Shown piece by piece: positions 1-64,000 of a stretch of DNA of 64,000 nt. The translations under genes and the position numbers were made by a program. The notes below the pieces were generated by a model, which was given only the letters and a program-made list of their open reading frames with translations, made no database searches and was not told the origin of the DNA. How positions within the stretch are numbered: position 1 is the stretch's first letter; the number at the start of each line of letters is the position of its first letter. This DNA comes from an uncultured Spirochaetota bacterium (GTDB lineage: Bacteria > Spirochaetota > Spirochaetia > SZUA-6 > Fen-1364): assembly GCA_963781885.1 (NCBI GenBank), contig CAWAHW010000007.1:96001-160000 (forward strand), written 5' to 3'.

Positions 1-8
1 AGGCGAAG

Positions 9-1175
9 ATGGGTCGGCGGCGATTCTTCCTTGCCATAAGCGCCATACCCTTCGCCGTTTTCGCCTTCCTCGTCTTTCTTCCGCTGCGGCACTTCACGGC
101 CAATCCGAGCCTGACCGCGAGCTGGATCAATGTCGCCTGGCTCTCCGTCACGATACTCGTTTTCTACTTCTTCTTCGTGATGTATTTCGCCCCCTACAAC
201 GCCCTCATCAGCGAGTTCGGCCACAATCCCAAGGAAAGGCTGATGATCAGCACGGTCATCGGCGTGACCTGGTCGCTGGGTTTCGCGGTGGGCAATTTCG
301 TCTACGACTTCCAGGGCAGCCTGGAACGGTCGGGCATGGGTCCCGTCAAGGCATTCCAGACCGTGGAGGCGATCTTCGCCATCGCCGCGGCGGTGCTCAT
401 GCTCCTGCCGGTGCTCGTCATCAACGAGCGGCGTTACGCCGCCTATTCCGTCTCCAATGAGACCACGCTCCAGGCGCTGCGCTCCTCGCTGCGCAACAAG
501 AACTTCGTGCGGTTCCTCATCTCGGAATTCCTCTATAATGTCTGCCAGACCATCATCCAGATGGGTATCGTCTACTACGTCGTGACGCTCCTGCGCCTGG
601 AGAAAGAGCTCACCTCCTTCCTTATGATTGTGATGTTCGTCCTGTCGTTCGTCTTCTACTTCCCCATCACGGCGATCACGGTAAAAGTGGAAAAGAAGAG
701 GGTCCTGCTCGTCGGGTTCGGCCTCCTTGCGCTCTTGTTCGCCCTGTTCTCCCTCATGGGCCTTGTCCCCCTGCCGCCGCTCATCTTCGCCTACATCACC
801 GTGGCCGTGGCGGCCATCCCGATCGCGATATTCACCATTGTGCCCAATGCGGTTGTCGCCGACATCGCGGAGGCGGACGGCATCGAGACGGGCAACTTCA
901 AGGCCGGCATGTTCTTCGGCGTGCGCTCCTTTGAAAGCAATCTCGGCGTCTCCGTTGCCAACATCCTCTTCCCGTCGCTCCTCATCCTGGGAATGTCGGT
1001 GGATCACCCCATCGGCATACGCATGAGCGCCATCGTCTCCATCGTCATCTGCGCCGCGGGGCTGTTCGTCTTCTTCCTCTACGACGAGCACGCCGTGCTG
1101 CGCAGCCTTGCGAAGAAGGAGAAGCTGAGCACCGACGAGATGAAGGCGGTTGGCGACGCCCCGGACAAGACGTGA
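9..1175 (+). CDS. MFS/GPH-family sugar transporter (probably 5'-truncated by the window edge)
   Basis: Many TM helices; GPH-like motifs 'PYNALISEF..ERL' and 'ADIAEAD...G.FFG'; overlaps the start of the glycosidase gene. Confidence 0.85.
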   Translation: MGRRRFFLAISAIPFAVFAFLVFLPLRHFTANPSLTASWINVAWLSVTILVFYFFFVMYFAPYNALISEFGHNPKERLMISTVIGVTWSLGFAVGNFVYDFQGSLERSGMGPVKAFQTVEAIFAIAAAVLMLLPVLVINERRYAAYSVSNETTLQALRSSLRNKNFVRFLISEFLYNVCQTIIQMGIVYYVVTLLRLEKELTSFLMIVMFVLSFVFYFPITAITVKVEKKRVLLVGFGLLALLFALFSLMGLVPLPPLIFAYITVAVAAIPIAIFTIVPNAVVADIAEADGIETGNFKAGMFFGVRSFESNLGVSVANILFPSLLILGMSVDHPIGIRMSAIVSIVICAAGLFVFFLYDEHAVLRSLAKKEKLSTDEMKAVGDAPDKT

Positions 1176-4081
1176 GCGACCCGGCGCGACACGCTCGCGA
1201 AGGCCCGTCCGCGACGCTCTTCTGGATCGTCCCGCACACCCACTGGGACCGCGAGTGGTACCGCACTTTCCAGGACTTCCGCTGGATGCTGGTCGACGCG
1301 CTGGACAGGATCGTCGACACGCTCTGCGCGGACCCTTCCTTTTCGCACTTCATGCTCGACGGCCAGACCGTGCTCCTGGACGACTACCTGGCGCTGCGAC
1401 CCGAGCGGCGCGCCACCCTCCAGGCGCTCGTCAGGGCGGGAAGGCTTTCCGTCGGGCCCTGGTACGTGCAGCCTGACGACATCCTTGTCAGCGGTGAAGC
1501 CCTGATCCGCAACCTCACATGGGGACTCGCGACCGCGGGCCGGTTCGGCGCGCCGATGATGGTCGGATACCTGCCGGACAGCTTCGGCCACATCGGGAGC
1601 CTTCCGGCGATCCTGGCGGGTTTCGGCATCGACGCGGCCGGGCTGATGCGCGGCCCCGGCCCCGCACTGGACAAGGTGTTCTTCCGGTGGTCGGCAAAGG
1701 ATGGTTCCACGGTCCTCGTCGTGCACCTCATCGACGGCTACGGTAATGGCGCGGAGCTGCCGATGGATGCGGCATCCATCGGTGCCGTGATGGACGAGCT
1801 GCGCACGCGGCAGGAAGGCGCTCTCCTCCCCGGCGTGCCCCTCCTGGTCATGAACGGCATCGACCACCGCGCCATCGATGCGGAGCTGCCGCGCGTGCTC
1901 GCGGATGCGGGCCTCAGCGCCGTGACCACGATCGGCCCGTTCGCGACCTACATCGATGCCGCCCGGGTCGCGTTGACCGACGCAATCCCCCGATGGCAGG
2001 GCGAGCTGCGCTCCGTCTACCGCTGTCCGATCACCGTCGGGTGCACGTCGACCCGCCACTGGATCAAGCGCGAGGACCAGGCCGTCTCCACGCTCCTGGA
2101 GCGCCGCTCCGAGCCGCTCGCCGCGATGGCGTCCCTGCTGGGCGCGTCTTATCCCCAAGCGGCGCTCGACATGGCCTGGCAGTACCTGCTGCTGAACCAA
2201 CCGCACGACTCGATCTGCGGCTGCTCCATCGATGCCGTGCACGACGACATGAGGTACCGCTACGCCCAGGCGCGCGGCCTGGCCGCGCATATTGCCGACG
2301 ATGCCGCGCGTTTCATTGCCGGGCGGCTTTCAGCCCCGCCCTCTCCGGGCGCGGCGGTCGTGGCCGTGAACCCGGGACCGGCTCGTCGGGGCGGCGTGCT
2401 CGGCTTCACGGCCTCCGACGTGCCGGACCGTCCCGTGCTGCAGGCGGCAGACGGCGAGCTTTTCCCCGTGCAGGCAGTATCGGAATCCGGCGAACCCGCG
2501 CTCTTTTTCGACGAGAAGTTTCGTCCCGCCCAACTGCGGCTCGCCCTGGGGCTCGTCCGAAACGGCGAGATCATGTCGTATCGCATCCAGGACGCCCGCA
2601 CCTCGTGGGAGTCCGACACCGTGCTGCGCGTCGACCTGACGCTTGCCGAGAGCGGGACTCGCGAGCTTCGACTGGAACGGCTGGATCGCCGAGACGATGC
2701 CGCTCCTGAGCCGCAAGGGACTCTCCACGATCCATGCCGTCGGCATGAGGTTCGGGAAGAAGACCGTTCTCTTCTCCGCCCCCGTGCCCGGCTTCGGCGC
2801 TCGCGCGTTCACGCTCCGGTCCCTTCGTCCCGATGAGGACGCAGCGCGCGCGGCGTCTCTTCGCACCGGGAGGGGATTTCTCGAGAACGAATACTATCGC
2901 GTCAGCGTCGAATGGGACGGCAGTCTCCAGGTCTACGACAAGAGAGGCAACAGGCATTACCGCGGCCTGGGAAGGCTGGTCGACGGAGGGGACCGCGGCG
3001 ATGAGTACAGCTTCGACTCTCCGGCAAAGGACAGGATCGTCGACGGGCCGCGCGGCCGTCTGCCTCTCCTGCGGCCCGTGAAGACGCGGGTCACCGAGCA
3101 GGGGCCCGTGCGCGCGACGCTTCGCATCGAGGCAGACTATCGCGTGCCGATCGCGCTCGCCCGCGACCGCGGCAGCCGCGCCCGCAAGACCGCGCCGATG
3201 CACACCGTGCGCTTCGTGAGCATCGCGGCGGGCGCGTCGCGCATCGAATGCCGCACCGAGATCGACAATGCCGCCTGTGACCACCGCGTGCGCGCGCATT
3301 TCCCCCTGCCCGGCCGCTGCGCGGCGAGCGAGGCGGGCGGCACATTCGAGACGGTACGCCGCGACGCCCGTCCCGAGGTCCTGCCGCCTCGCCCCGCGCG
3401 CGGCGGCGTCGCATCGGACCTGAGCCAGGAGCTGCCCGCCGCCACACACCCCTTCAACGGTTTCGTCGCCGCGCCGTGGACGGAGGCAGAGTCCGGGGCG
3501 CAGGGCACGCTCGCCGTATTCTCCCGTGGCAGCCGCGAGTTCGAGATCGTGGAGGGCCGCGGCCGCACCGAGCTCGCTATCACGCTTTTCCGATCCGTGG
3601 GATGGCTGTCGCGCGCGGACCTCGTTTCCCGCACGGGTCATGCCGGCATCGACATCCCCACCCCGGCGGCCCAGGAGCAGGGGAGGCTGGTCTTCGAGTA
3701 TGCCGTGACGACGTGCACCGACGGTGTCGCGCATCTGCCCGAAGATTGGGAGGACTACCGATGCGCCCCCGATATCGTCACGCCGGCTCAACTCACGGGT
3801 GAAAGGGGAGGCGCGTTCGGTCTCCTCGACTTTGAAGGGGAGGGGGTGACGTTCAGCTCGCTCACGCGGACGGACAAGAGCTGCCTTTCCCTGCGCCTCT
3901 TCGAGCATCACGGCGCCGCCGGTATCGTGACGCTGCGCTTTGAGTCTCCCGCCCGTGCCGTGCGCAAGACGAGGCTGGACGGCACACGGCTGCAAGATGC
4001 CCGGCTTGCAGACGACGGCAGGTCCGCGCAGGTGGATGTCGCGCCTTCGAGATCGTCACCGTGGAGATCGAGCCCGCGTAG
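1172..4081 (+). CDS. GH38 alpha-mannosidase/mannosylglycerate hydrolase-like protein, with apparent frameshifts at ~2658 and ~4047
   Basis: N-terminal HTHWDREWY, LDGQ, YLPDSFGH and NQPHDSICGCS (ORF 1172..2836); C-terminal GH38C part in ORF 2643..4091 (DGGDRGDEY, HRVRAHFP); a typical end 'PFEIVTVEIEPA*' lies in another frame with its stop at 4081. Confidence 0.88.
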
Positions 4082-4130
4082 CGCGATGTAGCGTGACGCG
4101 GGCGCCTGCCACACGCGCGCCTGCCGCGCG

Positions 4131-4159
4131 TTGACACCCCGCGGTGGCCTCGGTACTCT
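4131..4159 (+). promoter_or_regulatory. sigma70-type promoter for the KirBac gene
   Basis: TTGACA-N17-TACTCT ending 15 nt before GTG 4175. Confidence 0.6.
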
Positions 4160-4174
4160 GGCCCGGGAAAGCCA

Positions 4175-5104
4175 GTGAAGCAGCAGCCGTTCGACCCTGG
4201 CATCACGCAGAGCTTCGACGGGAGGATCCGGCGGATCGTCAACAGGGACGGTACGTTCAACGTCCACCGGCGCGGCGCACGGCTGCGGGATTTCCATCTC
4301 TACCAGTTCCTGCTGGGTCTTTCCTGGCCGGCGTTCCTGGGCATCGTCCTGCTCCTGTTCATCACGATAAACGCCGCGTTCACCTTCCTCTATTTCCTCG
4401 TCGGCATCCAGGGGCTGCAGGGCATCGACGCCGACCTGCGGGGGCAGCCATTCCTGCACGCTTTTTTCTTCAGCGTCCAGACGCTCACCACGGTCGGGTA
4501 CGGCACCATCTCCCCGCGGGGCATGGGCGCGAACGTCGTCGCAAGCCTCGAGGCGATGATGGGCGTGATGGGCTTCGCATTCGGCGCGGGGCTCCTGTAC
4601 GGGAGATTCTCGCGGCCCACGGCGCGCATCCTCTTCAGCTCCCACGTGCTGGTCGCACCCTACCAGGGAGGACAAAGCCTCCAGATGCGCATCGCGAACC
4701 TGCGCGCGAGCGCGCTGGTGGACCTCGAAGCCACCGTTGTGCTCATGATGGTGGAGGGGGACGGCCCCGAGGCACGGCGCACATATGCCCGGCTGGAGCT
4801 GGAAAGGCCGAAAATCTTCTTTCTGCCCCTCACGTGGACGATCGTGCATCCCCTCGATCCCACAAGCCCTCTCTTCGGAAAGACCCCGGAGGAGCTTGCG
4901 GCGCGGTCCGCGGAGATCATGGTGCTCATCCGGGGATTCGACGACACGTACAACCAGCTCGTGAATGCCCGCTCCTCGTACCGCTACGATGAGATACTGT
5001 GGGGCTACAAGTTCCGGCCCGCCTTCGTGAACGACGACCAGGGCCATCTCGTGCTGGACCTGGCGAAAATGGACGACGTCATCAAGGTTCCGGAGGTGCA
5101 GTGA
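4175..5104 (+). CDS. Inward-rectifier potassium channel (KirBac family)
   Basis: FFFSVQTLTTVGYG selectivity filter, two TM helices, RFSRP and WTIVHPLDPTSPL cytoplasmic Kir motifs. Confidence 0.93.
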   Translation: MKQQPFDPGITQSFDGRIRRIVNRDGTFNVHRRGARLRDFHLYQFLLGLSWPAFLGIVLLLFITINAAFTFLYFLVGIQGLQGIDADLRGQPFLHAFFFSVQTLTTVGYGTISPRGMGANVVASLEAMMGVMGFAFGAGLLYGRFSRPTARILFSSHVLVAPYQGGQSLQMRIANLRASALVDLEATVVLMMVEGDGPEARRTYARLELERPKIFFLPLTWTIVHPLDPTSPLFGKTPEELAARSAEIMVLIRGFDDTYNQLVNARSSYRYDEILWGYKFRPAFVNDDQGHLVLDLAKMDDVIKVPEVQ

Positions 5105-5900
5105 TGGGGGGAATCGAACGTGCCAGGGCCGCCGCCCTCATTCTCGGCCTGCTGGCGCTCGCAGCGGCGCCCGCGGCGCAGGCACAGACAGCCTCCCCGG
5201 TGCTGGTTCCTGACGGGCTTGCGCTTGCCGGCGACCTTTTCCTTGCGGGATTCAGCCAGGCTCTTCCCACGGCCGTGCATCCGGACGTCGTGAATCCGAT
5301 GGATGTCAACGGATTCGACCGGTTGCTCTTTTTCCTTATTCGAAGGGATTCGACGTGGCCAGTGACGTCACCGAATACACGACACTCGCCATTCCGTTCG
5401 TGTTCGCTTTTCTCCTGAGCCTCGACCAGGCATCGACGGTCGGCTTCATCTACGCGGAGGCGCTGTCACTTGCACTCTTTGCAAAAAACGCCGGCAAGTT
5501 CCTCGTTCCGCGGGCGAGGCCGTGGGTCTATTTCGCCGCCGACACGGGCCGGATGCCCACGGCGGCGGATGAGCTCGGCGGCGACGATTCATTCCCGTCG
5601 GGTCATGCCTCGATGTCGTTCGCGGCGGCGGCGTTCAGCGTGTCGGTCTTTTCCCTCTATTTCCCGGGCTCTCCGTGGACCGTTCCGTTTGCGCTCCTGA
5701 ACTACGGCCTGGCCGGCGTCACATCGGCGCTCCGGGTTTTCGCGGGCATGCATTTCATGACCGACGTCATCGCGGGGGCAATACTGGGAACCGTCATCGG
5801 CAACGCAATTGTCCTCACGCGGCAGACGACGACCGGGGCAACGGGCAAGTCGCTGGAGCCGTTCCGCCTGGAGGTCCCCGTTCTCAGCTTCGCGCTCTGA
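5104..5900 (+). CDS. PAP2-superfamily phosphatase, frameshift at ~5335
   Basis: K..V.R.RP, SFPSGH and R..AGMHF.TDV motifs in ORF 5355..5900; the signal-peptide-like N-terminus starts at ATG 5104 in another frame. Confidence 0.82.
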
Positions 5901-5912
5901 TTTCCTGCCCGC

Positions 5913-6940
5913 CTATGGCACGATCACCGTGCGGATGCCGGGGTCGTTCCGTTCCAGGCCGTCGATGGCCGCGTTGATCGCGGCGGCGTCCAGCGGGATG
6001 GTGCGGGTGACGACCCGCGTCGTGTCCAGGATGCCGCGCCGGGCAAGCTCGATCACCGTGGGAAGCTCCGCGAGCAGGTGATCGTTGGAGCCGACAAGCT
6101 CTGCCTCACCGCCCAGTATCTCGTGGTAGGTGTCGAGGACCAGCGGCTCGTTGCCGATGCCCACGATCACGGCCCGGCCCAACGGTGAGAGGCAGCGGAC
6201 CGCCTGCTGCATCGTCCTTGCGCGGCCGAGCATCTCCACCGCCACGTCCACGCCGCGACCGCCCGTGCGCTGCCGGATTTCCTCCACCGGGTCACGTGAG
6301 CCGGCATCGATCGGTATCGCGCCGTAGCCGGCCGCGAGATGCAGGCTTTCCTGCCTGATGTCCACGGCAAACACGTCCAGGGCTCCGAAGTACCGCGCGA
6401 GCTGCACGGCGGACATGCCGAGGCCGCCCACGCCGATGATCGCCGCCGTTTCGCCCGCGGCAAGACGGGACTTGCAGAGCGCGTGGTAGGCGGTTGCGGA
6501 CGCGCACATGAGAGTTGCACCCTGCTCGAAGGGAATATTCTCCGGCAGGCGCAAGGCGTTGCGCGCGGGAACGGCGATCAGCTCCGCAAATCCGCCGTCG
6601 GCATGGTGCCCGATCATGAGACCCGTAGGACAGAACTGCTCGTTGCCTGACGCGCACGACGGGCAGGAACCGCAGGTGATGTTGTAATGCAGGCAGACCC
6701 GGTCCCCGGCGTCAGCCCCCTGACGGCGTCGCCCACCTGTTCGACGATGCCGGCCACCTCGTGGCCCAGCGTCAAGGGCAGGGGCCTCACCGGCGAGGTG
6801 CCCGCGCGATAGTGGGCGTCCGAATGGCAGATCCCTGCCGCCCGTACGCGCACCAGGACGTCACCCGGCGCGACGCGCGGGCTCGGCACTTCCCTCATCT
6901 CAAGCGGCGCGCCAACGCGCACCAGGCGTATCGCTTTCAT
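5913..6940 (-). CDS. Zinc-dependent alcohol dehydrogenase (MDR family), frameshift at ~6703
   Basis: GICHSD, GHEVAG, structural-Zn cysteines across the shift, and GVGGLG Rossmann motif. Confidence 0.9.
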
Positions 6941-6947
6941 GCCCCGC

Positions 6948-7607
6948 CTAAAGCCTTCGCACCCTGCCGGAGCCGCTGATATGCGTGTCCACGCGCGGCT
7001 CCCCGGCATAGGAGACGCGTCCCGAGCCGCTTATGCCGACGTCGAGGCTCTCCGTCGCGTGCACGGAGATGTCCCCGCTCCCGCTGATGCGCGTCGCGGC
7101 GCGCCTGCATTCCAGGCCTTCCGCCCGGATCCGGCCCGATCCCGAGATGCGCGCCTCGAATGCCTGCGCGGCGCCCGAACAGGTGATGTTTCCCGATCCC
7201 GAGATGCGCGTCTCCACCGTGCCCTCATCCAGCCCGCCCACGACGATCCTGCCCGAGCCGCTGATGCGCATGCGGCACGCGCTTCCCCGCAGCCCGTTGC
7301 AGGAAATGGCACCCGAGCCCTGCAGCGCCATTTCCTCGAGGTTGCGCACCTTGAGGTGGTAGCGGACGCGGTGGTCTGCAAGGAATATCCAGCTGAACCA
7401 CCACGTGATCCATTCGTACCACGGCATGCCCAGGCCGAGCACGAGCCTGCGGCCGATCACCTCCGATGAGATGCGCGGCATGAGGCTTTCATCCGCCTCG
7501 ATTGTCACTTCCTCCGTTGCCTCCGGTGCCTGCTCGATGATGAGCTCCCCGTGACCCCTCAAGGCGACCTCGGAAAACGTCCCCAGTCGGCGCGTTTCTG
7601 TCGTCAT
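6948..7607 (-). CDS. DUF2807/GIN-domain (adhesin-head-like) beta-repeat protein
   Basis: Repeated ISGSG.I motifs and the C-terminal 'Y.GEP.V...ISGSG.V'. Confidence 0.85.
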   Translation of the reverse strand: MTTETRRLGTFSEVALRGHGELIIEQAPEATEEVTIEADESLMPRISSEVIGRRLVLGLGMPWYEWITWWFSWIFLADHRVRYHLKVRNLEEMALQGSGAISCNGLRGSACRMRISGSGRIVVGGLDEGTVETRISGSGNITCSGAAQAFEARISGSGRIRAEGLECRRAATRISGSGDISVHATESLDVGISGSGRVSYAGEPRVDTHISGSGRVRRL

Positions 7608-7706
7608 TTCACTTCCTCCCTTGCACCAATTAAATCCCGCACAGGCCCGGTCGTGTCACTTCGGGATTTCCGCGCGAAGCGTGTGCAGGTGTTCGGCGCG
7701 AGCGCC

Positions 7707-9101
7707 CTATTCCGCCAGGGAGCCCATGGGATCCCACGCGGGCAGGACGATGGGCGGCTGGTCAAGCGCGGCGCGCAGCTTCGCGGGGAGGGCGCTCTTG
7801 CGCACCGCGATCTCGAACATATGCTGGTCGAACCAGGAATCGTTCATGACGTAGAAGCCCTTGCCCTCTCCCTTGTCACCCCAGCTGTTTTCCACGCGCC
7901 ACTTCTTCGGCTTCCCGCCCTCTTCATCCACGCCGGTGAAAAGCATCGCATGATTCATGCTCGTTCGCTTGTACAGGAGCCGGTCTTCCTTTGACGCAAG
8001 CTCCAGCGGCGCCCCGTAGAGCGTCTCGAAGTCGAACATCCGGGCGTCCCATACCGAGAGGTCCCGGTGCAGCATCTTGCTGCAGTCGCACCCGAACCAG
8101 ACCGCTTCGCCGCCCTTGAGGGCCTTCATGGCGAGGTCCTTCATGGTGGCGATGTCGACGTTCAGGTACGTGACGATCCCGCCCTCGACGACGTTTCCCA
8201 GGTATTCGACGGTGTATGTCCGGCCCTGCGGGCTCGTTGTGCGCGGATCGTGCACGAGTGCGACATAGTTGCGCAGCGGAAGGGTCACGTACTTCTTCGT
8301 GAATGATAGCGGCGTGAGCCCCTTTTCCCGGTGGAACTTCTTCTTGTCGTCCGTCCATTGCCAGTCGAACCGCGTCGGCGGGTTGCCCATGTGGAGCCGG
8401 AGGATGGTGTGGACGTCGCCCATGATCTTCTGCTTCGCCGCGCGCAGCTCCTCCACCGGCCTGCCCGCCGCGTGGAGGGTGCGCAGGTCGTAGGCGCCGA
8501 CGCGCAGTCGTCCGACGAGCGCGTGGTTCATGCTCCCCGTCGCGGAGGAGCTCAGGGTCTCTGGCATCGCGGTCTTCGGCACAAGCCCGTATTTCAGCGC
8601 GATGTTGACGAACATGTTCCACTGGCCGCCGTCGGCGACGCAGTTCTCCATGATGGTGACCACGGTGCGGTCGTCGATGTCTTTCTCCGCGGTGGCAATG
8701 ATCGCCTCCAGGAAATAGTTGGCCTTCTCCAGCTTGTCCCAGAACATGAGCCAGCTCTGGCTGAACTCGAAGGTCTTCAGCTTCAGCTTCTTCATGACGC
8801 CGACGCGCAGGAGATTGGTCGCGGCGAAAAGCCAGCAGCGTCCCGAGCTCTTCTGGTCCGTCGGCCCCCAGTCGTCCAGGCGCGTGGAGAAGTTGCGGTC
8901 GACCGTCAGGGCGACGCGCTGGTTGAGACCGAGCTTGGCCGCGTCCGACTCGGCCATTGCGTTCTGTCGGATCGTGTTGAGGGGGTCGGCGTCGAAGCTT
9001 TTGCCGCGCTCGTCGATGAAAGCGCGCGTGACGGAGATTTTTTCATCCGCCGGCGTCGACAGTGCCGGCGCGCGTCGTGGGGAACGTGTTGTCTGTGCCA
9101 T
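7707..9101 (-). CDS. pepC: Aminopeptidase C / bleomycin hydrolase (C1B)
   Basis: QKSSGRCWLFA catalytic Cys, NHAM His, VENSWG Asn, C-terminal PAWDPMGSLA; start ATG 9101 with a GGAGG SD. Confidence 0.95.
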   Translation of the reverse strand: MAQTTRSPRRAPALSTPADEKISVTRAFIDERGKSFDADPLNTIRQNAMAESDAAKLGLNQRVALTVDRNFSTRLDDWGPTDQKSSGRCWLFAATNLLRVGVMKKLKLKTFEFSQSWLMFWDKLEKANYFLEAIIATAEKDIDDRTVVTIMENCVADGGQWNMFVNIALKYGLVPKTAMPETLSSSATGSMNHALVGRLRVGAYDLRTLHAAGRPVEELRAAKQKIMGDVHTILRLHMGNPPTRFDWQWTDDKKKFHREKGLTPLSFTKKYVTLPLRNYVALVHDPRTTSPQGRTYTVEYLGNVVEGGIVTYLNVDIATMKDLAMKALKGGEAVWFGCDCSKMLHRDLSVWDARMFDFETLYGAPLELASKEDRLLYKRTSMNHAMLFTGVDEEGGKPKKWRVENSWGDKGEGKGFYVMNDSWFDQHMFEIAVRKSALPAKLRAALDQPPIVLPAWDPMGSLAE

Positions 9102-9122
9102 GTGTGGAGTGCCTCCGTCGCG

Positions 9123-9196
9123 GCCACGGTATGCCGTGGCATTCTGGGCGGCCACGGTATGCCGTGGCATTCTGGGCGGCCACGGTATGCCGTGGC
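9123..9196. repeat. REP-like palindrome array, 3 copies with 28-bp period
   Basis: GCCACGG-TATG-CCGTGGC at 9123, 9151 and 9179, with linker ATTCTGGGCG. Confidence 0.95.
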
Positions 9197-9259
9197 CGTG
9201 GTGGCGGCAATTGTAGGTGCCGCTGGCCCGACGGTCAAGGCAAGAGAGAGGGGGGGCGG

Positions 9260-11248
9260 TCAGCGCGCGGGTTTGAAGACGTCGCGCAGCTTCTTTTCCA
9301 GCATCGCAAGCTGGTACGGCTTCTGGAGGAAACCCGCCAGTCCCTTGCCGACGAAGCGCTGCACCGCCTCCTGCTCGTTGTAGCCGCTGGAGAGGAGCAC
9401 GGGGACATGTGCATCGATGCGCCGGATTTCGCGGAAGGCTTCTTCACCGTCCATCTCGGGCATCGTGAGATCCATGAGGACGCACGTCACCTCGCCCCTG
9501 TGCGCCGTGAAAAGATCGATCGCATGCCGGCCATTGGTGGCCAGGAGCACGGTGAAGCCGAGGCGCTCGAGCATCTGCCTGCCGACGTTGCGCACGCTCT
9601 CCTCGTCATCGGCGAGCAGGATCAGGCCGCTTCCCTGCCATTTGCCGCCGCGCAGCGGCGTCTCCGCGGGAGTCACGGGCCCGCTGCCGGCCGGGAAGAG
9701 CACCTTGAAGGTGCTCCCCTTGCCTTCCTCGCTGTAGACCTTGATGCCGCCCTTGTGTCCCCGCACGATGCCGAGCACCGCCGCCAGGCCCAAACCGCGC
9801 CCGGCAAACTTCGTCGTGAAGAAAGGCTCGAATATGCGTTTCTGCGTCTCGGCGTCCATTCCCTTTCCCGTGTCGGCGACCTCCAGGTAGACGTAACGCC
9901 CTTCGGCAAGGCCCTCTTCGAGGCTGAGGCCGCGCAGGTAGGCGCGGTCGCAGGTGACGGTCCCCGTGGAAAGGGAGATGACACCCGTGGATTCCTGCAG
10001 CGCCTCGGAGGCGTTGATGACGAGGTTCATGATGATCTGCCGGAGCTGCGTCGCGTCGGCCTCCACCGGGGGCATGCCGGGGCTGAAGCTGAAGCGGAGC
10101 GCGGCCTTCTTGGACACGGAGACCTGCAGCATCTCTTCCATTTCACGGACCACGTCGTTGATGTCCAGCGACGCGATCACGAATCGCCCCTTGCCCGAAT
10201 AGGCGAGCATCTGCCGGCAGAGGTCCGCGGCGCGGCGGGCCGCTTTTTCTATCTCCGTGATGTTCTCACGCGCCGGCGACGACGGCGGAAGGACGCCCTG
10301 CGCCAGGTCGGCGTGGCCCAGCACCGCCATGAGGATGTTGTTGAAATCGTGCGCGATGCCGCCGGCCAGGACGCCGAGGCTCTCCAGCTTCTGGGTCTGC
10401 AGCATACGCGCTTCCAGGGCCTCGCGCTCCGCCTCCGCCCGTCGGCGTTCGGTGATGTCCAGGACGGTGAAGGTCACGCCGGCGGCGCGATTGTCCGGCG
10501 AGAGCGGCGCCGTCCCCATGAAGATGTCGATGAACGAGCCGTCCTTCCGGAGCCACCGCGTTTCCGTGAAGCCGACCCCCTGCGCGTCCTCCGACTCACC
10601 CAACACCCGCCCGACCCGCTCGTACTCCTCCTCCGTGGCATAGAGCAGGCGCGTCGGCATGTCCCGCAGCTCTTCCCGCGCGTAACCGGTCATCGCGCTG
10701 AGGCGCTCGTTTGACTCCTTGATGACGCGGAAAACCGACATGCCGATGCCGACCGGCGCCGCGCGAAAAATTCCCGCCAGGAGGTGCTGCCTCTCCTCCA
10801 GCTCCTCGGTCTTTTTCTGCAGCGCTTCACGCGCCTGCAATCGTTCCGTGACGTCGCGGAAGAGGACGGTCGCCTGGCGCGGGGCGGACTGGAACGCGTG
10901 TATCTCCAGGCCACGCGAAATCCGACCGTCCTCGAAGAAGACCTGCTCGTCGTACACGCCGCCCTCCCGGGCGACGCGCGTGTAGGCCTGCGGAAGAGCG
11001 GTCACGGCGAGCATCGGGAAGGCCAGTTCGATGGTCTTCCCCCGCAGGGCGGCGTGGTCGATGGAGAATATGCGCGCCGCGGTTTCGTTCCCATCGACGA
11101 AGATCAGCTCCCCCTGCGGGGAAAGCTCGAAACGATGCACGCCGAAGTGCGCGCTGTGAATGAGGTCCTGCAGAGCCGCGCGTGTCAGCTCCAGCTCGCG
11201 CGCCATGCCCGTCGTCGATGTGTCGTTCTGCGGGGGATCCGTGCTCAT
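9260..11248 (-). CDS. Hybrid sensor histidine kinase (PAS-PAS-HisKA-HATPase-REC)
   Basis: GGIAHDFNN H-box, NLVINA, FFTTK..GRGLGL, C-terminal receiver (DDE...MDLTMP...KP). Confidence 0.93.
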   Translation of the reverse strand: MSTDPPQNDTSTTGMARELELTRAALQDLIHSAHFGVHRFELSPQGELIFVDGNETAARIFSIDHAALRGKTIELAFPMLAVTALPQAYTRVAREGGVYDEQVFFEDGRISRGLEIHAFQSAPRQATVLFRDVTERLQAREALQKKTEELEERQHLLAGIFRAAPVGIGMSVFRVIKESNERLSAMTGYAREELRDMPTRLLYATEEEYERVGRVLGESEDAQGVGFTETRWLRKDGSFIDIFMGTAPLSPDNRAAGVTFTVLDITERRRAEAEREALEARMLQTQKLESLGVLAGGIAHDFNNILMAVLGHADLAQGVLPPSSPARENITEIEKAARRAADLCRQMLAYSGKGRFVIASLDINDVVREMEEMLQVSVSKKAALRFSFSPGMPPVEADATQLRQIIMNLVINASEALQESTGVISLSTGTVTCDRAYLRGLSLEEGLAEGRYVYLEVADTGKGMDAETQKRIFEPFFTTKFAGRGLGLAAVLGIVRGHKGGIKVYSEEGKGSTFKVLFPAGSGPVTPAETPLRGGKWQGSGLILLADDEESVRNVGRQMLERLGFTVLLATNGRHAIDLFTAHRGEVTCVLMDLTMPEMDGEEAFREIRRIDAHVPVLLSSGYNEQEAVQRFVGKGLAGFLQKPYQLAMLEKKLRDVFKPAR

Positions 11249-11318
11249 GGGTGCTCCGGGCAAGGGCAATATTCAAGAAAAGCTATCACAGCAAGATAGA
11301 GAATGCAAGCGCGTGCCG

Positions 11319-12104
11319 TCACGCTGATGCGCCCGCGTACCGCCGCAGGCCGGCGCGCCAGAAAATCCGCGAGACGATGAAAAGCCCGATTGCCAGGCCG
11401 CCGGCCCCCAGCAGCGTCAGCCAGCCGAGCCTTCCCGCCAGGGCTTCCGCCGGGACCGTGACGGCGAAAGTCACGGGCACGAGGAAGGTGAGCGCGAAGC
11501 GCAGCCATCCCGGGTAGAGCCCCACGGGCCAGCGGCCGGCATCGTACATGCTCTGGAATATGACAAGGATGTTCTCCACCCGTACGAACCAGAAGGCGAG
11601 CGTCGCGAGGATCAGCCAGAAGCTGTAGACGATGACGCCCCCCGCGACGAGGGCGGCGACGAACTGCACGACGTGCATCGCGTCGATGCGGGACCCCATG
11701 CGTACGACGCCAACGGCGATGACCGCCAGACCGAGGGCCACGTCCGCGAGCTTCCAGATCTCCACGCGCTGGATGCTCGCGAGCACCTGGGCGTCCTCGG
11801 GCTTCGTGAGCGTGAAATCGAGCGTCCCGTCGCGGACCGATTCGATCAATTGCTGCATGCTCGGCTGGATCAGGAGCCGGATGCACCCGCCGGCCAGGAA
11901 GTAGACCCCCACGAGCGCCACCACCTCGTCGGGCTGCCACCCGCCCAGGGAAGCCGTATAAGAGAAGACGATGGCGAGGCCTGCCAGCGCGGTGCCCAGC
12001 TCGATGAGCGACTCCAGGAGCTGGAAGAAGAAGTTCGCCCGATACGCGAGCTCTCCCAGGACGCCGACGCGAAGGAATGTGGCAAGAAGGCGCAGGAATC
12101 TCAT
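11319..12104 (-). CDS. ABC-2-type permease (DUF990-like)
   Basis: 'ELAYRANF', 'G.LDF.L.KP' and six TM helices; coupled with the neighbouring genes. Confidence 0.88.
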   Translation of the reverse strand: MRFLRLLATFLRVGVLGELAYRANFFFQLLESLIELGTALAGLAIVFSYTASLGGWQPDEVVALVGVYFLAGGCIRLLIQPSMQQLIESVRDGTLDFTLTKPEDAQVLASIQRVEIWKLADVALGLAVIAVGVVRMGSRIDAMHVVQFVAALVAGGVIVYSFWLILATLAFWFVRVENILVIFQSMYDAGRWPVGLYPGWLRFALTFLVPVTFAVTVPAEALAGRLGWLTLLGAGGLAIGLFIVSRIFWRAGLRRYAGASA

Positions 12105-12904
12105 GCGCCCACCGCCCCGTAGGACCGCACACCCGCACGCCACACGAGGCGCAGGAGAAGGAGGCAGAGCCCCAGCCACGCCACCTGCGCGGCAAGGCCT
12201 TCGAGCGCCTGCGGGAAGCTGAGCCTGCCGAGGAGCAGCTCCACGGGGAAGCCGACCGTCCAGCGGAAAGGAAGGATCAGGCCCGCCGCCTGCACACCCC
12301 GGGGCAGGAGCGCGAGGGGAGCGATCTGGCCCGAGAGAAAAAGGGAGACGACGAAATAGATCTGGTTCACCGCGGAAACGCGCGTGGTCCAGAAGGCCGC
12401 CAGGGCGAGGGTCCATTCCATGAGGAATCGCACGAGAAACGCCAGGAACACGGCGGGCAGGAACGCCACGGTGCTCCATGCGCTGAAATGGAAGGCGGGC
12501 CGGAAACCGACGGCGATCACCGCGGCCGCGACGAGGATGAGGGGAAAGGTGAGCAGCTTGAAAGCGACGTTGTCGGCGATGTCGGAATGGATCGGGTGCA
12601 CGGGTCGCAGGAGGGCCATCGAAAGGGAGCCGTGGCGCACGCGGTATTCCAGCTCGAACATGATCCAGGTGAACGTGAGCTGGTTCACGATCATGAGCAC
12701 GATGTAGTACGCGGCAAAATCGGACGGCGTATAGCCGCCGGCCTGTCCTCCGCCGGATGCAGTGACGGCGGTCCAGACGGAAAGGGTGACCAATGGTCCC
12801 AGCACCTGGCCGATGAGCCAGATGACCAGCGCGGCGCGGTACTGGAGCTGGATGGCAATGGTGGTGCGGAACTGCTGCCGATAGAGCTCGACCATGCCGT
12901 TCAT
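12101..12904 (-). CDS. ABC-2-type permease (DUF990-like)
   Basis: 'QLQYRA', 'G.LS..LLRP', 'LSGQIAPL'; ATGA overlaps with neighbours. Confidence 0.88.
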   Translation of the reverse strand: MNGMVELYRQQFRTTIAIQLQYRAALVIWLIGQVLGPLVTLSVWTAVTASGGGQAGGYTPSDFAAYYIVLMIVNQLTFTWIMFELEYRVRHGSLSMALLRPVHPIHSDIADNVAFKLLTFPLILVAAAVIAVGFRPAFHFSAWSTVAFLPAVFLAFLVRFLMEWTLALAAFWTTRVSAVNQIYFVVSLFLSGQIAPLALLPRGVQAAGLILPFRWTVGFPVELLLGRLSFPQALEGLAAQVAWLGLCLLLLRLVWRAGVRSYGAVGA

Positions 12905-13881
12905 GTCGTCGCCCCCTGCGCGAAGACGCTCACGATGGCATCCTCGATCGGCGGATCCTCGACCGTGAGGTCGATGACCGGCAGGTCGACGAGCAGTCTG
13001 CCCGTGACCCGGGCCGTCTCCTCCTTGGCGACGCGCAGCGTCGCCACCCCATCGACGCACGACACGAGCTCTCCATAGCGGGAGAGATCGGCGTCGCAGT
13101 CCCCCAGGTGCACGACGATGGTCTTGTGCGCGGTGAAGCGCCGGACCAGGGCGGCCAGCTCCCCGTCGAAGAGGAGCCTGCCCTCGTGGATGACGATCAC
13201 CCGCCGGCAGAGCGCTTCCACGTCCGCCATGTAGTGGCTCGTGAGGAGCACGGTGGCGCCGCTCCTCCTGTTGTAGTCGGCGATGAATGCCCTGATGCGC
13301 CGCTGCATGGTCACGTCCAGGCCGATGGTCGGCTCGTCGAGAAACACCATGCGCGGGCGGTGGAGAAGGGCAAGGGCGATCTCGCACTTCATGCGCTCGC
13401 CCAGCGACAGGTTGCGGACCGGCTTTTTCAGGAGCGGCTCCAGGTCCAGGAGGGCGACAAGCTCGTCGAACGACGCGCGGTAGTCGGCGGCGGGGATGCG
13501 GTAAATGGCGCGGTTCAGCTCGAAGGAATCGGCCGCGGGGATGTCCCAGTTGAGCTGATTGCGCTGGCCCATGACGAGCGTGATCTGCCGCAGGAACGCT
13601 TTTTCCCGGCGCGCGGGAACGTGCCCGAGCACCGCCGCCTCTCCCGCGCTTGGGTGCAGGAGCCCGGCGAGCATCTTCAGCGTCGTGGTCTTGCCCGCGC
13701 CGTTCGGCCCCAGGAAGCCGACGATCTCGCCGGGCGAAAGGTCGAAGGAGATGCCTTCCACGGCGTGCACCTGGCGGGTGCGTCGATGGAGAAGGCTCGC
13801 AAAGGCGGCGCGCGCGCCCGCTTCGCGCTCGGGCACCACGTAGGTCTTTCGCAGATCGCGGACGTGCACGGCGGCTGGCAT
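12901..13881 (-). CDS. ABC transporter ATP-binding protein
   Basis: GPNGAGKTT, LSLGERMK, FLDEPTIGLD, TSHYM. Confidence 0.95.
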   Translation of the reverse strand: MPAAVHVRDLRKTYVVPEREAGARAAFASLLHRRTRQVHAVEGISFDLSPGEIVGFLGPNGAGKTTTLKMLAGLLHPSAGEAAVLGHVPARREKAFLRQITLVMGQRNQLNWDIPAADSFELNRAIYRIPAADYRASFDELVALLDLEPLLKKPVRNLSLGERMKCEIALALLHRPRMVFLDEPTIGLDVTMQRRIRAFIADYNRRSGATVLLTSHYMADVEALCRRVIVIHEGRLLFDGELAALVRRFTAHKTIVVHLGDCDADLSRYGELVSCVDGVATLRVAKEETARVTGRLLVDLPVIDLTVEDPPIEDAIVSVFAQGATT

Positions 13882-13887
13882 GTCCTC

Positions 13888-13917
13888 AATATACGAACCG
13901 CGCGCTTCCCGGCGCAA
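13888..13917 (-). promoter_or_regulatory. sigma70-type promoter, leaderless spacing
   Basis: TTGCGC-N18-TATATT, then 6 nt to ATG 13881. Confidence 0.55.
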
Positions 13918-14002
13918 GCGGACGGGCAGCCGCACGCGCTTTCTTGACAGCGCGCAAGACAGTCCGCTATGGTCTGGGTGCAGGCAACCCAAGGAGAATC
14001 TC

Positions 14003-14635
14003 ATGGAGCGTGACGAATCGGGGGCCTACTGGGCCCTGTTTGGCTTGACAATCGCCTTCAGCATTCTTGCCGTCGTGACGATGATCCCCAACCCGTCAGC
14101 CCCGAAGCCCAACGTGCTGGGCTACCGGTCCGTGTGCAGCTTCGCCCCGGCGGCGAGCGCACTCTGCGGGCTCCTTGCCGGCATCACGTGCACGATCCGC
14201 AACCGCTGGGCGTCGCGCCACGCGGCGGCCCGGCGTTTTCAGCCCCCGATCCTTCCCGTTGCCGTCGGCATCCTCCTCCTCACGCTTGCGGCGGTCTTCG
14301 GCATCCGGTTCGGCATCGCGCAGGCGCGCTTCGGCGACGTGATTGCACGCACGGGACAGGCGTCGGCTACCCTGGCAGGGCTTGCCGACGGGAAGGGAAG
14401 CGCCACGGTCGCGGAAGGCGACGTGGCGGCGACCGTGGAGCTCTCCATCAAGGGTGGGACAATTGAAAGCCTGCGCCTCGCGGCGGGCCGGAACGTCAGC
14501 GCCGCGCTTGCCGATGAGATATTCGCCCGCGTGAAGAAGGCGGGCTCCGTGCAGGTTGACGCGGTGAGCGGCGCCACGGCGTCGAGCGAGGTGCTGCTGA
14601 AAGCGATCGCTGCCGCGGCCGCTGTCGTGCGCTGA
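14003..14635 (+). CDS. Membrane protein with C-terminal FMN-binding (flavinylation) domain
   Basis: Three TM helices with 'GYRSVCSFAP', then VDAVSGATASS; AAGGAG SD; upstream TTGACA-N18-TATGGT. Confidence 0.8.
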   Translation: MERDESGAYWALFGLTIAFSILAVVTMIPNPSAPKPNVLGYRSVCSFAPAASALCGLLAGITCTIRNRWASRHAAARRFQPPILPVAVGILLLTLAAVFGIRFGIAQARFGDVIARTGQASATLAGLADGKGSATVAEGDVAATVELSIKGGTIESLRLAAGRNVSAALADEIFARVKKAGSVQVDAVSGATASSEVLLKAIAAAAAVVR

Positions 14636-14666
14636 AAGAGACTGCCGCCCGCCTGAACGGCCGGCG

Positions 14667-15119
14667 TTACTTCGGCAAGGTCCCGAATACCTTCGCGAAC
14701 CAGCGATGCATGCCGTGTATCGACGAGACCGGTTCGGCGAACATCATGACGCACCGGCCCCACACCGCGGTGAGCCCTTTTTCCTTGCAGGCGACGATGG
14801 CCGCGTCGCTCTGCGCCCCCTGCTGCAGCCAGACCCGGGTGATCCCCGCGGCCGCGGCGTCCCGGACGACCTTCTCGCTCTGCGCCGGCTGGGTCACGAC
14901 TAGCACCGCCCCCACCTTGCCAGGGATCGCGGCGAGGTTAGGGTAGCACTTCTCCCCGCCGATGTTTTCCGCATTCGGGTTCACGGGCACGATCCGGTAC
15001 CCCTTCGCGACGAGCTCCTTCTTGATATTCGCGCTGAACGCCTTTTCGTCCCGGGAAAGGCCCGCCATGGCGATTGTCTTCTGCGAGAGAAAGTCCTTGA
15101 TGTCTGCCAGAGTGTTCAT
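14667..15119 (-). CDS. CoA-binding domain protein
   Basis: 'IAMAGLS', 'PVNP', 'VWLQQGA', 'RCVMM'. Confidence 0.88.
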   Translation of the reverse strand: MNTLADIKDFLSQKTIAMAGLSRDEKAFSANIKKELVAKGYRIVPVNPNAENIGGEKCYPNLAAIPGKVGAVLVVTQPAQSEKVVRDAAAAGITRVWLQQGAQSDAAIVACKEKGLTAVWGRCVMMFAEPVSSIHGMHRWFAKVFGTLPK

Positions 15120-15163
15120 GTCTGCTCCTGTCCTCCCATTAAACACCGCGCGGGGGAAAATCG

Positions 15164-16003
15164 CTACTGAGTCTTTGTCCCTGCGCGACCTGTCTTCAAG
15201 CGCTTTTCCAGCAGCCGCACGAGCATGGAAAGCGTGATGGTGAGGAAGAGGTAGAGGAAGGCGACGACATTGTAGGTCTCGAAGAACTTGAAGGTGCTCG
15301 CGGCGTAGACCTTTCCCATCTGCGTGACGTCCTGCACGCCCAGCGCGCTTACCAGGGCGGAGTCCTTGATCATGGCGACAAACTCGTTACCCAGGGGCGG
15401 AAGGACATTGCGCACCGCCTGGGGGAGCACGATGCGCACCATCACCTGGCGCTTCCGCAGTCCCAGCGCGTACGCGGCCTCCCACTGGCCGGCGTGTATC
15501 GATTCGATGCCCGCCCGGAAGATCTCCGAGATGAACGCTCCGTAGCCGAGCGTAAGGGCAATGATCGCCCGCCCGGAAAAGGGGATGCTGCGGATGCTGA
15601 GGGGAGCGATGATGCCGCGCGTCACGAGCGGGGAGAGCAGGAAGTTCACGGCTTCCACCATGCCCGGCGCGCCGATGAAGGCGATGTAGTACAGGATCAC
15701 GAGCATTGGGATCCCGCGCATGATTTCCACCCAGAACGTGGAGAGCTCGCGCACGACCCGGTGGCGCGACGTGCGGCAGAGCCCCAGTCCGAGGCCGATG
15801 ACCACGGAAAAGGAGAACGCCACCAGGGAGACCCACAGCGTCGTGACGAGGCCCCGGGCCGTCGCCTGGAAGATGATCCGGTTGTCCGCGCGGCTGGTGA
15901 TGCTCCACAGGACGAGGATGCCCAGCAGGATGATGCCGAGGAGCCAGAACGGGAGCTTCTTCAGCCGGTCGGCGATGGGGAGAAAGTGCTCACGGGAGGA
16001 CAT
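15164..16003 (-). CDS. Polar amino-acid ABC transporter permease
   Basis: RGIPMLV, EIFRAGIESI..GQWEAA.ALG, KDSAL. Confidence 0.93.
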   Translation of the reverse strand: MSSREHFLPIADRLKKLPFWLLGIILLGILVLWSITSRADNRIIFQATARGLVTTLWVSLVAFSFSVVIGLGLGLCRTSRHRVVRELSTFWVEIMRGIPMLVILYYIAFIGAPGMVEAVNFLLSPLVTRGIIAPLSIRSIPFSGRAIIALTLGYGAFISEIFRAGIESIHAGQWEAAYALGLRKRQVMVRIVLPQAVRNVLPPLGNEFVAMIKDSALVSALGVQDVTQMGKVYAASTFKFFETYNVVAFLYLFLTITLSMLVRLLEKRLKTGRAGTKTQ

Positions 16004-16074
16004 TGCGCGTCACTGCCGCCGGGAGCGCGGGGCAGGGATGCCCCGCCCCGCGCCCGGCGGCTGGTGCCGGAAGG

Positions 16075-16857
16075 TTACTTCGCGTTGTATTCGTAGAACC
16101 ATTTCGTCGTGAGCTTGTCCAGCGTGCCGTCCGCCTTCAGGGCCGCGATGGCGGCGTTGAAGGGGGCGACGAGGTCCGAGCCCAGCCGGAAGATGAAACC
16201 GTAGTTGTCGGTGCCCAGCGCATCCCCCACGACCTTCAGCTTGTCGGGGTTGGCGCCGATGTAGCCCCGGCTGGACGCGGCGTCCATGAGCACCGTGTCG
16301 ACGTCCCCCGCGAGCAAGGCCTGGACGGTCGCGCCGAACGTCTCGAAGAGCTTGATCCGCGGGTTGTCCTCCTTGCCGTCGAGCACGTTGTAGACGGCGA
16401 CGTAGAAGTTGGTGGTTCCCGCCTGCGATCCGATGAGCAGCTTCGGGTCGGCGGCGAAATCAGTCGCGTTTTTGAAGCGCGTCTCATCCTTGCGCACGAG
16501 CATGAACTGCTGGCTCACCATGTAGGAGTCGGAGAACGCGACCTGCTTCTTGCGCTCGTCGGTGATGGAGATCCCGTCCATGCCGACGTCGAACTGCCCG
16601 TCGCGCACGGCCTGGATCATGGTGTCCCACGAGGTGATGTTCCAGACGATCTTCGCGTTCAGGCGCTTGCCGATCTCGTTCACGGCGTCGTACTCCCAGC
16701 CCACGGCCTTGCCGTTCTTGTCGACGAAGTTCAAAGGGGTGAATGCGTTCTCCGTGACGGCCCGGATGACCCTGCCCTTGAGGTCGGGCAGCTTGGCCTG
16801 GCTGAAAGCCGATGCCGCGATCAGCACGACGAATGCCGCGCATGCGAACCTTTTCAT
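16075..16857 (-). CDS. Polar amino-acid ABC transporter substrate-binding protein
   Basis: Signal peptide; GISITDERKKQVAFSDSY and GSQAGTT motifs; AGGAGG SD. Confidence 0.92.
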   Translation of the reverse strand: MKRFACAAFVVLIAASAFSQAKLPDLKGRVIRAVTENAFTPLNFVDKNGKAVGWEYDAVNEIGKRLNAKIVWNITSWDTMIQAVRDGQFDVGMDGISITDERKKQVAFSDSYMVSQQFMLVRKDETRFKNATDFAADPKLLIGSQAGTTNFYVAVYNVLDGKEDNPRIKLFETFGATVQALLAGDVDTVLMDAASSRGYIGANPDKLKVVGDALGTDNYGFIFRLGSDLVAPFNAAIAALKADGTLDKLTTKWFYEYNAK

Positions 16858-16911
16858 GAGCTCCTCCTTGAGGCGCCCAAGGTAATCCAATTGCCGGGTG
16901 CGTGCAAGGCG

Positions 16912-16961
16912 GCCACGGTACTCCGTGGCATTCAGGCGGCCACGGTGCGTTTGGTGGCATT
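16912..16961. repeat. REP-like palindrome, one perfect and one degenerate copy
   Basis: GCCACGG-TACT-CCGTGGC-ATT at 16912; degenerate GCCACGG...GTGGCATT from 16939. Confidence 0.85.
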
Positions 16962-16989
16962 TGCGCGTCATGTGTCGTATCTTAGGCGT

Positions 16990-17616
16990 ATGATCGTCGA
17001 ACCGCGGATTGAATCGTACATCGCCTCCCTCGGTGCGCAGCCCGACCCGGTGCTTGCCGCCATGGAAGCCCTGGCGGAGCGCCGGCATTTCCCCATCGTC
17101 GGAAGGCAGACGGGGTCGCTCCTCAGCCTGCTGGCGAAGACCGTCGGCGCGCGCCGCGTCCTCGAGCTGGGCTCGGGCTACGGGTACTCCGCGTTGTGGT
17201 TCGCGCGCGCCCTGCCGGAGGATGGCGTGGTGATCTGCACCGACCACTCCAGCGACAACCGCGACCTCGCCCTGGGGTACTTCCGCACCGCCGGTCTCGA
17301 GAAGCGCGTGGAGTTCCACGTCGGCGACGCCCTTGCAATCGCGCGGGATCAGAAGCCGGGTTTCGACGTGATCTTCAACGACATCGACAAGGAGGCGTAT
17401 GCCGCGAGCGTGCCGCTTGCGGTGTCGCTCCTGCGGTCGGGCGGTCTTTTCATCACCGACAATACCCTGTGGAAGGGAAAGGTCGTGGAGGCTGACACCT
17501 CGGACCCGCTTGTGGAAGGCGTCCGGTCATTCAACAAGCTCGTCTTCTCCCGGTCCGACCTGGAGGCGGTCCTCCTGCCGGTGCGGGACGGCATCACCGT
17601 GTGCCGCAAGAAATAG
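16990..17616 (+). CDS. O-methyltransferase (Methyltransf_3 family)
   Basis: VLELGSGYGYS, FNDIDKE.Y, DNTLW.G; preceded by TATCTT-6 nt-ATG. Confidence 0.9.
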   Translation: MIVEPRIESYIASLGAQPDPVLAAMEALAERRHFPIVGRQTGSLLSLLAKTVGARRVLELGSGYGYSALWFARALPEDGVVICTDHSSDNRDLALGYFRTAGLEKRVEFHVGDALAIARDQKPGFDVIFNDIDKEAYAASVPLAVSLLRSGGLFITDNTLWKGKVVEADTSDPLVEGVRSFNKLVFSRSDLEAVLLPVRDGITVCRKK

Positions 17617-18297
17617 GGGCGGGCGCCGCGGATCGCATCCTGTCCCTCGTGCAGGCGATCCTGCGCGAGGATGCCGCGGCCCGACCGCTCGTCACCGTGA
17701 CCTGGGCGCAGACGGCGGCAGGCGCCATCGCCGCAGTCGGCGGGGCGCGCGCGGCCATCAGTGGACCCGAGTCGATGACGCTCACGCATCGCCTGCGCGC
17801 CCTGCACGATGCAATACTGGTCGGCATCCAGACCGTGCTTTCCGACGATCCGCTGCTCTCGGTGAGACTCGTCGAAGGGCTCCAACCCCAGCCCGTCGTG
17901 CTCGATTCCCGGTTGCGCTTCCCCCTCGGCGCCCGGCTCCTGGCGCGCGACGACAGGAAGACCTGGATCTTCCACAGCGCAGCCGATCCCGCGCGCGAAA
18001 GAGAGCTGGAGAAGCGCGGCGCAAGACTCTTTCGAAATCAAGGGCTCGTCCGAGGGCCTGGACCTCGTGGAAATGCTGCATGCGCTGGCGGACCAGGGCA
18101 TGCAATCGCTGATGGTGGAGGGGGGCGCGAGGGTCCTGGCCGCCTTCATGAAGCAGGGGCTCGCGCGCCAGGCCGTCGTCACCATCAGCCCGTCGCAGAT
18201 GGATGGCGTGCCCGGGCCGGGCATTCCTGCGCTGCTTTCTCCCGCGCGGGAAACCCTTGGCCCCGATACCGTGCTCTGGGGAAGGCTGGAGGTCTAG
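17601..18297 (+). CDS. RibD C-terminal reductase-domain protein, frameshift at ~18031
   Basis: HRLRALHDAILVGIQTVLSDDPLL and VVLDSRLR, then LMVEGGA in the second frame. Confidence 0.8.
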
Positions 18298-18379
18298 AAA
18301 GAGGTCACGGCGATGGATCGATGATCGTACGCGGTCGGCGATCGCGATGGAAGCGGAATGAATGCTGCCGACCGAGCCG

Positions 18380-18904
18380 TCAAGGCCCGCGGAGCTTCTT
18401 CCGCATGATGAAGTCGGTCTGGAGCTCGCCTCCCATCCGGAAGGCGTGCGTGCCCGCGGGCGCGAAACCCATTGCCGTGTAGAACCCGATTGCCGCGGTA
18501 TTCTTCTCCCAGACGCCGAGCCAGAGAGCGTCCTTTTTCCGGCGCCGCGCCCTTGCCTCCGCCTCCTGCAGCAGGATGCGTCCGAGCCCCCGGCCCTGGT
18601 GTTCTTTCCCGATGTAGATCCGCTCGATCTCCATCGACCGCGGCTCTTTCAGGTCGGTCTGCGCGGCGCCAACGTTCAGCTTCATGAATCCCGCGATGTG
18701 CCGGTCGACGAGCAGGAAGAAAAACGCCGAATGGCGATTGCGAAGCTCGCACGCAATGCGCGCGGGGGAAAAGGCATCGGCGAGGTATTCGTCCATCACG
18801 GCGGGATCGTTGAGGTGCCGGAACGTCTCGTCGTAGGTCCGTCGGGCGAGGGCGCGCAAGGTCTCGAGGTCCCTCATACGGCAGCGTCGGATGCTGATGG
18901 CCAT
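18380..18904 (-). CDS. GNAT acetyltransferase (PaiA-like)
   Basis: EIERIY...QGRGLG, WLGVWEKN..AI.FY, QTDFIM. Confidence 0.9.
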   Translation of the reverse strand: MAISIRRCRMRDLETLRALARRTYDETFRHLNDPAVMDEYLADAFSPARIACELRNRHSAFFFLLVDRHIAGFMKLNVGAAQTDLKEPRSMEIERIYIGKEHQGRGLGRILLQEAEARARRRKKDALWLGVWEKNTAAIGFYTAMGFAPAGTHAFRMGGELQTDFIMRKKLRGP

Positions 18905-19224
18905 CAGCGCAGCGCGTTGAGCGAGATCACGGCCTTTCCGTCCCGGACGATGAGCAGGCAGACGCCGTCGGCGATGTCGTAGGCGTCGAAGGCCTGCCGC
19001 ACCGCGTTGAAGGGGAAGTTCCTTGTCACCGACGATTCGGGGCTCACGTAGCTTTCGCGCAGCTCCCCGTGCTCCACGAGCGCGATCACGGCGTGCTTCT
19101 CCCCGCCGGACTGGCTTTCTTCCAACGTGCGCATGAGCACGCGATCCGAAAGAACGCGCGAGGTCACGCTCCAGTCGAGGCCGCTCTCCTCCGGGGCCAT
19201 CTCTTCGTATACCACCCCTTCCAC
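18904..19224 (-). CDS. Hypothetical protein
   Basis: 106-aa ORF with AGGAGG SD, translationally coupled to the GNAT gene. Confidence 0.65.
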   Translation of the reverse strand: MEGVVYEEMAPEESGLDWSVTSRVLSDRVLMRTLEESQSGGEKHAVIALVEHGELRESYVSPESSVTRNFPFNAVRQAFDAYDIADGVCLLIVRDGKAVISLNALR

Positions 19225-19233
19225 GCGACCTCC

Positions 19234-19773
19234 TCAGGCTCCTGCGGTGCGCCGCACGGCAAAGGCGAGTATCATCTTTAGCATGTAGACGGGCCCGAAC
19301 CACGCGAGAAACGGGGTGGCAAGTCCGATGGGGAGCGCGATCACCGTTCCCACCACGACGAGAGAGACGGCTGTCGCCTGCTGCCTCCCGCCATCGGGCA
19401 TGACGTTCACGAGGCACGCCGCGGCGACGGTGTAGACGTAGAGGAAAGCCCAGTAGCCCGGCCTGCCGCCGAAAAGGAGAAAGAGCAGGAGAGGCTCGAC
19501 GATATGGCCGAATATAAAGAGCCACCGCAGGCCGGCGCGGGAGGCATAATAGCGGTCCGTGCCCGGCGCGAAGCACATCACCGCCCCGCCGCTCACGTCC
19601 GCCGCCACCAGGAAAAGAAGCAGCGCCTTCCACCAGGCAAGGCCTTCCACCCGCGACCACGCGAAGACGAGCGCAAGGACGCCGAAGACGGCACCAACGC
19701 CGTACGCGAGAAGCAGATCGAACGCAGTGGCACTCTCCCCGTGCAGGAGGTGCAGGATTCGCGGAACGCGCAT
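19234..19773 (-). CDS. Hypothetical integral membrane protein
   Basis: Five to six TM helices, 'LHGE', 'D..GG'; upstream TTGACA-N18-TACACT. Confidence 0.75.
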   Translation of the reverse strand: MRVPRILHLLHGESATAFDLLLAYGVGAVFGVLALVFAWSRVEGLAWWKALLLFLVAADVSGGAVMCFAPGTDRYYASRAGLRWLFIFGHIVEPLLLFLLFGGRPGYWAFLYVYTVAAACLVNVMPDGGRQQATAVSLVVVGTVIALPIGLATPFLAWFGPVYMLKMILAFAVRRTAGA

Positions 19774-19860
19774 TTCTCTCCCCGGCAGTGCCACGGTGCT
19801 CCCTTCTGCTGCGAGTGTAGCGGCGTCGGTCCGGAGCTGTCAACGAAGTGTCCGACCTCA

Positions 19861-19889
19861 TTGCCGCCGGTGGCGGCTGGCGGTATACT
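19861..19889 (+). promoter_or_regulatory. sigma70-type promoter for the uORF-secA unit (leaderless spacing)
   Basis: TTGCCG-N17-TATACT, then 6 nt to GTG 19896. Confidence 0.7.
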
Positions 19890-19895
19890 GGTGAG

Positions 19896-20129
19896 GTGAA
19901 GGGCTCGCGCAGGATTTCCGTCATTCTCGTCAACACGATGCTCGTCTTCTGCGCGCTCTTCCTGATCGCCGCCCTGAGCACGGGGGGAATGGCCGTACTG
20001 GCCATCCTTTCCGTGGTCATATCGCTTGCGGCTCTCATCTTTGTCTCTTTCCGCCCCCGCACGCCCGCACTGCTTTCCCTGCGCGCCGCGCATCGGCGCT
20101 TCTCCTCCCGCTCGCCTCCGCGTTTCTAA
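19896..20129 (+). CDS. 77-aa membrane uORF, candidate translation-arrest (secretion monitor) peptide
   Basis: Basic N-terminus, two hydrophobic segments, polar spacer, C-terminal RSPPRF*; ends 53 nt before secA. Confidence 0.7.
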   Translation: MKGSRRISVILVNTMLVFCALFLIAALSTGGMAVLAILSVVISLAALIFVSFRPRTPALLSLRAAHRRFSSRSPPRF

Positions 20130-20182
20130 ACCTTCGCTTCACGCTGCTTTCGCGGCAGTCTGCGCAAAAACACGGAGGGTTT

Positions 20183-22530
20183 ATGAAGAACGGGAAGAAG
20201 CGCGGCGTGACGCCGCGGCAGAAGCTTGCCTACACGCTCAGCACGGCGCGCGGCGTTCCGATCGAATACGACCTGCGGCCGTACCAGGCGTCGGTCCGGG
20301 CCATACGGGCGCTCGCGATGGAGAACGAAAGCGATGCATCGATTGGGAGAAGGGCGGAGGCGCTTCGCGTCCGGCTGCGCGGGGGAGGCGACCCGCAGGC
20401 CGAGCTGCGCGAATGTTTCGCCCTCGCGGCGGAGGCCTGCCGCCGCCGGTTGGGCATGCGGCCGTTCGACGGGCAGCTCGTGGCGGGGATTGCCCTGCAC
20501 GCCGGCAAGCTCGCCCAGATGCCCACGGGGGAGGGCAAGACGCTCGCCGCGGTTTTCCCCGCCTGTCTGGTCGCGCTTGGCGGCCTCCACGTGCACGTCC
20601 TCACCGCGAACGACTATCTGGCGGGAAGGGACGCGCAATGGATGGGGCCGATCTACGGGCTGCTCGGCGTGCGCGTCGCGTCGATCGCCGCGGATTTCTC
20701 GCCCGCTGAAAGGAGGGCGGCATATGGCGCCGAGGTGACCTACCTCACCGCGCGCGAAGCGGGCTTCGACTACCTCCGCGACGGCCTGTGCTTCTCACCG
20801 GCGGACCTTGTGCAAGGGAGCCGGGAACGGGCGATCGTCGACGAGGCGGACTTTCTCCTCATCGACGAGGCGAGGGTCCCGCTCGTGATCGCCGGTGAGG
20901 CGGACCTCGACGTGGCTGCCCCGCTCCGCGCGGATGAGGTGGCCCGCTTCATGCACCGCGGCCGCGACTACGACGTGGACCGGGAAGCCAGGCGCATCGC
21001 GCTTCTCCCCGCGGGGCATCGTGCCGTCGAGGCGGCATTCGGCGTCGCCGGCATCCACGAGGAGACAGGGGCGCTGTGCTTCGCGCGCGTCTACGCGGCG
21101 CTTCATGCCCGCGAGCTCCTGCAGCGCGACGTCGATTACGTCGTCAAGGACGGCGCCATCGGCCTGGTGGACGAGCTCACGGGCAGGATCGCCGATCGGC
21201 GCCAGTGGCCCTGGGGGATCCAGGCAGCGCTGGAGGCGCGCGAGGGCCTTTCTCTCCGGGTCGAAGGCACGGTGTACGGGAGCATCACCATCCAGCACTT
21301 CATGGGGCTCTACGACTCCATCGCCGCCATGACCGCGACCGCCGTTCCCTCTGCCGTCGAGCTTTTCGAGGTCTATGGCCTTTCGACGGTGATCGTGCCG
21401 GCGGAGAAGCCGCTCCGCCGCATCGATGAGCCCGACGTCGTCTGCGCCACGCGCGCCGAAAAGACCGCGGCGCTCGGGCGGGAGATTGTCCGCTCCCACG
21501 CGGAAGGCCGTCCCGTGCTCGTGGGCACCGCATCGGTGCGCGAGTCGCGCGAGCTTGCGGAGCTGCTGCGCGCGGCGGGAGTCGCCTGCGACGTGCTCAA
21601 CGCAGCGGATGACGCGCGCGAGGCGGAGCTGATCGCGCGCGCCGGCGCCGGGGCGCCGTGACGATATCCACGAACATGGCCGGACGCGGAACGGACATCC
21701 GTCTCGACGCGGACCCGGCCGTCCTGGCCGCGGGGGGGCTCCTGGTGATCGGCACGAACCGGCACGAGAGCAGGCGCGTGGACGACCAGCTGCGCGGCCG
21801 GGCGGGCCGTCAGGGCGAGCCGGGCGCGTCGCGGTTCTTCGTGAGCCTCGAGGACCCGCTTTTCGAGCGCTACGGCGTGCGCGATTTCCTGCCGCGCGGC
21901 TGCCCGCTTTCGGACCCGCGCGTGCTGCGCGAGATCGACCGGGCGCAATCGATCATCGAGGCCCGTCACCATTCCATCCGCCGGTTGCTGCGCAAGTATT
22001 CCGCTCTCGTGGAGATGGACAGGCGTCACGTGCGCACGCTCCGCGACGCGGCGGTGCAGGAGGGCGCGCTCCCCGACGGCGTCGAACGGAGCCTGTCGAC
22101 CCCGGATGCCAGGCCTGCGGCGGTGGCGGCGTGGATCGCGCTCCTGGACTCGTTCTGGTCGGATCATCTCCTGCTGGTGGAGGAGGTGCGCGAAGGGATA
22201 CACCTCGAGCGCTACGCGGGACGCGACCCCGGCCTGGAGTATATTCACAGGGTCGGGGGGGCATTCGATCGGGGGCTTGCCGCCGTCGAGGAGAAGCTTT
22301 CCGCGGCGTGCGCCCGACTTGCCGACGATCCAGACGCCCTGGGCTTCCCGAGCATGGGAATCCGCGTTCCTTCGAGCACCTGGACCTACCAGGTCGACGA
22401 CGAGGTGCCCGTCCGGTTTTCCATCGCGGCAGATCTGGGCGGGATGGGCGCCGCACTGGCCGCCGGCCCGATCATGATCATCGAGAGGGTGGCGCGCGCA
22501 ATCAAGGAAGCGCGCGAGCGGCGCCGGTGA
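20183..22530 (+). CDS. secA2: Short accessory SecA (SecA2-like) translocase ATPase, frameshift at ~21650
   Basis: [66 protein letters not shown]; about 780 aa with no C-terminal Zn-binding motif. Confidence 0.88.
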
Positions 22531-22562
22531 CAAAGCGTCCGCGGCCTATGGAAGAAGGCATT

Positions 22563-25500
22563 CTACCCCGATTTTTCCGGCGAGGGTGGAAGCGCCAGGA
22601 CCAGCCGCACCGTTTCGCAGAGGCGCTCGGCCGTGTACGGCTTCATGAGGAGGGCCTTGACCTCCTGCGCCGAGCTGCGGACCCATTCCTCGTCGATGAG
22701 GCCCGACGACAGGATGATGCGGACGTCGGGGTCAATCCGTTTCAGGATGCGGGCGGCTTCGATCCCGCTCATCTCGGGCATCGACATGTCGAGCACCACG
22801 GCACTGATGCTCCCGGCCGCCATCCGAAAGCGCTCGATGCCTTGCTCCGCGCTGACGGCCGTGATCACCCGGTAACCGCCGCGCTCGAGGATGCGCTCCG
22901 CGAGGCGGAGGATGGTCCGCTCGTCGTCGATCACGAGGATTGTCCCCGTGCCCGCGGGAGTCGCCGGCGCCTCCGCCCGTTCCCCCTCGCCGGACGCGTC
23001 CGCCTCGATCTCGGGGAGGTAGATGTCGAAGCTCGTGCCGATCCCGGGCGAGGAGAACACGCTGATGAACCCCCCGAGCTGCCGCACCGTGCCATCGGTC
23101 ATGGAGAGACCCAGGCCCGTGCCCACGTTCGCGCCCTTCGTGGTGAAGAAGGGCTCGAAGATGCGGCGGCGCGTCTCCTCGTTCATCCCGACGCCGGTGT
23201 CGGTGATCGACATGCGCACGTAGCGCGGCGCGCTGCCCGCCTCGGGTACGGTTTTCCGCAGCTCCGCGCTGTTCTCCACGCGCATGCATTCGATGAGGAG
23301 CGTTCCGCCCTGGCGCGCATCAGGCGCCCGCATGATCGTCATCGCGTGCATCGCATTGAGGCAGACGTTCAGGAGCGCCTGTTCCAGGCGCGAGGGCTCG
23401 GCGCGCACCCACATCCGCTCCTCGGTATGGCCGACCTCGATCACGACGCTCTTGGGAAAGCCGTTGCGGCAAAGGGCTTCGACGCTCCGCAGGCACGCAT
23501 TCACGTCCACGGCGGCAAGCTCCATCTCCTGTTTGCGGCCGATCGCCAGGAGCTGCTTGATCAGGGCCGCCGCCCTTGAGGCCGCCTGGAGCGCCGTGTC
23601 CAGGCACTCCATTGCCTCTTCGGTCTGGCCGATGCTCTCCGTCGACAGGATGGCTCGCAGGAGGCTCAGGCTGCCGGTGATACCGACGAGGATGTTGTTG
23701 AAGTCGTGGGCGATGCCGCTCGTGAGGGTGCCGATGGCCTCCATCTTCTGCGCGTGGAAGAGCTTCGCCTCGATGCGCTTGTTCTCCTCCTCCGCCCGCA
23801 CGCCCTCGGTCACGTCCTGCGCAATGGCGGCGAAGCGCTTGCCCCGCGCCGTGCGCACCGCGAAGGACACCTGGCGCGCGATGATGCGGCTCCCGTCGGC
23901 CCGCTCCATCTCGACCTGCGCCGGCGGCGCGGTGCCGGGGCCCTCCCGGCGCATCGTTTCCCAGAGATGCCCGCGGAGCGCCGCCACGCCGGAAGGCGTC
24001 CTGCGCTCGCGCGGCAGCAGCCGCACCATCATGTCCACGTAGCGCGCGCCCACCGCCTCGCCCCGGGGAATCAGCGTCATCTGCTCCGCCGCGGGGTTCC
24101 ATTCGACGATGCGCCCATCCTCGTCGGTCATGGTGACCGCATCCAGCGTCTGTTCGAAGAAAGCGCGCAGGCGTTCCTCGCTGTCGGCCACGGCGCGTTC
24201 GGCGATCCGACGCTCGGTGATGTCGCGCGCGATGCCCTGCGTGCCCACGAACGCCTTTTTTCCCGACTGCGCGTCGGCGACGTAGAGGCCCTCCGCCTGG
24301 ACGAGAAAGACGGGAAGGGGAGAGACGGTAGCGGCGGCAGCCGTTTCTCCCCGCGTCTCCGCGGCGAACAGGCGGAGCTCGAGGGAACGGGTGCTGCGTG
24401 GGCCGGTCCGCCGCTCGTTCAGCCGATAGACCGCGTTGCGGCGATCGTCGGGGTGGACGTAATCGAGGATCGGCCGTCCCAGCATCTGGACCGGGTCGTG
24501 ACCGTAGCGGCGCACCGCGTCGTTCACGAACGTGATGGCCCCTGCGCGGTCCAGGCGATAGATGATGTCGTAGGCGGAGAACAGGATGGAGGCGATCTCC
24601 TTCTGCGACTGCGCGAGCGCGCTGCGCGCCTGCTCCAGCGCCCTGTTCTGCGCCACTGCCTGCGCCGCCTGCTCCCGGATCTTTTCCTCCGCGTCCACGA
24701 GCGCCGTGATGTCCCGGCTCTCCGCGACCATGAACTCCACGCTTCCGCGGGCGCCCCGCACGGGGGACAGGGAGAAGGCGAATGTCCGTATGCTCCCGTC
24801 CCTGGCGGCGTGGCGCGACTGCCGTTGCACCGACTCGCCGTTGCGGACGCGCGCCACGGCCTTTTTAAGGGCCGCCTGCTCCTCGGGAAGGCTGCTCCAC
24901 ACGGGAAGACTCCACGCCGGGGTCCCCTTCATCTCCGCGAGACTGGCCCCCGCGAAACGCAGCGCAGCCGCATTTGCCGAGATGACCCGTCCCTCCGTGT
25001 CCCAGAGCCCGATGAGCTGGACGGTGCTGTCGAAGATGGCGGCGAGCCTCCTCTCGGTCCGGTCGACGCGGTCGGAAAGAGCCGCCGTGTTGGCCATCTC
25101 GTCGGCGGCGCGTACGCCGAGGATCACGAGCGTCGCGGTGAGCGCCGTTTCCCGAAGGGGCAGCGAGCGCAGGTGGAAGGCGATCAGCGCCGCGTCGTGC
25201 ATCGTCGCGAGGAAGAGCACGAGAAAGGCCGCCAGGGCGCGCCAGGCGGGGGCCTTGTCGGCGCGGGAAAGCTGCCGGCAGGCCATCGCGAATAGGGCAA
25301 CGAACATGCCAAGCACGAGCGCGGCGAATGCATACCCGGCGACGCCATAGTCCCCGTCGAGCATCGACAGCCGTTCTCCCCAGGGGAGCTGCAAGGCGAC
25401 GATGCCCCTGACGGTGCGGTAGACGAGCGAAGGGGAGATGAGCTGCCCGATGCCGAGCGCGGTGAAGCACGCGCCGAATGGCAGGAGAAGACGCGGGAGG

Positions 25501-25775
25501 CGGATCCTCGTGGGTAGCGCAAAAAGCCAGAGCAGGCAGAGGCAGAAACCCTCGGTCGCGAACATCTGCAGCCGGCCGAGGGCGAGAGAGCCGGCGGCGC
25601 TCGCGGCCTGGTAGAGCGCGATGCTGAATATAATGGAGGCAACGAGCAGGAACGACGCAAGGGCGAGCGCGCCGGAATCAGCCCTGCGCGCCCGCAATGC
25701 GAGCTGCGCCTGATAGACCCCTGAGATGAAGCTGATGCCCGCCAGGGCGCTGAGATACATGAGAAAGGGAGACAT
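22563..25775 (-). CDS. Membrane hybrid histidine kinase (multi-TM sensor, three PAS, HisKA, HATPase, REC)
   Basis: About 7 N-terminal TM helices, PAS/PAC ends (RDIT, QDVT), GIAHDFNN, GTGLGL and a receiver domain. Confidence 0.92.
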   Translation of the reverse strand: MSPFLMYLSALAGISFISGVYQAQLALRARRADSGALALASFLLVASIIFSIALYQAASAAGSLALGRLQMFATEGFCLCLLWLFALPTRIRLPRLLLPFGACFTALGIGQLISPSLVYRTVRGIVALQLPWGERLSMLDGDYGVAGYAFAALVLGMFVALFAMACRQLSRADKAPAWRALAAFLVLFLATMHDAALIAFHLRSLPLRETALTATLVILGVRAADEMANTAALSDRVDRTERRLAAIFDSTVQLIGLWDTEGRVISANAAALRFAGASLAEMKGTPAWSLPVWSSLPEEQAALKKAVARVRNGESVQRQSRHAARDGSIRTFAFSLSPVRGARGSVEFMVAESRDITALVDAEEKIREQAAQAVAQNRALEQARSALAQSQKEIASILFSAYDIIYRLDRAGAITFVNDAVRRYGHDPVQMLGRPILDYVHPDDRRNAVYRLNERRTGPRSTRSLELRLFAAETRGETAAAATVSPLPVFLVQAEGLYVADAQSGKKAFVGTQGIARDITERRIAERAVADSEERLRAFFEQTLDAVTMTDEDGRIVEWNPAAEQMTLIPRGEAVGARYVDMMVRLLPRERRTPSGVAALRGHLWETMRREGPGTAPPAQVEMERADGSRIIARQVSFAVRTARGKRFAAIAQDVTEGVRAEEENKRIEAKLFHAQKMEAIGTLTSGIAHDFNNILVGITGSLSLLRAILSTESIGQTEEAMECLDTALQAASRAAALIKQLLAIGRKQEMELAAVDVNACLRSVEALCRNGFPKSVVIEVGHTEERMWVRAEPSRLEQALLNVCLNAMHAMTIMRAPDARQGGTLLIECMRVENSAELRKTVPEAGSAPRYVRMSITDTGVGMNEETRRRIFEPFFTTKGANVGTGLGLSMTDGTVRQLGGFISVFSSPGIGTSFDIYLPEIEADASGEGERAEAPATPAGTGTILVIDDERTILRLAERILERGGYRVITAVSAEQGIERFRMAAGSISAVVLDMSMPEMSGIEAARILKRIDPDVRIILSSGLIDEEWVRSSAQEVKALLMKPYTAERLCETVRLVLALPPSPEKSG

Positions 25776-25803
25776 ACCTTCCGGGTGGCCTACTATACCG
25801 TAC

Positions 25804-28639
25804 TCATGCCTTCTGGAGCCAGCCCGTCCCGCAGATGCCGGTGAAAGGACAGCGCGGGCAGGCCGCCTTCAAGTCCGCGGCGGGCAAGAAAGGGACATCG
25901 GGTGAGACGATCTCGGCGAGCAGCCCGTGTATCACCCCTTCCAGGAGAGGCCAGCCGGTCTCTGCCTCCTGGGGTGATGCGAACAGGGGGAGCTCGATCT
26001 GGTCGTCCATCTCCGTCCTGCCCAGGAGCAGGAACATCGCCGTCACCTCGGCGGGATTCCTCCCTGTCTCCGCCGCATGGAGGAGCACGTACAGGGGGAG
26101 CTGGAGCGTCGGGATGGCAAGGCCCCAGGTGGTGCGATCGCCCGGCACGAGCTTCTTCATCCTGATGGCGTAGGCGCCGCGGTGCGCCGAGGTCTTGTAG
26201 TCGACGAGCACCGGCCGCCCGTCCCTGCTCTCCACGGCGTCCAGCCTGCCGCGCAGCTTGAAATCACCCGTCGATGCGGCGGTCGTGTGCTCCAGCGATG
26301 CGATCGTCACCGCGTGTTTCCGCAGGAGCCCGGCCATGTAGCCGGTAAGGAAAGCGGCGAGATGCCCGCGTATCTGGTCCCTCAGGAGACGGTTGCCGCC
26401 GGAGTCCGCGGAGCCGAAACGCTTTTCGAACATCACGTCCACCAGGTGCGTCATGGCCGCGGCATCCAGGTCCTCGGCCGTCAGGGGGCGGCCCGTGCGG
26501 GGGGAGAAATAACGGAACAGAACGTCGTGGACGAAGATGCCGACGTCCACGGCCTCCACGTCCCCCGTGTTCTCCTCCCGCTCGCCCAGGTCGAGCACCG
26601 TCTGGTAGTAGAAACGCAGGGGGCACCGCAGGTAGGCATCGAGTGAGGTCGCACTGTAGGTGCGCGCACGCAGCCACGCCACAACGGCGGGAGTCTTCGC
26701 GATGGGCGTCGGGGGGGCGTGGGCCAGGGTGACGCGATACTGGATGGGCTGGACGAACGCCGCTTCCTCCACGGTTGATTCCGCCTTCTGCCTATCCCAG
26801 AGCAGGCGCTCCACGAAACGCGACCTTTCCGCGTCGCCGCTCGTCCTCGAATAGAGGTGCAGCTCCCGCGCCCCCGCCGTCATGAGCGCGAAGTGATACG
26901 CGGCGATATCCTCCCTGTCCTGGTACGTGGAGAGTCCGAGTGACTTCCGCACGCCAAAGGGCAGGAGCGAGCTCTCGGCGCCGGTCTCGGGAAGGCTTCC
27001 CTCGTTGGCGTCGAGGATGAAGATCCGGTCGAACAGGAGATTGCGCGTCTCCAGGGCGCCGAGCACCTGCAGCCCGTGCAGGGGAGTCCCGGGAAAGGGG
27101 AGGTAGCAGGCGGCCAGGTACCGGCGCAGGAGCAGGAAGTAGCTTCCCGTGTCGGTGAAGGATTTCTCCGCCATGAGCGACCGCGCGATCGCTTCCAGCG
27201 ATCGCACGAATGCTTCCGAGAAGGGCGTGAAGTAGGGATGATCGCGCGCCGTGCTCTGGTCGTGCACCCAGGAGATGAGCGAGATGCAGCGTTCCGCGAA
27301 GACGCGCACGCGGGGAAAGGAGCGGAAGCTGCGGATCGTCCGCTCGTGGATGTCGGCGAGGTGCGCGCGGAGCGCCCGCGCGGCGGCGGCCGCGTCCCCC
27401 TCGGCCAATCTCCCGGCGGCATCGTCGAACAGCGCGCTGTCGGATTCGATTTCTTCCAGCGTCGCGAACCGTCTCGTCCGCTCCGCCGCGAGCCTCTCTT
27501 CCAGGGTGTGGAAAAGGACGCGCGTCGCTTCCGCCGACTGCCCGAGGCGTATGTTTTTCACGTAGGGATGCAGCGCAAAGGCAAGGTACGCCGGGCAGGT
27601 AGACACGCTCCCCGTCCATTGTGCCGACCAGCTCCATGAGATCGTTCAGGAATCCATAGAGCGGCGTCCTCTGGAGCGGGTAGGGAAGCGAGACATTGTA
27701 GCTTTCGGGCTCGAAACGGGACAGGCAGTGGCGCAGGAGGGGGAAAAGCGTGTCAGGCCGGGGAAGGACGATCAGCGTTCCGTCGTCCGGCCCCGAGAGC
27801 GCGGCGTTCACCGCGAAAACCTGGCCATGCGTGTCCGGGCTGCTGAAAAACCGGGTCGCGAGGCTCCTCGGGGCTTCCGCCTCCGCCGCGCGGGGGGGAA
27901 GGCCGAAGTCCTTCATCGTCTCGCGCAGGAGCGGGCCCTCCTGGAGCACCATCGCCACCGCCGGCCAAGCGCCCAGGACCCGGAGGAGGCGGCGCTCGGC
28001 ATTGGTGAGCGCGCAGAAGCCGGCGAGGATGATCGGCCCTGTCCCGGGAAGATCGTCGGGGCCCAGACGCTCTCCCGCCTCCCGGTAGCGCATCGAGCGG
28101 GTCGAAAGCTCCTGTTCTGCCACCACCCGGTAGAACGCGGCATAGAAACGGGCCATGCCGAGCAGGCGCTCCCGGGAGCCGGCAGGCACCTCCTCTTCCA
28201 CGAGGGGCTGGACGTCGGCCACGGCGCGCTCAGCGACACCCTCGATGAGGAGCTCCTCCAGGTCTCCGTAGATCCGTGTTCCCAGCGAGAAGAAGCTGTC
28301 GAGGGTCATGAAGTTGGTGCCGCCGAGGGGATGCGGCGATGAAAGCTGGATGTCGTAGAGGATCGCCACCGCGTCGAGAAGCTCCAGCCGCGGCAGAAGC
28401 CTGCCCCGGCGCTCCTCCTGGCGCTCGAAGACATCGTCCACGAGCTCGTCCATCGACTGGATGACCGGCGGGATGAAGCTCCCCCCGGCATTCCGGGCGA
28501 GCCGTCGGCGGAGGAAGTGGGCGGGGCGCTTGCCGGGGAACACGACGCGCGCCTCGGCGAGCGGCGTTCCCGGCTGCTCCAGCATCAGCGCCACCTCGTC
28601 GATGAGAGACGCGCCGGCCGCAAGCACGGTGATGCTCAC
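25804..28639 (-). CDS. addB: AddB-like PD-(D/E)XK nuclease subunit, frameshift at ~27592
   Basis: GLQVLG.LETRNL, SATSL..YLRCP, GRLD..E...LVDYKT, QLPLY and C-terminal CPRCPF..IC (Fe-S staple); N-terminal half lies in ORF 26792..28639. Confidence 0.85.
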
Positions 28640-31600
28640 GCCACCCTCCGCACGATGCCCCGATCGACATAGGCAAGGAGCGCGCCAATCGGCACGGCGG
28701 GATAGACGCCGGCGAGCACGTGCACATAGTCGCGGATTTGCGCCTCGTGCTCCCCGGGGTTCTCCGCTCCCGTCTTCCAGTCGATGACCGTCACCCCCTC
28801 GGCATCACACACGACCCGGTCCATCCGCACCAGCCGGCCCGTCGCGTCGCAGAACTCCTTTTCGACGAACGCGGTCCGGCCCGGTCGACGCGCAAAATAG
28901 CCCGCCAGCTCGGAGCCTTCGATCATGGCGGAAAGCTGCGCGGCGAGCTCCCGCGCCGTCGCGGGGTCGCTCCGCGTCTCGCGCGCCGCGCGTCGGCCGG
29001 CCGCCATGAGCGCTTCGCGGATGTCATCGGGCGCCTGCCCCAGGAGCTGCAGCATCCGGTGCACGAGCTCGCCGCGCAGCCTCTCCTCCCGGCCGAGGCT
29101 TCCGCCCTGAAAGGCGATGGCAACGGGACGGGCGGCGTGGGAGAGCGTCGCGACCGTCTCCCGGCGGGGGGACGCGCGGGCGATCGGTCCCTTGTCCGCG
29201 CACGGTGCGAAGCCGTCGACGGGAATGATGTCGAACGGGTACGTGTCCCGGTCCCTCTTCACGCCGATGACGTAGGTCTCGCGGAGAGCGCGGGTGAGCG
29301 TGACGTACAGCCCATTGAGCCGGTTCACTTTCTCTTTCATGACCTCCTGGTCGTACAGCGCCTGGAGCGTGGGGTCCTTTGCGGCAATGTCGCGGCTTAT
29401 CTTCACCATGCGCCGCGCGCCGTCTTCTTCCAGGATGGTATGGCTGAAGCCCCTGCTGGATTCCCCGTAGAGGAGGGCCACCACGACGGGAAAGCCGAGA
29501 CCCTTTGCCTTGTGCACCGTCATGGCCCGCACGGATTGCGCGCTCCCCGGCACGTCGATTGTCCAGATGCTCTCGTCGCCCCCGGCCTTGGAGAGGAAAT
29601 CCCGCAGGCTGTTTGCCCCCGAGCCTTCGAAGTCTTTGACCGCCTCCAGAAGCTTTGCCAGCGTCGCCTCTTCCTCGCCCGCGCGCGCGAAGACGGCGAA
29701 ACGCACGGAGATCTCGCTCACGAGATCGTACAGCGGAAGATACCCGGCGGACCGGAAGAGCCCCGCGAAACATTCCTTCCAGAGCGCGGGGAAGGCCTTC
29801 TGGAAGGACTTGTAGAGCGGGCGCTCGCCTCGCGCGTGAAAGAGGAATTCCCGCACGCGCTCCGTCTCGTCGGTGGCGCCCCGGGCGGCGAGCGTCCGGC
29901 AGAAGAGCTCACCGAGGATGAACGTGGCGAAGGAAAGGTCGTCGGGGGGGGAGTCGAGAAACGAAAGCAGGGCGAGGATCTCCTGCGCCAGCCGCCTGCC
30001 GCGCACGTCGAGATTGCTGAAGGAGATGAAGGGGATGCCCGCCTCGTTGAGCCACGACGTGGCCCGCACGATGTGCTCGTTCTTTGTCGCCAGGAGCGCG
30101 ATGTCCCCCCATCCGTAGCCGCGGCCGGAGAGCTCACGCATCACCGCGAGCAGCTTGTCCTTCTCCGGCGGCTGCTCGTCGTCGCGGGGAAGCACGACGA
30201 CCTCGGCGTAACCGGGGTCGTCCCCGGGGAGCGGTCGCTGGGTCCAGGAGTCCAGCCCGCTCCGGCGGACAGCCTCGCGGTACGCCGGCATTGCGGCGGC
30301 GTTGCGCATGAAGACGGCTTCCGCAAGGGCAAGCACGCGCGGCCTGCTGCGCCGATTCGTGTCCAGCTCCAGGAGGAGATGCTCCGCGGACGGGAAGGGG
30401 TTTTCCGCCTCCAGCGACTTCATGATCCTGTAGTCGGCCTGTCGGAACCCGTAGATGGCCTGCTTGGTGTCCCCGACGGCAAAGAGGCTGCCGCCCGAGG
30501 CGAGCGAGTTTTCCAGCAAGGGAAAGAGGGTGCGCCACTGCAGCGGCGACGTGTCCTGGAACTCGTCGATGAGAAAGTGCCACACCCGCTCGCCGATGCG
30601 GAAGTAGATGTCGGGCACGATGTCGCGCGACAGGAAATCGCCCAGCCTCCGGCCGATGTCGCCGATGAAGACGGCTGCCTGCGCGCGCTTCACCTTCTCC
30701 AGCGTGGCCTCCATCTCCGCGTACACCCGCAGCGCCGACTCGTGGAAGGAGCGCGCCCAGCAGCCGACATAGGCGGAGACCGCCGTCTCCACGTCCGCCC
30801 AGGCCGCCTCGACCTGCTCGAAGCCGGCGCGCGCGCCCGGGTCCCGCAAGGGCGGCTTCTTCACCGGCAGCGTCAAACCGCGTCCGATCAGGTCGCTGAA
30901 GCGCCCCGCGCGCGCCCGGGCGAGCAGGTCGGGAAAGGGCGAACGGCCGCGGTACGCAAGACCGGAGGCTGCCGTGAGTGCCTCCACCCGCTGGAGGGCG
31001 GCGAGGACCCGCGCCTCGCGGGCACGAAGGTGCGCCAGCGCATCCCCCGGCGCGAGGGGAGCATCGAGGGAAGCGCTGCGGGCGTCGATTCCCTTGATTT
31101 CGGCGAGAAGAGGCGCGACGGGGTCCCAGTGATACACGTCCGCGCTTGCCTTGAAGCTGAGCGCGTCGCGCACGGCCTCATCGATCACGCGCGCGCGGGT
31201 GCTCCCCGGCGGGGCGTCCCGCAGGAAGAGGCTGAACGCATAGTCCAGGAGGGGCGCGGGATCGAGCAGGATCTCGAACTCGGGGCTGAACCCGAAGTCC
31301 AGCGCCGAGGCGCGAAAGACCGTGGACATGAAGCTGTCGATCGTCTGCACCTGGAAGTCCGTGTAGCGGTCGAGGATCCTGTCCACCAGGGCGCCGGCCC
31401 CGCGCGCGGCGCGCGCGTCGAAACCCGCGATGACGGCCTCCATGTCTGCAAGCCTTTCGGGGTCGCCGAAGGAGAGCTTCTTGAGCCACTGAAGGACCTT
31501 GTCGCGCATGTCGCGCGCGGCATTGTGGGAAAAGGTGATGGCGAGGATGCCGCGCAGATCGTTGTGGGGCACCCGACGCGAGAGGAGGAACTGGACGAAG

Positions 31601-31698
31601 CGCTGCGTGAGCGCGTAGGTCTTTCCCGACCCCGCGGAGGCCTTGAGGACGGTCACACTCGGGAGCGAGAGCTGCGTGTCCCCAGGTATCGCGGGCAT
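28636..31698 (-). CDS. addA: AddA-like UvrD helicase/nuclease
   Basis: ASAGSGKT, TIDSF, IDEFQDTS..QW, VGD.KQAIYGFR, TVHKAKGL.F and C-terminal DR...IDWKTG nuclease motif. Confidence 0.92.
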   Translation of the reverse strand: MPAIPGDTQLSLPSVTVLKASAGSGKTYALTQRFVQFLLSRRVPHNDLRGILAITFSHNAARDMRDKVLQWLKKLSFGDPERLADMEAVIAGFDARAARGAGALVDRILDRYTDFQVQTIDSFMSTVFRASALDFGFSPEFEILLDPAPLLDYAFSLFLRDAPPGSTRARVIDEAVRDALSFKASADVYHWDPVAPLLAEIKGIDARSASLDAPLAPGDALAHLRAREARVLAALQRVEALTAASGLAYRGRSPFPDLLARARAGRFSDLIGRGLTLPVKKPPLRDPGARAGFEQVEAAWADVETAVSAYVGCWARSFHESALRVYAEMEATLEKVKRAQAAVFIGDIGRRLGDFLSRDIVPDIYFRIGERVWHFLIDEFQDTSPLQWRTLFPLLENSLASGGSLFAVGDTKQAIYGFRQADYRIMKSLEAENPFPSAEHLLLELDTNRRSRPRVLALAEAVFMRNAAAMPAYREAVRRSGLDSWTQRPLPGDDPGYAEVVVLPRDDEQPPEKDKLLAVMRELSGRGYGWGDIALLATKNEHIVRATSWLNEAGIPFISFSNLDVRGRRLAQEILALLSFLDSPPDDLSFATFILGELFCRTLAARGATDETERVREFLFHARGERPLYKSFQKAFPALWKECFAGLFRSAGYLPLYDLVSEISVRFAVFARAGEEEATLAKLLEAVKDFEGSGANSLRDFLSKAGGDESIWTIDVPGSAQSVRAMTVHKAKGLGFPVVVALLYGESSRGFSHTILEEDGARRMVKISRDIAAKDPTLQALYDQEVMKEKVNRLNGLYVTLTRALRETYVIGVKRDRDTYPFDIIPVDGFAPCADKGPIARASPRRETVATLSHAARPVAIAFQGGSLGREERLRGELVHRMLQLLGQAPDDIREALMAAGRRAARETRSDPATARELAAQLSAMIEGSELAGYFARRPGRTAFVEKEFCDATGRLVRMDRVVCDAEGVTVIDWKTGAENPGEHEAQIRDYVHVLAGVYPAVPIGALLAYVDRGIVRRVA

Positions 31699-31847
31699 GC
31701 CGCCGGATAGTAGCCTCCGCGCCGCCCGTTGACAAGCAGAAGCCGTGCGACGCCTGCACGCACTTGAATTCGAGCCTCTTTCCGCGCACATTGAGATCAA
31801 ATAGCTGCGTGCTTTCCGCGGTGCGATCTACAAGAAGGAGCGATGCG

Positions 31848-32798
31848 ATGCGTCTCCATTCCCCGGCAAAGGCGGCCCTGGCCTCGGTCGCGGTCCTGTT
31901 CCTGCTTTCATGCGCCGGGTCGCCTCCCCCGGCGACTCCGCCGGACGTGAGCGCTCCCGTGGACTGGGCCACCATCCTCCGCTTCTCCGAGGTATACCAT
32001 GTCATGCGCCACCACACCGCGGCCGAGGTCACCGCCGCTCTGGGGGGCGGCTACGATTCGTTCGCCGTCGTGGATTTGCCGGCCACGAAGAACCGCTACA
32101 TGATCGGGACGCACGACGCGGCGCACCGCCAGGAAATCTGGGTCCGGGGCACCGCGAATCTCAAGAACGCGCTCTACGACGTGCGCTACGCGCAGCGGCT
32201 GAACCAAAAGCTGGGCATCAAGCTCCATCTCGGGTTCGAAGAGATGGCTCTTGCCGTCTACCATGACATCCTTCCCCGTCTGCACAAGGACTATGACCTC
32301 GTGATCTTCGGGCATTCGCTGGGAGCGGCGGAGGCGGTGATCCTGGCAATGCTGCTGGATACCGACGGCTACCGGGTGGCGCAGGTCTATGCCTCGGGCC
32401 AGCCACGCGTGACCGACGCCGAAGGAGAGGCCAAGTTCGAGCATCTGCCCATCCTGCGGATCAGCAATCCGGACGACCCGGTGCCATCCCTCCCGCCGCG
32501 GGACATCCCTTCGCCGAAGGACCCGTACGTGCATATCGGCAATGTCGTGATTCTCCTGGACGGTCCGTATTACTGCATGCTCGGGGAGGACAGGAGCGAC
32601 GAGGCACTGGCCGGGTCCTTCTGGCAGTCCCTGTCCGCCGAGGGCCCCATCCAGCCGGTGCAGGACCACCTGATGCCCGCCTACATCGCAAAAGAGCAGC
32701 CAAAGCTTACGGCGGCCATCCAGGTGCCGTACGCCGACCGCGCCGCCTACATGACGCAGAAACCCGCCCGGACGAGGCACGCCGTCAGCGGGGGATAG
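31848..32798 (+). CDS. Lipase class 3 family lipoprotein
   Basis: Lipobox LLSC, VRGT, HLGF, GHSLG, GQPRV, DPVP and His motifs. Confidence 0.88.
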   Translation: MRLHSPAKAALASVAVLFLLSCAGSPPPATPPDVSAPVDWATILRFSEVYHVMRHHTAAEVTAALGGGYDSFAVVDLPATKNRYMIGTHDAAHRQEIWVRGTANLKNALYDVRYAQRLNQKLGIKLHLGFEEMALAVYHDILPRLHKDYDLVIFGHSLGAAEAVILAMLLDTDGYRVAQVYASGQPRVTDAEGEAKFEHLPILRISNPDDPVPSLPPRDIPSPKDPYVHIGNVVILLDGPYYCMLGEDRSDEALAGSFWQSLSAEGPIQPVQDHLMPAYIAKEQPKLTAAIQVPYADRAAYMTQKPARTRHAVSGG

Positions 32799-32805
32799 GA
32801 ACCGT

Positions 32806-34533
32806 TCAGCGTCCGCGCCGCGCGAGCCAGCCCCGGAGCTTTTCCGTCGGCCAGGTGTTGATCACGTCATCCGCCGTCAGCCAGGCGCGGCGGGCGATGG
32901 CGACGCCGAACGGGAGCATGTCGAGGTCCGCTTCCGCGTGCGCATCGGTGTTGATGCTGAGGGGGATGCCCATCTCCATTGCGCGGCGCGCGTAGACGTC
33001 CTCCAGGTCCAGCCGGAAGGGGCTCGCGTTGATCTCCAGCGCCACACCCGACTCCGCGGCGGCCGACAGGACCGCATCCATGTCCAGGTCCGCCCCCGGC
33101 CTGTCGGGGATCAGGCGCCCCGTGGGGTGCCCGATGATGTCGACGTGCGAGTTGCGCACCGCCTTGAGCAGCCGCTGCGTGACCCTTTCACGCTCCTGGC
33201 CGAGCGACGTGTGCAGCGACGCCAGGACAAGGTCGAGTGAGGCCAGGAACTCGTCGGGATAGTCCAGGCTCCCGTCCGCCTTGATCTCCACCTCGGTGGC
33301 ATGCAGGACCAGGATGCTGTCTCCCAGCTCGCGCTGGATCGCGGCGATCTCCGCTGCCTGCGCGGCGTGACGCTCGATGGTGAGGCCTCCCACCATGCCG
33401 AGGCTCTGCGAGTGGTCGGTAAAGGCGATGACCTTCATGCCGCGCCGGGCAGCGGCCCGCGCCAGCTCGAGCATGGAAAGCTTCCCATCCGACCACGTGG
33501 AGTGCGTCTGGAGATCGGCCCTGATGTCACCGAGCTCGATCAGCTTCGGCAGCTTTCCCGCCCGGGCCGCCTGCACTTCACCACGGTCCTCGCGGAGCTC
33601 GGGTGGTATCAGGGGCAGACCGAGCGCGGCGTAGACCTCCGCCTCCGTCGCGCACAGGATCTCCCCGGAGCCGTCGACTTTCGTGAGCGCGTGCTCGGAG
33701 AGGGAAAGGCCCTTGTCCAGGGCGAGCTCGCGGAGCCGCACGTTGTGGTCCTTCGACCCGGTTGCGTACTGCAGGGCCGTGCCGAACTTCTCCGGCGGGT
33801 GCACCCAGACCTGTGCCCGGACGCCGTCGGCGAACTCGATGCTGGATTTGGTGTCCCCCTTGCCACGAACCTCCATCACTCCGGGGAGGGTCGTGAATGT
33901 CTCCATGACCTGCGCGGACTCCCGCGCCGCGATCAGGATGTCGATGTCCCCCACCGTGGAACGCATGCGTCGAAGGGAGCCCGCCGGCTCGGCTGCCACC
34001 ACGTCGGGCAGCTTCAGAAGCGTCGCGATGATCTGTTGGGCGAGAGGCCATGCCCGCCCGATGGGGACCCGACCCGAGCGCCGGGAAAGCGACTCGATGC
34101 CGCGCAGGATCTGGGCCTCGGACTTCTCCCCCATACCGGGAAGCGTCCTGAGCTTGCCCTCTTTGGCGGCTGCGGCCAGCTCCGGGAGCTTCGTGATGCC
34201 CAGCTCCTTCCAGATCAGCGCGACCTTCTTCGGTCCCAGACCCGCCACCTGGAGCCATTCCGCCAGTCCTGCCGGCACCGCCTCTTCCAGCTTTTCCAGG
34301 AACTGAAGCCTGCCGGTGCGCAGCAGCTCGTCGATCTTTTCCGCGATGGACTTTCCCACGCCGGGGATCTCCCGCAGCTTCTCATCCTTCCAGTACTGGT
34401 TGATATCGCCGGCAAGGGACAGCAGGCTCTCCGCCGCCTTGCGGTAGGCGAGGGTCGTGTAGATCACCTCGCCCTTGATTTCCAGGAGGTTCGCGATCAG
34501 GGTGAATGTCTCCGAAACCTCTCGGTTGTTCAT
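32806..34533 (-). CDS. polX: DNA polymerase X / PHP 3'-5' exonuclease
   Basis: AYRKAA, HhH motifs, GSLRR...GDIDIL, TGSKDHN; PHP motifs (TDHS, HPTGR, TDAH). Confidence 0.95.
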   Translation of the reverse strand: MNNREVSETFTLIANLLEIKGEVIYTTLAYRKAAESLLSLAGDINQYWKDEKLREIPGVGKSIAEKIDELLRTGRLQFLEKLEEAVPAGLAEWLQVAGLGPKKVALIWKELGITKLPELAAAAKEGKLRTLPGMGEKSEAQILRGIESLSRRSGRVPIGRAWPLAQQIIATLLKLPDVVAAEPAGSLRRMRSTVGDIDILIAARESAQVMETFTTLPGVMEVRGKGDTKSSIEFADGVRAQVWVHPPEKFGTALQYATGSKDHNVRLRELALDKGLSLSEHALTKVDGSGEILCATEAEVYAALGLPLIPPELREDRGEVQAARAGKLPKLIELGDIRADLQTHSTWSDGKLSMLELARAAARRGMKVIAFTDHSQSLGMVGGLTIERHAAQAAEIAAIQRELGDSILVLHATEVEIKADGSLDYPDEFLASLDLVLASLHTSLGQERERVTQRLLKAVRNSHVDIIGHPTGRLIPDRPGADLDMDAVLSAAAESGVALEINASPFRLDLEDVYARRAMEMGIPLSINTDAHAEADLDMLPFGVAIARRAWLTADDVINTWPTEKLRGWLARRGR

Positions 34534-35498
34534 GCGCCCTTCATCCACGGCAGTCTGTCGAGGTCGACATTTCCGCCCGAAAGGATGATCGCCACCTTTT
34601 TGCCTTTCGCCTCGACGCCTCCGTCCAAGAGCACGGCGAGCGGCACGGCGGCGGACGGCTCTATGACCACCTTCATCCGTTCCCAGACCAGGCGCATGGC
34701 GGAGGCGATCGATTCCTCGCCCGTCGTTACGATCCTGTCCACGCAGGCGCGCACGATCGGGAAGGTGTGCGGCCCGAGCGACGTGCGCAGGCCGTCGGCG
34801 ATCGTGCGCGGGTTCCCCGACGGATGAAGCGTGCCCGTCGTGAAGGAGCGGTAGGCATCGTCCGCCGCCGCGGGCTCGGCACCGATGACCTGCGTGCGCG
34901 GCGACACGGCCCGTGCCGCCAGGGCGGTGCCGCTGAGGAGCCCGCCGCCGCCGACCGGCGCCATGATGATGTCCAGGTCGGGCAGATCCTCAAAGACTTC
35001 GAGGGAGGCGGTGCCCTGGCCGGCGATGACGCGCAGGTCATCCGAGGGGTGCACGAACTCCGCGCCCGTTTCGCCGACCACCTCGCTCAGGGTCTTCTCC
35101 CGGTCCCCGGGAGCCTCACCTGCAAAAACAATGCGGGCGCCGTAGCCGCGCACCGCCTCCACCTTCACCCGGGGGGCATCGCGCGGCATCACGATGCACG
35201 CCGCGATCCCGCGGAGCCGGGCGGCAAGGGCCAATGCCTGCGCATGGTTGCCGGACGAGTGCGTGGCGACGCCGCGAGCCGCCGTTGCGTCGTCCAGGGA
35301 ATATACCGCGTTGCAGGCACCTCGGAACTTGAAGGCGCCGACGCGCTGGAGGTTTTCGCATTTGAAGAAGACACGGGCGCCCGTCATCGCGTCGATCGTG
35401 GAGCTCGTGAGGATCGGGGTCCTGTGGGCAAAAGGGCGGATGCGCGCGGCGGCGCGGCGGATGTCGTCGATGCCGACGCGCGGAAGCGGGTCGCTCAT
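34530..35498 (-). CDS. PLP-dependent serine/threonine dehydratase / serine racemase
   Basis: KCENLQRVGAFKFRGA, SSGNHAQ, PVGGGGL, SGGN. Confidence 0.92.
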   Translation of the reverse strand: MSDPLPRVGIDDIRRAAARIRPFAHRTPILTSSTIDAMTGARVFFKCENLQRVGAFKFRGACNAVYSLDDATAARGVATHSSGNHAQALALAARLRGIAACIVMPRDAPRVKVEAVRGYGARIVFAGEAPGDREKTLSEVVGETGAEFVHPSDDLRVIAGQGTASLEVFEDLPDLDIIMAPVGGGGLLSGTALAARAVSPRTQVIGAEPAAADDAYRSFTTGTLHPSGNPRTIADGLRTSLGPHTFPIVRACVDRIVTTGEESIASAMRLVWERMKVVIEPSAAVPLAVLLDGGVEAKGKKVAIILSGGNVDLDRLPWMKGA

Positions 35499-35536
35499 TC
35501 CGGCAGGGTAGCCGGCGGAACTTTCCTGCGCAAGGG

Positions 35537-36826
35537 TCAGGCCTCGACCCGCGGCGGCTCCCTTCTCGGCTCGGGCAGACCCCGCAGCATGAAAAGCGCG
35601 ATGACGGGCCCTGCCATGGCGGCGATGAAAAGCGCCGCGTACGAGCCGGTTGCCTGCAGGATCCAGCCCCCAATGAGGGGCATGACCAGGGAGACCCCGG
35701 TGAGGGTATTGGCAAAGCCGATATAGAGGGGCCGCTCTGGAGCGGGCGCCCACTCGAGCACCCAGTTGAGGAATCCCGCCATGTTGGCGTTTCCCTGCAT
35801 GCCCACGACCACGAACACGAGGGCATACAGGTAGAGCACTGCCCCCGGCACGACCCGCGCCATGAAGGGCGCCGCGATCGCGATCGCGGGGGCGATGAGA
35901 TCCACCCATCCCCAGAGCCGCAATACCGAGCGGGTTCCGCGGCGCTCGCCCATGACGCCCAGCAGGAGCGCGGAGAAGACGCCGCCAACAAGCTGCACCG
36001 ACGTGAAGAAGCCGACGCTCGCCGGTGGGAAGCCGAGGCCTGACAGTCCGTGGATCACATAGAAGGGCGCCGCGATCCCCACGCCGCTGAGCGCGATCCA
36101 CAGCCCCACCGCCTTGCGGAACGGGGGATCGGCCCGGACGACGGCGGCGAGCTTGCGGAAGTAGGCGCCCCAAGGGAGAGGCTTCTGCACCACCGGCAGG
36201 GGCGATTCGCGGACGAACAGGAACGAAAGCAGCGAAATTGCCCAGAAGACCCCGCAGATGCCGAACAGGAGCGCATAGTTGCTCGGCCACGCAATGGCCG
36301 TGGAGGAGAGGACGACGCCGACGATCGCGCCGGCGCCGATGCCGACGACCCCCGGAGCCGTGGTTCCCAGGCTGATGAGCCGGGCCCGCGTCTGCACCGG
36401 CACGCAGCGGCCCAGTATGTCCAGCCACGCCACGCTCGCCACGCCGTCCAGGATGTAGAAGGCGAAATAGAGGATGAAGAACACGACGAGCAGCGCGCCT
36501 GGGCTGCGCGACGCCAGGAGAAGGATGGCCACCGGGATGGCAAGAGCGATGATTCTTCCGACGGTCGAGGGCACGATGACGGCCGCCTTGCGGCGGGTGA
36601 GACCGGCGAGCCGGTTCGCCGCGAAAAGCTGCGGCACAAGCCAGCCCGCCGTGAGCAGCGTCGATGCAAGGCCGATGAGCGGGGTGGAGCTCGTGAGCGT
36701 GGCGATGAAGGACGGGATCATCGTTGTCTGGCCCGCGAAGCTCGCGCCGACCCCGAAAAAGAATAAGTCCCCCGCAAATCCCCAGAAGGTGCGGCGAATG
36801 TCCGTTCCATGCAGGAGCCTGTTCAC
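35537..36826 (-). CDS. MFS transporter
   Basis: About 12 TM helices; GTG start 6 nt after TTGACA-N17-GAGATT (36833-36861). Confidence 0.85.
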   Translation of the reverse strand: MNRLLHGTDIRRTFWGFAGDLFFFGVGASFAGQTTMIPSFIATLTSSTPLIGLASTLLTAGWLVPQLFAANRLAGLTRRKAAVIVPSTVGRIIALAIPVAILLLASRSPGALLVVFFILYFAFYILDGVASVAWLDILGRCVPVQTRARLISLGTTAPGVVGIGAGAIVGVVLSSTAIAWPSNYALLFGICGVFWAISLLSFLFVRESPLPVVQKPLPWGAYFRKLAAVVRADPPFRKAVGLWIALSGVGIAAPFYVIHGLSGLGFPPASVGFFTSVQLVGGVFSALLLGVMGERRGTRSVLRLWGWVDLIAPAIAIAAPFMARVVPGAVLYLYALVFVVVGMQGNANMAGFLNWVLEWAPAPERPLYIGFANTLTGVSLVMPLIGGWILQATGSYAALFIAAMAGPVIALFMLRGLPEPRREPPRVEA

Positions 36827-36865
36827 GGCGCCAATCTCACGGTTTGTCGCCGAGGTGTCAAGCCA

Positions 36866-37007
36866 GCCACGGTAATCCGTGGCATTCGCCGCCACGGTAA
36901 TCCGTGGCATTCGCCGCCACGGTAATCCGTGGCATTCGCCGCCACGGTAATCCGTGGCATTCGCCGCCACGGTAATCCGTGGCATTCGCCGCCACGGTAA
37001 TCCGTGG
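36866..37007. repeat. REP-like palindrome tandem array, 5 full copies plus 1 partial, 25-bp period
   Basis: (GCCACGG-TAAT-CCGTGGC-ATTCGCC)x5 + GCCACGGTAATCCGTGG, lying between divergent promoters. Confidence 0.97.
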
Positions 37008-37044
37008 GGGCTGCGCCGCGGAGGCGGGGCAGCGCAGCGAACGC

Positions 37045-37074
37045 TTGCGACCTGCCGCGGGCGGACGCTATACT
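37045..37074 (+). promoter_or_regulatory. sigma70-type promoter for the kinase/NtrC pair
   Basis: TTGCGA-N18-TATACT. Confidence 0.6.
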
Positions 37075-37080
37075 TGCCGC

Positions 37081-38375
37081 ATCAGAAGACCTCTGCTGTT
37101 CCTCATCCTCTTTCTCCTGATTGCCGCCTCCATTGCAGCCGTGGCCGTGCTGCCTCTGCCTATCGTCGCCGGCGTCCCGGTCCTGCTCGCCGTGTCTGCC
37201 TTTCTTCTTGGGCGCGAGCCCGTCCGGAAAAGGGCGAAAGGCGGCTCGACGAACAGCGCGACGGCGGTTGCGGGGGGCGAGAGTGTCTGTCAGGCCCTGG
37301 ATAATGTGCCGGCAGGGGTGATCCTGCACCGGGACGGGCGCGTCCTTTTTGCCAATCGACGGATGCGTCTCCTCCTGGGACGGGAGTCCGATTTCATGGA
37401 CGGCACCGCGCTGAACCGGCTCGTGCCGCCCGAGGAGCTCGCCGCGCTGGGCGGTCTCGGAGCGGACTCCGAGCTGCCGCGCGAGCTTACCCTCCTGAAG
37501 GCCGACGGCTCGACTGTCTCGGTCGAGGCGTCGGGCGGGCAGGTGCGGCTTTCGGACGGCAGCGCGGCGATGATCTGCGTGGTCGACGTGAGCGGCCGCC
37601 GGGAGGAGTCCGCGCGGCGCGGCGAGCTCGCGGCGCACACGCGCAAGCTCGAGGAGCAGCTCGAGCATTCCGCGCGGCTCGCCGAGCTCGGAGAGATGGC
37701 AGCGTCCATCTCGCACGAGCTCAACCAGCCCCTCACAGGCATCAGGAACTACGCGCGCAACGCGTATTACATGCTGGACCAGAAGGCCGGCGCCGAGGCG
37801 GACGTGAAGAACAACCTGCGGCTCATCTCCGAGCAGGTGGACCGCGCGGCGAAGATCATCAACCAGATGCGGGAGCTTTCCCGCCGGGCGACAGCGTCTT
37901 CGTGCTCCTGGACCCCAACAGCGTCATCCGGGAGACCGTGGAGTTCCTCCTGCCGCAGATGAAGCTCTCCGAGGTCACCGTCTCACTGGACCTGGACGCC
38001 GGCCTCCCGCAGGTCTGGGGCGACAGAACGCGTCTCGCCCAGGTCTTCCTCAACCTGCTTTCCAACGCGCGCCAGGCCATGATCGACACGCCGTCGCGGC
38101 GCCTGACGATCAGGAGCCGCCGGGACCCTTCCGCGGCCCTCCCCATCGTGGTGGAGGTGAGCGACTCGGGCAAGGGCTTCACCGAAGAACAGGGGCAGAG
38201 GCTTTTCCAGCCCTTCTACACGACGCGTAAGGGCGGCCATGGGCTGGGCCTTTCCATTTCCCGCAGCATCGTTCAGGATCACAAGGGCACGATCGAGGCG
38301 CGCGGCGCGCCGGGGCAGGGTGCGACATTCTGCATCCGGTTTCCCGCCGCGCCCCGCGACGCCGCCAAGGAGTGA
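37081..38375 (+). CDS. Membrane PAS sensor histidine kinase (NtrB/DctB-like), frameshift at ~37888, start uncertain
   Basis: Two TM helices, PAS, SISHELNQPL; then NLLSNA, FYTT and GHGLGL in the second frame. Confidence 0.85.
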
Positions 38376-38378
38376 CGC

Positions 38379-39800
38379 GTGAGCGTGGAGCACAGGGAGT
38401 CGGGCACGATCGTCGTCATCGACGACGATGAGGCGGCCCGGCATTCCATCGGCCAGATGCTGGGTCTGCGCGGTTGGGCGGTGGAGGTATTCTCCTCCGC
38501 TGAGGCGGCGCTGGCCTGGCCGGGCCTCAACGATGCGATGTGCATCGTGACGGACGTGAAGATGCCCGGCATGGACGGGGAGGAGTTCCTGGCCCACGTG
38601 ACCGCGGCGGCAACAGATCCGCCGGGTGCGTCGGCGACAAATCCGCCGGTGGTGATGCTCACGGGTCACGGCGACATCGCCATGGCCGTGCGCTGCCTGA
38701 AGGCGGGCGCGTTCGATTTTGCCGAGAAGCCGTTCGATGACGCGGTGCTCCTGGCGTACGTCTCCAAGGCCGTGGAGAAGACGCGGCTGGTGCGCGAGAC
38801 GCGGGACCTGCGCCGGCGGCTCACGTTCTGCTCGCCGGAGGAGGACGGGAAGTTCGGCATGGTGGGCACGAGCCGCGCCATCCAGGACGTCTACGCCCAG
38901 GTGGAGGCTGCGGCGCGCACCGATGTGCCCGTGCTCCTCACCGGGGAAACGGGCACGGGCAAGGAGCTCGTGGCGCGGGCGATCCACGGGCAGGGCGCGC
39001 GCGCGCACGGCCCCTTCGTGCCCGTGAACGCCGGGGCGCTTCCCGAGACGATGTTGGAAAGCGAGCTCTTCGGCCACGCGCGCGGCGCCTATACCGGCGC
39101 ATTGGGCGAGCGGGAAGGAAAGCTCGTGACCGCGTCCGGCGGCACGCTCCTTCTGGACGAGATCGAAACGATTTCCCCGCGCGCGCAGGTGCAGCTTCTC
39201 CGCGTCCTGGATGACGGGGTTGTCGAGCCGCTGGGCAGTGACCGTCCGCGCAAGGTGAATATCCGTCTCATCTGCGCCTCAAACGTGGACCTCACGGAGG
39301 AGGTGCGGCGCGGCACTATCCGGGAGGATTTCTACCACCGGATCATGGTGCTCAGCATCCGCGTGCCGCCGCTGCGGGAACGAACCGACGACATCCCGCT
39401 CCTGGTGTCGCACTTCCTGCGCCGCGCCGCCGACCGCAATGGCATCGCAGTGCCCACGATCTCCGAATCCGCGCTTTCAGAAATGATGCGCCACGGCTGG
39501 CCCGGCAATGTCCGCGAGCTTTCAAACGCGGTGGAGCGTCTTGTGATCACCTCCCGAAACGGCGCGGCGGGAAGCTTCACCCCGGACCTCCAGGAGGAAG
39601 GGGAAAGGCTTCTGTCGCTTCCGGCCGGTGCGGGTCGCCTGCGCGAGGAAATGGAAAAGGTCGAGAGGTCGGTCATCGAAGCCGCTCTCCGTGAGCGCAA
39701 AGGTGAGATCAACGCAACCTGGCAGATGCTGGGAATCTCCCGGCGCGCCCTCTACGAGCGGATGCGGCGCTACGGCCTGGACAAGGGAAGCTACCGGTAG
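38379..39800 (+). CDS. sigma54-dependent response regulator (NtrC/DctD family)
   Basis: REC domain, [29 protein letters not shown] and Fis-type HTH. Confidence 0.95.
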
Positions 39801-39817
39801 GCCGGCACGAATCCTGA

Positions 39818-39997
39818 CTATCTTCGTTGTGCTTCGGTGAGCTTGCCTTGAAGAGAGGCGACAAAGCTGCTGAAGGCGAGCTCTTCAAGCGGTTCTCTGC
39901 ATGTTCCTCTTGATCCTTTATCAGAAGGGCTTACGATCAAGCAAGCCGCATCGTAAAGCCGCTCTCTTACCAGGCGTGTACAGAAAAGCTCGTATCT
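39818..39997 (-). pseudogene. C-terminal remnant of a PaeR7I/XhoI-family type II restriction endonuclease
   Basis: Hand translation RYELFCTRLVRERLYDAACLIVS...EELAFSSFVASLQG; in-frame TGA immediately upstream and no start; lies next to the MTase. Family assigned from motif memory. Confidence 0.65.
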
Positions 39998-40038
39998 TCA
40001 GATCCCTTGGTTTGCGCAAAGGTACCCCTCTCCGAGAA

Positions 40039-41022
40039 TTATAAATGAGTCGTCACGACAGTACCCGTGAACATGTCGGCCGTTTCAGACCGTAAGCGGT
40101 TCGTGGCAAGGCCAAAGTAATGAGGGTCGATTTCGAATCCCATACTGTTCCTGCCTGACTGCGCCGCGGCCAGGTTTGTCGTTGCGGTCCCCATGAAGGG
40201 ATCCAGAACCGTGTCACCAACGAAACTGAACATGCGAACGAGTCGTGTCGCAAGCGGGAGGGGGAACGGGGCGGGGTGATTCTTTGTGGATTCGCCGGGA
40301 ATGTCGTTCCAGATTTGTTGGAACCATTTCTTGTGGTTGGGATCGGAAAGTATGCTGAGCAGTCTTGCGGAACGGGTTGGCTTTCTATAGCCGCCAGCCT
40401 TCCGCAACATGAGGATATACTCGATATCGTTTTTTATCACGCCATTTGGCTCGTAGGGTTTGCCGAGAAATCTTGAATTGCCCTCTATCTCGTAGGTGGC
40501 GTTTGCGATTTTGTGCCAGATGATAGGAGCGAGATTGGAGAAGCCAATCTTGCGGCAGCGTTCTTGTATCGATGAATGAAGGGGCACGCAGGTATGTTCC
40601 CCGTTATTCTTCCTTCTCGACAGGCAGACATCTCCGACGACGCAGATCAATCTTCCCCCGGGGACCAACAGATCGAACATCTGCTGCCACACATTATCCA
40701 ACTGGGCGAGAAAATCATCGTATTCTTCAACATGCCCAAGCTGGCCGGGAACCTCGCGGTACCTCTTGAGCGTCCAATAGGGGGGAGAGGTAACGACCAG
40801 ATGCACGGATTCGCGCGCAATCTTTGGCGCGGCGCGAGCGTCAACGAGGTAGAGATCGTGTGCAGTCGGGATGCGTCGAATGGCGGACTCAATGGCCGAC
40901 ATTGCATGGGAGTCCTTGGCCAGCTGCGGAATCGCGGTATCAAGTTCCTTGATTTGCTGAAGCTCGGCCGGGATATACGGGGAGAGGACATCATCCAATG
41001 TCGGCTGCTGTGTTGTCTCCAT
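40039..41022 (-). CDS. Site-specific DNA methyltransferase (N4-C/N6-A, beta class)
   Basis: TSPPY motif IV precedes HPAPFP and VLDPFMGTATT motif I; DNA is visibly more AT-rich than the flanks. Confidence 0.93.
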   Translation of the reverse strand: METTQQPTLDDVLSPYIPAELQQIKELDTAIPQLAKDSHAMSAIESAIRRIPTAHDLYLVDARAAPKIARESVHLVVTSPPYWTLKRYREVPGQLGHVEEYDDFLAQLDNVWQQMFDLLVPGGRLICVVGDVCLSRRKNNGEHTCVPLHSSIQERCRKIGFSNLAPIIWHKIANATYEIEGNSRFLGKPYEPNGVIKNDIEYILMLRKAGGYRKPTRSARLLSILSDPNHKKWFQQIWNDIPGESTKNHPAPFPLPLATRLVRMFSFVGDTVLDPFMGTATTNLAAAQSGRNSMGFEIDPHYFGLATNRLRSETADMFTGTVVTTHL

Positions 41023-41349
41023 CAGGAAGCACGTCCAGCAAGACGGCCAGATTGCATTATTGCCAAGAGTGCTTTTTCCCGCAGCTTCATGACTATACGT
41101 GGGCGCGACGTGGTGTGCGGCCGCGAACACCTGTTCGGCCTGCAGCCTTCATGAGGACTTCCTGTCGCATGCGCCGACTCTATCATGAAGTCGATCCCTT
41201 TTCATGGGCTCCTTGGATGGCAGGGCAACTTTGCTTTCGGCGCACGAAGGAGCACGGCGCAAGCTCGCGCTCCGCGGCGCTGCGTTGGAGCCGAAGGATT
41301 CAACTTTATCGGTGCTGTTGGCCGACACGTTGAGTGAACGCTTCCACAC

Positions 41350-41556
41350 ATGGCCGACGAAGAGTTTTTTCTCCATCTTAATCGCATGAACAGGCTGACG
41401 AGGGCCTTGCGAGCTCCGCTCGATGCCTGGGAAGCGGAGGTGCTGCGCCGCACCCGGGAAAGCTTCGGAGAGGCGATGGTTGCGCACGTTCGATTCCAGC
41501 TCGACAAGGCGTTCATCGAGCTGGTGACGATGATAGACGGGTCAATAGTCAACTGA
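41350..41556 (+). CDS. Small hypothetical protein (possibly the 3' part of a frameshifted gene starting near 41204)
   Basis: Plausible helical 68-aa ORF with no recognised motif. Confidence 0.35.
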   Translation: MADEEFFLHLNRMNRLTRALRAPLDAWEAEVLRRTRESFGEAMVAHVRFQLDKAFIELVTMIDGSIVN

Positions 41557-41727
41557 TACTGGGCACGGCTCACACATGGGAGAGTTGTGCACGCGGCGAG
41601 GGCGGGCGACAAGCTTTTTCTGCGTTGGAAAGGCAAGCCGAAGGCGCGCCTTATCTCCATCGCCTGTAATTCTTTCTATTAGATCAAGATGTGCTGCCGG
41701 CATCCAGTTCGCATCCCCCTTGCCTTT

Positions 41728-41745
41728 TCGAGAAAAAAGTCACGA
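41728..41745. promoter_or_regulatory. Possible Rex-like operator
   Basis: TCGAGAA-AAAA-GTCACGA matches 10/14 of TTGTGAA-N4-TTCACAA and abuts the -24 box. Confidence 0.3.
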
Positions 41746-41746
41746 T

Positions 41747-41762
41747 TGGCATATTACTTGCA
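41747..41762 (+). promoter_or_regulatory. sigma54 (-24/-12) promoter heading the hydrogenase cluster
   Basis: TGGCATATTACTTGCA, with exact GG-N10-GC spacing, about 40 nt before the first gene. Confidence 0.78.
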
Positions 41763-41804
41763 TCTGATATCCCAGGGGTATCGAGAGAAATCCCGATAGA
41801 CGTG

Positions 41805-42158
41805 ATGAATATCCAGGACCTCGCAAAGCGAATCAATGCCCAGGTTTATTGCCGCGCCGACGCAGACGGGCAGGATCTGCAGACGATCTACGCTGGTGAC
41901 ACGATGAGCGAGCTGATCGCGCACGCCGCGCCCGCTACCCTCCTGGTCACCTCGCTGAACAACAACCAGCTCGTGCGGGTCGCCGAGCTCATGGACGTGC
42001 CCGGCATCTGCATCACGAATGGCGCCGTGCCCACTGCCGACCTGATCGCGCGGGCAGAAGCGGCCGGAACCACGATCCTCGTGTCGCCATTCGGGTATGC
42101 AAAGACGCTCCGGCTCCTGGAAGATACCCTTGCCGGGCGCGGGGCGGCGAAGCGGTGA
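41805..42158 (+). CDS. DRTGG-domain protein
   Basis: 'YAGDTMSELI', 'LLVTSL.N.QLVRVAE'; typical of hydrogenase-associated clusters. Confidence 0.82.
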   Translation: MNIQDLAKRINAQVYCRADADGQDLQTIYAGDTMSELIAHAAPATLLVTSLNNNQLVRVAELMDVPGICITNGAVPTADLIARAEAAGTTILVSPFGYAKTLRLLEDTLAGRGAAKR

Positions 42159-43763
42159 TCGCAATGAGCTACAGGATCGCCGGCGGCGATTTCGACACGG
42201 CGGGCATCGCCACGCGGCAGCTCAAGGAGCAGCTGGCAAAGATCGGCGTGAACGGGGCGGTCATGCGCCGCGCGATGATCGCATCGTATGAAGCGGAGAT
42301 GAACGTCGTGATCCACGCCCGCACCGGCACCTTGTGGGCACGGCTGGATGCAGGCAAGCTCGACCTCGAGGTGGCCGATGAGGGGCCGGGCATACCCGAC
42401 GTATCCCTCGCCCTGCGGGAGGGTTGGTCCACGGCTTCCGCGCAGGCGCGCGAGATGGGTTTCGGGGCCGGCATGGGGCTGCCCAACATTAAGAGGAACA
42501 GCGACCTTTTCGAGATCGAGACGCGCGTCGGGCCGGGGAACGCGCGTACGGTCCACCATCCTCCTTGCCGGCGGCGGCATCGCATCCGCGGAAGCCGCCG
42601 AGCCCGCATCCCTGTCCATCTTCTCCACGCGCTGCCGGCGCTGCCTGCGGTGCATCTTCGCCTGCCCGACCGGCGCCCTCCGTGTCCACGACCGGGGACC
42701 CGAGCTCCTGGAGGCGTTGTGCATCGGCTGCACCGCCTGTCTCGGTGAATGCCCTTCCGGCGTGTACGGCATTCCTGTCGACGTGCGAAGCACGGCGGCG
42801 CTGCGCGCGATTCCGCCGAACGCGGTCTGCGTCGTGCCGGCCGGTTTCCTCGCGGGCTTTCCCGTCGATCATGCGCCGTCGCGCGTGCGCGCGGCGCTCT
42901 TGCGAATGGGCTTTTCCGAGGTGCGGCTTCTCGACGAGTGGACCGCCGCTCTCCGCCGGGAGGCGCGCGCGCGTGCGGCCGCGGCAGCCGGGCCTCTTCC
43001 TCTCATCCCGCCATTCTGTCCCGGTGTCGTTGCGCTGGTGGAGAGCAGGTACCCGTCGCTCATTCCTAACCTGGGGCAATGGCTCTCACCCATCGAAGCT
43101 GCGGGAGAGGAGTTCCCGCTGCGGCCCGTCTCCGTCGCGGCATCCTGCCCGGCGCAGCATCGCGCCGCGCGGAGGGAGAGTCTCACGGAGAGGCTCACGG
43201 TGCTTTCTCCGTCCGCGCTGGCGGAGGCGGTACGGAAGCTCCTGCCGCGTGACGCCGAATCACCGCGGCGGGCAGCGGACACCGCCGAACAGGCCGCGCC
43301 CCTGCCGGGTGAAATCGCGGCGACGGGGGCGCGGCACGTGCTGCGCGTCCTTGCTGCCGCGGAGGCAGGGGCGCTGGATGAGGCGACGCTCCTGGAGCTT
43401 TGGTTGTGCGACACGGGCTGCGCCGGCTCTCCGCTTCTTTCCGCGGACCCCTACCTCGCACGGCATCGGCTGGCGGAAGCGTCGCTGCTCCAGGGTGCCG
43501 GCGATGCCGCCGCGGCAGCCGTGCCCCGCGCGCGTGCCTACGCACAACGCGCCGGCACGCGCCTCGATGCGGACATGGACCGCGCCATCGGGAAGCTTGC
43601 GCGCATCGACGCAATCGCGCGCGCGCTCCCCGGCAGGGACTGCGGCGCCTGCGGCGCGCCGTCCTGCGCCGCATTCGCGGAGGACGTCGTCATGGACCGC
43701 GCCGCCCGGGACGGCTGCCCGCACGCCGCGCCCGCGCGCTTTCAGAGGGAGGACGAACGATGA
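42155..43763 (+). CDS. Anti-sigma-type Ser/Thr kinase (HATPase) fused to a 2x[4Fe-4S] / degenerate Fe-hydrogenase-like / FeS domain, frameshift at ~42532
   Basis: YEAEMNVVIHA, D.GPGI.D, GFGAGMGL; after the shift CRRCLRC..ACP, CIGCTAC..ECP, FCP, SCP, LCDTGC and LPGRDCGACGAPSC. Confidence 0.78.
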
Positions 43764-44116
43764 CGCTTGGCGACATGACGGCCCGGCTGGGACTTGAGAT
43801 TCTCACGCCCGAGCTTGCAGGTGAAGGGACCGACGTGACCCGCGGGCATGCCTCGGATCTCCTGAGCGACGTGCTGGCAAACGCGCCGTCGGGTGGGGTG
43901 CTCGTCACGATACAGGTTCACATGAATGTCGTGGCCGTCGCGCTGCACGCGGGTCTTGCCGCGGTGATCTTTGCGCACGGCATGAGACCCGACGAGGCCG
44001 TCCGGCGGAAGGCCGTGGACGAGGGGCTGCCCCTGCTCGCGAGCATGGATTCGACATTCGAGGTCGCCGGCCGTCTGTACGCCCTGGGCCTCCGGGGAAA
44101 AGGTGACGAGACGTGA
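43760..44116 (+). CDS. DRTGG-domain protein
   Basis: 'GHASDLLSDVLAN', 'TIQVHMNVVAVA'. Confidence 0.85.
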   Translation: MTLGDMTARLGLEILTPELAGEGTDVTRGHASDLLSDVLANAPSGGVLVTIQVHMNVVAVALHAGLAAVIFAHGMRPDEAVRRKAVDEGLPLLASMDSTFEVAGRLYALGLRGKGDET

Positions 44117-44154
44117 CGCACAGATGCCCGCAGTCGGCAAAGGGACGCGCGTGA

Positions 44155-44919
44155 ATGCTGCGCCTGGCCGCCGATCTCCACATCCACACCGTTCTCTCCC
44201 CCTGTGCGTCGCGCGCCATGACGCCGGCGACAATCGTTCGGGAGGCAATGGCACGGGGCGTGGAGGTGATCGCCGTGTGTGACCACAACACGTCGGGCAA
44301 CGTGGCCGCGGTGGCGGCCGCTGCCGCCCGCGCAGGCGGGCCATTCGTCATTGCCGGTATCGAGATCACCACTTCGGAGGAAGTGCACGTGCTGGGATAT
44401 TTCCCTTCGGCGGAGAGCGCCTGCGCGGCAGGCCGTGCGGTCACGGAGCGGCTGCCCCTGTGGCGGCCCTTGACCTCCCGGACGGCCGGGTTGCGCGGCC
44501 CGCGCGAACCTGATCAGCAGATCGTGGACGCGGAGGGGAACGTGACCGGCATCGAGGAGCGGATGCTCGCGGCAGCAAGCCCGTACTCCCTTTCCCAGAC
44601 CGTGGACCTCATCCACCATCATGGGGGCCTTGCAGTGGCCGCGCACATGGATCGCCGGAGCTTCAGCGTGCCCGGGCAGCTCGGCTTCCTGCCGCCCGAC
44701 GTTCCCTTCGACGGCCTGGAGATTTCCGCGGCCGGGGTGAACCGGGGCCGCGCGCGCGATTTCGCCTGCCACGGCATCACGCTCATCAGCTCGTCGGACA
44801 GCCACTTCCCGACCGAGATCGGCACGGGCATCACGGCGCTGGACGTGGAGGACATGAGCTTTGATGAGCTTTCCCTGGCGCTGTGCGGATCGTGCGGAAG
44901 GGGATGCGCCATTGCGTGA
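44155..44919 (+). CDS. PHP-domain phosphoesterase
   Basis: DLHIHTVLSPC, DHN, EEVH, AHMDR, SSDSH. Confidence 0.9.
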   Translation: MLRLAADLHIHTVLSPCASRAMTPATIVREAMARGVEVIAVCDHNTSGNVAAVAAAAARAGGPFVIAGIEITTSEEVHVLGYFPSAESACAAGRAVTERLPLWRPLTSRTAGLRGPREPDQQIVDAEGNVTGIEERMLAAASPYSLSQTVDLIHHHGGLAVAAHMDRRSFSVPGQLGFLPPDVPFDGLEISAAGVNRGRARDFACHGITLISSSDSHFPTEIGTGITALDVEDMSFDELSLALCGSCGRGCAIA

Positions 44920-45457
44920 GATCGCCCTCCACATCCTGGACCTCGTGGAAAACTCCATCCGTGCCGGCGCCGCGGTCATCGAGGTGACGGTGGAGGAAGA
45001 GCCTGACCGCGATCTGCTCGGCATCGCCGTGGAAGACGACGGGCCCGGTCTTCCCGTGCCGGCGGAGCGCGCTGCCGATCCCTTCTTCACGACGAAGGAG
45101 GGGAAGAAGACGGGCCTGGGTCTCAGCATGCTGAAGTTCCGCGCCGAGCAGGTGGGAGGCAGCTTCTGCCTCTCGCGGTCCGCGCTGGGCGGGCTTGCCG
45201 TGCGCGCTTCCATGCCGTTGTCCAACGTCGACAGGAGCCCGCTGGGCGACCTTGCCGCGACGCTCGCATCGGTGGTGTGTACGAACCCGGACGTGGAGCT
45301 GCGGTCGCGCCTGCGCGTCGGCGGCCGGGAGTGGTCGGTGAGCACGGCCGACATCGTGCGCGGCCTGCCCGTCGGGGGGCGCGGCGAGATCGTCGTCGCG
45401 CGGCGCATGAAAGAGCGAATTGCGGAGGGTCTTTCGGCCCTCCATGTTTCGGATTGA
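44912..45457 (+). CDS. Stand-alone HATPase_c (histidine kinase-like ATPase)
   Basis: LHILDLVENSIRAGA, DDGPG, DPFFTTK, GLGL, DRSPLGD; TTG start overlapping the PHP gene. Confidence 0.85.
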   Translation: MREIALHILDLVENSIRAGAAVIEVTVEEEPDRDLLGIAVEDDGPGLPVPAERAADPFFTTKEGKKTGLGLSMLKFRAEQVGGSFCLSRSALGGLAVRASMPLSNVDRSPLGDLAATLASVVCTNPDVELRSRLRVGGREWSVSTADIVRGLPVGGRGEIVVARRMKERIAEGLSALHVSD

Positions 45458-45479
45458 TCACGAAGGAAGGGAGAAGGAC

Positions 45480-46130
45480 ATGAACGAACAAGAAGGGCCC
45501 GCCGCCATCGCCTGCGCGTGCGGGGAGAAGGCCACCGAGTCGGAGCTCATGCGGAGACTCGATGAGATCCTCGCCGAGTACCGCGGGAAGCCGGGAGCGC
45601 TCATCCCGGTGCTCCAGCTCGCGCAGGGCATCTTCGGATACCTCCCGGAGAATGTCCTGAAGCACATCGCGCTCACCATGGGCAAGTCCTACAGCGAGGT
45701 GGCGGGAGTCGTGAGCTTCTACGCCTTCTTCTCCACGCATCCGCGCGGCCGTCACGTCGTGCGCGTGTGTCTTGGCACCGCCTGCTACGTGCGCGGCGGC
45801 AAGCAGGTGCTGGAAACGATGCGCAAGGAGCTTGGCGTCGACGTGGGCGAGACGTCGAAGGACGGCATGTTCAGTCTCGAGGTGGCGCGCTGCTTCGGCG
45901 CCTGCGGTCTTGCCCCTGCCATGTGCATCGATGACGAGGTCTACAAGCGCGTGCGGCCGTCGAAGATCCGCGAGATACTCGCCACCTACTACGCGCCGGT
46001 GAAGAAATCTGGCACGCGTGCGCCGGCCGCGGCCAAGCGTGCGGCTGTTGCGGCGAAGCGCCCTGCGGCAAAGCGCCCCGTCGCGAAAAAGCACGCCGCC
46101 ACCAGGAAAGGAGTGAAGGTCCATGGATAA
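45480..46130 (+). CDS. hydC: [FeFe]-hydrogenase NuoE-like subunit (HydC/HndA) with a K/A-rich tail
   Basis: LIPVLQ.AQ..FGYLP, VCLGTACYVRG, RCFGACGLAP. Confidence 0.92.
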   Translation: MNEQEGPAAIACACGEKATESELMRRLDEILAEYRGKPGALIPVLQLAQGIFGYLPENVLKHIALTMGKSYSEVAGVVSFYAFFSTHPRGRHVVRVCLGTACYVRGGKQVLETMRKELGVDVGETSKDGMFSLEVARCFGACGLAPAMCIDDEVYKRVRPSKIREILATYYAPVKKSGTRAPAAAKRAAVAAKRPAAKRPVAKKHAATRKGVKVHG

Positions 46131-46536
46131 GATACGCAGCCTTCAGGACATCCTTGCCATCAAGGAACAGGCGCAGAAGAAAACGGCCCTCCGCGAGGAC
46201 GGGTACACGATGTGCTTCACCGTGCACATGGGGACCTGCGGGATCGCAAGCGGCGCCCGCGAGGTCGTCAACGCTGTTGCGGCGGAGCTCGAGTCCACCG
46301 GCCGCACCGACATCCGGCTCACCACGTCGGGATGCATCGGCGCCTGCGAGCACGAGCCGGTGATGACCGTGGAAAAGCTGGGCGCGCAGCCCGTGCTCTA
46401 CGGCCACCTGGACGCGGCCAAGGCGCGCGAGGTCTTCCGCCAGACGCTGGCAGGGAAGGCCACACCCGCTTACATGGTCTACGTCGGCGCCGCGCCTTCC
46501 GATGCGCACGCGACGAAGAAAGGGGCCCGGCAATGA
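46123..46536 (+). CDS. hydD: Thioredoxin-like [2Fe-2S] ferredoxin subunit (HydD/HndB)
   Basis: VHMGTCGIASGA, SGCIGACEHEP. Confidence 0.88.
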   Translation: MDKIRSLQDILAIKEQAQKKTALREDGYTMCFTVHMGTCGIASGAREVVNAVAAELESTGRTDIRLTTSGCIGACEHEPVMTVEKLGAQPVLYGHLDAAKAREVFRQTLAGKATPAYMVYVGAAPSDAHATKKGARQ

Positions 46537-49500
46537 GAACGACACGGATGCATCTGCTCATGTGCTTCGGCACCGGCTGCGTCTCTTCCGGTGCGGAAAA
46601 GGTGCGGGACGCTCTGGTGAAGGAGCTTGTCGCACGCGGTCTCATGGACGATGTCGCGATCGGCGACTTGAACGACGGCCACGGCGACGGCAACGGCACA
46701 AGCGGGCACGGCGAAGTGGCCGTCGTACGGACCGGCTGCAACGGATTCTGCGCGTGCGGTCCGCTCATGGTCGTCTACCCCGGCGGCTACTTCTACCAGA
46801 AGCTCACGCCGGAGGACATGCCGGAGCTCGTGGATGAGCACGTCCTGAAGGGAAGGCCGGTGGAGCGCCTGATGTTCCATCACCCCGTCACCCAGGCGGT
46901 CATTCCCCACTACGCGGACATTCCCTTCTTCGCCCGGCAGAACCTGCGCGTCCTGCACAACAAGGGCAAGATCTCCGCCACGAGCATCGAGGAGTACATC
47001 GGCCGCGGCGGCTATGTCGCCACGGCGAAGGCGCTTCTGGAGATGACGCCGCAGGGCCTCGTGGACGAAATGAAGAAATCCGGTCTTCGCGGCCGCGGCG
47101 GCGCGGGATTCCCCACCGGCATGAAGTGGGATTTCGCCGCGCGGACGAAATCGGACCAGAAGTACTTCCTCTGCAACGCGGATGAAGGCGACCCCGGCGC
47201 CTTCATGGACAGGAGCGTCCTGGAAAGCGATCCCCATGCCGTGCTGGAAGGCATGATCATCGGCGCCCGGGCAATCGGCGCGAGCCAGGGCTACATCTAC
47301 TGCCGCGCGGAGTACCCGCTTGCAATCGAGCGGCTGAATCTCGCCATCGCCCAGTGCCGGGAGCGCGGGCTCCTGGGCAAGGACATCCTGGGAACCGGTT
47401 TCGATTTCGACATCGAGATCGCGCGCGGCTCCGGCGCCTTTGTCTGCGGCGAGGAGACCGCCCTCATGCGGTCCATCGAGGGAAAGCGCGGCGAGCCGCG
47501 GCCCCGGCCCCCGTTCCCCGCGGTCGCGGGGCTCTGGGAGAAGCCGACGGTCCTCAACAACGTGGAGACCCTGGCGAATGTGCCGCTCATCATCGCCAAC
47601 GGCGCGGACTGGTTCAAGTCGGTGGGAAATGAGAAGAGCCCGGGCACGAAGATCTTTGCCCTCACCGGCAAGGTCAACAATGTGGGCCTCGTCGAGGTGA
47701 ACATGGGCATCCCGCTTGGTGAGATCATCTACGACATCGGCGGCGGCATTCCGAACGGCAAGAAGTTCAAGGCCGCGCAGATCGGCGGCCCGTCGGGCGG
47801 CTGCATCCCCAAGGAGCAGCTCAACGTTCCCGTGGACTACGAATCCATCACCGCGCTGGGGGCCATCATGGGCTCGGGCGGGCTCATCGTGATGGACGAG
47901 GATTCCTGCATGGTGGACATGGCGCGCTTCTTCCTGGAGTTCACGCAGGACGAGTCGTGCGGCAAGTGCACGCCCTGCCGCGTCGGCACGCGGCGGATGC
48001 TGGAGATCCTGGAACGCATCTGCGCGGGCAAGGGGGAAGACGGCGACATCGAGCGCCTGGTGGACCTCGGCAATACGATCAAGGACACCGCGCTCTGCGG
48101 TCTGGGCCAGACGGCGCCCAATCCCGTTCTTTCGTTCATCCGATTCTTCCGCGACGAGTTCGTGGAGCACATCCGGGACAAGAAGTGCCGGGCAGGAGTC
48201 TGCGCCGAGCTCGTGCGCGCCCCCTGTCAGAACGCCTGTCCCGCCGGCGTGGACATCCCGGGCTTCATCAGTCTCACCGGCGAGAAGCGCTACAACGAGG
48301 CGCTCCTCCTGCATCGCGAGCGCAACCCCTTCGTGGCGGTCTGCGCGCGCGTCTGCTTCCACCCCTGCGAGGGCAAGTGCCGCAGGGTCACGCTGGACGA
48401 GCCTCTCTCCGTGCGGGCGGTGAAGAGATTCCTCGCCGACCAGGAGAAGGAGTTCCAGGTCCCCGCGCCCGTCGTGAACGCGGCGAACGCCAAGCGCAAG
48501 ATCGCGGTGATCGGCGCAGGACCCGCGGGCATGTCATGTGCGTACTTCCTTGCCCGCCTGGGCTACAAGCCGACCGTGTACGAAGCGGCCGACAAGCCGG
48601 GCGGCATGCTCCTGCAGGCGATACCCGCCTACCGGTTGCCGCGCGACATCCTTGCCAACGAGATACGCGGCATCGCGGAGCTGGGCGTCACCATCAAGAC
48701 GAAGAAGAAGCTCGGCAGGGACTTCACTCTCTCCTCTCTGAAGGAGATGGGATATGACGCCGTGTTCCTCGCCGTCGGTGCTCCGACAGGCATGGCCCTT
48801 GGCATGAAGGGCGAGGACATGAAGGGCGTCGTGGATGCCCTTGGGTTCCTCCGCGAATACAACCTCACGGGCAAGGCCGCTGTCGGAAAGAACGTCGTGG
48901 TGGTGGGCGGCGGAAACGCCGCGGTGGACGCCGCGCGCACGGCCCTGCGGCTGGGCGCGGAGACCGCGACCGTGGTCTACCGACGCACGCGCGCGGAAAT
49001 GCCGGCCTACGAGGAAGAAGTGGAAGAGGCCGAGCGCGAAGGTGTGAAGTTCGAGTTCCTCGCGGCGCCCCTGGAGCTGGTGGAAAAGGGCGGCAAGGTC
49101 TCCCAGGCGAAGTTCCGCAAGATGGATCTTGGCGACTTCGACCGCACGGGCAGACGCAAGCCCGTTGCCCGTGGTGAGAACGATTTCACCCTGAAAGCGG
49201 ACATGGTGATCGCGGCCATCGGCCAGACGCTGGTGGCCGACGAGCTCTTCGATGGCGTGAGCGTGAAGCTCAACGAGCGGCACTATCTCGCCGCGGATCC
49301 CGTCACGGGGCAGACGTCCGTGGACTGGATCTTCGCCGGCGGTGACGCGGCCACGGGGCCGTCCTCCGTCGTGGAGGCGATAGGCGCGGGCGAAAAGGCC
49401 GCGGTGGGAATCGACAGGTTCCTCACCGGCGCGGTGCACGCGACGTGGCGGACATACAAGATCGCCAATACGTTCTTCGATCCGGAGGCGGATCCCGTGA

Positions 49501-49823
49501 TCGCCAATCGGCCGGAGGTGAAGATGATTCCTCTTGCGAAGCGCGCGGGCACATTCGCCGAGGTGGAGACAACGTGGGCGCGCGCGATCGCGCTGGCGGA
49601 AACGCAGCGCTGCCTGCGCTGCGACTACCGCGAAGAAGCGGCTGTCGGAGCGTCCAACGGCAACGGCACGGCCCAAATGCCACGGAGTACCGTGGCCGCC
49701 GGTGCTTCGCAAATGCCACGGAGTACCGTGGCCGCCGGTGCTTCGCAAATGCCACGGAGTACCGTGGCCGGTGCTTCGCAAATGCCACGGAGTACCGTGG
49801 CCGGTGCCAGGAAAGGAGCGTAA
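46533..49823 (+). CDS. hydB: NuoF-like diaphorase subunit (HydB/HndC) fused to a GltD/NfnB-like Fe-S flavoprotein
   Basis: GRGGAGFPTG, CNADEGDPGAFMDR, CGEETAL, GGPSGG, SCGKCTPCRVG; then PCQNACP, CARVCFHPCE..C, GAGPAG, GGGNAA..YRR, AGGD and RCLRCD. Confidence 0.93.
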   Translation: MRTTRMHLLMCFGTGCVSSGAEKVRDALVKELVARGLMDDVAIGDLNDGHGDGNGTSGHGEVAVVRTGCNGFCACGPLMVVYPGGYFYQKLTPEDMPELVDEHVLKGRPVERLMFHHPVTQAVIPHYADIPFFARQNLRVLHNKGKISATSIEEYIGRGGYVATAKALLEMTPQGLVDEMKKSGLRGRGGAGFPTGMKWDFAARTKSDQKYFLCNADEGDPGAFMDRSVLESDPHAVLEGMIIGARAIGASQGYIYCRAEYPLAIERLNLAIAQCRERGLLGKDILGTGFDFDIEIARGSGAFVCGEETALMRSIEGKRGEPRPRPPFPAVAGLWEKPTVLNNVETLANVPLIIANGADWFKSVGNEKSPGTKIFALTGKVNNVGLVEVNMGIPLGEIIYDIGGGIPNGKKFKAAQIGGPSGGCIPKEQLNVPVDYESITALGAIMGSGGLIVMDEDSCMVDMARFFLEFTQDESCGKCTPCRVGTRRMLEILERICAGKGEDGDIERLVDLGNTIKDTALCGLGQTAPNPVLSFIRFFRDEFVEHIRDKKCRAGVCAELVRAPCQNACPAGVDIPGFISLTGEKRYNEALLLHRERNPFVAVCARVCFHPCEGKCRRVTLDEPLSVRAVKRFLADQEKEFQVPAPVVNAANAKRKIAVIGAGPAGMSCAYFLARLGYKPTVYEAADKPGGMLLQAIPAYRLPRDILANEIRGIAELGVTIKTKKKLGRDFTLSSLKEMGYDAVFLAVGAPTGMALGMKGEDMKGVVDALGFLREYNLTGKAAVGKNVVVVGGGNAAVDAARTALRLGAETATVVYRRTRAEMPAYEEEVEEAEREGVKFEFLAAPLELVEKGGKVSQAKFRKMDLGDFDRTGRRKPVARGENDFTLKADMVIAAIGQTLVADELFDGVSVKLNERHYLAADPVTGQTSVDWIFAGGDAATGPSSVVEAIGAGEKAAVGIDRFLTGAVHATWRTYKIANTFFDPEADPVIANRPEVKMIPLAKRAGTFAEVETTWARAIALAETQRCLRCDYREEAAVGASNGNGTAQMPRSTVAAGASQMPRSTVAAGASQMPRSTVAGASQMPRSTVAGARKGA
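49679..49801. repeat. REP-like palindrome array inside the 3' end of hydB, 4 copies with periods 36/36/33
   Basis: AAT-GCCACGG-AGTA-CCGTGGC at 49679, 49715, 49751 and 49784; encodes QMPRSTVA(A)GAS repeats. Confidence 0.95.
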
Positions 49824-49829
49824 GCAACC

Positions 49830-51599
49830 ATGCAGAACCTGACGATAGACGACAAGAAGATACAGGTGCCGGACGGCACGCCGATCATCGAGGCCGCGCG
49901 GATGGTGGGGGTGAAGATACCCTCCCTCTGCTACCTGAAGAACGTCCAGGCCATCGGAGCCTGCCGGGTGTGCCTCGTGGAAGTGGAAGGAGCCAAGACG
50001 CTGATGGCCTCCTGCTCCACTCCCGCCTGGGAAGGCATGAAGGTGCACACCAATACCGCGCGGGTGCGCGCCGCGCGCAAGACGGTCGTGGAGCTGATCC
50101 TCTCCGACCATGAGGGGGACTGCCAGGTCTGCGACCGCAACGTGGACTGCGAGCTGCAGGCAGTGGCGAGCGACCTGGGCATCCGCAAGGTGACCTACCC
50201 CGGCATGAAGAGCAAGGCGATGACCGACGACAGCACGCCTGCCCTCATCCGCGACACGGCCAAGTGCATCTCCTGCCGCCGCTGCGTGGCTGTCTGCAGC
50301 AACACCCAGGGCGTCGGCGCGATATTCCCGCAGGGGCGGGGGTTCGCTTCCATGGTCGGCCCGGCATTTGCGCAGAACCTCTCCGACGTGGTCTGCGTGC
50401 AGTGCGGGCAGTGCGCCGCGGTGTGTCCCGTCGGGGCGATCAGCGAGCGCGACGAGATCGGCAAGGTATGGGCGGCGCTGGACGACCCGAAGAAGACGGT
50501 CGTCGTCCAGACGGCTCCTGCCATACGCGCCGCCCTTGGCGAGTGCTTCGGCTATGCCCCCGGCACGCTCGTGACGGGCAAGATGGTGACAGCCCTGCGC
50601 CAGATGGGTTTCCACCATGTTTTCGACACGAACTTCACGGCGGACCTCACGATCATGGAGGAAGGCACCGAGCTCCTCACCCGACTCAAGGACGCGCTCG
50701 TGGAAAAGAAGCAGGTGGCCCTGCCGATGTTCACGAGCTGCTCGCCTGGCTGGATCCGCTACGCCGAGCATTTCTGGCCCGAAATACTCCCCAACATCTC
50801 TACCTGCAAGTCACCCCAGCAGATGTTCGGGGCGGTTGCAAAGACCTATTTCGCGGAAAAAATCGGCAAGAAGGCGGAGGACATTTTCGTCGTGTCGGTG
50901 ATGCCGTGCACGGCGAAGAAGTACGAATCGCAGAGGCCCGAGATGCGCGGAAGCGGGGAGCGCGACGTCGACGTGGTGCTCACGACGCGCGAGCTGGGCA
51001 AGATGATCCGGCAGGCGGGCATCGACTTCGGCGCGCTGGCCGACGGCAAAATGGACAGCATCCTCGGCGCCTCCTCGGGCGCGGCGGACATCTTTGCCAA
51101 CACCGGCGGCGTCATGGAGGCGGCGCTGCGCACCGTGTATGAGCTCGTGACGGGCCGGCAGCTTCCCTTCGAGAACCTGCACATCACCCCGATCATGGGC
51201 CTCGCCGGCCTGAAAGAGGCGGCGGTGAAGATCGAGGGCACGGTGCCGGCATGGTCCTTCCTGGAAGGGGTGACCGTGAAGGTTGCCGTGGCGCACGGGC
51301 TGGGCAACGCGCGCATCCTGATAGAAAAGATCAAGGCGGGTGAAAGCTACCACTTCGTCGAAGTCATGACCTGTCCCGGCGGCTGCATCGGCGGCGGCGG
51401 GCAGCCGCGCCTCACGACCGACGACGTGCGCAAGGCGCGCATCGCGGCGATCTACAAGGAGGACGAGGGCAAGCCGATCCGCAAGTCGCACAACAACCCG
51501 GAGGTGAAGGCAATCTACGAGGAGTACCTGAAAAAGCCCCTCGGGGAGAAGTCGCATCACCTCCTGCACACGACCTACACGCCGCGGGAGAGGGTTTAA
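49830..51599 (+). CDS. hydA: [FeFe]-hydrogenase catalytic subunit (group A, multimeric)
   Basis: [2Fe-2S], His-ligated and 2x[4Fe-4S] F-clusters; H-cluster motifs TSCSPGW, MPCTAKKYE, EVMTCPGGCIGGGGQP; C-terminal SH..LHT. Confidence 0.97.
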   Translation: MQNLTIDDKKIQVPDGTPIIEAARMVGVKIPSLCYLKNVQAIGACRVCLVEVEGAKTLMASCSTPAWEGMKVHTNTARVRAARKTVVELILSDHEGDCQVCDRNVDCELQAVASDLGIRKVTYPGMKSKAMTDDSTPALIRDTAKCISCRRCVAVCSNTQGVGAIFPQGRGFASMVGPAFAQNLSDVVCVQCGQCAAVCPVGAISERDEIGKVWAALDDPKKTVVVQTAPAIRAALGECFGYAPGTLVTGKMVTALRQMGFHHVFDTNFTADLTIMEEGTELLTRLKDALVEKKQVALPMFTSCSPGWIRYAEHFWPEILPNISTCKSPQQMFGAVAKTYFAEKIGKKAEDIFVVSVMPCTAKKYESQRPEMRGSGERDVDVVLTTRELGKMIRQAGIDFGALADGKMDSILGASSGAADIFANTGGVMEAALRTVYELVTGRQLPFENLHITPIMGLAGLKEAAVKIEGTVPAWSFLEGVTVKVAVAHGLGNARILIEKIKAGESYHFVEVMTCPGGCIGGGGQPRLTTDDVRKARIAAIYKEDEGKPIRKSHNNPEVKAIYEEYLKKPLGEKSHHLLHTTYTPRERV

Positions 51600-51624
51600 G
51601 GGGCCCGCGGGAGCGGGGTCCAGT

Positions 51625-53757
51625 ATGGGCATCGTCTCGACAATCCCCGAGAAGTGCCGGCGCTGCTACGCGTGCGTCCGTGAATGCCCGGTGAAGGCCA
51701 TCAAGGTCATCGCCGGGCAGGCCACGGTCATTGCGGAGCAATGCATTGCCTGCGGCAACTGCGTGAAGGTCTGTACGCAGAAGGCAAAACGCATCGAGGA
51801 CGCCACCCTGCTCGTGACGCGCATGCTGAAGGAGTGCGAGAACACTTTCGCGTGCATCGCCCCCTCCTTCCCTGTCGCTTTTGCGCAGACCAGCCCGGGC
51901 CGGATCGTGAGCGCGCTGCGCCGCCTGGGCTTCGCGAAGGTCTGGGAGGTCGCCTTCGGTGCGGAGCTGGTGAGCCGGGAGTTCGCGCGCCTGGCGCGCG
52001 AGGCGACGCGCAGCGGCAGGGCGGTGGTGAGCACGCCGTGTCCCGCGATCGTTTCCTACGTCCAGAAGTACATGCCGCGGCTCCAGGGATCGCTCGCGCC
52101 CGTCGTCTCCCCGATGATCGCCACCGCGCGCGCCATGCGGGCACGGCACGGGCCGGATATCCGCGTGGTCTTCATCGGCCCCTGCATCGCAAAGAAGGCG
52201 GAGATCAGGGACCCCTTCGTGGCGGGAGCGGTTGACGCGGTCCTCACGTACGAGGAGCTCCTGGCGATGTTCGACGCTGCCGGTATCGACCCCGCGCAGG
52301 AGCCGGAGTCCGAGCTGGACGGTCCCTCGGCATACCTGGGCAGGACCATTCCCATCTCGGGAGGGCTCCTGCGCGCCGCGGGCTTCGACGTGGACATCTT
52401 GCAGAACCACGTGATGGTCACGGAAGGAAAGGACCGGGTCCTGCCGGCGCTGAAGGAGCTTGCTGACGGCAAGAGCAAGGCGCGCGTCCTGGACGTGCTG
52501 TTCTGCGAGGGCTGCATCAACGGGCCGAAGATGACGAACGCCATGAGCGTTTTTGCGCGCAAGGAGATGCTCACGGATCACATCAACGCGCAGAACAGGG
52601 CGATGGCGAGCCGCGACATCCTGGAGACGCTCGCGGACTTCGAAACGACCGATCTCGGCCGCGGTTTCGCGGAGCAGGCGGTGGTGCTGCCGCAGCCCAC
52701 CGAGGACCAGATCCAGGCCACGCTCCGTCTCATGCGGAAGTACGGACCCGCGGACCAGCTCAACTGCGGCTCCTGCGGCTACCCCTCCTGCCGCGACAAG
52801 GCGGTCGCGGTGTGGCAGGGCTTTGCGGAGCCCAGCATGTGCCTGCCATACCTCGTGGAGGAGCTGGAATCCACGCTAGGGGAGCTCCAGAGGTCGCACC
52901 AGGCGACGCAGGACAAGCTCGTGCAGACCGAGAGGCTCGCCTCCATGGGGCAGATCTCCGCGGGCGTCGCCCACGAGATCAACAATCCCCTGTCGACGAT
53001 CCTCCTGTATTCGCACATGCTCCTGAAGGCGCACCGCGAGGGCGACCCGGAATCGGAGGACATCCAGATGATCGTCTCCGAGGCCACCCGGTGCCGTTCC
53101 ATCATGCGGGGGCTCCTGGACTTCGCGCGGCAGTCGCGCGTGGTAAAGGCGCCGACGGACCTTGGCCAGATCATCCGCGGTCTCACGGACACGATGAACA
53201 TGAAGCTCGCCGACGTACCCGGCGGATTTGTCGCCGACGCCCACGGCAATGGCGCCGGCCCCGGCGCACCCCCGGTCACGGTCCGTGCGGAGATCGATCC
53301 GTCGCTGCCCCTGGTGACCGTGGACGGCGAGCAGATCCGGCAGATGATCGTGAATCTCGTGCAGAACGGCGTGGACGCCGTCGCGCAGCGCGTGAATGCC
53401 GAGAAGTCCACCGGCGACAAATCCGCCGGTCTATGCCCCGTCCCGGGCGAGGTGATCGTCTCCGCCGCGCTTTCCACGGCGCGCGACACGGTGCTCCTGC
53501 GCGTGTCCGACAACGGCGTCGGCATGCCCGACGATGTCGCGAAGAACATCTTCACGCCTTTCTACACGACAAAGCAGCTCGGACAGGGCACGGGCATGGG
53601 GTTGTCCATCGTCTACGGGGTGGTGAAAATGCATGCCGGGGAGATCACGGTGGACAGCGCGGTCGGGAAGGGGACGACGTTCCTCGTGCGGATCCCCCTC
53701 GGCGGGAATGCGAAAGAGGCAAGCCATGAACGCGGAACAGACAATCCTGCTGGTTGA
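51625..53757 (+). CDS. Sensory (group C-like) [FeFe]-hydrogenase fused to a histidine kinase
   Basis: 2x[4Fe-4S], TPCP, GPCIAKKAE, FCEGCINGP, LNCGSCGYPSC; then AHEINNPL, NLVQN and GTGMGL. Confidence 0.9.
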   Translation: MGIVSTIPEKCRRCYACVRECPVKAIKVIAGQATVIAEQCIACGNCVKVCTQKAKRIEDATLLVTRMLKECENTFACIAPSFPVAFAQTSPGRIVSALRRLGFAKVWEVAFGAELVSREFARLAREATRSGRAVVSTPCPAIVSYVQKYMPRLQGSLAPVVSPMIATARAMRARHGPDIRVVFIGPCIAKKAEIRDPFVAGAVDAVLTYEELLAMFDAAGIDPAQEPESELDGPSAYLGRTIPISGGLLRAAGFDVDILQNHVMVTEGKDRVLPALKELADGKSKARVLDVLFCEGCINGPKMTNAMSVFARKEMLTDHINAQNRAMASRDILETLADFETTDLGRGFAEQAVVLPQPTEDQIQATLRLMRKYGPADQLNCGSCGYPSCRDKAVAVWQGFAEPSMCLPYLVEELESTLGELQRSHQATQDKLVQTERLASMGQISAGVAHEINNPLSTILLYSHMLLKAHREGDPESEDIQMIVSEATRCRSIMRGLLDFARQSRVVKAPTDLGQIIRGLTDTMNMKLADVPGGFVADAHGNGAGPGAPPVTVRAEIDPSLPLVTVDGEQIRQMIVNLVQNGVDAVAQRVNAEKSTGDKSAGLCPVPGEVIVSAALSTARDTVLLRVSDNGVGMPDDVAKNIFTPFYTTKQLGQGTGMGLSIVYGVVKMHAGEITVDSAVGKGTTFLVRIPLGGNAKEASHERGTDNPAG

Positions 53758-54121
53758 TGACGACGCGGACTTCGTGGAGATGAACCGGGTCCTGCTCGAA
53801 CAGCACGGGTACACCGTGCGCGTGGCGTACAGCGGCAAGCAATGCCTGGATTCGGTGGCGGCGGGCCGGCCCGACATCATCATCCTGGACATGGTCATGG
53901 AGCATCCCAGCGACGGCTTCGACGTCTCGCGGACGCTGCGCAACTCGGAGCACACGAAATGCATCCCGCTCGTCATGATCACCTCCGCGAACGACAGCAT
54001 CCCCTTCCGCCTCGAGCCGGACCGGACGTGGCTGCCGGTGGACGCGCTGCTGGAAAAGCCCGTGGATCCGCAGCTCCTGCTCGCGGTCGTGGACAAGGTG
54101 CTGAAGGGCGGTGCGGGATGA
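53726..54121 (+). CDS. Single-domain response regulator
   Basis: LLVDDD, IILDMVM, ITS, EKP. Confidence 0.9.
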   Translation: MNAEQTILLVDDDADFVEMNRVLLEQHGYTVRVAYSGKQCLDSVAAGRPDIIILDMVMEHPSDGFDVSRTLRNSEHTKCIPLVMITSANDSIPFRLEPDRTWLPVDALLEKPVDPQLLLAVVDKVLKGGAG

Positions 54122-54519
54122 CGCCCCTGATTGCGCTCGTGGACGATGACCGGGATTTCCTGGACCTCGAGCGCCGCATCGTGGAAAGCGGCGGCTACCG
54201 CGCCGCCTGCTACTCCGACCCGCATGCCGCCCTGGCCGCGCTGACGGAGGCCGCGGCGGGCGACCGGCCGGCCCTCCTGATCACGGACCTCATGATGAGC
54301 GCGCTGGACGCCGGATTCAGTCTCGCGCGCGCCGTGAAGGCCGATCCGCGCAGCGCCGGCATCCCCGTCATCATCGTCTCCGCGGTCGCCAGCCAGAAGG
54401 GTTTCGACTTCCATCCCCGGTCGGCCGCCGACCTTGCCTCCATGTCGGCCGACGCCTTTTTCGACAAGCCCGTCTCGCCTCCCACCCTCCTTGCACGGGT
54501 GAAAGAGCTCCTGGGGTGA
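54118..54519 (+). CDS. Single-domain response regulator
   Basis: LVDDD, ITDLMM, VSA, DKP. Confidence 0.9.
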   Translation: MTPLIALVDDDRDFLDLERRIVESGGYRAACYSDPHAALAALTEAAAGDRPALLITDLMMSALDAGFSLARAVKADPRSAGIPVIIVSAVASQKGFDFHPRSAADLASMSADAFFDKPVSPPTLLARVKELLG

Positions 54520-56069
54520 GCGACCCGGCGTCGTCCCCCGCTCCCGCGTCCACCCCGCGCCCGGAACCCGTCCGCGCCGCGCGCATCCTCGTTGTCGACG
54601 ACGAGCTGGGCGTCCGCGAGGGATGCCGCAAGATACTTGCCGCGGAGGGGTACGAGGTCCTCACCGCGGGTGACGGCAAGGCGGGGCTCGAGCAGCTCGT
54701 CGAGCGCGGACCATTCTCCGTTCTCCTGGTCGACCTGCAGATGCCCCGCATGTCGGGCCTGGAGCTCATGCAGGAGGCGCTTCTTCGGGACCCCGACATC
54801 GTGCCCATCATCATCACCGCGCACGCCACGCTGGACACCGCCGTGGAGGGCACGCGGCAGGGCGCGTACAGCTACATCCCCAAGCCCTTTACGCCGGACG
54901 AGCTCCTCCTTGCCATCAAGAACGGCCTGGAGAAACGCGCCCTGTTGCGGGAGGCGCGGCGGCTGCGGGAGGAGCGGGAAAAGCGCCTCCTCGAGGTGGC
55001 CTCCGAGCGCTCGCGGAGCAACACGATCATCGCCGCGATGACCGATGGCATCATCGTCATCAACCGCGAGAAGCTCGTCGTCCTGCGCAACAATGCCGCG
55101 GCACGCATCCTCCCCGACTGCGCGCAGCTGCCGCTTCCCTTCCCCTTGAGCGGCATCGCGAGCTCCGACGTGCGGGAGATCGTGAACGTGGTCCTCGATT
55201 CCCCCGGGGGCTTCATGATCCTCTCCCGGCAGATTCCGCTGGGCGCATTCACCTATCTGGTGAACGTGAGCCCCGTGATCGAGCCCGGCGGGGAGACCTC
55301 GGGCGCGGTGGCCGTGTTCAGCGACGTCACCGCGCTCGCCAAGCTCGACACGGCGAAATCGATGTTCGTCTCCCTCGTGGCCCACGAGGTCAAGAGCCCG
55401 CTCGCCGCCACGGAGGGCTGGCTCTCCCTGGTGCTGAGCGGCATGCTGAAACAGGACGCGGCCGAGGAGAAGCGCATGATCGAGCGGGCCCTCGTGCGGG
55501 TGCGCACGTTGCGGGCCCTGGTCAACGAGCTCCTCAGCCTCACGGCGATCCAGACCGGCAATTTCGCGCTCACCCGGGCCTCCGTCAACGTGACGGAGAT
55601 ACTCGCCGATGCCGTGGAAGGGCAGAGGGAGAAGGCCGTGGAGCGCGCCATCAGCCTCGAGCTGTCATCCGCCGATGGGCCCGGCGTGCCGCGGGCCGAC
55701 CTGCCGGCCTTCACCGTCCTTGCCGACCGCGACGCGCTTTCCATGATCTTCGTGAACCTGGTGGAGAACGCGGTGAAGTACACGCGGCCGCACGGTCACG
55801 TCTGGGTCACGGTGGGCCGGGCCGACATGTACGTCGTCGTCTCGGTGCGCGACGACGGCATCGGCATGAGCGCGGAAGACTGCGCGAAGGTGTTCGAGGA
55901 GTTCTACCGCGCGCGCAACGAGCAGACGGCCGCCATTCCCGGGACCGGCCTCGGCCTAAGCCTCGTGAAGCGCCTCACCGAGATGCACGAAGGCACCGTG
56001 AGCGTCGTCTCCGAACCGGGCAGGGGAAGCCAGTTCACGGTGAAGCTTCCCGCGCTCGGCCCCGCGTAA
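54516..56069 (+). CDS. REC-PAS-HisKA-HATPase hybrid kinase
   Basis: N-terminal receiver, PAS, VAHEVKSPL, NLVENAVKY, GTGLGL. Confidence 0.92.
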   Translation: MSDPASSPAPASTPRPEPVRAARILVVDDELGVREGCRKILAAEGYEVLTAGDGKAGLEQLVERGPFSVLLVDLQMPRMSGLELMQEALLRDPDIVPIIITAHATLDTAVEGTRQGAYSYIPKPFTPDELLLAIKNGLEKRALLREARRLREEREKRLLEVASERSRSNTIIAAMTDGIIVINREKLVVLRNNAAARILPDCAQLPLPFPLSGIASSDVREIVNVVLDSPGGFMILSRQIPLGAFTYLVNVSPVIEPGGETSGAVAVFSDVTALAKLDTAKSMFVSLVAHEVKSPLAATEGWLSLVLSGMLKQDAAEEKRMIERALVRVRTLRALVNELLSLTAIQTGNFALTRASVNVTEILADAVEGQREKAVERAISLELSSADGPGVPRADLPAFTVLADRDALSMIFVNLVENAVKYTRPHGHVWVTVGRADMYVVVSVRDDGIGMSAEDCAKVFEEFYRARNEQTAAIPGTGLGLSLVKRLTEMHEGTVSVVSEPGRGSQFTVKLPALGPA

Positions 56070-56151
56070 CCCCGCCTCTTTCGAGTCTCCCGAGTTGCAA
56101 TTGTGCGAATCCCTGTTATAGTAGGGCCTTCCAGGAAAAAGGAGAGGCAAG

Positions 56152-58371
56152 ATGAGAAGGGTCTTCGCGGTGGTGGTCTGCGCGTGTGTCGTCGCCCTGT
56201 CGGGGTGCGGCACATTGGGAACAACCGGCAGCGAGCAGGCGTCGGTGAAAGCCGCGAGCGTCGCGGCGCAGTGGGAGTATTTCCCGGACTGGAAGACGCT
56301 CGGATTGAAGCTCGTCGGCACGCCCCCCCGCGACGTGAGCGGTCCCGTCGAGGTCGGCGTGACGACGGACAAGGACGTCTCGCTCGTCGGATACCTCACG
56401 GACCTGTCCACCGGCAAGGAGCTGCCGCAAGGGAGCTACCCGGTCCACGACGGCGCGACCTGGAGGCTTGCCGCGGAGTTCCCGAAGGCCGGACAGTACA
56501 GCTTCACCCTCTTCGGCAAGCTGAAAAGCACGGCAGGCGACACCTACGCCGCCCTTGCACGCGCGAGCTTCGTCGTCACGGGGGACCCTGCGTCCAACTG
56601 GGCGGTCTTCCCCGGATTCACGGCGCACGGGCTCTCCGTCGTCACGGTGCCCCCGCTCGCCGTCAACGACGAGGCGCAGATCGCGCTGTCCACGGGGGAG
56701 GACCTCGAGTTCGGCTGGATCTTCTACGACAAGACGAACGACAGCTATCCCAGCGGGCAGGTCCGTGCGCAGGTGACCGGATCGCGTGTCTCCTTCACCG
56801 TCTCCTTCCCCGAGACGGCCGACTATTCGCTGCAGCTGGAATGCCGGCCGTCGGGCGCCGATGACAACGCCTGGGAATCGATCGCCATGGCGCGCTTCAA
56901 GGCCACGGTGAGCGCTGCGAACATCAAGGTGCCCGATAACTGGAATGTGACCCCCGGCCTGTTCAAAAGGCTCGGGGTCGCCGTCGTCTCCGCGCCCCCG
57001 CGCGCGGTCACGGACCAGGCGGACATCGTCCTGTCCTCCAAGGTGAAAATGTCCCTCGGCTACAACCTCACCAACCATACCACCGGCAAGGACACCCAGG
57101 TCATGAAGGACGTCGTGGAGATCGACCAGCAGGACCTGGAGCAGCACATCACCCTCTTCTTCCCGGATCCCGGCGAGTACGAGCTGTGGCTCTGGGCAAA
57201 GGCGGAAGGCGACAAGGATGATGCGGTGCTTGCACGCGTGAGCTTCACGGCTACGCCGAGCCCCGCGCCGAAGGTGCCCGACAACTGGGAGGTGGCGCCG
57301 CGCTTCAAGACATACGGCCTGTCCGTGCTCTCCTCATCGCCGCGGGAGACAGGGGAGGAGCTCTCCGTCGTCATCGGCGTGCCCGAGGGCTGGGACGGCT
57401 ACGCCTCCCTCCGCAACAAGGAGGGCACGAGCTCTGTTGGCGCCATGGCGTCCGACATCGTCGGCAAGGAACAGCGGATCTCCGCGGTTTTTCCCAGGAG
57501 CGGTGAATACATCCTGTCCATAAGCGGCAAGCTGGGAACCGAGAAATACTCCCGCACTCTTGCGACGGCGACATTCGTCGTGAAGGTGGATGAAAGCCTG
57601 TCGCCCTACCGGCTGTGGCGCGTCAGCGGGAGCTGGCCGCGCGTGCCCGTGTCCAAGGTGCAGCTCGTGCAGGAGCCCTGGGAGCCGTTCGTCGACTACC
57701 CCAGCTTCGATGAATACCGCACGGGCGTCCTCACCGACGCCCTCACCGTCGCCGCGGCGCAGGGAAACGTCTCCTTCGCCAAGGGCACGACGCTCACATT
57801 CGGGCACGACTACGGCAGCGAGTTCGCGGTTGACGCGTTGTCGGGGAATCTCGCCAAGGATGTGACCATCAAGGCGAACGGCACCACGCTCCTCTTTTCC
57901 GCGGGCTCGCCCTTCGTTGTCGCGGAGAAGCAGGCGGTCGGCCAGCTCATCCGGGACACGAAGATCGTCCTGGAAGGAAACACGCTCCTGGCGCCCAAGG
58001 GCAGCCGCATCTCCTACTGGGAATCGGGGATCTCCGAGATCGTGCCGGCCGGCAAGCCGACGTTGACGGTCGGCGCCAAGGTATACGAGGTGAATGGCGG
58101 CGTGCAGCTCGATGCCGGCGCGAAGGAAGGCTCCCCCCTGACGGTGAAGATCAAGACGGCACGGGACTACACGTTGAAGATCGGCACGAACAACAGCTTC
58201 ATCCTGCCGGCGGGCTCGCTGCTCAGCTTCACGAAGCAGGCGGTGACCGATGTCGTGTTCGCCAAGGATGCGAAGGTGACGCTTGCGGGCGCGGCCGATA
58301 CCGTGACGGCGGGTCAGGGGATCAGGTTCGACGACAAGGGAGTGGCGACAAAATACACCGCCGAGGAATGA
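56152..58371 (+). CDS. Large lipoprotein with four Ig-like repeats and a beta-rich C-terminus
   Basis: Lipobox LSGC; four ~105-aa repeats 'W...P.(F/W)...GL.VV..PP...FP..G.Y.L.L..K...A...F'; AGGAG SD. Confidence 0.85.
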   Translation: MRRVFAVVVCACVVALSGCGTLGTTGSEQASVKAASVAAQWEYFPDWKTLGLKLVGTPPRDVSGPVEVGVTTDKDVSLVGYLTDLSTGKELPQGSYPVHDGATWRLAAEFPKAGQYSFTLFGKLKSTAGDTYAALARASFVVTGDPASNWAVFPGFTAHGLSVVTVPPLAVNDEAQIALSTGEDLEFGWIFYDKTNDSYPSGQVRAQVTGSRVSFTVSFPETADYSLQLECRPSGADDNAWESIAMARFKATVSAANIKVPDNWNVTPGLFKRLGVAVVSAPPRAVTDQADIVLSSKVKMSLGYNLTNHTTGKDTQVMKDVVEIDQQDLEQHITLFFPDPGEYELWLWAKAEGDKDDAVLARVSFTATPSPAPKVPDNWEVAPRFKTYGLSVLSSSPRETGEELSVVIGVPEGWDGYASLRNKEGTSSVGAMASDIVGKEQRISAVFPRSGEYILSISGKLGTEKYSRTLATATFVVKVDESLSPYRLWRVSGSWPRVPVSKVQLVQEPWEPFVDYPSFDEYRTGVLTDALTVAAAQGNVSFAKGTTLTFGHDYGSEFAVDALSGNLAKDVTIKANGTTLLFSAGSPFVVAEKQAVGQLIRDTKIVLEGNTLLAPKGSRISYWESGISEIVPAGKPTLTVGAKVYEVNGGVQLDAGAKEGSPLTVKIKTARDYTLKIGTNNSFILPAGSLLSFTKQAVTDVVFAKDAKVTLAGAADTVTAGQGIRFDDKGVATKYTAEE

Positions 58372-59135
58372 CGCGACCGGCGCGGCGGAGGGCGCTGCTC
58401 TCCGCCGTCGCCTTCCTGTGCGCCCTCTCCGCCGGCGCCGATGACGCCCGGCAGGGCTTCGGAGACCGCTACGCGGATGCCGTGCACTACGTGGAGTCAC
58501 GCGCCGACGTATGGTGCAGCCGTCTGGGCGGCATGGGCGCCGACGCGCGCGTGCTCGTGCCGGCCGTCTTTCCCGAGATCCTCAAGTACACGTCCTTCCG
58601 CGACGACATCGAGACGCTCGGCCTCGCCGTGCTCTACGTGTCGGGGGGGACGGCGCGGGGCAACTTCTCCATCGGCCGCTTCCAGATGAAGCCGTCGTTC
58701 GTGGAGGCCCTGGAGGCACAGGTCGCACGCCGTCCCGATCTTCCCGCGACGCTCCGCGCCATCACGGGCTTTCCGGCCGGCGCGACGGAGAAGGACAGGC
58801 GCACGATCCGCATCGAGCGCATTCGCAGCGAACAGTGGCAGCTCACGTACCTGGGCGCCTTCTATGCCGTGGTGGCTTCCCGCTTCGACCTGGGCGGTCT
58901 TTCCGTCGAGGATCAGGTCAGGTTCGTGGCCGCGGCCTACAACCGCGGGTTCTGGTATTCCGCGGAGGAGATCCGGCGCGCCGAGGGCTTTCGCATCTTC
59001 CCGCATGGCTCCCGGGGCAGCCCCGGGCCCTACCGGTACACCGACATCGCCGTGGACTTCTTCAAGAGCACCTGGGACGCGATATATGCCGCGCGGGCGG
59101 GCGTCTCCGGCGGCGCCGCGCGCGCACGGCCATAG
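58368..59135 (+). CDS. Exported protein, possible lysozyme-like fold
   Basis: Signal peptide; FPE, SIGRFQMKPSF, AAAYNRG. Confidence 0.65.
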   Translation: MTRPARRRALLSAVAFLCALSAGADDARQGFGDRYADAVHYVESRADVWCSRLGGMGADARVLVPAVFPEILKYTSFRDDIETLGLAVLYVSGGTARGNFSIGRFQMKPSFVEALEAQVARRPDLPATLRAITGFPAGATEKDRRTIRIERIRSEQWQLTYLGAFYAVVASRFDLGGLSVEDQVRFVAAAYNRGFWYSAEEIRRAEGFRIFPHGSRGSPGPYRYTDIAVDFFKSTWDAIYAARAGVSGGAARARP

Positions 59136-59259
59136 CACCCGCGCGCACGCCTCAGCAGTTCTGATATGATGTGCCCCCGTCAAGCTCTAAAAGCCTCCTT
59201 TTTTCTTTAGAACTCCTTCTGAACATCGAGGCCAACCCGAAGAGATGGAGAAGGGCATA

Positions 59260-59445
59260 ACCGACGATCGACCAGTCTGATATGCGTGGATTGGTTACCG
59301 CAGGCCAATGTGATCGTCAGGAGCTTGCCTCCGTCTCATTACCAGGATCAGACCATAGTCTGCCTGCAGAACCGCTCGAGGATTCTCCGTTCGCCACGAA
59401 CCTTCCCCATCCGTCCCGGTTGCCTCGATTGCATACGCAGCCTCC
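59260..59445 (-). ncRNA. Candidate bridge RNA / seekRNA
   Basis: Two stem-internal loop-hairpin modules carrying target guides (59334-59340, 59368-59375) and donor guides (59276-59284, ~59302-59313); boundaries approximate. Confidence 0.75.
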
Positions 59446-60540
59446 TCAAGCCACCCGATCAACCATCGCGCCCCACAGGAACCCCGAGAGCTCTCGCGCC
59501 ACCGCCGTCACCACGGTCTGAGAAGCTTTGCCGCGAAAAAGCAGACGCAGAAATTTCTTGTTTAGCCGCCTGCACGCACGGTTGGCATAGCTGACCAAGG
59601 ATGGAGAAAGACCCTCGCGTCGTTTCATCAACCGAGTGCTACTGGGATGGTAGCTGCGGTATTGCCAGGCGGCCTCCACCAGAAGTTTGCGCAGGTGGGA
59701 ATTACCCGCCTTTGTGATTCCTCCCAAGCGCCTCTTGTTTCCGCTGGATCGCTCGGAGGGCACCAACCCCAAAAACGCCATGAATTGATCCGCACCTGCA
59801 AAGCGCCGAAAGTCCCCGATCTCCGAAACAAGCGACAAGGCGATCAGCGTCTCCACGCCCTTGAACGCCTTCAGCTTGGCTACAGGTTCGGCATAGCTTT
59901 TACCTGCCGCGATCTCTTCGATGCCCGCCTTGATCCGCCGACACTTCTCCTCCAGCTCGTCGACTTGGCAGCGGTACTCGGTGAGAGTCAACTGCTCCAG
60001 CGGATCCTCCAACTCAAGAGCCTGCAACCATGCTCGATGCGGCTGCGTCCATGTGGCTCCTTGTTCATAACGTATCCGCCTCCGCAGAAGAAAACCCAGC
60101 ACGCGCTGCTTGGCCTTGCGCAGATCGGACTTCATGTCCTCCAGCATTCGTAGATAGTCGCGAACCGCTTCGTCTTCCCGCGTGGGTACATGAACGGCAC
60201 TCACATCCCCGCTCCGAAGTGCGCGAGCAAGCATCACAGCGTCCCTTCTATCGGTCTTTATGCGATCTCCCGGACGATGTGGAATCTGAGACGGAGCCAG
60301 CACCGCACACGGCACACCCAGTTCCGTCAATTGTCGATACAGGGAATACCCTAGACATCCCGCCTCGTAGCATGTCACCAGGTCCCCCGCGGACTGGAGC
60401 TTCTTGAAATAGGCCTGGATTACGCTCTTTTCATTGCGAATCACCGTCTCGGCCCTCGGCTTCTGATCGCGCCCGCTCAGGATCGCTATGGCGATCTTTT
60501 CTTTGTCGACGTCCATGCCAACGTAATGTACAATACCCAT
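59446..60540 (-). CDS. IS110-family DEDD transposase/recombinase
   Basis: VGMDVDK, CYEAG, KTDRRDA; C-terminal GLVPSERSSG..G.ITKAGN. Confidence 0.96.
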   Translation of the reverse strand: MGIVHYVGMDVDKEKIAIAILSGRDQKPRAETVIRNEKSVIQAYFKKLQSAGDLVTCYEAGCLGYSLYRQLTELGVPCAVLAPSQIPHRPGDRIKTDRRDAVMLARALRSGDVSAVHVPTREDEAVRDYLRMLEDMKSDLRKAKQRVLGFLLRRRIRYEQGATWTQPHRAWLQALELEDPLEQLTLTEYRCQVDELEEKCRRIKAGIEEIAAGKSYAEPVAKLKAFKGVETLIALSLVSEIGDFRRFAGADQFMAFLGLVPSERSSGNKRRLGGITKAGNSHLRKLLVEAAWQYRSYHPSSTRLMKRREGLSPSLVSYANRACRRLNKKFLRLLFRGKASQTVVTAVARELSGFLWGAMVDRVA

Positions 60541-60646
60541 GACTGCCCCCTTGTGCGTTGTTTGTGGCGTGCCGCATCGAGACGCCAATCTCATGATACG
60601 GCCGATCCACGTTGTAGCAACCACCTGGGGGCACTTCATATTGTCT

Positions 60647-60758
60647 CATTTTGGACCATCCTGAGCTTTGGAAAAGGTATGCACACTTTGAAAACGGCCC
60701 TTTCATCATGGGACAAAATGAGAACTGCATCATTCAGTCACCATGCTGAGAATTGCTG
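60647..60758. repeat. Short AT-rich inverted-repeat (MITE-like) element interrupted by the IS
   Basis: The reconstructed empty site GCAGTTCTCATTTTG is the exact inverse of CAAAATGAGAACTGC (60714-60728); a third motif TGAGAATTGCTG lies at 60747-60758. Confidence 0.7.
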
Positions 60759-60776
60759 GGTCCCGCCTGACTCGGC

Positions 60777-60805
60777 TTGACCGTGGGCGCGAGGATTGGT
60801 AGCGT
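60777..60805 (+). promoter_or_regulatory. sigma70-type promoter, leaderless spacing
   Basis: TTGACC-N17-TAGCGT, then 6 nt to ATG 60812; no SD. Confidence 0.6.
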
Positions 60806-60811
60806 CCTTCC

Positions 60812-62272
60812 ATGCGTCGTCTGACCCTATTCAGCCTTGGCGTGCTCCTGCTCGCGAGCCTTGCGGCATGCTCCTACAACTACCGCATCGACATTCAGCC
60901 GCCGGATGCGCGCGTGAGCGCGAACGGCGCGGCCGTCGAAACCGGCAAAAACGTGTCGCTCCACGGCCGCTCGCTCGCCGTCACCGCGCTTCACGACGGG
61001 TATACCGACTTCAGCGGCTCCTATCGCCATCCCTTCTGGTTCGGGGAGAGGAAGATCTCCATCCAGATGGAGAGACGGAGCTACGCCGTCCAGGTTTCCG
61101 TGCTCGGTCCCCCGGTCCCCTATACGCTGGACGCGACGCTTTCGGGAACGACCCCGTTCTCCGGGAGTCTTGCCTACGGGGAGCACCACCTCGTGGTGAC
61201 GGAGCCCGATAAGACGCAGAAGACGATCGATTTCGCCGTGACCGGCCCCGGCCCCTACGTTTTCCGCCCCCAGAGCGCGCCGATCCCCCTCCAGCCCGTC
61301 GGTGTTTTCGACTGCGGCCTCCAGCCCAAGCAGATCCTCTTTTCCCCCGACGACAAGGAGCTTTTCATCCCGCTCCTGAACGGGAAGGGCTTCCAGATCC
61401 TGAACCTTTCCACGCGCACCATGCAGACGGTGGAGGTGGAGAAGTTCGGCAAGGACGTCGGCTTCGTGGAGGACATCATCATCCCCCGCGCGCCGAATGC
61501 GGCGGACAAGGACTATCGGCTGCTCGTGTCGCAGATGACCACCGCGCGGGTGCACGAGTACAAGCTGAAGCCTGACGGCAGCGTGGAATATGTCCGTTCC
61601 TTCAAGACGGGCGGGAATTGGTCCAAGGTCATCGCCTGGCTGCCGCAGCAGGACCTCCTGGCGGTGTCCAACTGGCTCAGCAACGACGTGACCCTCCTGG
61701 ACTACACGACCGCGAATGTCGTGCGAAAGCTCGGCGGTCTGGATGTGCCGCGCGGCATGGCCTTTACGCCGGACGGCAAGTCGCTGGCCGTGGCGTCCTT
61801 CAATGGCGGCTTCATCACCGAGTTCGACACGCAGACCTGGACGCGGACAAGGACGATCCAGCGTCCTGCCGGCGCCGCGCCGCGGCACATCGTCATCACC
61901 CAGGACGGCAAGTACTACTACGTGAGCGACATGGCGCGCGACGAGGTCCTGAAGATCGACCAGGCGACGTTCACCATCGTCCACGCCTACCCGACCCACT
62001 CGAATACCAACAGCATCGATCTGTCATCCGATGGACGGCTGCTCGCTATTTCCTGCCGCGGTCCGAACAATCCCGGCGGCTACGAGCTGAAAAGCCCCTC
62101 GGGAGGCTGGGTCATGATCTACGATACCCGCAACGACACCCTCCTGGCGACCATTGAAGGCGGGCTCCAGCCCACGGGGCTCGACATCAGCAACGATGAC
62201 AAGCTGCTTGCCTTCACCAATTTCCAGGACCCGACCGTGGAGATCTATTCGCTGGAAGGATTGCTGAAGTAG
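60812..62272 (+). CDS. Lipoprotein with PEGA-like domains and a YncE/YVTN beta-propeller
   Basis: Lipobox LAAC; 'P.DA.V..NG', 'GTTP'; propeller blades PRGMAFTPDG, PRHIVITQDG, PTGLDISND. Confidence 0.87.
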   Translation: MRRLTLFSLGVLLLASLAACSYNYRIDIQPPDARVSANGAAVETGKNVSLHGRSLAVTALHDGYTDFSGSYRHPFWFGERKISIQMERRSYAVQVSVLGPPVPYTLDATLSGTTPFSGSLAYGEHHLVVTEPDKTQKTIDFAVTGPGPYVFRPQSAPIPLQPVGVFDCGLQPKQILFSPDDKELFIPLLNGKGFQILNLSTRTMQTVEVEKFGKDVGFVEDIIIPRAPNAADKDYRLLVSQMTTARVHEYKLKPDGSVEYVRSFKTGGNWSKVIAWLPQQDLLAVSNWLSNDVTLLDYTTANVVRKLGGLDVPRGMAFTPDGKSLAVASFNGGFITEFDTQTWTRTRTIQRPAGAAPRHIVITQDGKYYYVSDMARDEVLKIDQATFTIVHAYPTHSNTNSIDLSSDGRLLAISCRGPNNPGGYELKSPSGGWVMIYDTRNDTLLATIEGGLQPTGLDISNDDKLLAFTNFQDPTVEIYSLEGLLK

Positions 62273-62324
62273 GACAGGCGTCTTTTCGCGCGACGGCCGC
62301 CCCGCGTCCACGCCCCGTCGGGCT

Positions 62325-62564
62325 CTATCGCCGTCCCCTGCGGAACACCATGAGGATGAGGCCGATGAGCGCCACGGCGCCGCCGCCGACCATCTCGACG
62401 ATCGCCTGCTGCTCCTCGGTGGATCTGCCGGTGAAGAGTTTCTGCAGCGCCCCGCCCAGGGACGCCTTCTGATTGTTGTACGTCACGATGCCGTACGCCA
62501 GCACGGCGGCGCCGACGACGAACAGGATGAGGCCGGCGAGAAGGCGCGAATCGTTGCGTTTCAT
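62325..62564 (-). CDS. Small two-TM membrane protein (DUF3185-like)
   Basis: Two hydrophobic helices flanking 'FTGRST'; GGGAG SD. Confidence 0.75.
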   Translation of the reverse strand: MKRNDSRLLAGLILFVVGAAVLAYGIVTYNNQKASLGGALQKLFTGRSTEEQQAIVEMVGGGAVALIGLILMVFRRGRR

Positions 62565-62826
62565 TTTCTCCCTTTCAGACTTTCAGCCCGTGGGCCAGGA
62601 TGGCGGGCGGCTTCATCACGACGCAGCATACCAGGTGATGCCCATCGATCCAATGGGGGCGCGGCACTGTCCGTGCACCCGCGATTCAGGGCGGCGAAGC
62701 CTCACGCGCACGGCGACCGACGCGCATCATGATGAAGCCGCCCTTCCCCCTTTTCCGCCGACACACGCATTGTGTATGCTGGCGCCGGCCTTGGACAAGA
62801 CAGCAACAGAGGAAGGTCAAGCCGCC

Positions 62827-63600
62827 GTGCCTGCCCCCACAGTTTTCACGATCCCGACCGGCCCGGACGCCCACGGCTCCTTCCTGCCTGCCCCGGACGG
62901 GCGTCTCTGTGGCATCTCGCTCCTGCCTGCCGGCGACATGGCGCTTTCCCGGCGCGCCGCGTTTCCCGATCGTGCGCGGTTCCTGGCGGCACTCGGCGTG
63001 CCGGCGGACAGGGTCTTCGCGCTGCGGCAGGTGCATTCCCGCCGGGTCGTCGTTCTTGCCGGCCTGGCACCGCAGGATCTGGAGGCGACCGAAGCGGACG
63101 GCATGCTTTCGGACCGCCAGGACGTGCTCCTCACGGTCACGGTTGCCGACTGCCTTCCCATCGTCCTGGTGGACACGCGCCGCGGCGTCTTCGGCATTGT
63201 GCATTCGGGGTGGAAGGGAACGGGCATTGCGGCGGAGGCGGTGCGCCTCATGCGGGAGAGCTTCGGCACGCGGCCCCCGGATATCGCGGTGACGATCGGA
63301 CCGGGGATCGGCGCGTGCTGCTACCGCGTGCCGGGCGAGCGGGCGGCGCTCTTCGAAGCCGAGCACGGACCGGGCACGGTCGTTTATGGCGCGGATGGAA
63401 CGCCGCGGCTGGACCTGCGTGCCGCGAACGTGGCGCTGTTGGAAAGGGCGGGTGTGGAGAACATCGCCGTTGCCTCTGACTGCACCTGCTGCACGCCGGA
63501 TCTTGCCTCCTTCCGACGCCAGGGAGCGGCGCAATTCACGCTCATGCTCGCCTATGTCGGCGGCGTGGCGATTCCGCGCGCCCCAGCAGGGGGTACATAG
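62827..63600 (+). CDS. pgeF: YfiH/PgeF (DUF152) polyphenol oxidase-like / purine nucleoside phosphorylase family protein
   Basis: QVHS, EADG, ADCLPI, HSGWKG, GPGIG.CCY, CTCC...SFRR. Confidence 0.9.
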   Translation: MPAPTVFTIPTGPDAHGSFLPAPDGRLCGISLLPAGDMALSRRAAFPDRARFLAALGVPADRVFALRQVHSRRVVVLAGLAPQDLEATEADGMLSDRQDVLLTVTVADCLPIVLVDTRRGVFGIVHSGWKGTGIAAEAVRLMRESFGTRPPDIAVTIGPGIGACCYRVPGERAALFEAEHGPGTVVYGADGTPRLDLRAANVALLERAGVENIAVASDCTCCTPDLASFRRQGAAQFTLMLAYVGGVAIPRAPAGGT

Positions 63601-64000
63601 ATGTTCCAGGTCCGGCGCATGACGGCGGCAGACAAGCCGGCGATGATGGAGATCAGCTCTCTGATCTGGGAGGGACACGATTACCTGCCGTCCGTGTTCG
63701 ACGCATGGGTGGCGGACCGCGAAGGGGAATTCGCCGCCATTCTCCTGGGCGACAGGCTGGTCGGCTGTGGAAAGCTCACGTTCCTCACGCCGGCGGACGC
63801 GTGGCTGGAAGGGCTCCGCAAAGACCCGCGCGTGAAGGAGAAAGGGCTCGCCGTGTTCGTGACGCGCTACTTCCTGGCCCGGCTTGCCGATCGCGGAGGG
63901 CTGGCCTCCGTGCGCTTTTCCACGTACCTGACGAACGCGGCGTCCCGGGACGCCAACGAGCGGCTGGGCTTTTCGGTGCGCGCGCGGCTGTCGCTGAAGG
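63601..64000 (+). CDS. GNAT acetyltransferase (runs off the window edge)
   Basis: Hand translation MFQVRRMTAADK..IWEGHDYLP...WLEGLRKDP...KG...N.AS...ERLGF. Confidence 0.85.
   Translation, partial: MFQVRRMTAADKPAMMEISSLIWEGHDYLPSVFDAWVADREGEFAAILLGDRLVGCGKLTFLTPADAWLEGLRKDPRVKEKGLAVFVTRYFLARLADRGGLASVRFSTYLTNAASRDANERLGFSVRARLSLK

What the first reader, a model, noticed from the sequence alone, without database searches (positions are those of the whole stretch)
19861..20185. Candidate new secretion-monitoring arrest peptide (RSPP) controlling an accessory secA
Seen: the promoter TTGCCG-N17-TATACT lies 6 nt before GTG 19896, which opens a 77-aa ORF with a basic N-terminus, two hydrophobic segments, a ~20-aa spacer and the end ..FSS-RSPP-RF* (RSPP codons 20109-20120). 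The Pro-Pro-Arg-Phe codons CCTCCGCGTTT (20115-20125) are complementary at 10/11 positions to AAACACGGAGG (20168-20178), which covers the secA SD. TAAACCTTC (20127-20135) can alternatively pair with GAGGGTTTA (20175-20183). Established: SecM (RAGP, upstream of secA) and ApdA/ApdP (RAPP, upstream of secDF) stall ribosomes, are released by pulling on an N-terminal localisation signal, and stalling exposes the downstream SD. Inference: this is an unrelated two-TM monitor with an RSPP variant that induces a SecA paralog when membrane insertion or export is slow. Both anti-SD arms would lie under or next to a ribosome stalled at the Pro codons.
Basis: partly seen in the sequence, partly recalled or inferred. 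Interest (0 to 1): 0.88.

Follow-up and report, generated by a model that had tools for sequence, protein, structure and literature searches.

The report
RAPP-type arrest uORF before accessory SecA
A short membrane-peptide gene ending in Arg-Ser-Pro-Pro sits just before a second SecA gene in a spirochaete genome and looks like a new group of the known ribosome-stalling "secretion monitor" peptides.

Summary
The 77-codon uORF (19896-20129) ends RSPPRF*. Its Pro-Pro codons pair with the SD of a SecA paralog (ATG 20183). A promoter-like site ends 6 nt before the GTG.

Comparison supports the arrest-peptide reading. In the window's order, 13 of 92 genomes carry this SecA paralog, and 13 of 13 have the uORF directly upstream. 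I found 21 such loci: 18 labelled Spirochaetota and 3 labelled otherwise. Only M1, R72, P74 and P75 are invariant. The motif is RAPP in 11, RSPP in 6 and RGPP in 4, and it lies 1-5 codons before the stop. The two-segment hydrophobic hairpin, the near-constant length and the leaderless promoter geometry are also conserved. Codon choice favours pairing with the SD: the first Pro codon is CCT in 11 of 18 loci against 2.8 expected.

This is not a new kind of system. RAPP-like uORFs upstream of secA and secDF are published as the "RQH family" (Fujiwara 2024), with RSPP among the search motifs. What appears new is the spirochaete group, the accessory-SecA target, the leaderless start, and the arrest codons acting as anti-SD.

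Stalling and force-dependent release are inferred, not shown. This genome's SecA paralog carries a frameshift.

The parts
19861..19889 (+). sigma-70-like promoter TTGCCG-N17-TATACT. The -10 hexamer ends 6 nt before the uORF start, which implies a leaderless transcript.
   Evidence: The same geometry (TANNNT ending 5-8 nt before the assigned start) is seen in 16 of 19 loci, and the full TTGNNN-16..18-TANNNT-5..8 pattern in 12 of 19. Among 5,164 control NTG triplets the rates are 3.0% and 0.43%.
19896..20129 (+). uORF of 77 codons (GTG start, TAA stop): MKGSRR, two hydrophobic segments, a basic spacer, then RSPPRF
   Evidence: No Pfam or NCBIfam family. Aligned with 13 orthologs in A1.
19917..19982 (+). 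first hydrophobic segment (about residues 8-29), preceded by 3 Lys/Arg
   Evidence: Hydropathy script. Boundaries are approximate.
19989..20048 (+). second hydrophobic segment (about residues 32-51). It ends about 23 residues before the predicted P-site Pro.
   Evidence: Boundaries are approximate.
20109..20120 (+). R72-S73-P74-P75 codons CGC TCG CCT CCG. Predicted stall with CCT (20115-20117) in the P site and CCG (20118-20120) in the A site.
   Evidence: Sequence. R72, P74 and P75 are invariant in A1. The P/A-site assignment is by analogy with ApdA/ApdP structures (PMC10951233, passages read), not measured.
20115..20135 (+). two alternative anti-SD arms: CCTCCGCGTTT (20115-20125) and TAAACCTTC (20127-20135). 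Both lie within or at the edge of a ribosome stalled at 20115.
   Evidence: The mean probability that an SD nucleotide pairs with this region is 0.78. None of 150 synonymous recodings reached that value.
20174..20179 (+). Shine-Dalgarno GGAGGG of the SecA paralog
   Evidence: It lies 3 nt before ATG 20183.
20183..21661 (+). SecA paralog, N-terminal 492 codons (DEAD motor, preprotein cross-linking domain, start of the second nucleotide-binding domain)
   Evidence: Pfam. NCBIfam scores are below every cut-off. 81-45% identical orthologs were found in 12 other genomes of the order.
21647..21661 (+). frameshift site. The conserved [15 protein letters not shown] motif continues in another frame after a GGGG run.
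   Evidence: Orthologs have one continuous frame of about 800 aa.
21658..22530 (+). SecA paralog, C-terminal 290 codons in the shifted frame
   Evidence: Pfam P-loop_SecA and SecA_SW. 75% identical to the contiguous C-terminal part of the ortholog in L140.

Best explanation
This is a RAPP-type ribosome-arrest ("monitoring substrate") uORF that controls translation of an accessory SecA paralog.

Proposed sequence of events:
1. Transcription starts at or next to GTG 19896, so the mRNA is leaderless.
2. The ribosome makes a 77-residue peptide with a basic N-terminus and a tight N-in/C-in hydrophobic hairpin.
3. The ribosome reaches R72-S73-P74 with Pro75-tRNA in the A site, and peptide-bond formation stalls, as in ApdA/ApdP.
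4. At that point about 41-44 residues separate the hairpin turn from the peptidyl-transferase centre. The first hydrophobic segment is then outside the ribosome while the second is still in the tunnel.
5. If the first segment is engaged promptly by the membrane-insertion machinery, the pulling force releases the stall. The ribosome terminates 2 codons later. The Pro-Pro codons (CCUCC, an anti-SD-like sequence) and the following bases then pair with the GGAGGG SD of the paralog and keep it off.
6. If insertion is slow, the stalled ribosome covers 20115-20135, the SD stays free and the SecA paralog is translated.

Shown here: conservation of the uORF, motif, geometry and promoter; strict linkage to the paralog; predicted SD pairing with codon-level support.

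Inferred: the stall itself, its release by membrane insertion, and the induction.
For: Linkage:
- In the order (92 genomes) the paralog is present in 13.
- The uORF lies directly upstream in 13 of 13. Ten were found by a profile of A1 (all 10 strong hits, E <= 2e-8, lie next to the paralog). Three were found by reading the upstream DNA.
- Flanking genes are not conserved, so promoter, uORF and secA travel as a unit.

Peptide conservation:
- Among 14 aligned uORFs with 16-74% identity, only M1, R72, P74 and P75 are invariant.
- The motif is RAPP in 11, RSPP in 6 and RGPP in 4 of 21 loci, and lies 1-5 codons before the stop.
- Arg is encoded by CGC, CGT, CGG, AGA and AGG, and Pro by CCT, CCC and CCG. 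Selection is therefore on the residues.

Geometry:
- The P-site Pro is residue 73-75 in 12 of 20 complete uORFs.
- The distance from the hairpin turn to that Pro is 32-45 residues (median 41).
- The distance from the end of the second segment to that Pro is 13-34 residues (median 21.5).

RNA:
- The mean probability that SD nucleotides pair with the region from the R codon to 12 nt past the stop is at least 0.35 in 16 of 18 loci.
- That probability exceeds the mean of 150 synonymous recodings in 16 of 18 loci. It is reached by 10 or fewer recodings in 9 of 18.
- The first Pro codon is CCT in 11 of 18 loci, against 2.8 expected from Pro codon usage of the adjacent secA gene.
- The best 12-nt partner of the SD anywhere in the uORF plus spacer overlaps the stall footprint in 11 of 21 loci. 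About 16% of the windows overlap that footprint.

Specificity: this is the only one of 48,484 open frames in the genome that combines R[AGS]PP near the end with a hydrophobic segment.

Established knowledge:
- RSPP is partly permissive and under-represented in proteomes (PMC12992588, passages).
- An RGPP uORF induces secDF2 by opening an SD-masking stem-loop (PMC10987492, section 11).
Against: - No experiment or RNA data exist. No RNA run was listed for this sequence.
- The fold energy of 20095-20200 is ordinary (z = -0.59).
- In 10 of 21 loci the strongest SD partner lies elsewhere in the uORF. In 2 of 18 loci (L049, L062) the SD is predicted to pair upstream of the motif rather than with it.
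- The second hydrophobic segment ends only 13-34 residues from the stall site. That is less than the 30-residue spacer used as a criterion in the published screens, so only the first segment can act as the exposed signal.
- An N-in/C-in hairpin with a 3-6-residue loop is the topology the literature associates with YidC-type monitors (PMC10987492, Methods passage). It is not the topology of SecA-dependent substrates, so the feedback logic to a SecA paralog is unclear.
- RSPP is reported as weaker than RAPP or RGPP.
- One spirochaete paralog locus (L055) lacks the uORF.
- In this genome the paralog is frameshifted, so the module may be inactive here.
- Related genomes are not independent, so the counts overstate statistical weight.
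- The uORF starts were chosen partly with the -10 element in view, which inflates the count somewhat.
Confidence: 0.75

Rival explanations
1. The uORF does stall ribosomes at R-x-P-P, but the stall does not report membrane insertion. It could be a constitutive or EF-P/prolyl-tRNA-sensitive pause that opens the SD hairpin each time the uORF is translated. In that case expression of the paralog simply follows uORF translation or Pro-Pro decoding capacity.
For: Pro-Pro motifs depend on translation factors in general. Only 1-5 codons follow the motif, so even an unstalled terminating ribosome sits on the anti-SD arm. The second hydrophobic segment is still inside the tunnel at the stall.
Against: The hydrophobic hairpin, the basic N-terminus and a near-constant distance from the N-terminus to the motif are conserved at 16-74% sequence identity. 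A pure pause element would not need these features. RAPP and RGPP arrests are reported as refractory to EF-P (PMC12992588, abstract).
Confidence: 0.13
2. The uORF encodes a stable small membrane protein that works with the SecA paralog, for example as a membrane anchor or receptor. Its conserved C-terminal R-x-P-P would then be a binding motif, and there would be no arrest-based regulation.
For: Co-occurrence with the paralog is strict (13 of 13). The hairpin topology is typical of small membrane proteins.
Against: Outside the four invariant residues the sequence is free to vary. The invariant motif is exactly the published arrest module. Codon choice at the motif favours pairing with the downstream SD, which a protein-binding motif would not require. 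The two genes are separated by 34-145 nt rather than being coupled.
Confidence: 0.08
3. In this particular genome the module is a relic. The SecA paralog is a pseudogene and the uORF no longer regulates anything.
For: There is a 1-nt frameshift at 21647-21661. Seven long housekeeping genes of the same assembly have unbroken frames of 903-1165 codons, so a high indel error rate is unlikely.
Against: There is only one lesion, the gene is otherwise 81% identical to an intact ortholog, and the lesion sits at a homopolymer. The public contigs laid on the region did not cover the site with this organism's sequence, so an assembly error is not excluded. This rival concerns activity here, not the nature of the element. 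It can be true together with the best explanation, so its figure is not part of the same sum.
Confidence: 0.5

Closest known systems
RQH family of RAPP-like arrest peptides upstream of secA (uA_RQH_*) and secDF (uDF_RQH_*), Fujiwara et al. 2024, PMC10987492
   Same: A small uORF of unknown function lies directly upstream of a sec gene. It has an N-terminal membrane or secretion signal and a C-terminal R/Q/H-x-P-P motif that is the only conserved sequence. For one member an SD-masking stem-loop has been shown experimentally to be opened by the stalled ribosome (section 11). RSPP was among their query motifs.
   Different: The main text names secA-linked groups in Pseudomonadales, Myxococcales, Bacteroidales, Desulfurobacteriales and Fimbriimonadales. 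It contains no occurrence of 'spirochaet', 'treponema' or 'leaderless'. The supplements, which list all groups and orphan uORFs, were closed, so prior listing cannot be excluded. Here the target is a divergent SecA paralog in genomes that also have canonical secA. The mRNA appears leaderless. The signal is a two-segment hairpin with a short, nearly fixed distance to the stall site. The Pro-Pro codons themselves form the anti-SD.
ApdA / ApdP (RAPP, upstream of secDF; Sakiyama et al. 2021, PMC7897499; structures in Morici et al. 2024, PMC10951233)
   Same: The arrest module is the same: R-A-P-P close to the C-terminus. Eleven of the 21 loci carry exactly RAPP. [quoted passage not shown]
   Different: The downstream gene differs (a secA paralog rather than secDF), as do the phyla. 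For ApcA, ApdA and ApdP the authors reported that structure prediction did not reveal SD-sequestering hairpins. Here such pairing is predicted in most loci. I did not fetch ApdA or ApdP sequences, so lack of homology beyond the motif is assumed from the published statement that these peptides share no overall similarity.
SecM-secA of Enterobacterales
   Same: The regulatory logic is the same. [quoted passage not shown] The stalled ribosome opens a hairpin that hides the secA SD, and release occurs by engagement of the nascent chain with the localisation machinery.
   Different: SecM is 170 residues long, has a cleavable signal peptide, carries FxxxxWIxxxxGIRAGP, has a long spacer (medians 71 or 131 residues) and controls the housekeeping SecA. 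Here the peptide is 77 residues long, has a membrane hairpin, carries R[AGS]PP, has a spacer of about 41 residues and controls an accessory SecA.
MifM / ApcA / uC_KYxIW (YidC monitors)
   Same: These have a short spacer between the membrane segment and the stall site (MifM median 54). N-in/C-in double-TM or N-out single-TM topology with a small extracytoplasmic part is described for this group.
   Different: Those regulate yidC paralogs. This one regulates a SecA paralog.
SecA2 of Actinomycetota and Bacillota (TIGR04221, TIGR03714, TIGR04397, NF012136)
   Same: The target is a second, shorter SecA (about 800 aa). It aligns end to end with the mycobacterial SecA2 model (residues 34-745 to positions 17-744 of 762). 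Its best solved relatives are Clostridioides SecA2 chains. The genome has a single SecY.
   Different: It scores below the curated cut-off of every SecA and SecA2 model: 645.9 against 725 for TIGR04221, and 660.9 against 814 for SecA. It forms its own clade with copies from Acidobacteriota, Planctomycetota, Bacillota and others. My two literature searches on this turned up no arrest-peptide control of a SecA2.

Membership tests
Sec/YidC monitoring-substrate uORFs, RQH (RAPP-like) class, criteria of Fujiwara 2024 | small uORF with no annotated function directly upstream of secA, secDF or yidC | tested here: met
   The uORF has 77 codons and ends 53 nt before the SecA-paralog ATG. It has no Pfam or NCBIfam hit.
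Sec/YidC monitoring-substrate uORFs, RQH (RAPP-like) class, criteria of Fujiwara 2024 | N-terminal secretion signal or transmembrane segment | tested here: met
   There are two hydropathy peaks of 2.9-3.0 (13-residue window) after 3 Lys/Arg. The same pattern is seen in all 21 uORFs. This is a hydropathy scale only; no dedicated topology predictor was available.
Sec/YidC monitoring-substrate uORFs, RQH (RAPP-like) class, criteria of Fujiwara 2024 | C-terminal R/Q/H-x-P-P-like sequence conserved among homologs | tested here: met
   R72, P74 and P75 are invariant in 14 aligned sequences. R[AGS]PP is present in 21 of 21 uORFs.
Sec/YidC monitoring-substrate uORFs, RQH (RAPP-like) class, criteria of Fujiwara 2024 | spacer of more than 30 residues between the localisation signal and the conserved C-terminal sequence | tested here: inconclusive
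   Met for the first hydrophobic segment (turn to P-site Pro 32-45 residues, median 41). Mostly not met for the second (13-34 residues, median 21.5).
Sec/YidC monitoring-substrate uORFs, RQH (RAPP-like) class, criteria of Fujiwara 2024 | ribosome stalls at the motif (peptidyl-tRNA product, toeprint, loss on Arg or Pro substitution) | not testable with these tools
   Inferred from published behaviour of RAPP, RGPP and RSPP.
Sec/YidC monitoring-substrate uORFs, RQH (RAPP-like) class, criteria of Fujiwara 2024 | arrest released by engagement with the localisation machinery | not testable with these tools
   No data.
Sec/YidC monitoring-substrate uORFs, RQH (RAPP-like) class, criteria of Fujiwara 2024 | stalled ribosome unmasks the SD of the downstream gene | tested here: inconclusive
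   This is prediction only. The pairing probability is at least 0.35 in 16 of 18 loci. Codon-level support is found in 9-16 of 18. The best SD partner overlaps the footprint in 11 of 21. The fold z-score of the own locus is -0.59.
SecM | arrest sequence FxxxxWIxxxxGIRAGP and an N-terminal cleavable signal peptide | tested here: not met
   The peptide ends ..AAHRRFSSRSPPRF. It has no RAGP and no W-I spacing, and it has two hydrophobic segments rather than a signal peptide.
Accessory SecA2 (NCBIfam TIGR04221, TIGR03714, TIGR04397, NF012136) - for the downstream gene | score above the curated equivalog cut-off | tested here: not met
   For the intact ortholog from L140, scores against cut-offs are 645.9 against 725, 502.9 against 930, 585.4 against 1085 and 438.6 against 1100. 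It is also below the SecA models: 660.9 against 814 and 633.7 against 800.
SecA superfamily - for the downstream gene | SecA DEAD motor, preprotein cross-linking domain, second nucleotide-binding domain and scaffold or wing domain | tested here: met
   Pfam SecA_DEAD 3e-82, SecA_PP_bind 2e-22, P-loop_SecA and SecA_SW. In this genome the gene is split by a frameshift.

The most novel reading that the evidence does not exclude
A widely scattered, uncharacterised clade of short accessory SecA proteins in diderm and monoderm bacteria is, in spirochaetes and a few other lineages, switched on by a leaderless, fixed-length (about 77-residue) hairpin peptide. The geometry of that peptide is that of a YidC/SRP-type insertion sensor rather than a secretion sensor. 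The paralog would then be a stress back-up for membrane-protein insertion. The Pro-Pro arrest codons (CCUCC) would double as the anti-Shine-Dalgarno, so that one 6-nt element encodes both the stall and the switch.
Probability: 0.3. Interest if true: 0.6.

Novelty: new member of a known kind. Interest (0 to 1): 0.5.

Why it matters
If the stall is confirmed, this would extend RAPP-type monitoring peptides to Spirochaetota and, so far as my literature searches show, to the control of an accessory SecA. It would give a first handle on when this uncharacterised SecA clade is needed.

The module is compact: promoter, leaderless 77-codon uORF, a 34-145-nt spacer and the SD. It occurs with natural RAPP, RGPP and RSPP variants over a G+C range of 37-72%. 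That makes it a convenient natural series for testing three things: how the middle residue tunes arrest strength, how a membrane hairpin at a fixed distance releases it, and whether arrest codons can themselves serve as the anti-SD.

It does not change the known picture of how such monitors work.

Tried and rejected
- **Fold of 20095-20200 alone.** The pairing is present, but the energy is not distinguishable from shuffles, so I did not use it as evidence by itself.
- **Phylum-wide profile search with A1 (401 genomes).** Only the own genome gave a strong hit. The other 13 hits (E = 4e-4 to 9e-3) lie in long open frames or contain stops, and I treated them as hydrophobic noise without further checking.
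- **Loose IUPAC pattern for R-x-P-P plus stop in the own genome.** It gave 252 matches against 78 for the reversed control and was uninformative. I replaced it with the frame-aware scan.
- **Upstream regions of 36 paralog-clade loci outside the uORF-bearing set.** No R-x-P-P uORF was found. Other upstream ORFs are recorded under Noticed in passing.
- **Sequencing runs.** No RNA holder was listed. One DNA run held 0.22 of the sampled words.
- **Laying three runs.** The own-organism contigs covered 20776-20926, 21272-21508 and 22195-22527 without differences, but not the uORF and not the frameshift site. There is therefore no evidence on expression or on the frameshift.
- **ESM Atlas search with the uORF.** The best scores were 0.85 to unnamed clusters, below the level at which a hit means anything.
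- **Synteny test.** Neighbours of the module are not conserved, so no partner genes could be proposed.
- **Second SecY.** Only one SecY was found, so a SecA2-SecY2 type system is rejected for this genome.
- **Supplementary data.** The supplements of PMC10987492 and the source data of PMC12992588 were closed. They may already list these spirochaete uORFs.
- **Not attempted.** I did not run structure prediction or complex prediction, because no binding claim is made.


Full report
**1. The observation**

- TTGCCG (19861-19866), 17 nt, TATACT (19884-19889), 6 nt, then GTG 19896.
- The frame from 19896 encodes 77 residues, MKGSRR...FSSRSPPRF, and stops at TAA 20127-20129.
- RSPP is CGC TCG CCT CCG at 20109-20120.
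- CCTCCGCGTTT (20115-20125) is complementary to AAACACGGAGG (20168-20178) at 10 of 11 positions.
- TAAACCTTC (20127-20135) can pair with GAGGGTTTA (20175-20183) with one U-G pair.
- GGAGGG (20174-20179) precedes ATG 20183.

The promoter scan lists the site independently: 2 sites found in 4 kb against 0.2 expected. The second site points the other way, towards the divergent gene.

The minimum-free-energy fold of 20095-20200 contains the CCUCCG/CGGAGG helix. Its energy is ordinary for this composition (z = -0.59), so the hairpin by itself is not evidence.

In the whole genome, 139 of 48,484 open frames of at least 50 codons have R[AGS]PP in their last 10 residues. Only this one also has a strongly hydrophobic segment upstream.

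**2. The downstream gene**

ORF 20183-21661 has the SecA DEAD motor, the preprotein cross-linking domain and the start of the second nucleotide-binding domain. ORF 21658-22530 has the rest of that domain and part of the scaffold/wing domain.

The two ORFs overlap at a GGGG run. There the conserved [15 protein letters not shown] motif continues in another frame. The gene therefore carries a 1-nt frameshift in this assembly.

Orthologs have one frame of about 800 codons. Seven long housekeeping genes of the same assembly are unbroken, so a generally high indel error rate is unlikely. The public contigs I could lay on the region did not cover the site, so the question stays open.

The genome also has a canonical secA on another contig and a single secY.

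An intact ortholog (798 aa) scores below the curated cut-off of every NCBIfam SecA and SecA2 model. It aligns end to end with the mycobacterial SecA2 model, and its best solved relatives are Clostridioides SecA2 chains. BLASTP aligns only its residues 27-635 with the canonical SecA of the same genome, at 39% identity.

I built a FastTree tree of 106 SecA N-terminal regions. It used all loci L001-L112 except six duplicates (L002, L004-L008).
- The paralogs form a clade apart from the canonical SecAs (local support 0.999 when L032 is included).
- Inside it is a spirochaete sub-clade of 16 tips (support 0.998).
- That sub-clade is sister to an Acidobacteriota sub-clade of 15 tips (support 0.836).
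- Further members come from Planctomycetota, Paenibacillaceae, Sporomusa and others.
- The root was set on the own canonical SecA. Support is FastTree's local measure only.

**3. The organism**

Record titles of the closest loci name Spirochaetaceae, Spirochaetia, Spirochaetota and Treponemataceae metagenome-assembled genomes. The one run that held part of the stretch is labelled freshwater sediment metagenome, and the two other runs of its study are labelled soil metagenome.

**4. Conservation of the uORF**

All eight orthologous loci from the first 41 relatives have an upstream ORF with two hydrophobic segments. These ORFs end RSPPRF, RAPPRF, RAPPLC, RAPPLA, RAPPVF, RAPPLS, RGPPLHA and RGPPLNS.

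Among the 80 loci returned from the species-representative genomes, 17 have such a uORF. These are 14 with spirochaete labels, 2 labelled Aminicenantes and 1 labelled Clostridia. Five of them duplicate earlier loci. One spirochaete paralog locus (L055) lacks the uORF.

Within the window's order, 92 genomes were searched.
- The paralog is present in 13.
- A profile of the aligned uORFs finds 10 strong hits, all adjacent to the paralog.
- The other three paralog loci also carry the uORF when read directly: RAPPLA, RSPPFFS and RSPPLS.
- That makes 13 of 13.

The phylum-wide sample of 401 genomes gave no further convincing hit. The module is therefore patchy, for example present in 3 of 21 genomes of the own genus. 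Flanking genes are not conserved, so promoter, uORF and paralog behave as a self-contained unit.

In the alignment of 14 spirochaete uORFs, identity to the own sequence is 16-74%. The only invariant columns are M1, R72, P74 and P75.

Over all 21 distinct loci the motif is RAPP in 11, RSPP in 6 and RGPP in 4, and 1-5 codons follow it. Arg and Pro are encoded by several different codons. The constraint is therefore on the residues.

Eight of 17 complete uORFs are exactly 77 residues long.

**5. Geometry (simple hydropathy scale)**

- Every uORF has two hydrophobic peaks separated by a short turn rich in Gly, Pro or Ser.
- One to seven Lys/Arg precede the first peak in the 20 complete uORFs. The spacer after the second peak is basic or proline-rich. 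This fits an N-in/C-in hairpin.
- The predicted P-site Pro is residue 73-75 in 12 of 20 complete uORFs.
- The turn lies 32-45 residues (median 41) from that Pro.
- The end of the second segment lies 13-34 residues (median 21.5) from it.

With an exit tunnel that holds roughly 30-40 residues (recalled general knowledge), the first segment would be just outside the ribosome at the stall and the second would still be inside.

[quoted passage not shown] They do not resemble the long, variable spacers of SecA-linked monitors.

**6. Promoter and leaderless start**

- A TANNNT hexamer ends 5-8 nt before the assigned start codon in 16 of 19 loci.
- The full TTGNNN-16..18-TANNNT-5..8 arrangement is present in 12 of 19, mostly as TTGCCN.
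- The rates among all 5,164 NTG triplets of the same loci are 3.0% and 0.43%.

There is a caveat. Where two or three start codons preceded the first hydrophobic segment, I chose the one with the hexamer. The count is therefore somewhat favoured, but with at most three candidates and a 3% background the bias is small.

No SD-like sequence at a workable distance precedes GTG 19896. The transcript is therefore most likely leaderless. The word "leaderless" does not occur in the main texts of the three arrest-peptide screens I read.

**7. RNA switch**

I folded each locus from 30 nt before the R codon to 12 nt past the secA start.
- The mean probability that an SD-region nucleotide pairs with the stretch from the R codon to 12 nt past the uORF stop is at least 0.35 in 16 of 18 loci (0.78 in the own locus).
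- In L049 and L062 the SD instead pairs with a pyrimidine-rich stretch further upstream.

I then recoded the motif and tail with synonymous codons drawn from the usage of the adjacent secA gene (150 draws per locus).
- The observed value is above the recoded mean in 16 of 18 loci and equal in 2.
- It is reached by 10 or fewer draws in 9 of 18, and by none of 150 in the own locus.

The first Pro codon is CCT in 11 of 18 loci, against 2.8 expected. In the own secA paralog CCT is not used at all among the Pro codons of the 492-codon part. CCT followed by CCN spells CCUCC, the complement of a GGAGG SD.

As an independent check, I looked for the best 12-nt duplex partner of the SD segment anywhere between the uORF start and the SD. 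It overlaps the -12..+17 footprint of a ribosome with the first Pro codon in its P site in 11 of 21 loci. About one window in six overlaps that footprint. In the other 10 loci a partner elsewhere is 0.2-5.1 kcal/mol better.

The pairing is thus a strong tendency with codon-level support. It is not a universal rule, and related genomes are not independent samples.

**8. What is known**

I read the following.
- PMC10987492 (Fujiwara et al. 2024): outline, sections 6, 11 and 12, and passages from the Introduction, Results, Discussion and Methods.
- PMC7897499 (Sakiyama et al. 2021): passages.
- PMC10951233 (Morici et al. 2024): passages.
- PMC12992588 (Fujiwara et al. 2025): passages.

The relevant findings are these.
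- RAPP-like uORFs upstream of secA (eight order-level groups) and secDF (eleven) form the "RQH family", found in nine phyla, with additional orphan uORFs.
- RSPP was one of the query motifs.
- An RGPP member induces secDF2 by opening an SD-masking stem-loop.
[quoted passage not shown] - RSPP is partly permissive, arises in random screens and is under-represented in proteomes.
- secA and secD are enriched downstream of small RAPP/RGPP ORFs.
- For ApcA, ApdA and ApdP no SD-sequestering hairpin was predicted.

The main text of the 2024 screen contains no occurrence of spirochaet-, treponema-, acidobacteriota or aminicenan-. Its supplements, which hold the full lists, were closed.

Two literature searches found no arrest-peptide control of a SecA2-type paralog and no leaderless monitoring substrate. 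One used arrest peptide/RAPP/secA/ApdA and one used arrest peptide/leaderless/monitoring substrate. A third search, SecA2/spirochet/paralog, found nothing on spirochaete SecA paralogs among the 12 listed papers.

**9. Verdict**

The feature is real and conserved. It is best explained as a RAPP-type monitoring uORF that gates an accessory SecA through SD masking.

It is a new group of a known kind, not a new kind. RSPP is a recurrent minority variant within it.

The points that go beyond the published descriptions I could read are:
- the spirochaete distribution;
- the accessory-SecA target;
- the conserved leaderless promoter geometry;
- the fixed 77-residue hairpin design;
- the arrest codons serving as the anti-SD.

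Stalling, force-dependent release and induction remain to be shown. In this genome the target gene is frameshifted.

Noticed in passing
window 21647-21661: The SecA paralog is split by a 1-nt frameshift at a GGGG run. Orthologs are intact, and seven long housekeeping genes of the assembly are unbroken. It is either a recent pseudogene or a local assembly error.
   Followed up: partly
window 19814-19843 (minus strand) and 19234-19794 (minus strand): A second promoter-like site (TTGACA-18-TACACT) points away from the uORF, towards a 186-residue hydrophobic ORF with no Pfam or NCBIfam family. The 100-nt gap thus seems to hold two divergent promoters.
   Followed up: no
L044, L045, L052, L074 (Acidobacteriota-labelled loci), just upstream of the SecA-paralog start: A 72-112-residue ORF with a heavy-metal-associated-type MTCGGC motif ends within -8 to +10 nt of the paralog's start. 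In that lineage the same SecA clade seems to be coupled to a metal-binding small protein instead of an R-x-P-P uORF.
   Followed up: no
L056 and L068 (Bacillota-labelled MAG loci), 136 and 183 nt upstream of the SecA paralog: Very hydrophobic 107- and 120-residue upstream ORFs share similar C-terminal ends without R-x-P-P. They may be a different kind of upstream membrane ORF.
   Followed up: no
G015:C3, G014:C16, G012:C22, G008:C46, G026:C181; L032: A third, shorter SecA-like class (open frames about 680-790 aa, 37-40% identical) occurs in several genomes of the same genus and order. L032 sits on a very long branch at the base of the paralog clade.
   Followed up: partly
L055 (Treponemataceae-labelled locus): This is the only spirochaete paralog locus without the hairpin/R-x-P-P uORF. 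A 163-residue non-hydrophobic ORF ends 40 nt upstream instead.
   Followed up: partly
L050:60-110: The uORF start region of this Aminicenantes-labelled locus contains a run of 10 T. An ATG 4 nt upstream is in another frame, so an indel in the run may hide the true start.
   Followed up: no
window 22563-25775 (minus strand): A 1070-residue hybrid sensor kinase (several PAS domains, HisKA, HATPase, receiver) converges on the end of the SecA paralog. It is not conserved next to the module in other genomes.
   Followed up: partly

Follow-up and report, generated by a model that had tools for sequence, protein, structure and literature searches.

The question raised by this locus is whether the insertion sequence (IS) at positions 59163-60646 of the window encodes, downstream of its recombinase gene, an RNA that selects the insertion site and also recognizes the element's own ends. 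The window is the whole stretch of DNA analysed, 64,000 nucleotides from an uncultured Spirochaetota bacterium. For IS1111 elements, bridge RNAs or seekRNAs have been on record since 2024, as set out in parts of Siddiquee et al. (PMC11187229) and Durrant et al. (PMC11208160). An earlier note on the present DNA had proposed an IS1111-type member of the IS110 family with a readable RNA of this kind. We conclude, with a probability of roughly 0.9, that 59163-60646 is an autonomous, RNA-guided IS1111-group member of the IS110 family that has recently expanded in its host genome. The features on which the argument draws are collected in Table 1.

Table 1. Features of the insertion sequence, its predicted RNA and its target, in window coordinates
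Feature	Position	Strand	Description
Remainder of target, ~120-bp MITE-like inverted-repeat element	60647-60758	+	IS splits outer arm; other part 59153-59162
Inner arm of MITE-like repeat	60710-60728		Same 15-mer, inverse orientation
Whole insertion sequence	59163-60646	-	1484 bp; boundaries from the shared junctions of nine copies and from the genome's own empty sites
Right-end subterminal inverted repeat	59171-59178		GTGCCCCC on plus strand; 8 nt inside core; same layout in homologues
TTGACG, -35-like hexamer	59178-59183	-	Adjoins right-end repeat
Structured RNA region (predicted bridge/seek RNA)	59233-59417	-	Outer stem P1 enclosing target and donor modules; ~185 nt
Donor-binding module (predicted)	59263-59318	-	Closed by GACGA(UC)/(GA)UCGUC
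Predicted 3' donor guide	59275-59284	-	RNA CAUAUCAGAC = right end CATATC + AG + first two left-end bases; 10/10 across junction
Candidate 5' donor guide	59306-59313	-	RNA UCACAUUG against left-end TCATATTG; 7/8, C.A mismatch; weak
Predicted target-binding module	59320-59388	-	Closing stems GGAG/CUCC and CCUC/GAGG, internal loop, hairpin 59343-59366
Predicted 3' target guide	59334-59340	-	RNA AAUGAGA = left flank AATG + AG + A; pairs opposite strand
Predicted 5' target guide	59368-59375	-	RNA GCGGUUCU; pairs transposase-sense core AG + right flank AACTGC; one G.T wobble
Recombinase/transposase gene	59446-60540	-	364 aa, from ATG after AAGGGGG ribosome-binding-like site
Promoter-like site TTGCTA-16-TATCAT	60593-60620	-	Left end, upstream of gene; consensus match, 2 sites against 0.8 expected
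Left-end subterminal inverted repeat	60627-60634		GGGGGCAC on plus strand; 10 nt inside core

The identity of the element follows from several features that agree with one another and with the class assigned in the earlier note. The recombinase matches PF01548 (E 3.8e-13) in its N-terminal, RuvC-like DEDD domain and PF02371 (E 4.8e-22) in its C-terminal domain, and with 237 bits it passes the 140-bit cut-off of the NCBIfam model NF033542, 'IS110 family RNA-guided transposase'. Residues D10, E59, D97, D100 and S266(-G267) align with D11, E60, D102, D105 and S241(-G242) of IS621 (the PDB chain numbering is offset by 2), whose catalytic roles are given in the relevant part of Hiraizumi et al. (2024; PMC11208158). 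Judged from its sequence, the protein is thus a DEDD/Ser recombinase that keeps all five catalytic residues. The GL-P----S(t)G motif, named for IS1111 transposases in the relevant section of PMC11187229, is present as GLVPSERSSG at residues 258-267, and seven of its ten residues, including G258, L259, P261, S266 and G267, are invariant across five aligned homologues. Counted from the first plausible ATG, the length of 364 aa falls outside the 330-350 aa which the same source, in the part concerned, gives for IS1111 transposases, a range that is typical rather than defining. As in IS1111 elements, the longer of the two non-coding regions is the one 3' of the gene (283 nt, compared with 106 nt on the 5' side). 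The subterminal inverted repeats are 8 bp long with terminal extensions of 8 and 10 nt, i.e. set in from the ends and within the 7-17 bp that a passage of PMC11208160 reports for the group, and they are conserved across all homologues.

The trinucleotide TCT is present at both junctions (59160-59162 and 60644-60646), and the earlier note had taken it for an apparent 3-nt shared core. This proved one base too long: in some homologues (L014, L015 and L016 among them) AGA stands at the left junction and AGT at the right one, and since the two share AG alone, the shared core is the 2-nt CT of the family (plus strand; AG in the transposase sense). The third shared base of TCT is a coincidence of the present target and no property of the element. 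With a 2-nt core, the coordinates of the element can equally be written as 59161-60644. The ends also carry a promoter-like feature. TTGAC occupies the right-end place in 39/39 distinct homologous right ends, and once the ends join, TTGACG would stand 16 nt upstream of GACAAT (core plus left end), which would make a junction promoter.

A conserved, structured RNA can be recognized in the 3' non-coding region by comparison among homologues. We fetched 83 homologue loci (L011-L093) and built an alignment, A2, of 41 distinct homologous RNA regions, i.e. that of the window and those of 40 loci on genome or metagenome contigs. We left out five loci whose RNA region duplicates another exactly (L016, L024, L028, L033 and L053), L020 (cut by a contig end) and L075 (RNA region deleted), and the remaining loci outside A2 either lack the RNA region in the stored contig or are distant relatives. 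The RNAalifold consensus of A2 comprises 43 pairs, in which 96.4% of the cells are paired and 15/43 pairs show double, compensatory changes; none of 500 shuffles reached the observed pairing, and slid controls were 37-49% paired. The compensatory changes fall in the outer stem and the target module, most densely in the hairpin (helix 4), where seven of the eight pairs have double changes and pair 33/109 is C-G in 28 sequences and G-C in 13; in the donor module, which is conserved, no pair changes on both sides. The transposase-sense strand is the one that folds, with 96.4% of cells paired compared with 86.8% on the opposite strand and 186 G.U cells in its favour. The minimum-free-energy fold of the whole non-coding region on the minus strand likewise gives two tandem stem-loops with internal loops, the architecture first read from the single sequence. 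Judged by folding energy, the single sequence neither stands out nor tells the strands apart (z = -1.84 over the 286-nt region; for the 161-nt core, z = -0.04 when the minus strand is folded and -2.27 when the plus strand is). A search of 58900-60900 against Rfam at E up to 10 returned no relevant match, the four hits at E 0.44-6 being at chance level. The eight sequencing runs that contain the stretch are all DNA metagenomes; by analogy with published systems, the RNA would be made and bound by the recombinase.

The target-binding module is where the sequence of the RNA meets that of the insertion site. All plus-strand motifs from which the earlier note had assembled its two modules are present, namely TCTCATT (59334-59340), AGAACCGC (59368-59375), GACGATC (59263-59269), GATCGTC (59312-59318), TCTGATATG (59276-59284) and CAATGTGA (59306-59313). 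In module 1, which the note had assigned to target binding, the two sides of the loop, 8 nt (with one G.T wobble) and 7 nt long, are complementary to opposite target strands and overlap at the core. If these are guides, they should follow the flanking DNA from one relative to the next, and the flanks available for this comparison come from 39 loci on the right side and 34 on the left. Against the right flank of its own locus, the 5' guide scores 8/8 in 17/39 loci and 7/8 in 13/39, with matches of 4-6 of 8 in the other 9/39 (L011, L017, L029, L031, L032, L040, L047, L049 and L056). When guides and flanks were permuted among 32 unique pairs with 18 distinct right flanks, the mean match was 4.87 compared with 6.91 observed, a value reached in 0/20,000 permutations. 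For the 3' guide and 19 distinct left flanks the mean was 5.4 of 8, compared with 4.44 after permutation (0/20,000), and the trailing AGA of this guide is invariant in 41/41 sequences. The predicted target guides vary between relatives in step with the flanking DNA, a natural covariation that strongly supports the assignment of module 1. At the present locus, the 5' guide carries its G.T wobble against the only target observed for it. The left flank of L028 ends in CATATCAG, as would a tandem or circle junction; the DNA upstream holds no second copy, hence this is a coincidence.

Module 2, which would make the RNA bispecific, calls for a more guarded statement. The earlier note had given it two donor guides, one for each end of the element. 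Of these, the predicted 3' guide alone is solid: it matches 10/10 across the end-to-end junction, an exact match of at least 10 nt to that junction arises in 22/3,000 dinucleotide shuffles of 59200-59445, and its ATATCAG core is nearly invariant in homologues. The 5' candidate is weak and not independently supported. The 7/8 match of CAATGTGA to the other end does exist and by itself is not significant, and its mismatch is C.A in the RNA sense and no wobble. The candidate overlaps AUUGG, a stretch that takes part in an internal stem of the consensus RNA structure, and the match is worse in homologues. The donor ends are themselves near-invariant in homologues (left end ACAATATGAA, right end CATATC), and the two left-end variants, L031 and L045, come with no matching change in the RNA. 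The donor stem can be drawn in two registers; in that of the earlier note the extra pairs are U-A in 23, C-G in 9 and unpaired in 9 of 41 sequences, and in the alternative one they are U-A in 31, U-G in 9 and unpaired in 1 of 41. A donor-binding role for module 2 is suggested by one 10-nt match (22/3,000 shuffles) together with analogy.

The RNA might instead be a seekRNA for the target only, with the guides in module 1, a module 2 that serves as scaffold or protein-binding element and a protein that reads the donor ends through the subterminal repeats, which are indeed conserved in all homologues. The helices and loops of module 2 are almost invariant and show no double changes (helices 5-7 are 97.6-98.5% paired, with no two-sided change, so that covariation neither supports nor contradicts them), as would suit a scaffold, and the weakness of the 5' donor guide, with its overlap with a consensus stem, points the same way. 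In addition, the part of PMC11187229 that deals with RNAs copurified with IS1111 transposases gives 82-96 nt for the predominant species and describes target matches alone, and module 1 measures ~70 nt. However, a mere scaffold would leave aside the 10/10 match of the module 2 3' strand across the joined ends and the near-invariance of both ATATCAG and the right end; the architecture of module 2 mirrors that of module 1, and Durrant et al. report, in the relevant part of PMC11208160, donor-complementary loops in the IS1111 elements that they inspected. We therefore regard an RNA confined to the target as improbable and retain the bispecific RNA as the preferred reading.

The distribution of the element in its genome agrees with this specificity. 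Nine copies are present (seven full, one cut by masked bases and one internally deleted), and the full copies all measure 1484 bp and are 99.87-100% identical. All nine junction-bearing copies lie in the same GCAGT/TCT/CATT site with the same junctions and the same orientation, within a ~120-bp MITE-like repeat of which the genome holds 13 copies; the predicted target thus holds for 9/9 copies, with none at an unrelated sequence. The empty target GCAGT-TCT-CATT that had been predicted by removal of the element is seen in unoccupied copies of the repeat: GCAGTTCTCATTTTG is exact in two of them (C1:386454 and C2:564163) and has one mismatch in a third (C2:799562). Occupied and empty sites differ solely by the IS and one copy of the core, as expected for IS1111 insertion. 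A congener has neither repeat nor IS at the orthologous locus, and among 21 genomes searched the IS is found at 99% identity or above solely in this one. When contigs of runs X1-X4 were aligned to 58700-61100, they broke at the repeat boundaries, and the covered parts contained no joint, empty site or circle junction. The genome also contains a full-length IS, in three identical 1647-bp copies, whose terminal repeats are similar to the MITE-like repeat.

Alternatively, the copies might have spread as passengers of the repeat, mobilized in trans by its own transposase; every copy does sit in the same repeat family and the same arm, and the presence of the full-length IS with similar terminal repeats would suit this account. 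Nevertheless, the repeat DNA that adjoins the IS copies is only 72-94% identical and belongs to various subtypes, compared with 99.87-100% for the IS, so the copies represent separate insertions into already diverged repeat copies, and homologues elsewhere occupy unrelated sites that match their own guides. Passenger spread is thus very unlikely. The pattern points to a recent burst of IS transposition into the MITE family. The earlier description of the element as complete and probably active fits the intact 364-aa reading frame, the five catalytic residues and the seven nearly identical full copies, from which movement at the present day would follow as an inference.

How often guides would arise by chance was assessed on dinucleotide-shuffled versions of 59200-59445. 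The two target guides together, correctly ordered and with a spacing of 20-70 nt, occurred in 0/20,000 shuffles; single matches are weak but their combination is not, because singles recur in shuffles and the pair never does. That the matches are incidental, the 3' region being an untranslated tail or terminator and the protein alone picking the site, can be set aside as the least credible account: single guide matches are not rare (324/20,000 for the 5' guide and 583/20,000 for the 3' guide) and the folding energy is ordinary, yet the paired guides never arise by shuffling, the guides track the flanks over 18-19 distinct targets on constant stems, and those stems show compensatory changes.

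Set on the observed anatomy, copy number, site specificity, conserved fold, guide/target covariation and RNA strand, RNA-guided insertion would proceed as follows. The 5' side of the target loop (GCGGUUCU) would pair with the transposase-sense strand over the CT/AG core and the right flank, and the 3' side (AAUGAGA) with the other strand over the left flank and the core. The two contacts, overlapping at the core, would define a ~13-nt site in the terminal arm of the MITE-like repeat. In the donor module, the 10-nt stretch would match the joined right end, core and left end of the excised circle. The RNA-guided recombinase would then swap strands at the 2-nt core and insert the circle, leaving the core as the sole duplication. 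The circular intermediate, the junction promoter and the chemistry are modelled on the published IS621, ISEc11 and related systems.

The repeat itself offers a further test of how the site may be chosen. The 15-mer GCAGTTCTCATTTTG occurs twice per repeat, in the outer arm and, in inverse orientation, in the inner arm; all nine insertions are in the outer arm, and the inner arm is occupied in 0/13 repeats. If both arms were equally likely to be hit, nine insertions in the outer arm would have a probability of 0.5^9, about 0.002. That an identical 15-mer is never occupied is not what the pairing of the guides by itself would predict, and it would point to an extra determinant outside the current bridge-RNA model, and it is possible, though we hold it doubtful, that target choice needs more than the ~13-nt guide-complementary site. 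Candidate determinants are contacts to flanking DNA, the terminal context of the repeat and a handshake-like base, and this reading as a whole is likewise put forward tentatively. Directly after the core, the 3' target guide has the invariant A, which is the first base of the left end, and the 3' donor guide has, in some subgroups, the base with which the right flank begins; these post-core bases would fit handshake guides in mirrored positions. A replication-strand bias behind the use of the outer arm was considered and rejected, as GC skew was within ±0.02 around 11 repeat copies found by pattern and unrelated to occupancy, and of two oppositely oriented copies 2 kb from each other one is occupied and the other is not. 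A ninth pair (A before the 5' guide, T after AACTGC) was also rejected as an arm discriminator; it is unlikely to be a feature of the family because it is inconsistently paired across homologues (rows read by eye).

Among known systems, the closest parallels are the IS1111 elements with seekRNAs, ISEc11, ISPa11, ISKpn4 and ISPst6. As far as the relevant parts of PMC11187229 describe them, and compared by description, they share with the present element a long non-coding region downstream of the gene, subterminal repeats with terminal extensions, GL-P----SG and site-specific insertion into a repeated sequence. They also share the seekRNA guide order given there, with the top-strand match on the 5' side of the bottom-strand one and an overlap between them at the core. 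The element described here differs in that its protein has 364 aa rather than 330-350, its target is the arm of a MITE-like repeat, its host is an uncultured sediment bacterium and it is known from sequence. ISPpu9 of Pseudomonas putida, in the account available in part of PMC12288879, is also a multi-copy IS110-family element in repetitive extragenic sites, and a gene for a small RNA follows its transposase gene; additional copies of that RNA gene standing alone and modular circles are described for it, whereas blastn of the present genome gave no solo copies of the RNA region. With IS621, on the evidence of the relevant sections of PMC11208160 and PMC11208158, the element has in common the DEDD and Ser residues (all five aligned), a 2-nt CT core inside both target contacts and two internal-loop modules, for target and donor. 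The RNA here lies 3' of the gene, in contrast to the left end in IS621, the loop guide order is reversed, the subterminal repeats are long and the gene lies on the strand opposite to the one on which the core reads CT. Similarity to the IS621 protein is low (E 1e-7, in two short stretches). Another IS1111-type element reportedly targets the terminal inverted repeat of a different mobile element; its host element and target sequence differ from those found here, where the host is a ~120-bp non-autonomous repeat.

RNA-guided IS110/IS1111 recombinases are under development as programmable DNA-insertion tools, and to our knowledge fewer examples have been worked out for the IS1111 branch than for IS621, with no solved structure of that branch that we have met. 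The element is a clean new example of this known RNA-guided type and no new kind of system, and the known mode of action of such elements is unchanged by it. For the host genome, the element accounts for nine near-identical repeats at which assemblies break. For the family, the element and its ~40 relatives form a natural matched series of guides and targets (18-19 distinct targets) on a constant scaffold, a series that reveals which loop positions are read and the CT core, and the element itself is a compact candidate orthologue for testing.

The element encodes a recombinase in which the Pfam domains PF01548 and PF02371 were identified, and which scores 237 bits against the NCBIfam model NF033542 'IS110 family RNA-guided transposase' (cut-off 140). 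Its start is most likely the ATG at 60540, which is preceded by an AAGGGGG motif and would give a protein of 364 amino acids. Within two stretches aligned with the solved IS621 transposase, D10, E59, D97, D100 and S266-G267 correspond to D11, E60, D102, D105 and S241-G242 of IS621, residues that PMC11208158 names as the composite active site. The GL-P----SG motif, described for IS1111 transposases by Siddiquee et al. (PMC11187229), is also present. The element carries subterminal inverted repeats, and its non-coding DNA amounts to 283 nt downstream of the gene versus 106 nt upstream; as described in both 2024 papers (PMC11208160, PMC11187229), such repeats and a longer downstream non-coding region separate the IS1111 from the IS110 group.

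Features of the element and its surroundings (positions in the window)
Feature	Position	Strand	Detail
Junction sequence	59153-60660	plus	CAGCAGT-TCT-GATATGATGTGCCCCC ... GGGGGCACTTCATATTG-TCT-CATTTTGGACC
Recombinase reading frame	59446-60639	minus	397 aa
Subterminal inverted repeats	59171-59178 and 60627-60634		8 bp; 8 and 10 nt inside element ends
-35-like TTGACG	element right end		conserved in 39/39 distinct homologous right ends
Weaker promoter-like site	element left end		
MITE-like repeat	59153-59162 plus 60647-60758		
Inner arm of MITE-like repeat	60710-60728		
Upstream flanking gene	58368-59135		255-aa ORF
Downstream flanking gene	60812-62272		486-aa ORF; N-terminus resembling a lipoprotein signal (LLLASLAAC)

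The earlier note had read the downstream non-coding region as an RNA with two stem-loops containing internal loops, and the minus-strand fold of this region gives both of them, inside an outer stem. Relatives of the recombinase were collected from 11 loci of the genome collection and 72 metagenomic loci (24-91% amino-acid identity), and the distinct complete RNA regions of 40 homologues were aligned with that of the window. The RNAalifold consensus has 43 pairs in seven helices, and 96.4% of 1761 cells are paired versus 90.7% in column shuffles, none of 500 reaching the observed value; sliding the partners by 1-3 columns as a control left 37-49% of cells paired. Double-sided changes occur in 15 consensus pairs, comprising seven of the 12 pairs of the outer stem, seven of the eight in the target-module hairpin and one closing pair with a C-G/G-C switch (28/13). 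Pairing in the three helices of the donor module is 97.6-98.5%, with no double-sided change; these helices fit the structure but are uninformative. Because the fold contains 186 G.U cells and the complementary strand is only 86.8% paired, the RNA is placed on the transposase strand, with the caveat that the structure itself had been derived from this strand.

In the transposase sense, the target in the window is CCAAAATG-AG-AACTGCTG. On its 5' side the target loop carries GCGGUUCU, reverse-complementary to AG-AACTGC with a single G.T wobble; on its 3' side it carries AAUGAGA, which corresponds to AATG-AG-A. Both target guides vary with the flanks among the homologues, while the stems stay fixed.

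Target guides and targets at homologous loci
Locus	5' guide	3' guide	Target
L012	GGAAUUCU	AUUAGA	GCATT-AG-AATTCC
L023	CAAAAUCU	n/a	AG-ATTTTG
L062	UAUCAACCU	CUGAUAGA	CTGAT-AG-GTTGATA
L014 group	ACUGAACU	UAGAGA	CATAG-AG-TTCAGT

When each 5' guide was compared with its own right flank at 39 loci, 17 matched at 8/8 positions, 13 at 7/8, four at 6/8, four at 5/8 and one at 4/8. The mean over 32 unique guide/flank pairs is 6.91, versus 4.87 after permutation, and with one pair per distinct flank (18) it is 6.67 versus 4.53; the shorter 3' guide gives 5.40 versus 4.44 for 25 unique pairs and 5.32 versus 4.30 for 19 distinct flanks. In each of the four comparisons, 0 of 20,000 permutations reached the observed mean. 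The poorly fitting loci include L011/L024, L017, L029, L049 and L056, and several such loci have broken genes or truncated elements. At L011 and L024, which are the same element on two contigs, the left flank agrees with the 3' guide (ATTAGA), but the 5' guide predicts AGAATTGC where the right flank reads AGAAGCTT; the cause may be rearrangement after insertion, or insertion at an off-target site.

The homologues also revise the core, for which three nucleotides, TCT, had been proposed. At the left junction of the L014 group the sequence reads AG-A, the A belonging to the element, and at the right junction AG-T, the T belonging to the flank; since only AG is common to both, the family core is 2 nt, AG in the transposase sense and CT on the plus strand of the window. 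Here target and element both have A after the core, by coincidence. The core of IS621 is likewise described as CT, 2 nt (PMC11208160).

Insertion is into the outer arm of a MITE-like inverted-repeat element of ~120 bp, present in 13 copies in the genome, with outer terminal repeats GCA(G/A)TTCTCA(T/G)TTTGG. The outer arm is occupied in nine of the 13 copies; the exact word GCAGTTCTCATTTTG stands in two unoccupied copies and, with one mismatch, in one. An unoccupied copy at C6:136150-136340 lacks one base exactly at the crossover (AAAATGAGA-CTGCTGG versus AAAATGAGAACTGCTG), possibly as a footprint of excision, or simply by mutation. All 13 inner arms contain an identical, inversely oriented 15-mer, and none of them is occupied, although the two arms differ only outside the guide-complementary ~13 nt. 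As explanations of this preference, GC skew was uninformative, and the single additional base pair that could form is not a conserved feature of the family. The repeat copies form at least two sequence subtypes, and 13 nt in from the right end there is a third, inner terminal-repeat copy. At C3:41794-41911 stands a related, though distinct, inverted-repeat unit, with arms GCGCTTCTCATTTTG and two mismatches to the target, which is unoccupied. A 1647-bp IS is also present in the genome in three identical copies (C1:278054-279700, C4:220869-222515 and C6:77553-79199), one directly adjoining an IS1111-type copy; it encodes a 437-aa DDE transposase with weak matches to Pfam DDE_Tnp_1 and DDE_Tnp_1_assoc, both under cut-off. 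Because the terminal repeats of this IS (GCAATTCGCATTATGG) are similar to those found in the MITE-like repeat, it may be an autonomous relative of the latter.

Nine copies of the IS1111-type element were found in the genome (seven contigs, 4.64 Mb). Seven are full-length, each of 1484 bp, and one is cut by masked bases (C4:160001). The copy at C2:775982-776873 has an internal deletion of ~0.6 kb, by which bases of the left end and the gene's 5' half were lost; it runs from the first four left-end bases into the gene at window position about 60044, retains the 3' gene half, RNA region and right end, and is probably immobile. Every visible junction is alike, with CAGCAGT-TCT on one side, TCT-CATTTTGGACC on the other and constant orientation. 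The full copies are 99.87-100% identical, whereas the adjoining 110 bp of repeat are only 72-94% identical; the insertions are therefore separate and recent. Among 21 genomes searched, an element of at least 99% identity occurs only in this one, with distant matches (69-85%) in two congeners. In a congener of about 85% nucleotide identity, the flanking genes lie 31 nt apart without repeat or IS between them; repeat and IS are therefore lineage-specific insertions in an intergenic spacer.

Module 2 carries CAUAUCAGAC on its 3' strand, which agrees at 10/10 positions with the six terminal right-end bases, followed by the core and the two initial left-end bases; an exact match of that length to the joined ends arose in 22 of 3,000 shuffles. 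The second donor match in the earlier note, UCACAUUG to TCATATTG, is present at 7/8 but includes a C.A mismatch and is poorer in the homologues. In the consensus fold AUUGG is paired with the 3' strand, and this candidate 5' donor guide overlaps it. Neither the ten initial left-end bases nor the right-end CATATC show more than slight variation across the homologue set, so covariation cannot decide donor binding; by analogy with IS621 and the IS1111 examples inspected by Durrant et al. (PMC11208160), module 2 likely binds the donor. The base after CAG in the 3' donor guide is identical to the first right-flank base in the window (A), the L014 group (T), L019, L062 (G) and L059 (A), and differs at L011, L012, L013, L023, L026, L055, L061, L052 and L068; it may be a handshake-like position, or the agreement may be chance.

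We propose that excision would yield a circle joined through one CT, in which TTGACG would lie 16 nt upstream of GACAAT, spanning the core and the left end, as a putative junction promoter driving the gene and, downstream of it, the RNA; according to PMC11208158, a junction promoter is re-formed in circular IS621. The folding of the RNA is shown by the comparison of homologues, and the pairing of its target loop with the two strands of the outer arm of the repeat by covariation; the donor loop would hold the joined ends and the DEDD/Ser recombinase would exchange strands at CT.

As described for IS1111 seekRNAs by Siddiquee et al. (PMC11187229), the match to the top strand is placed 5' of that to the bottom strand, with overlap of the guide matches in the target; this order is the reverse of that given there for IS110-type elements, in agreement with what follows from the IS621 description of Durrant et al. 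(PMC11208160). Bridge RNAs are predicted for 93.0% of the IS1111 elements catalogued in ISfinder (PMC11208160), and experiments have demonstrated IS1111 seekRNAs in the case of four elements (PMC11187229); the present element is thus a further, well-documented example of a known RNA type.
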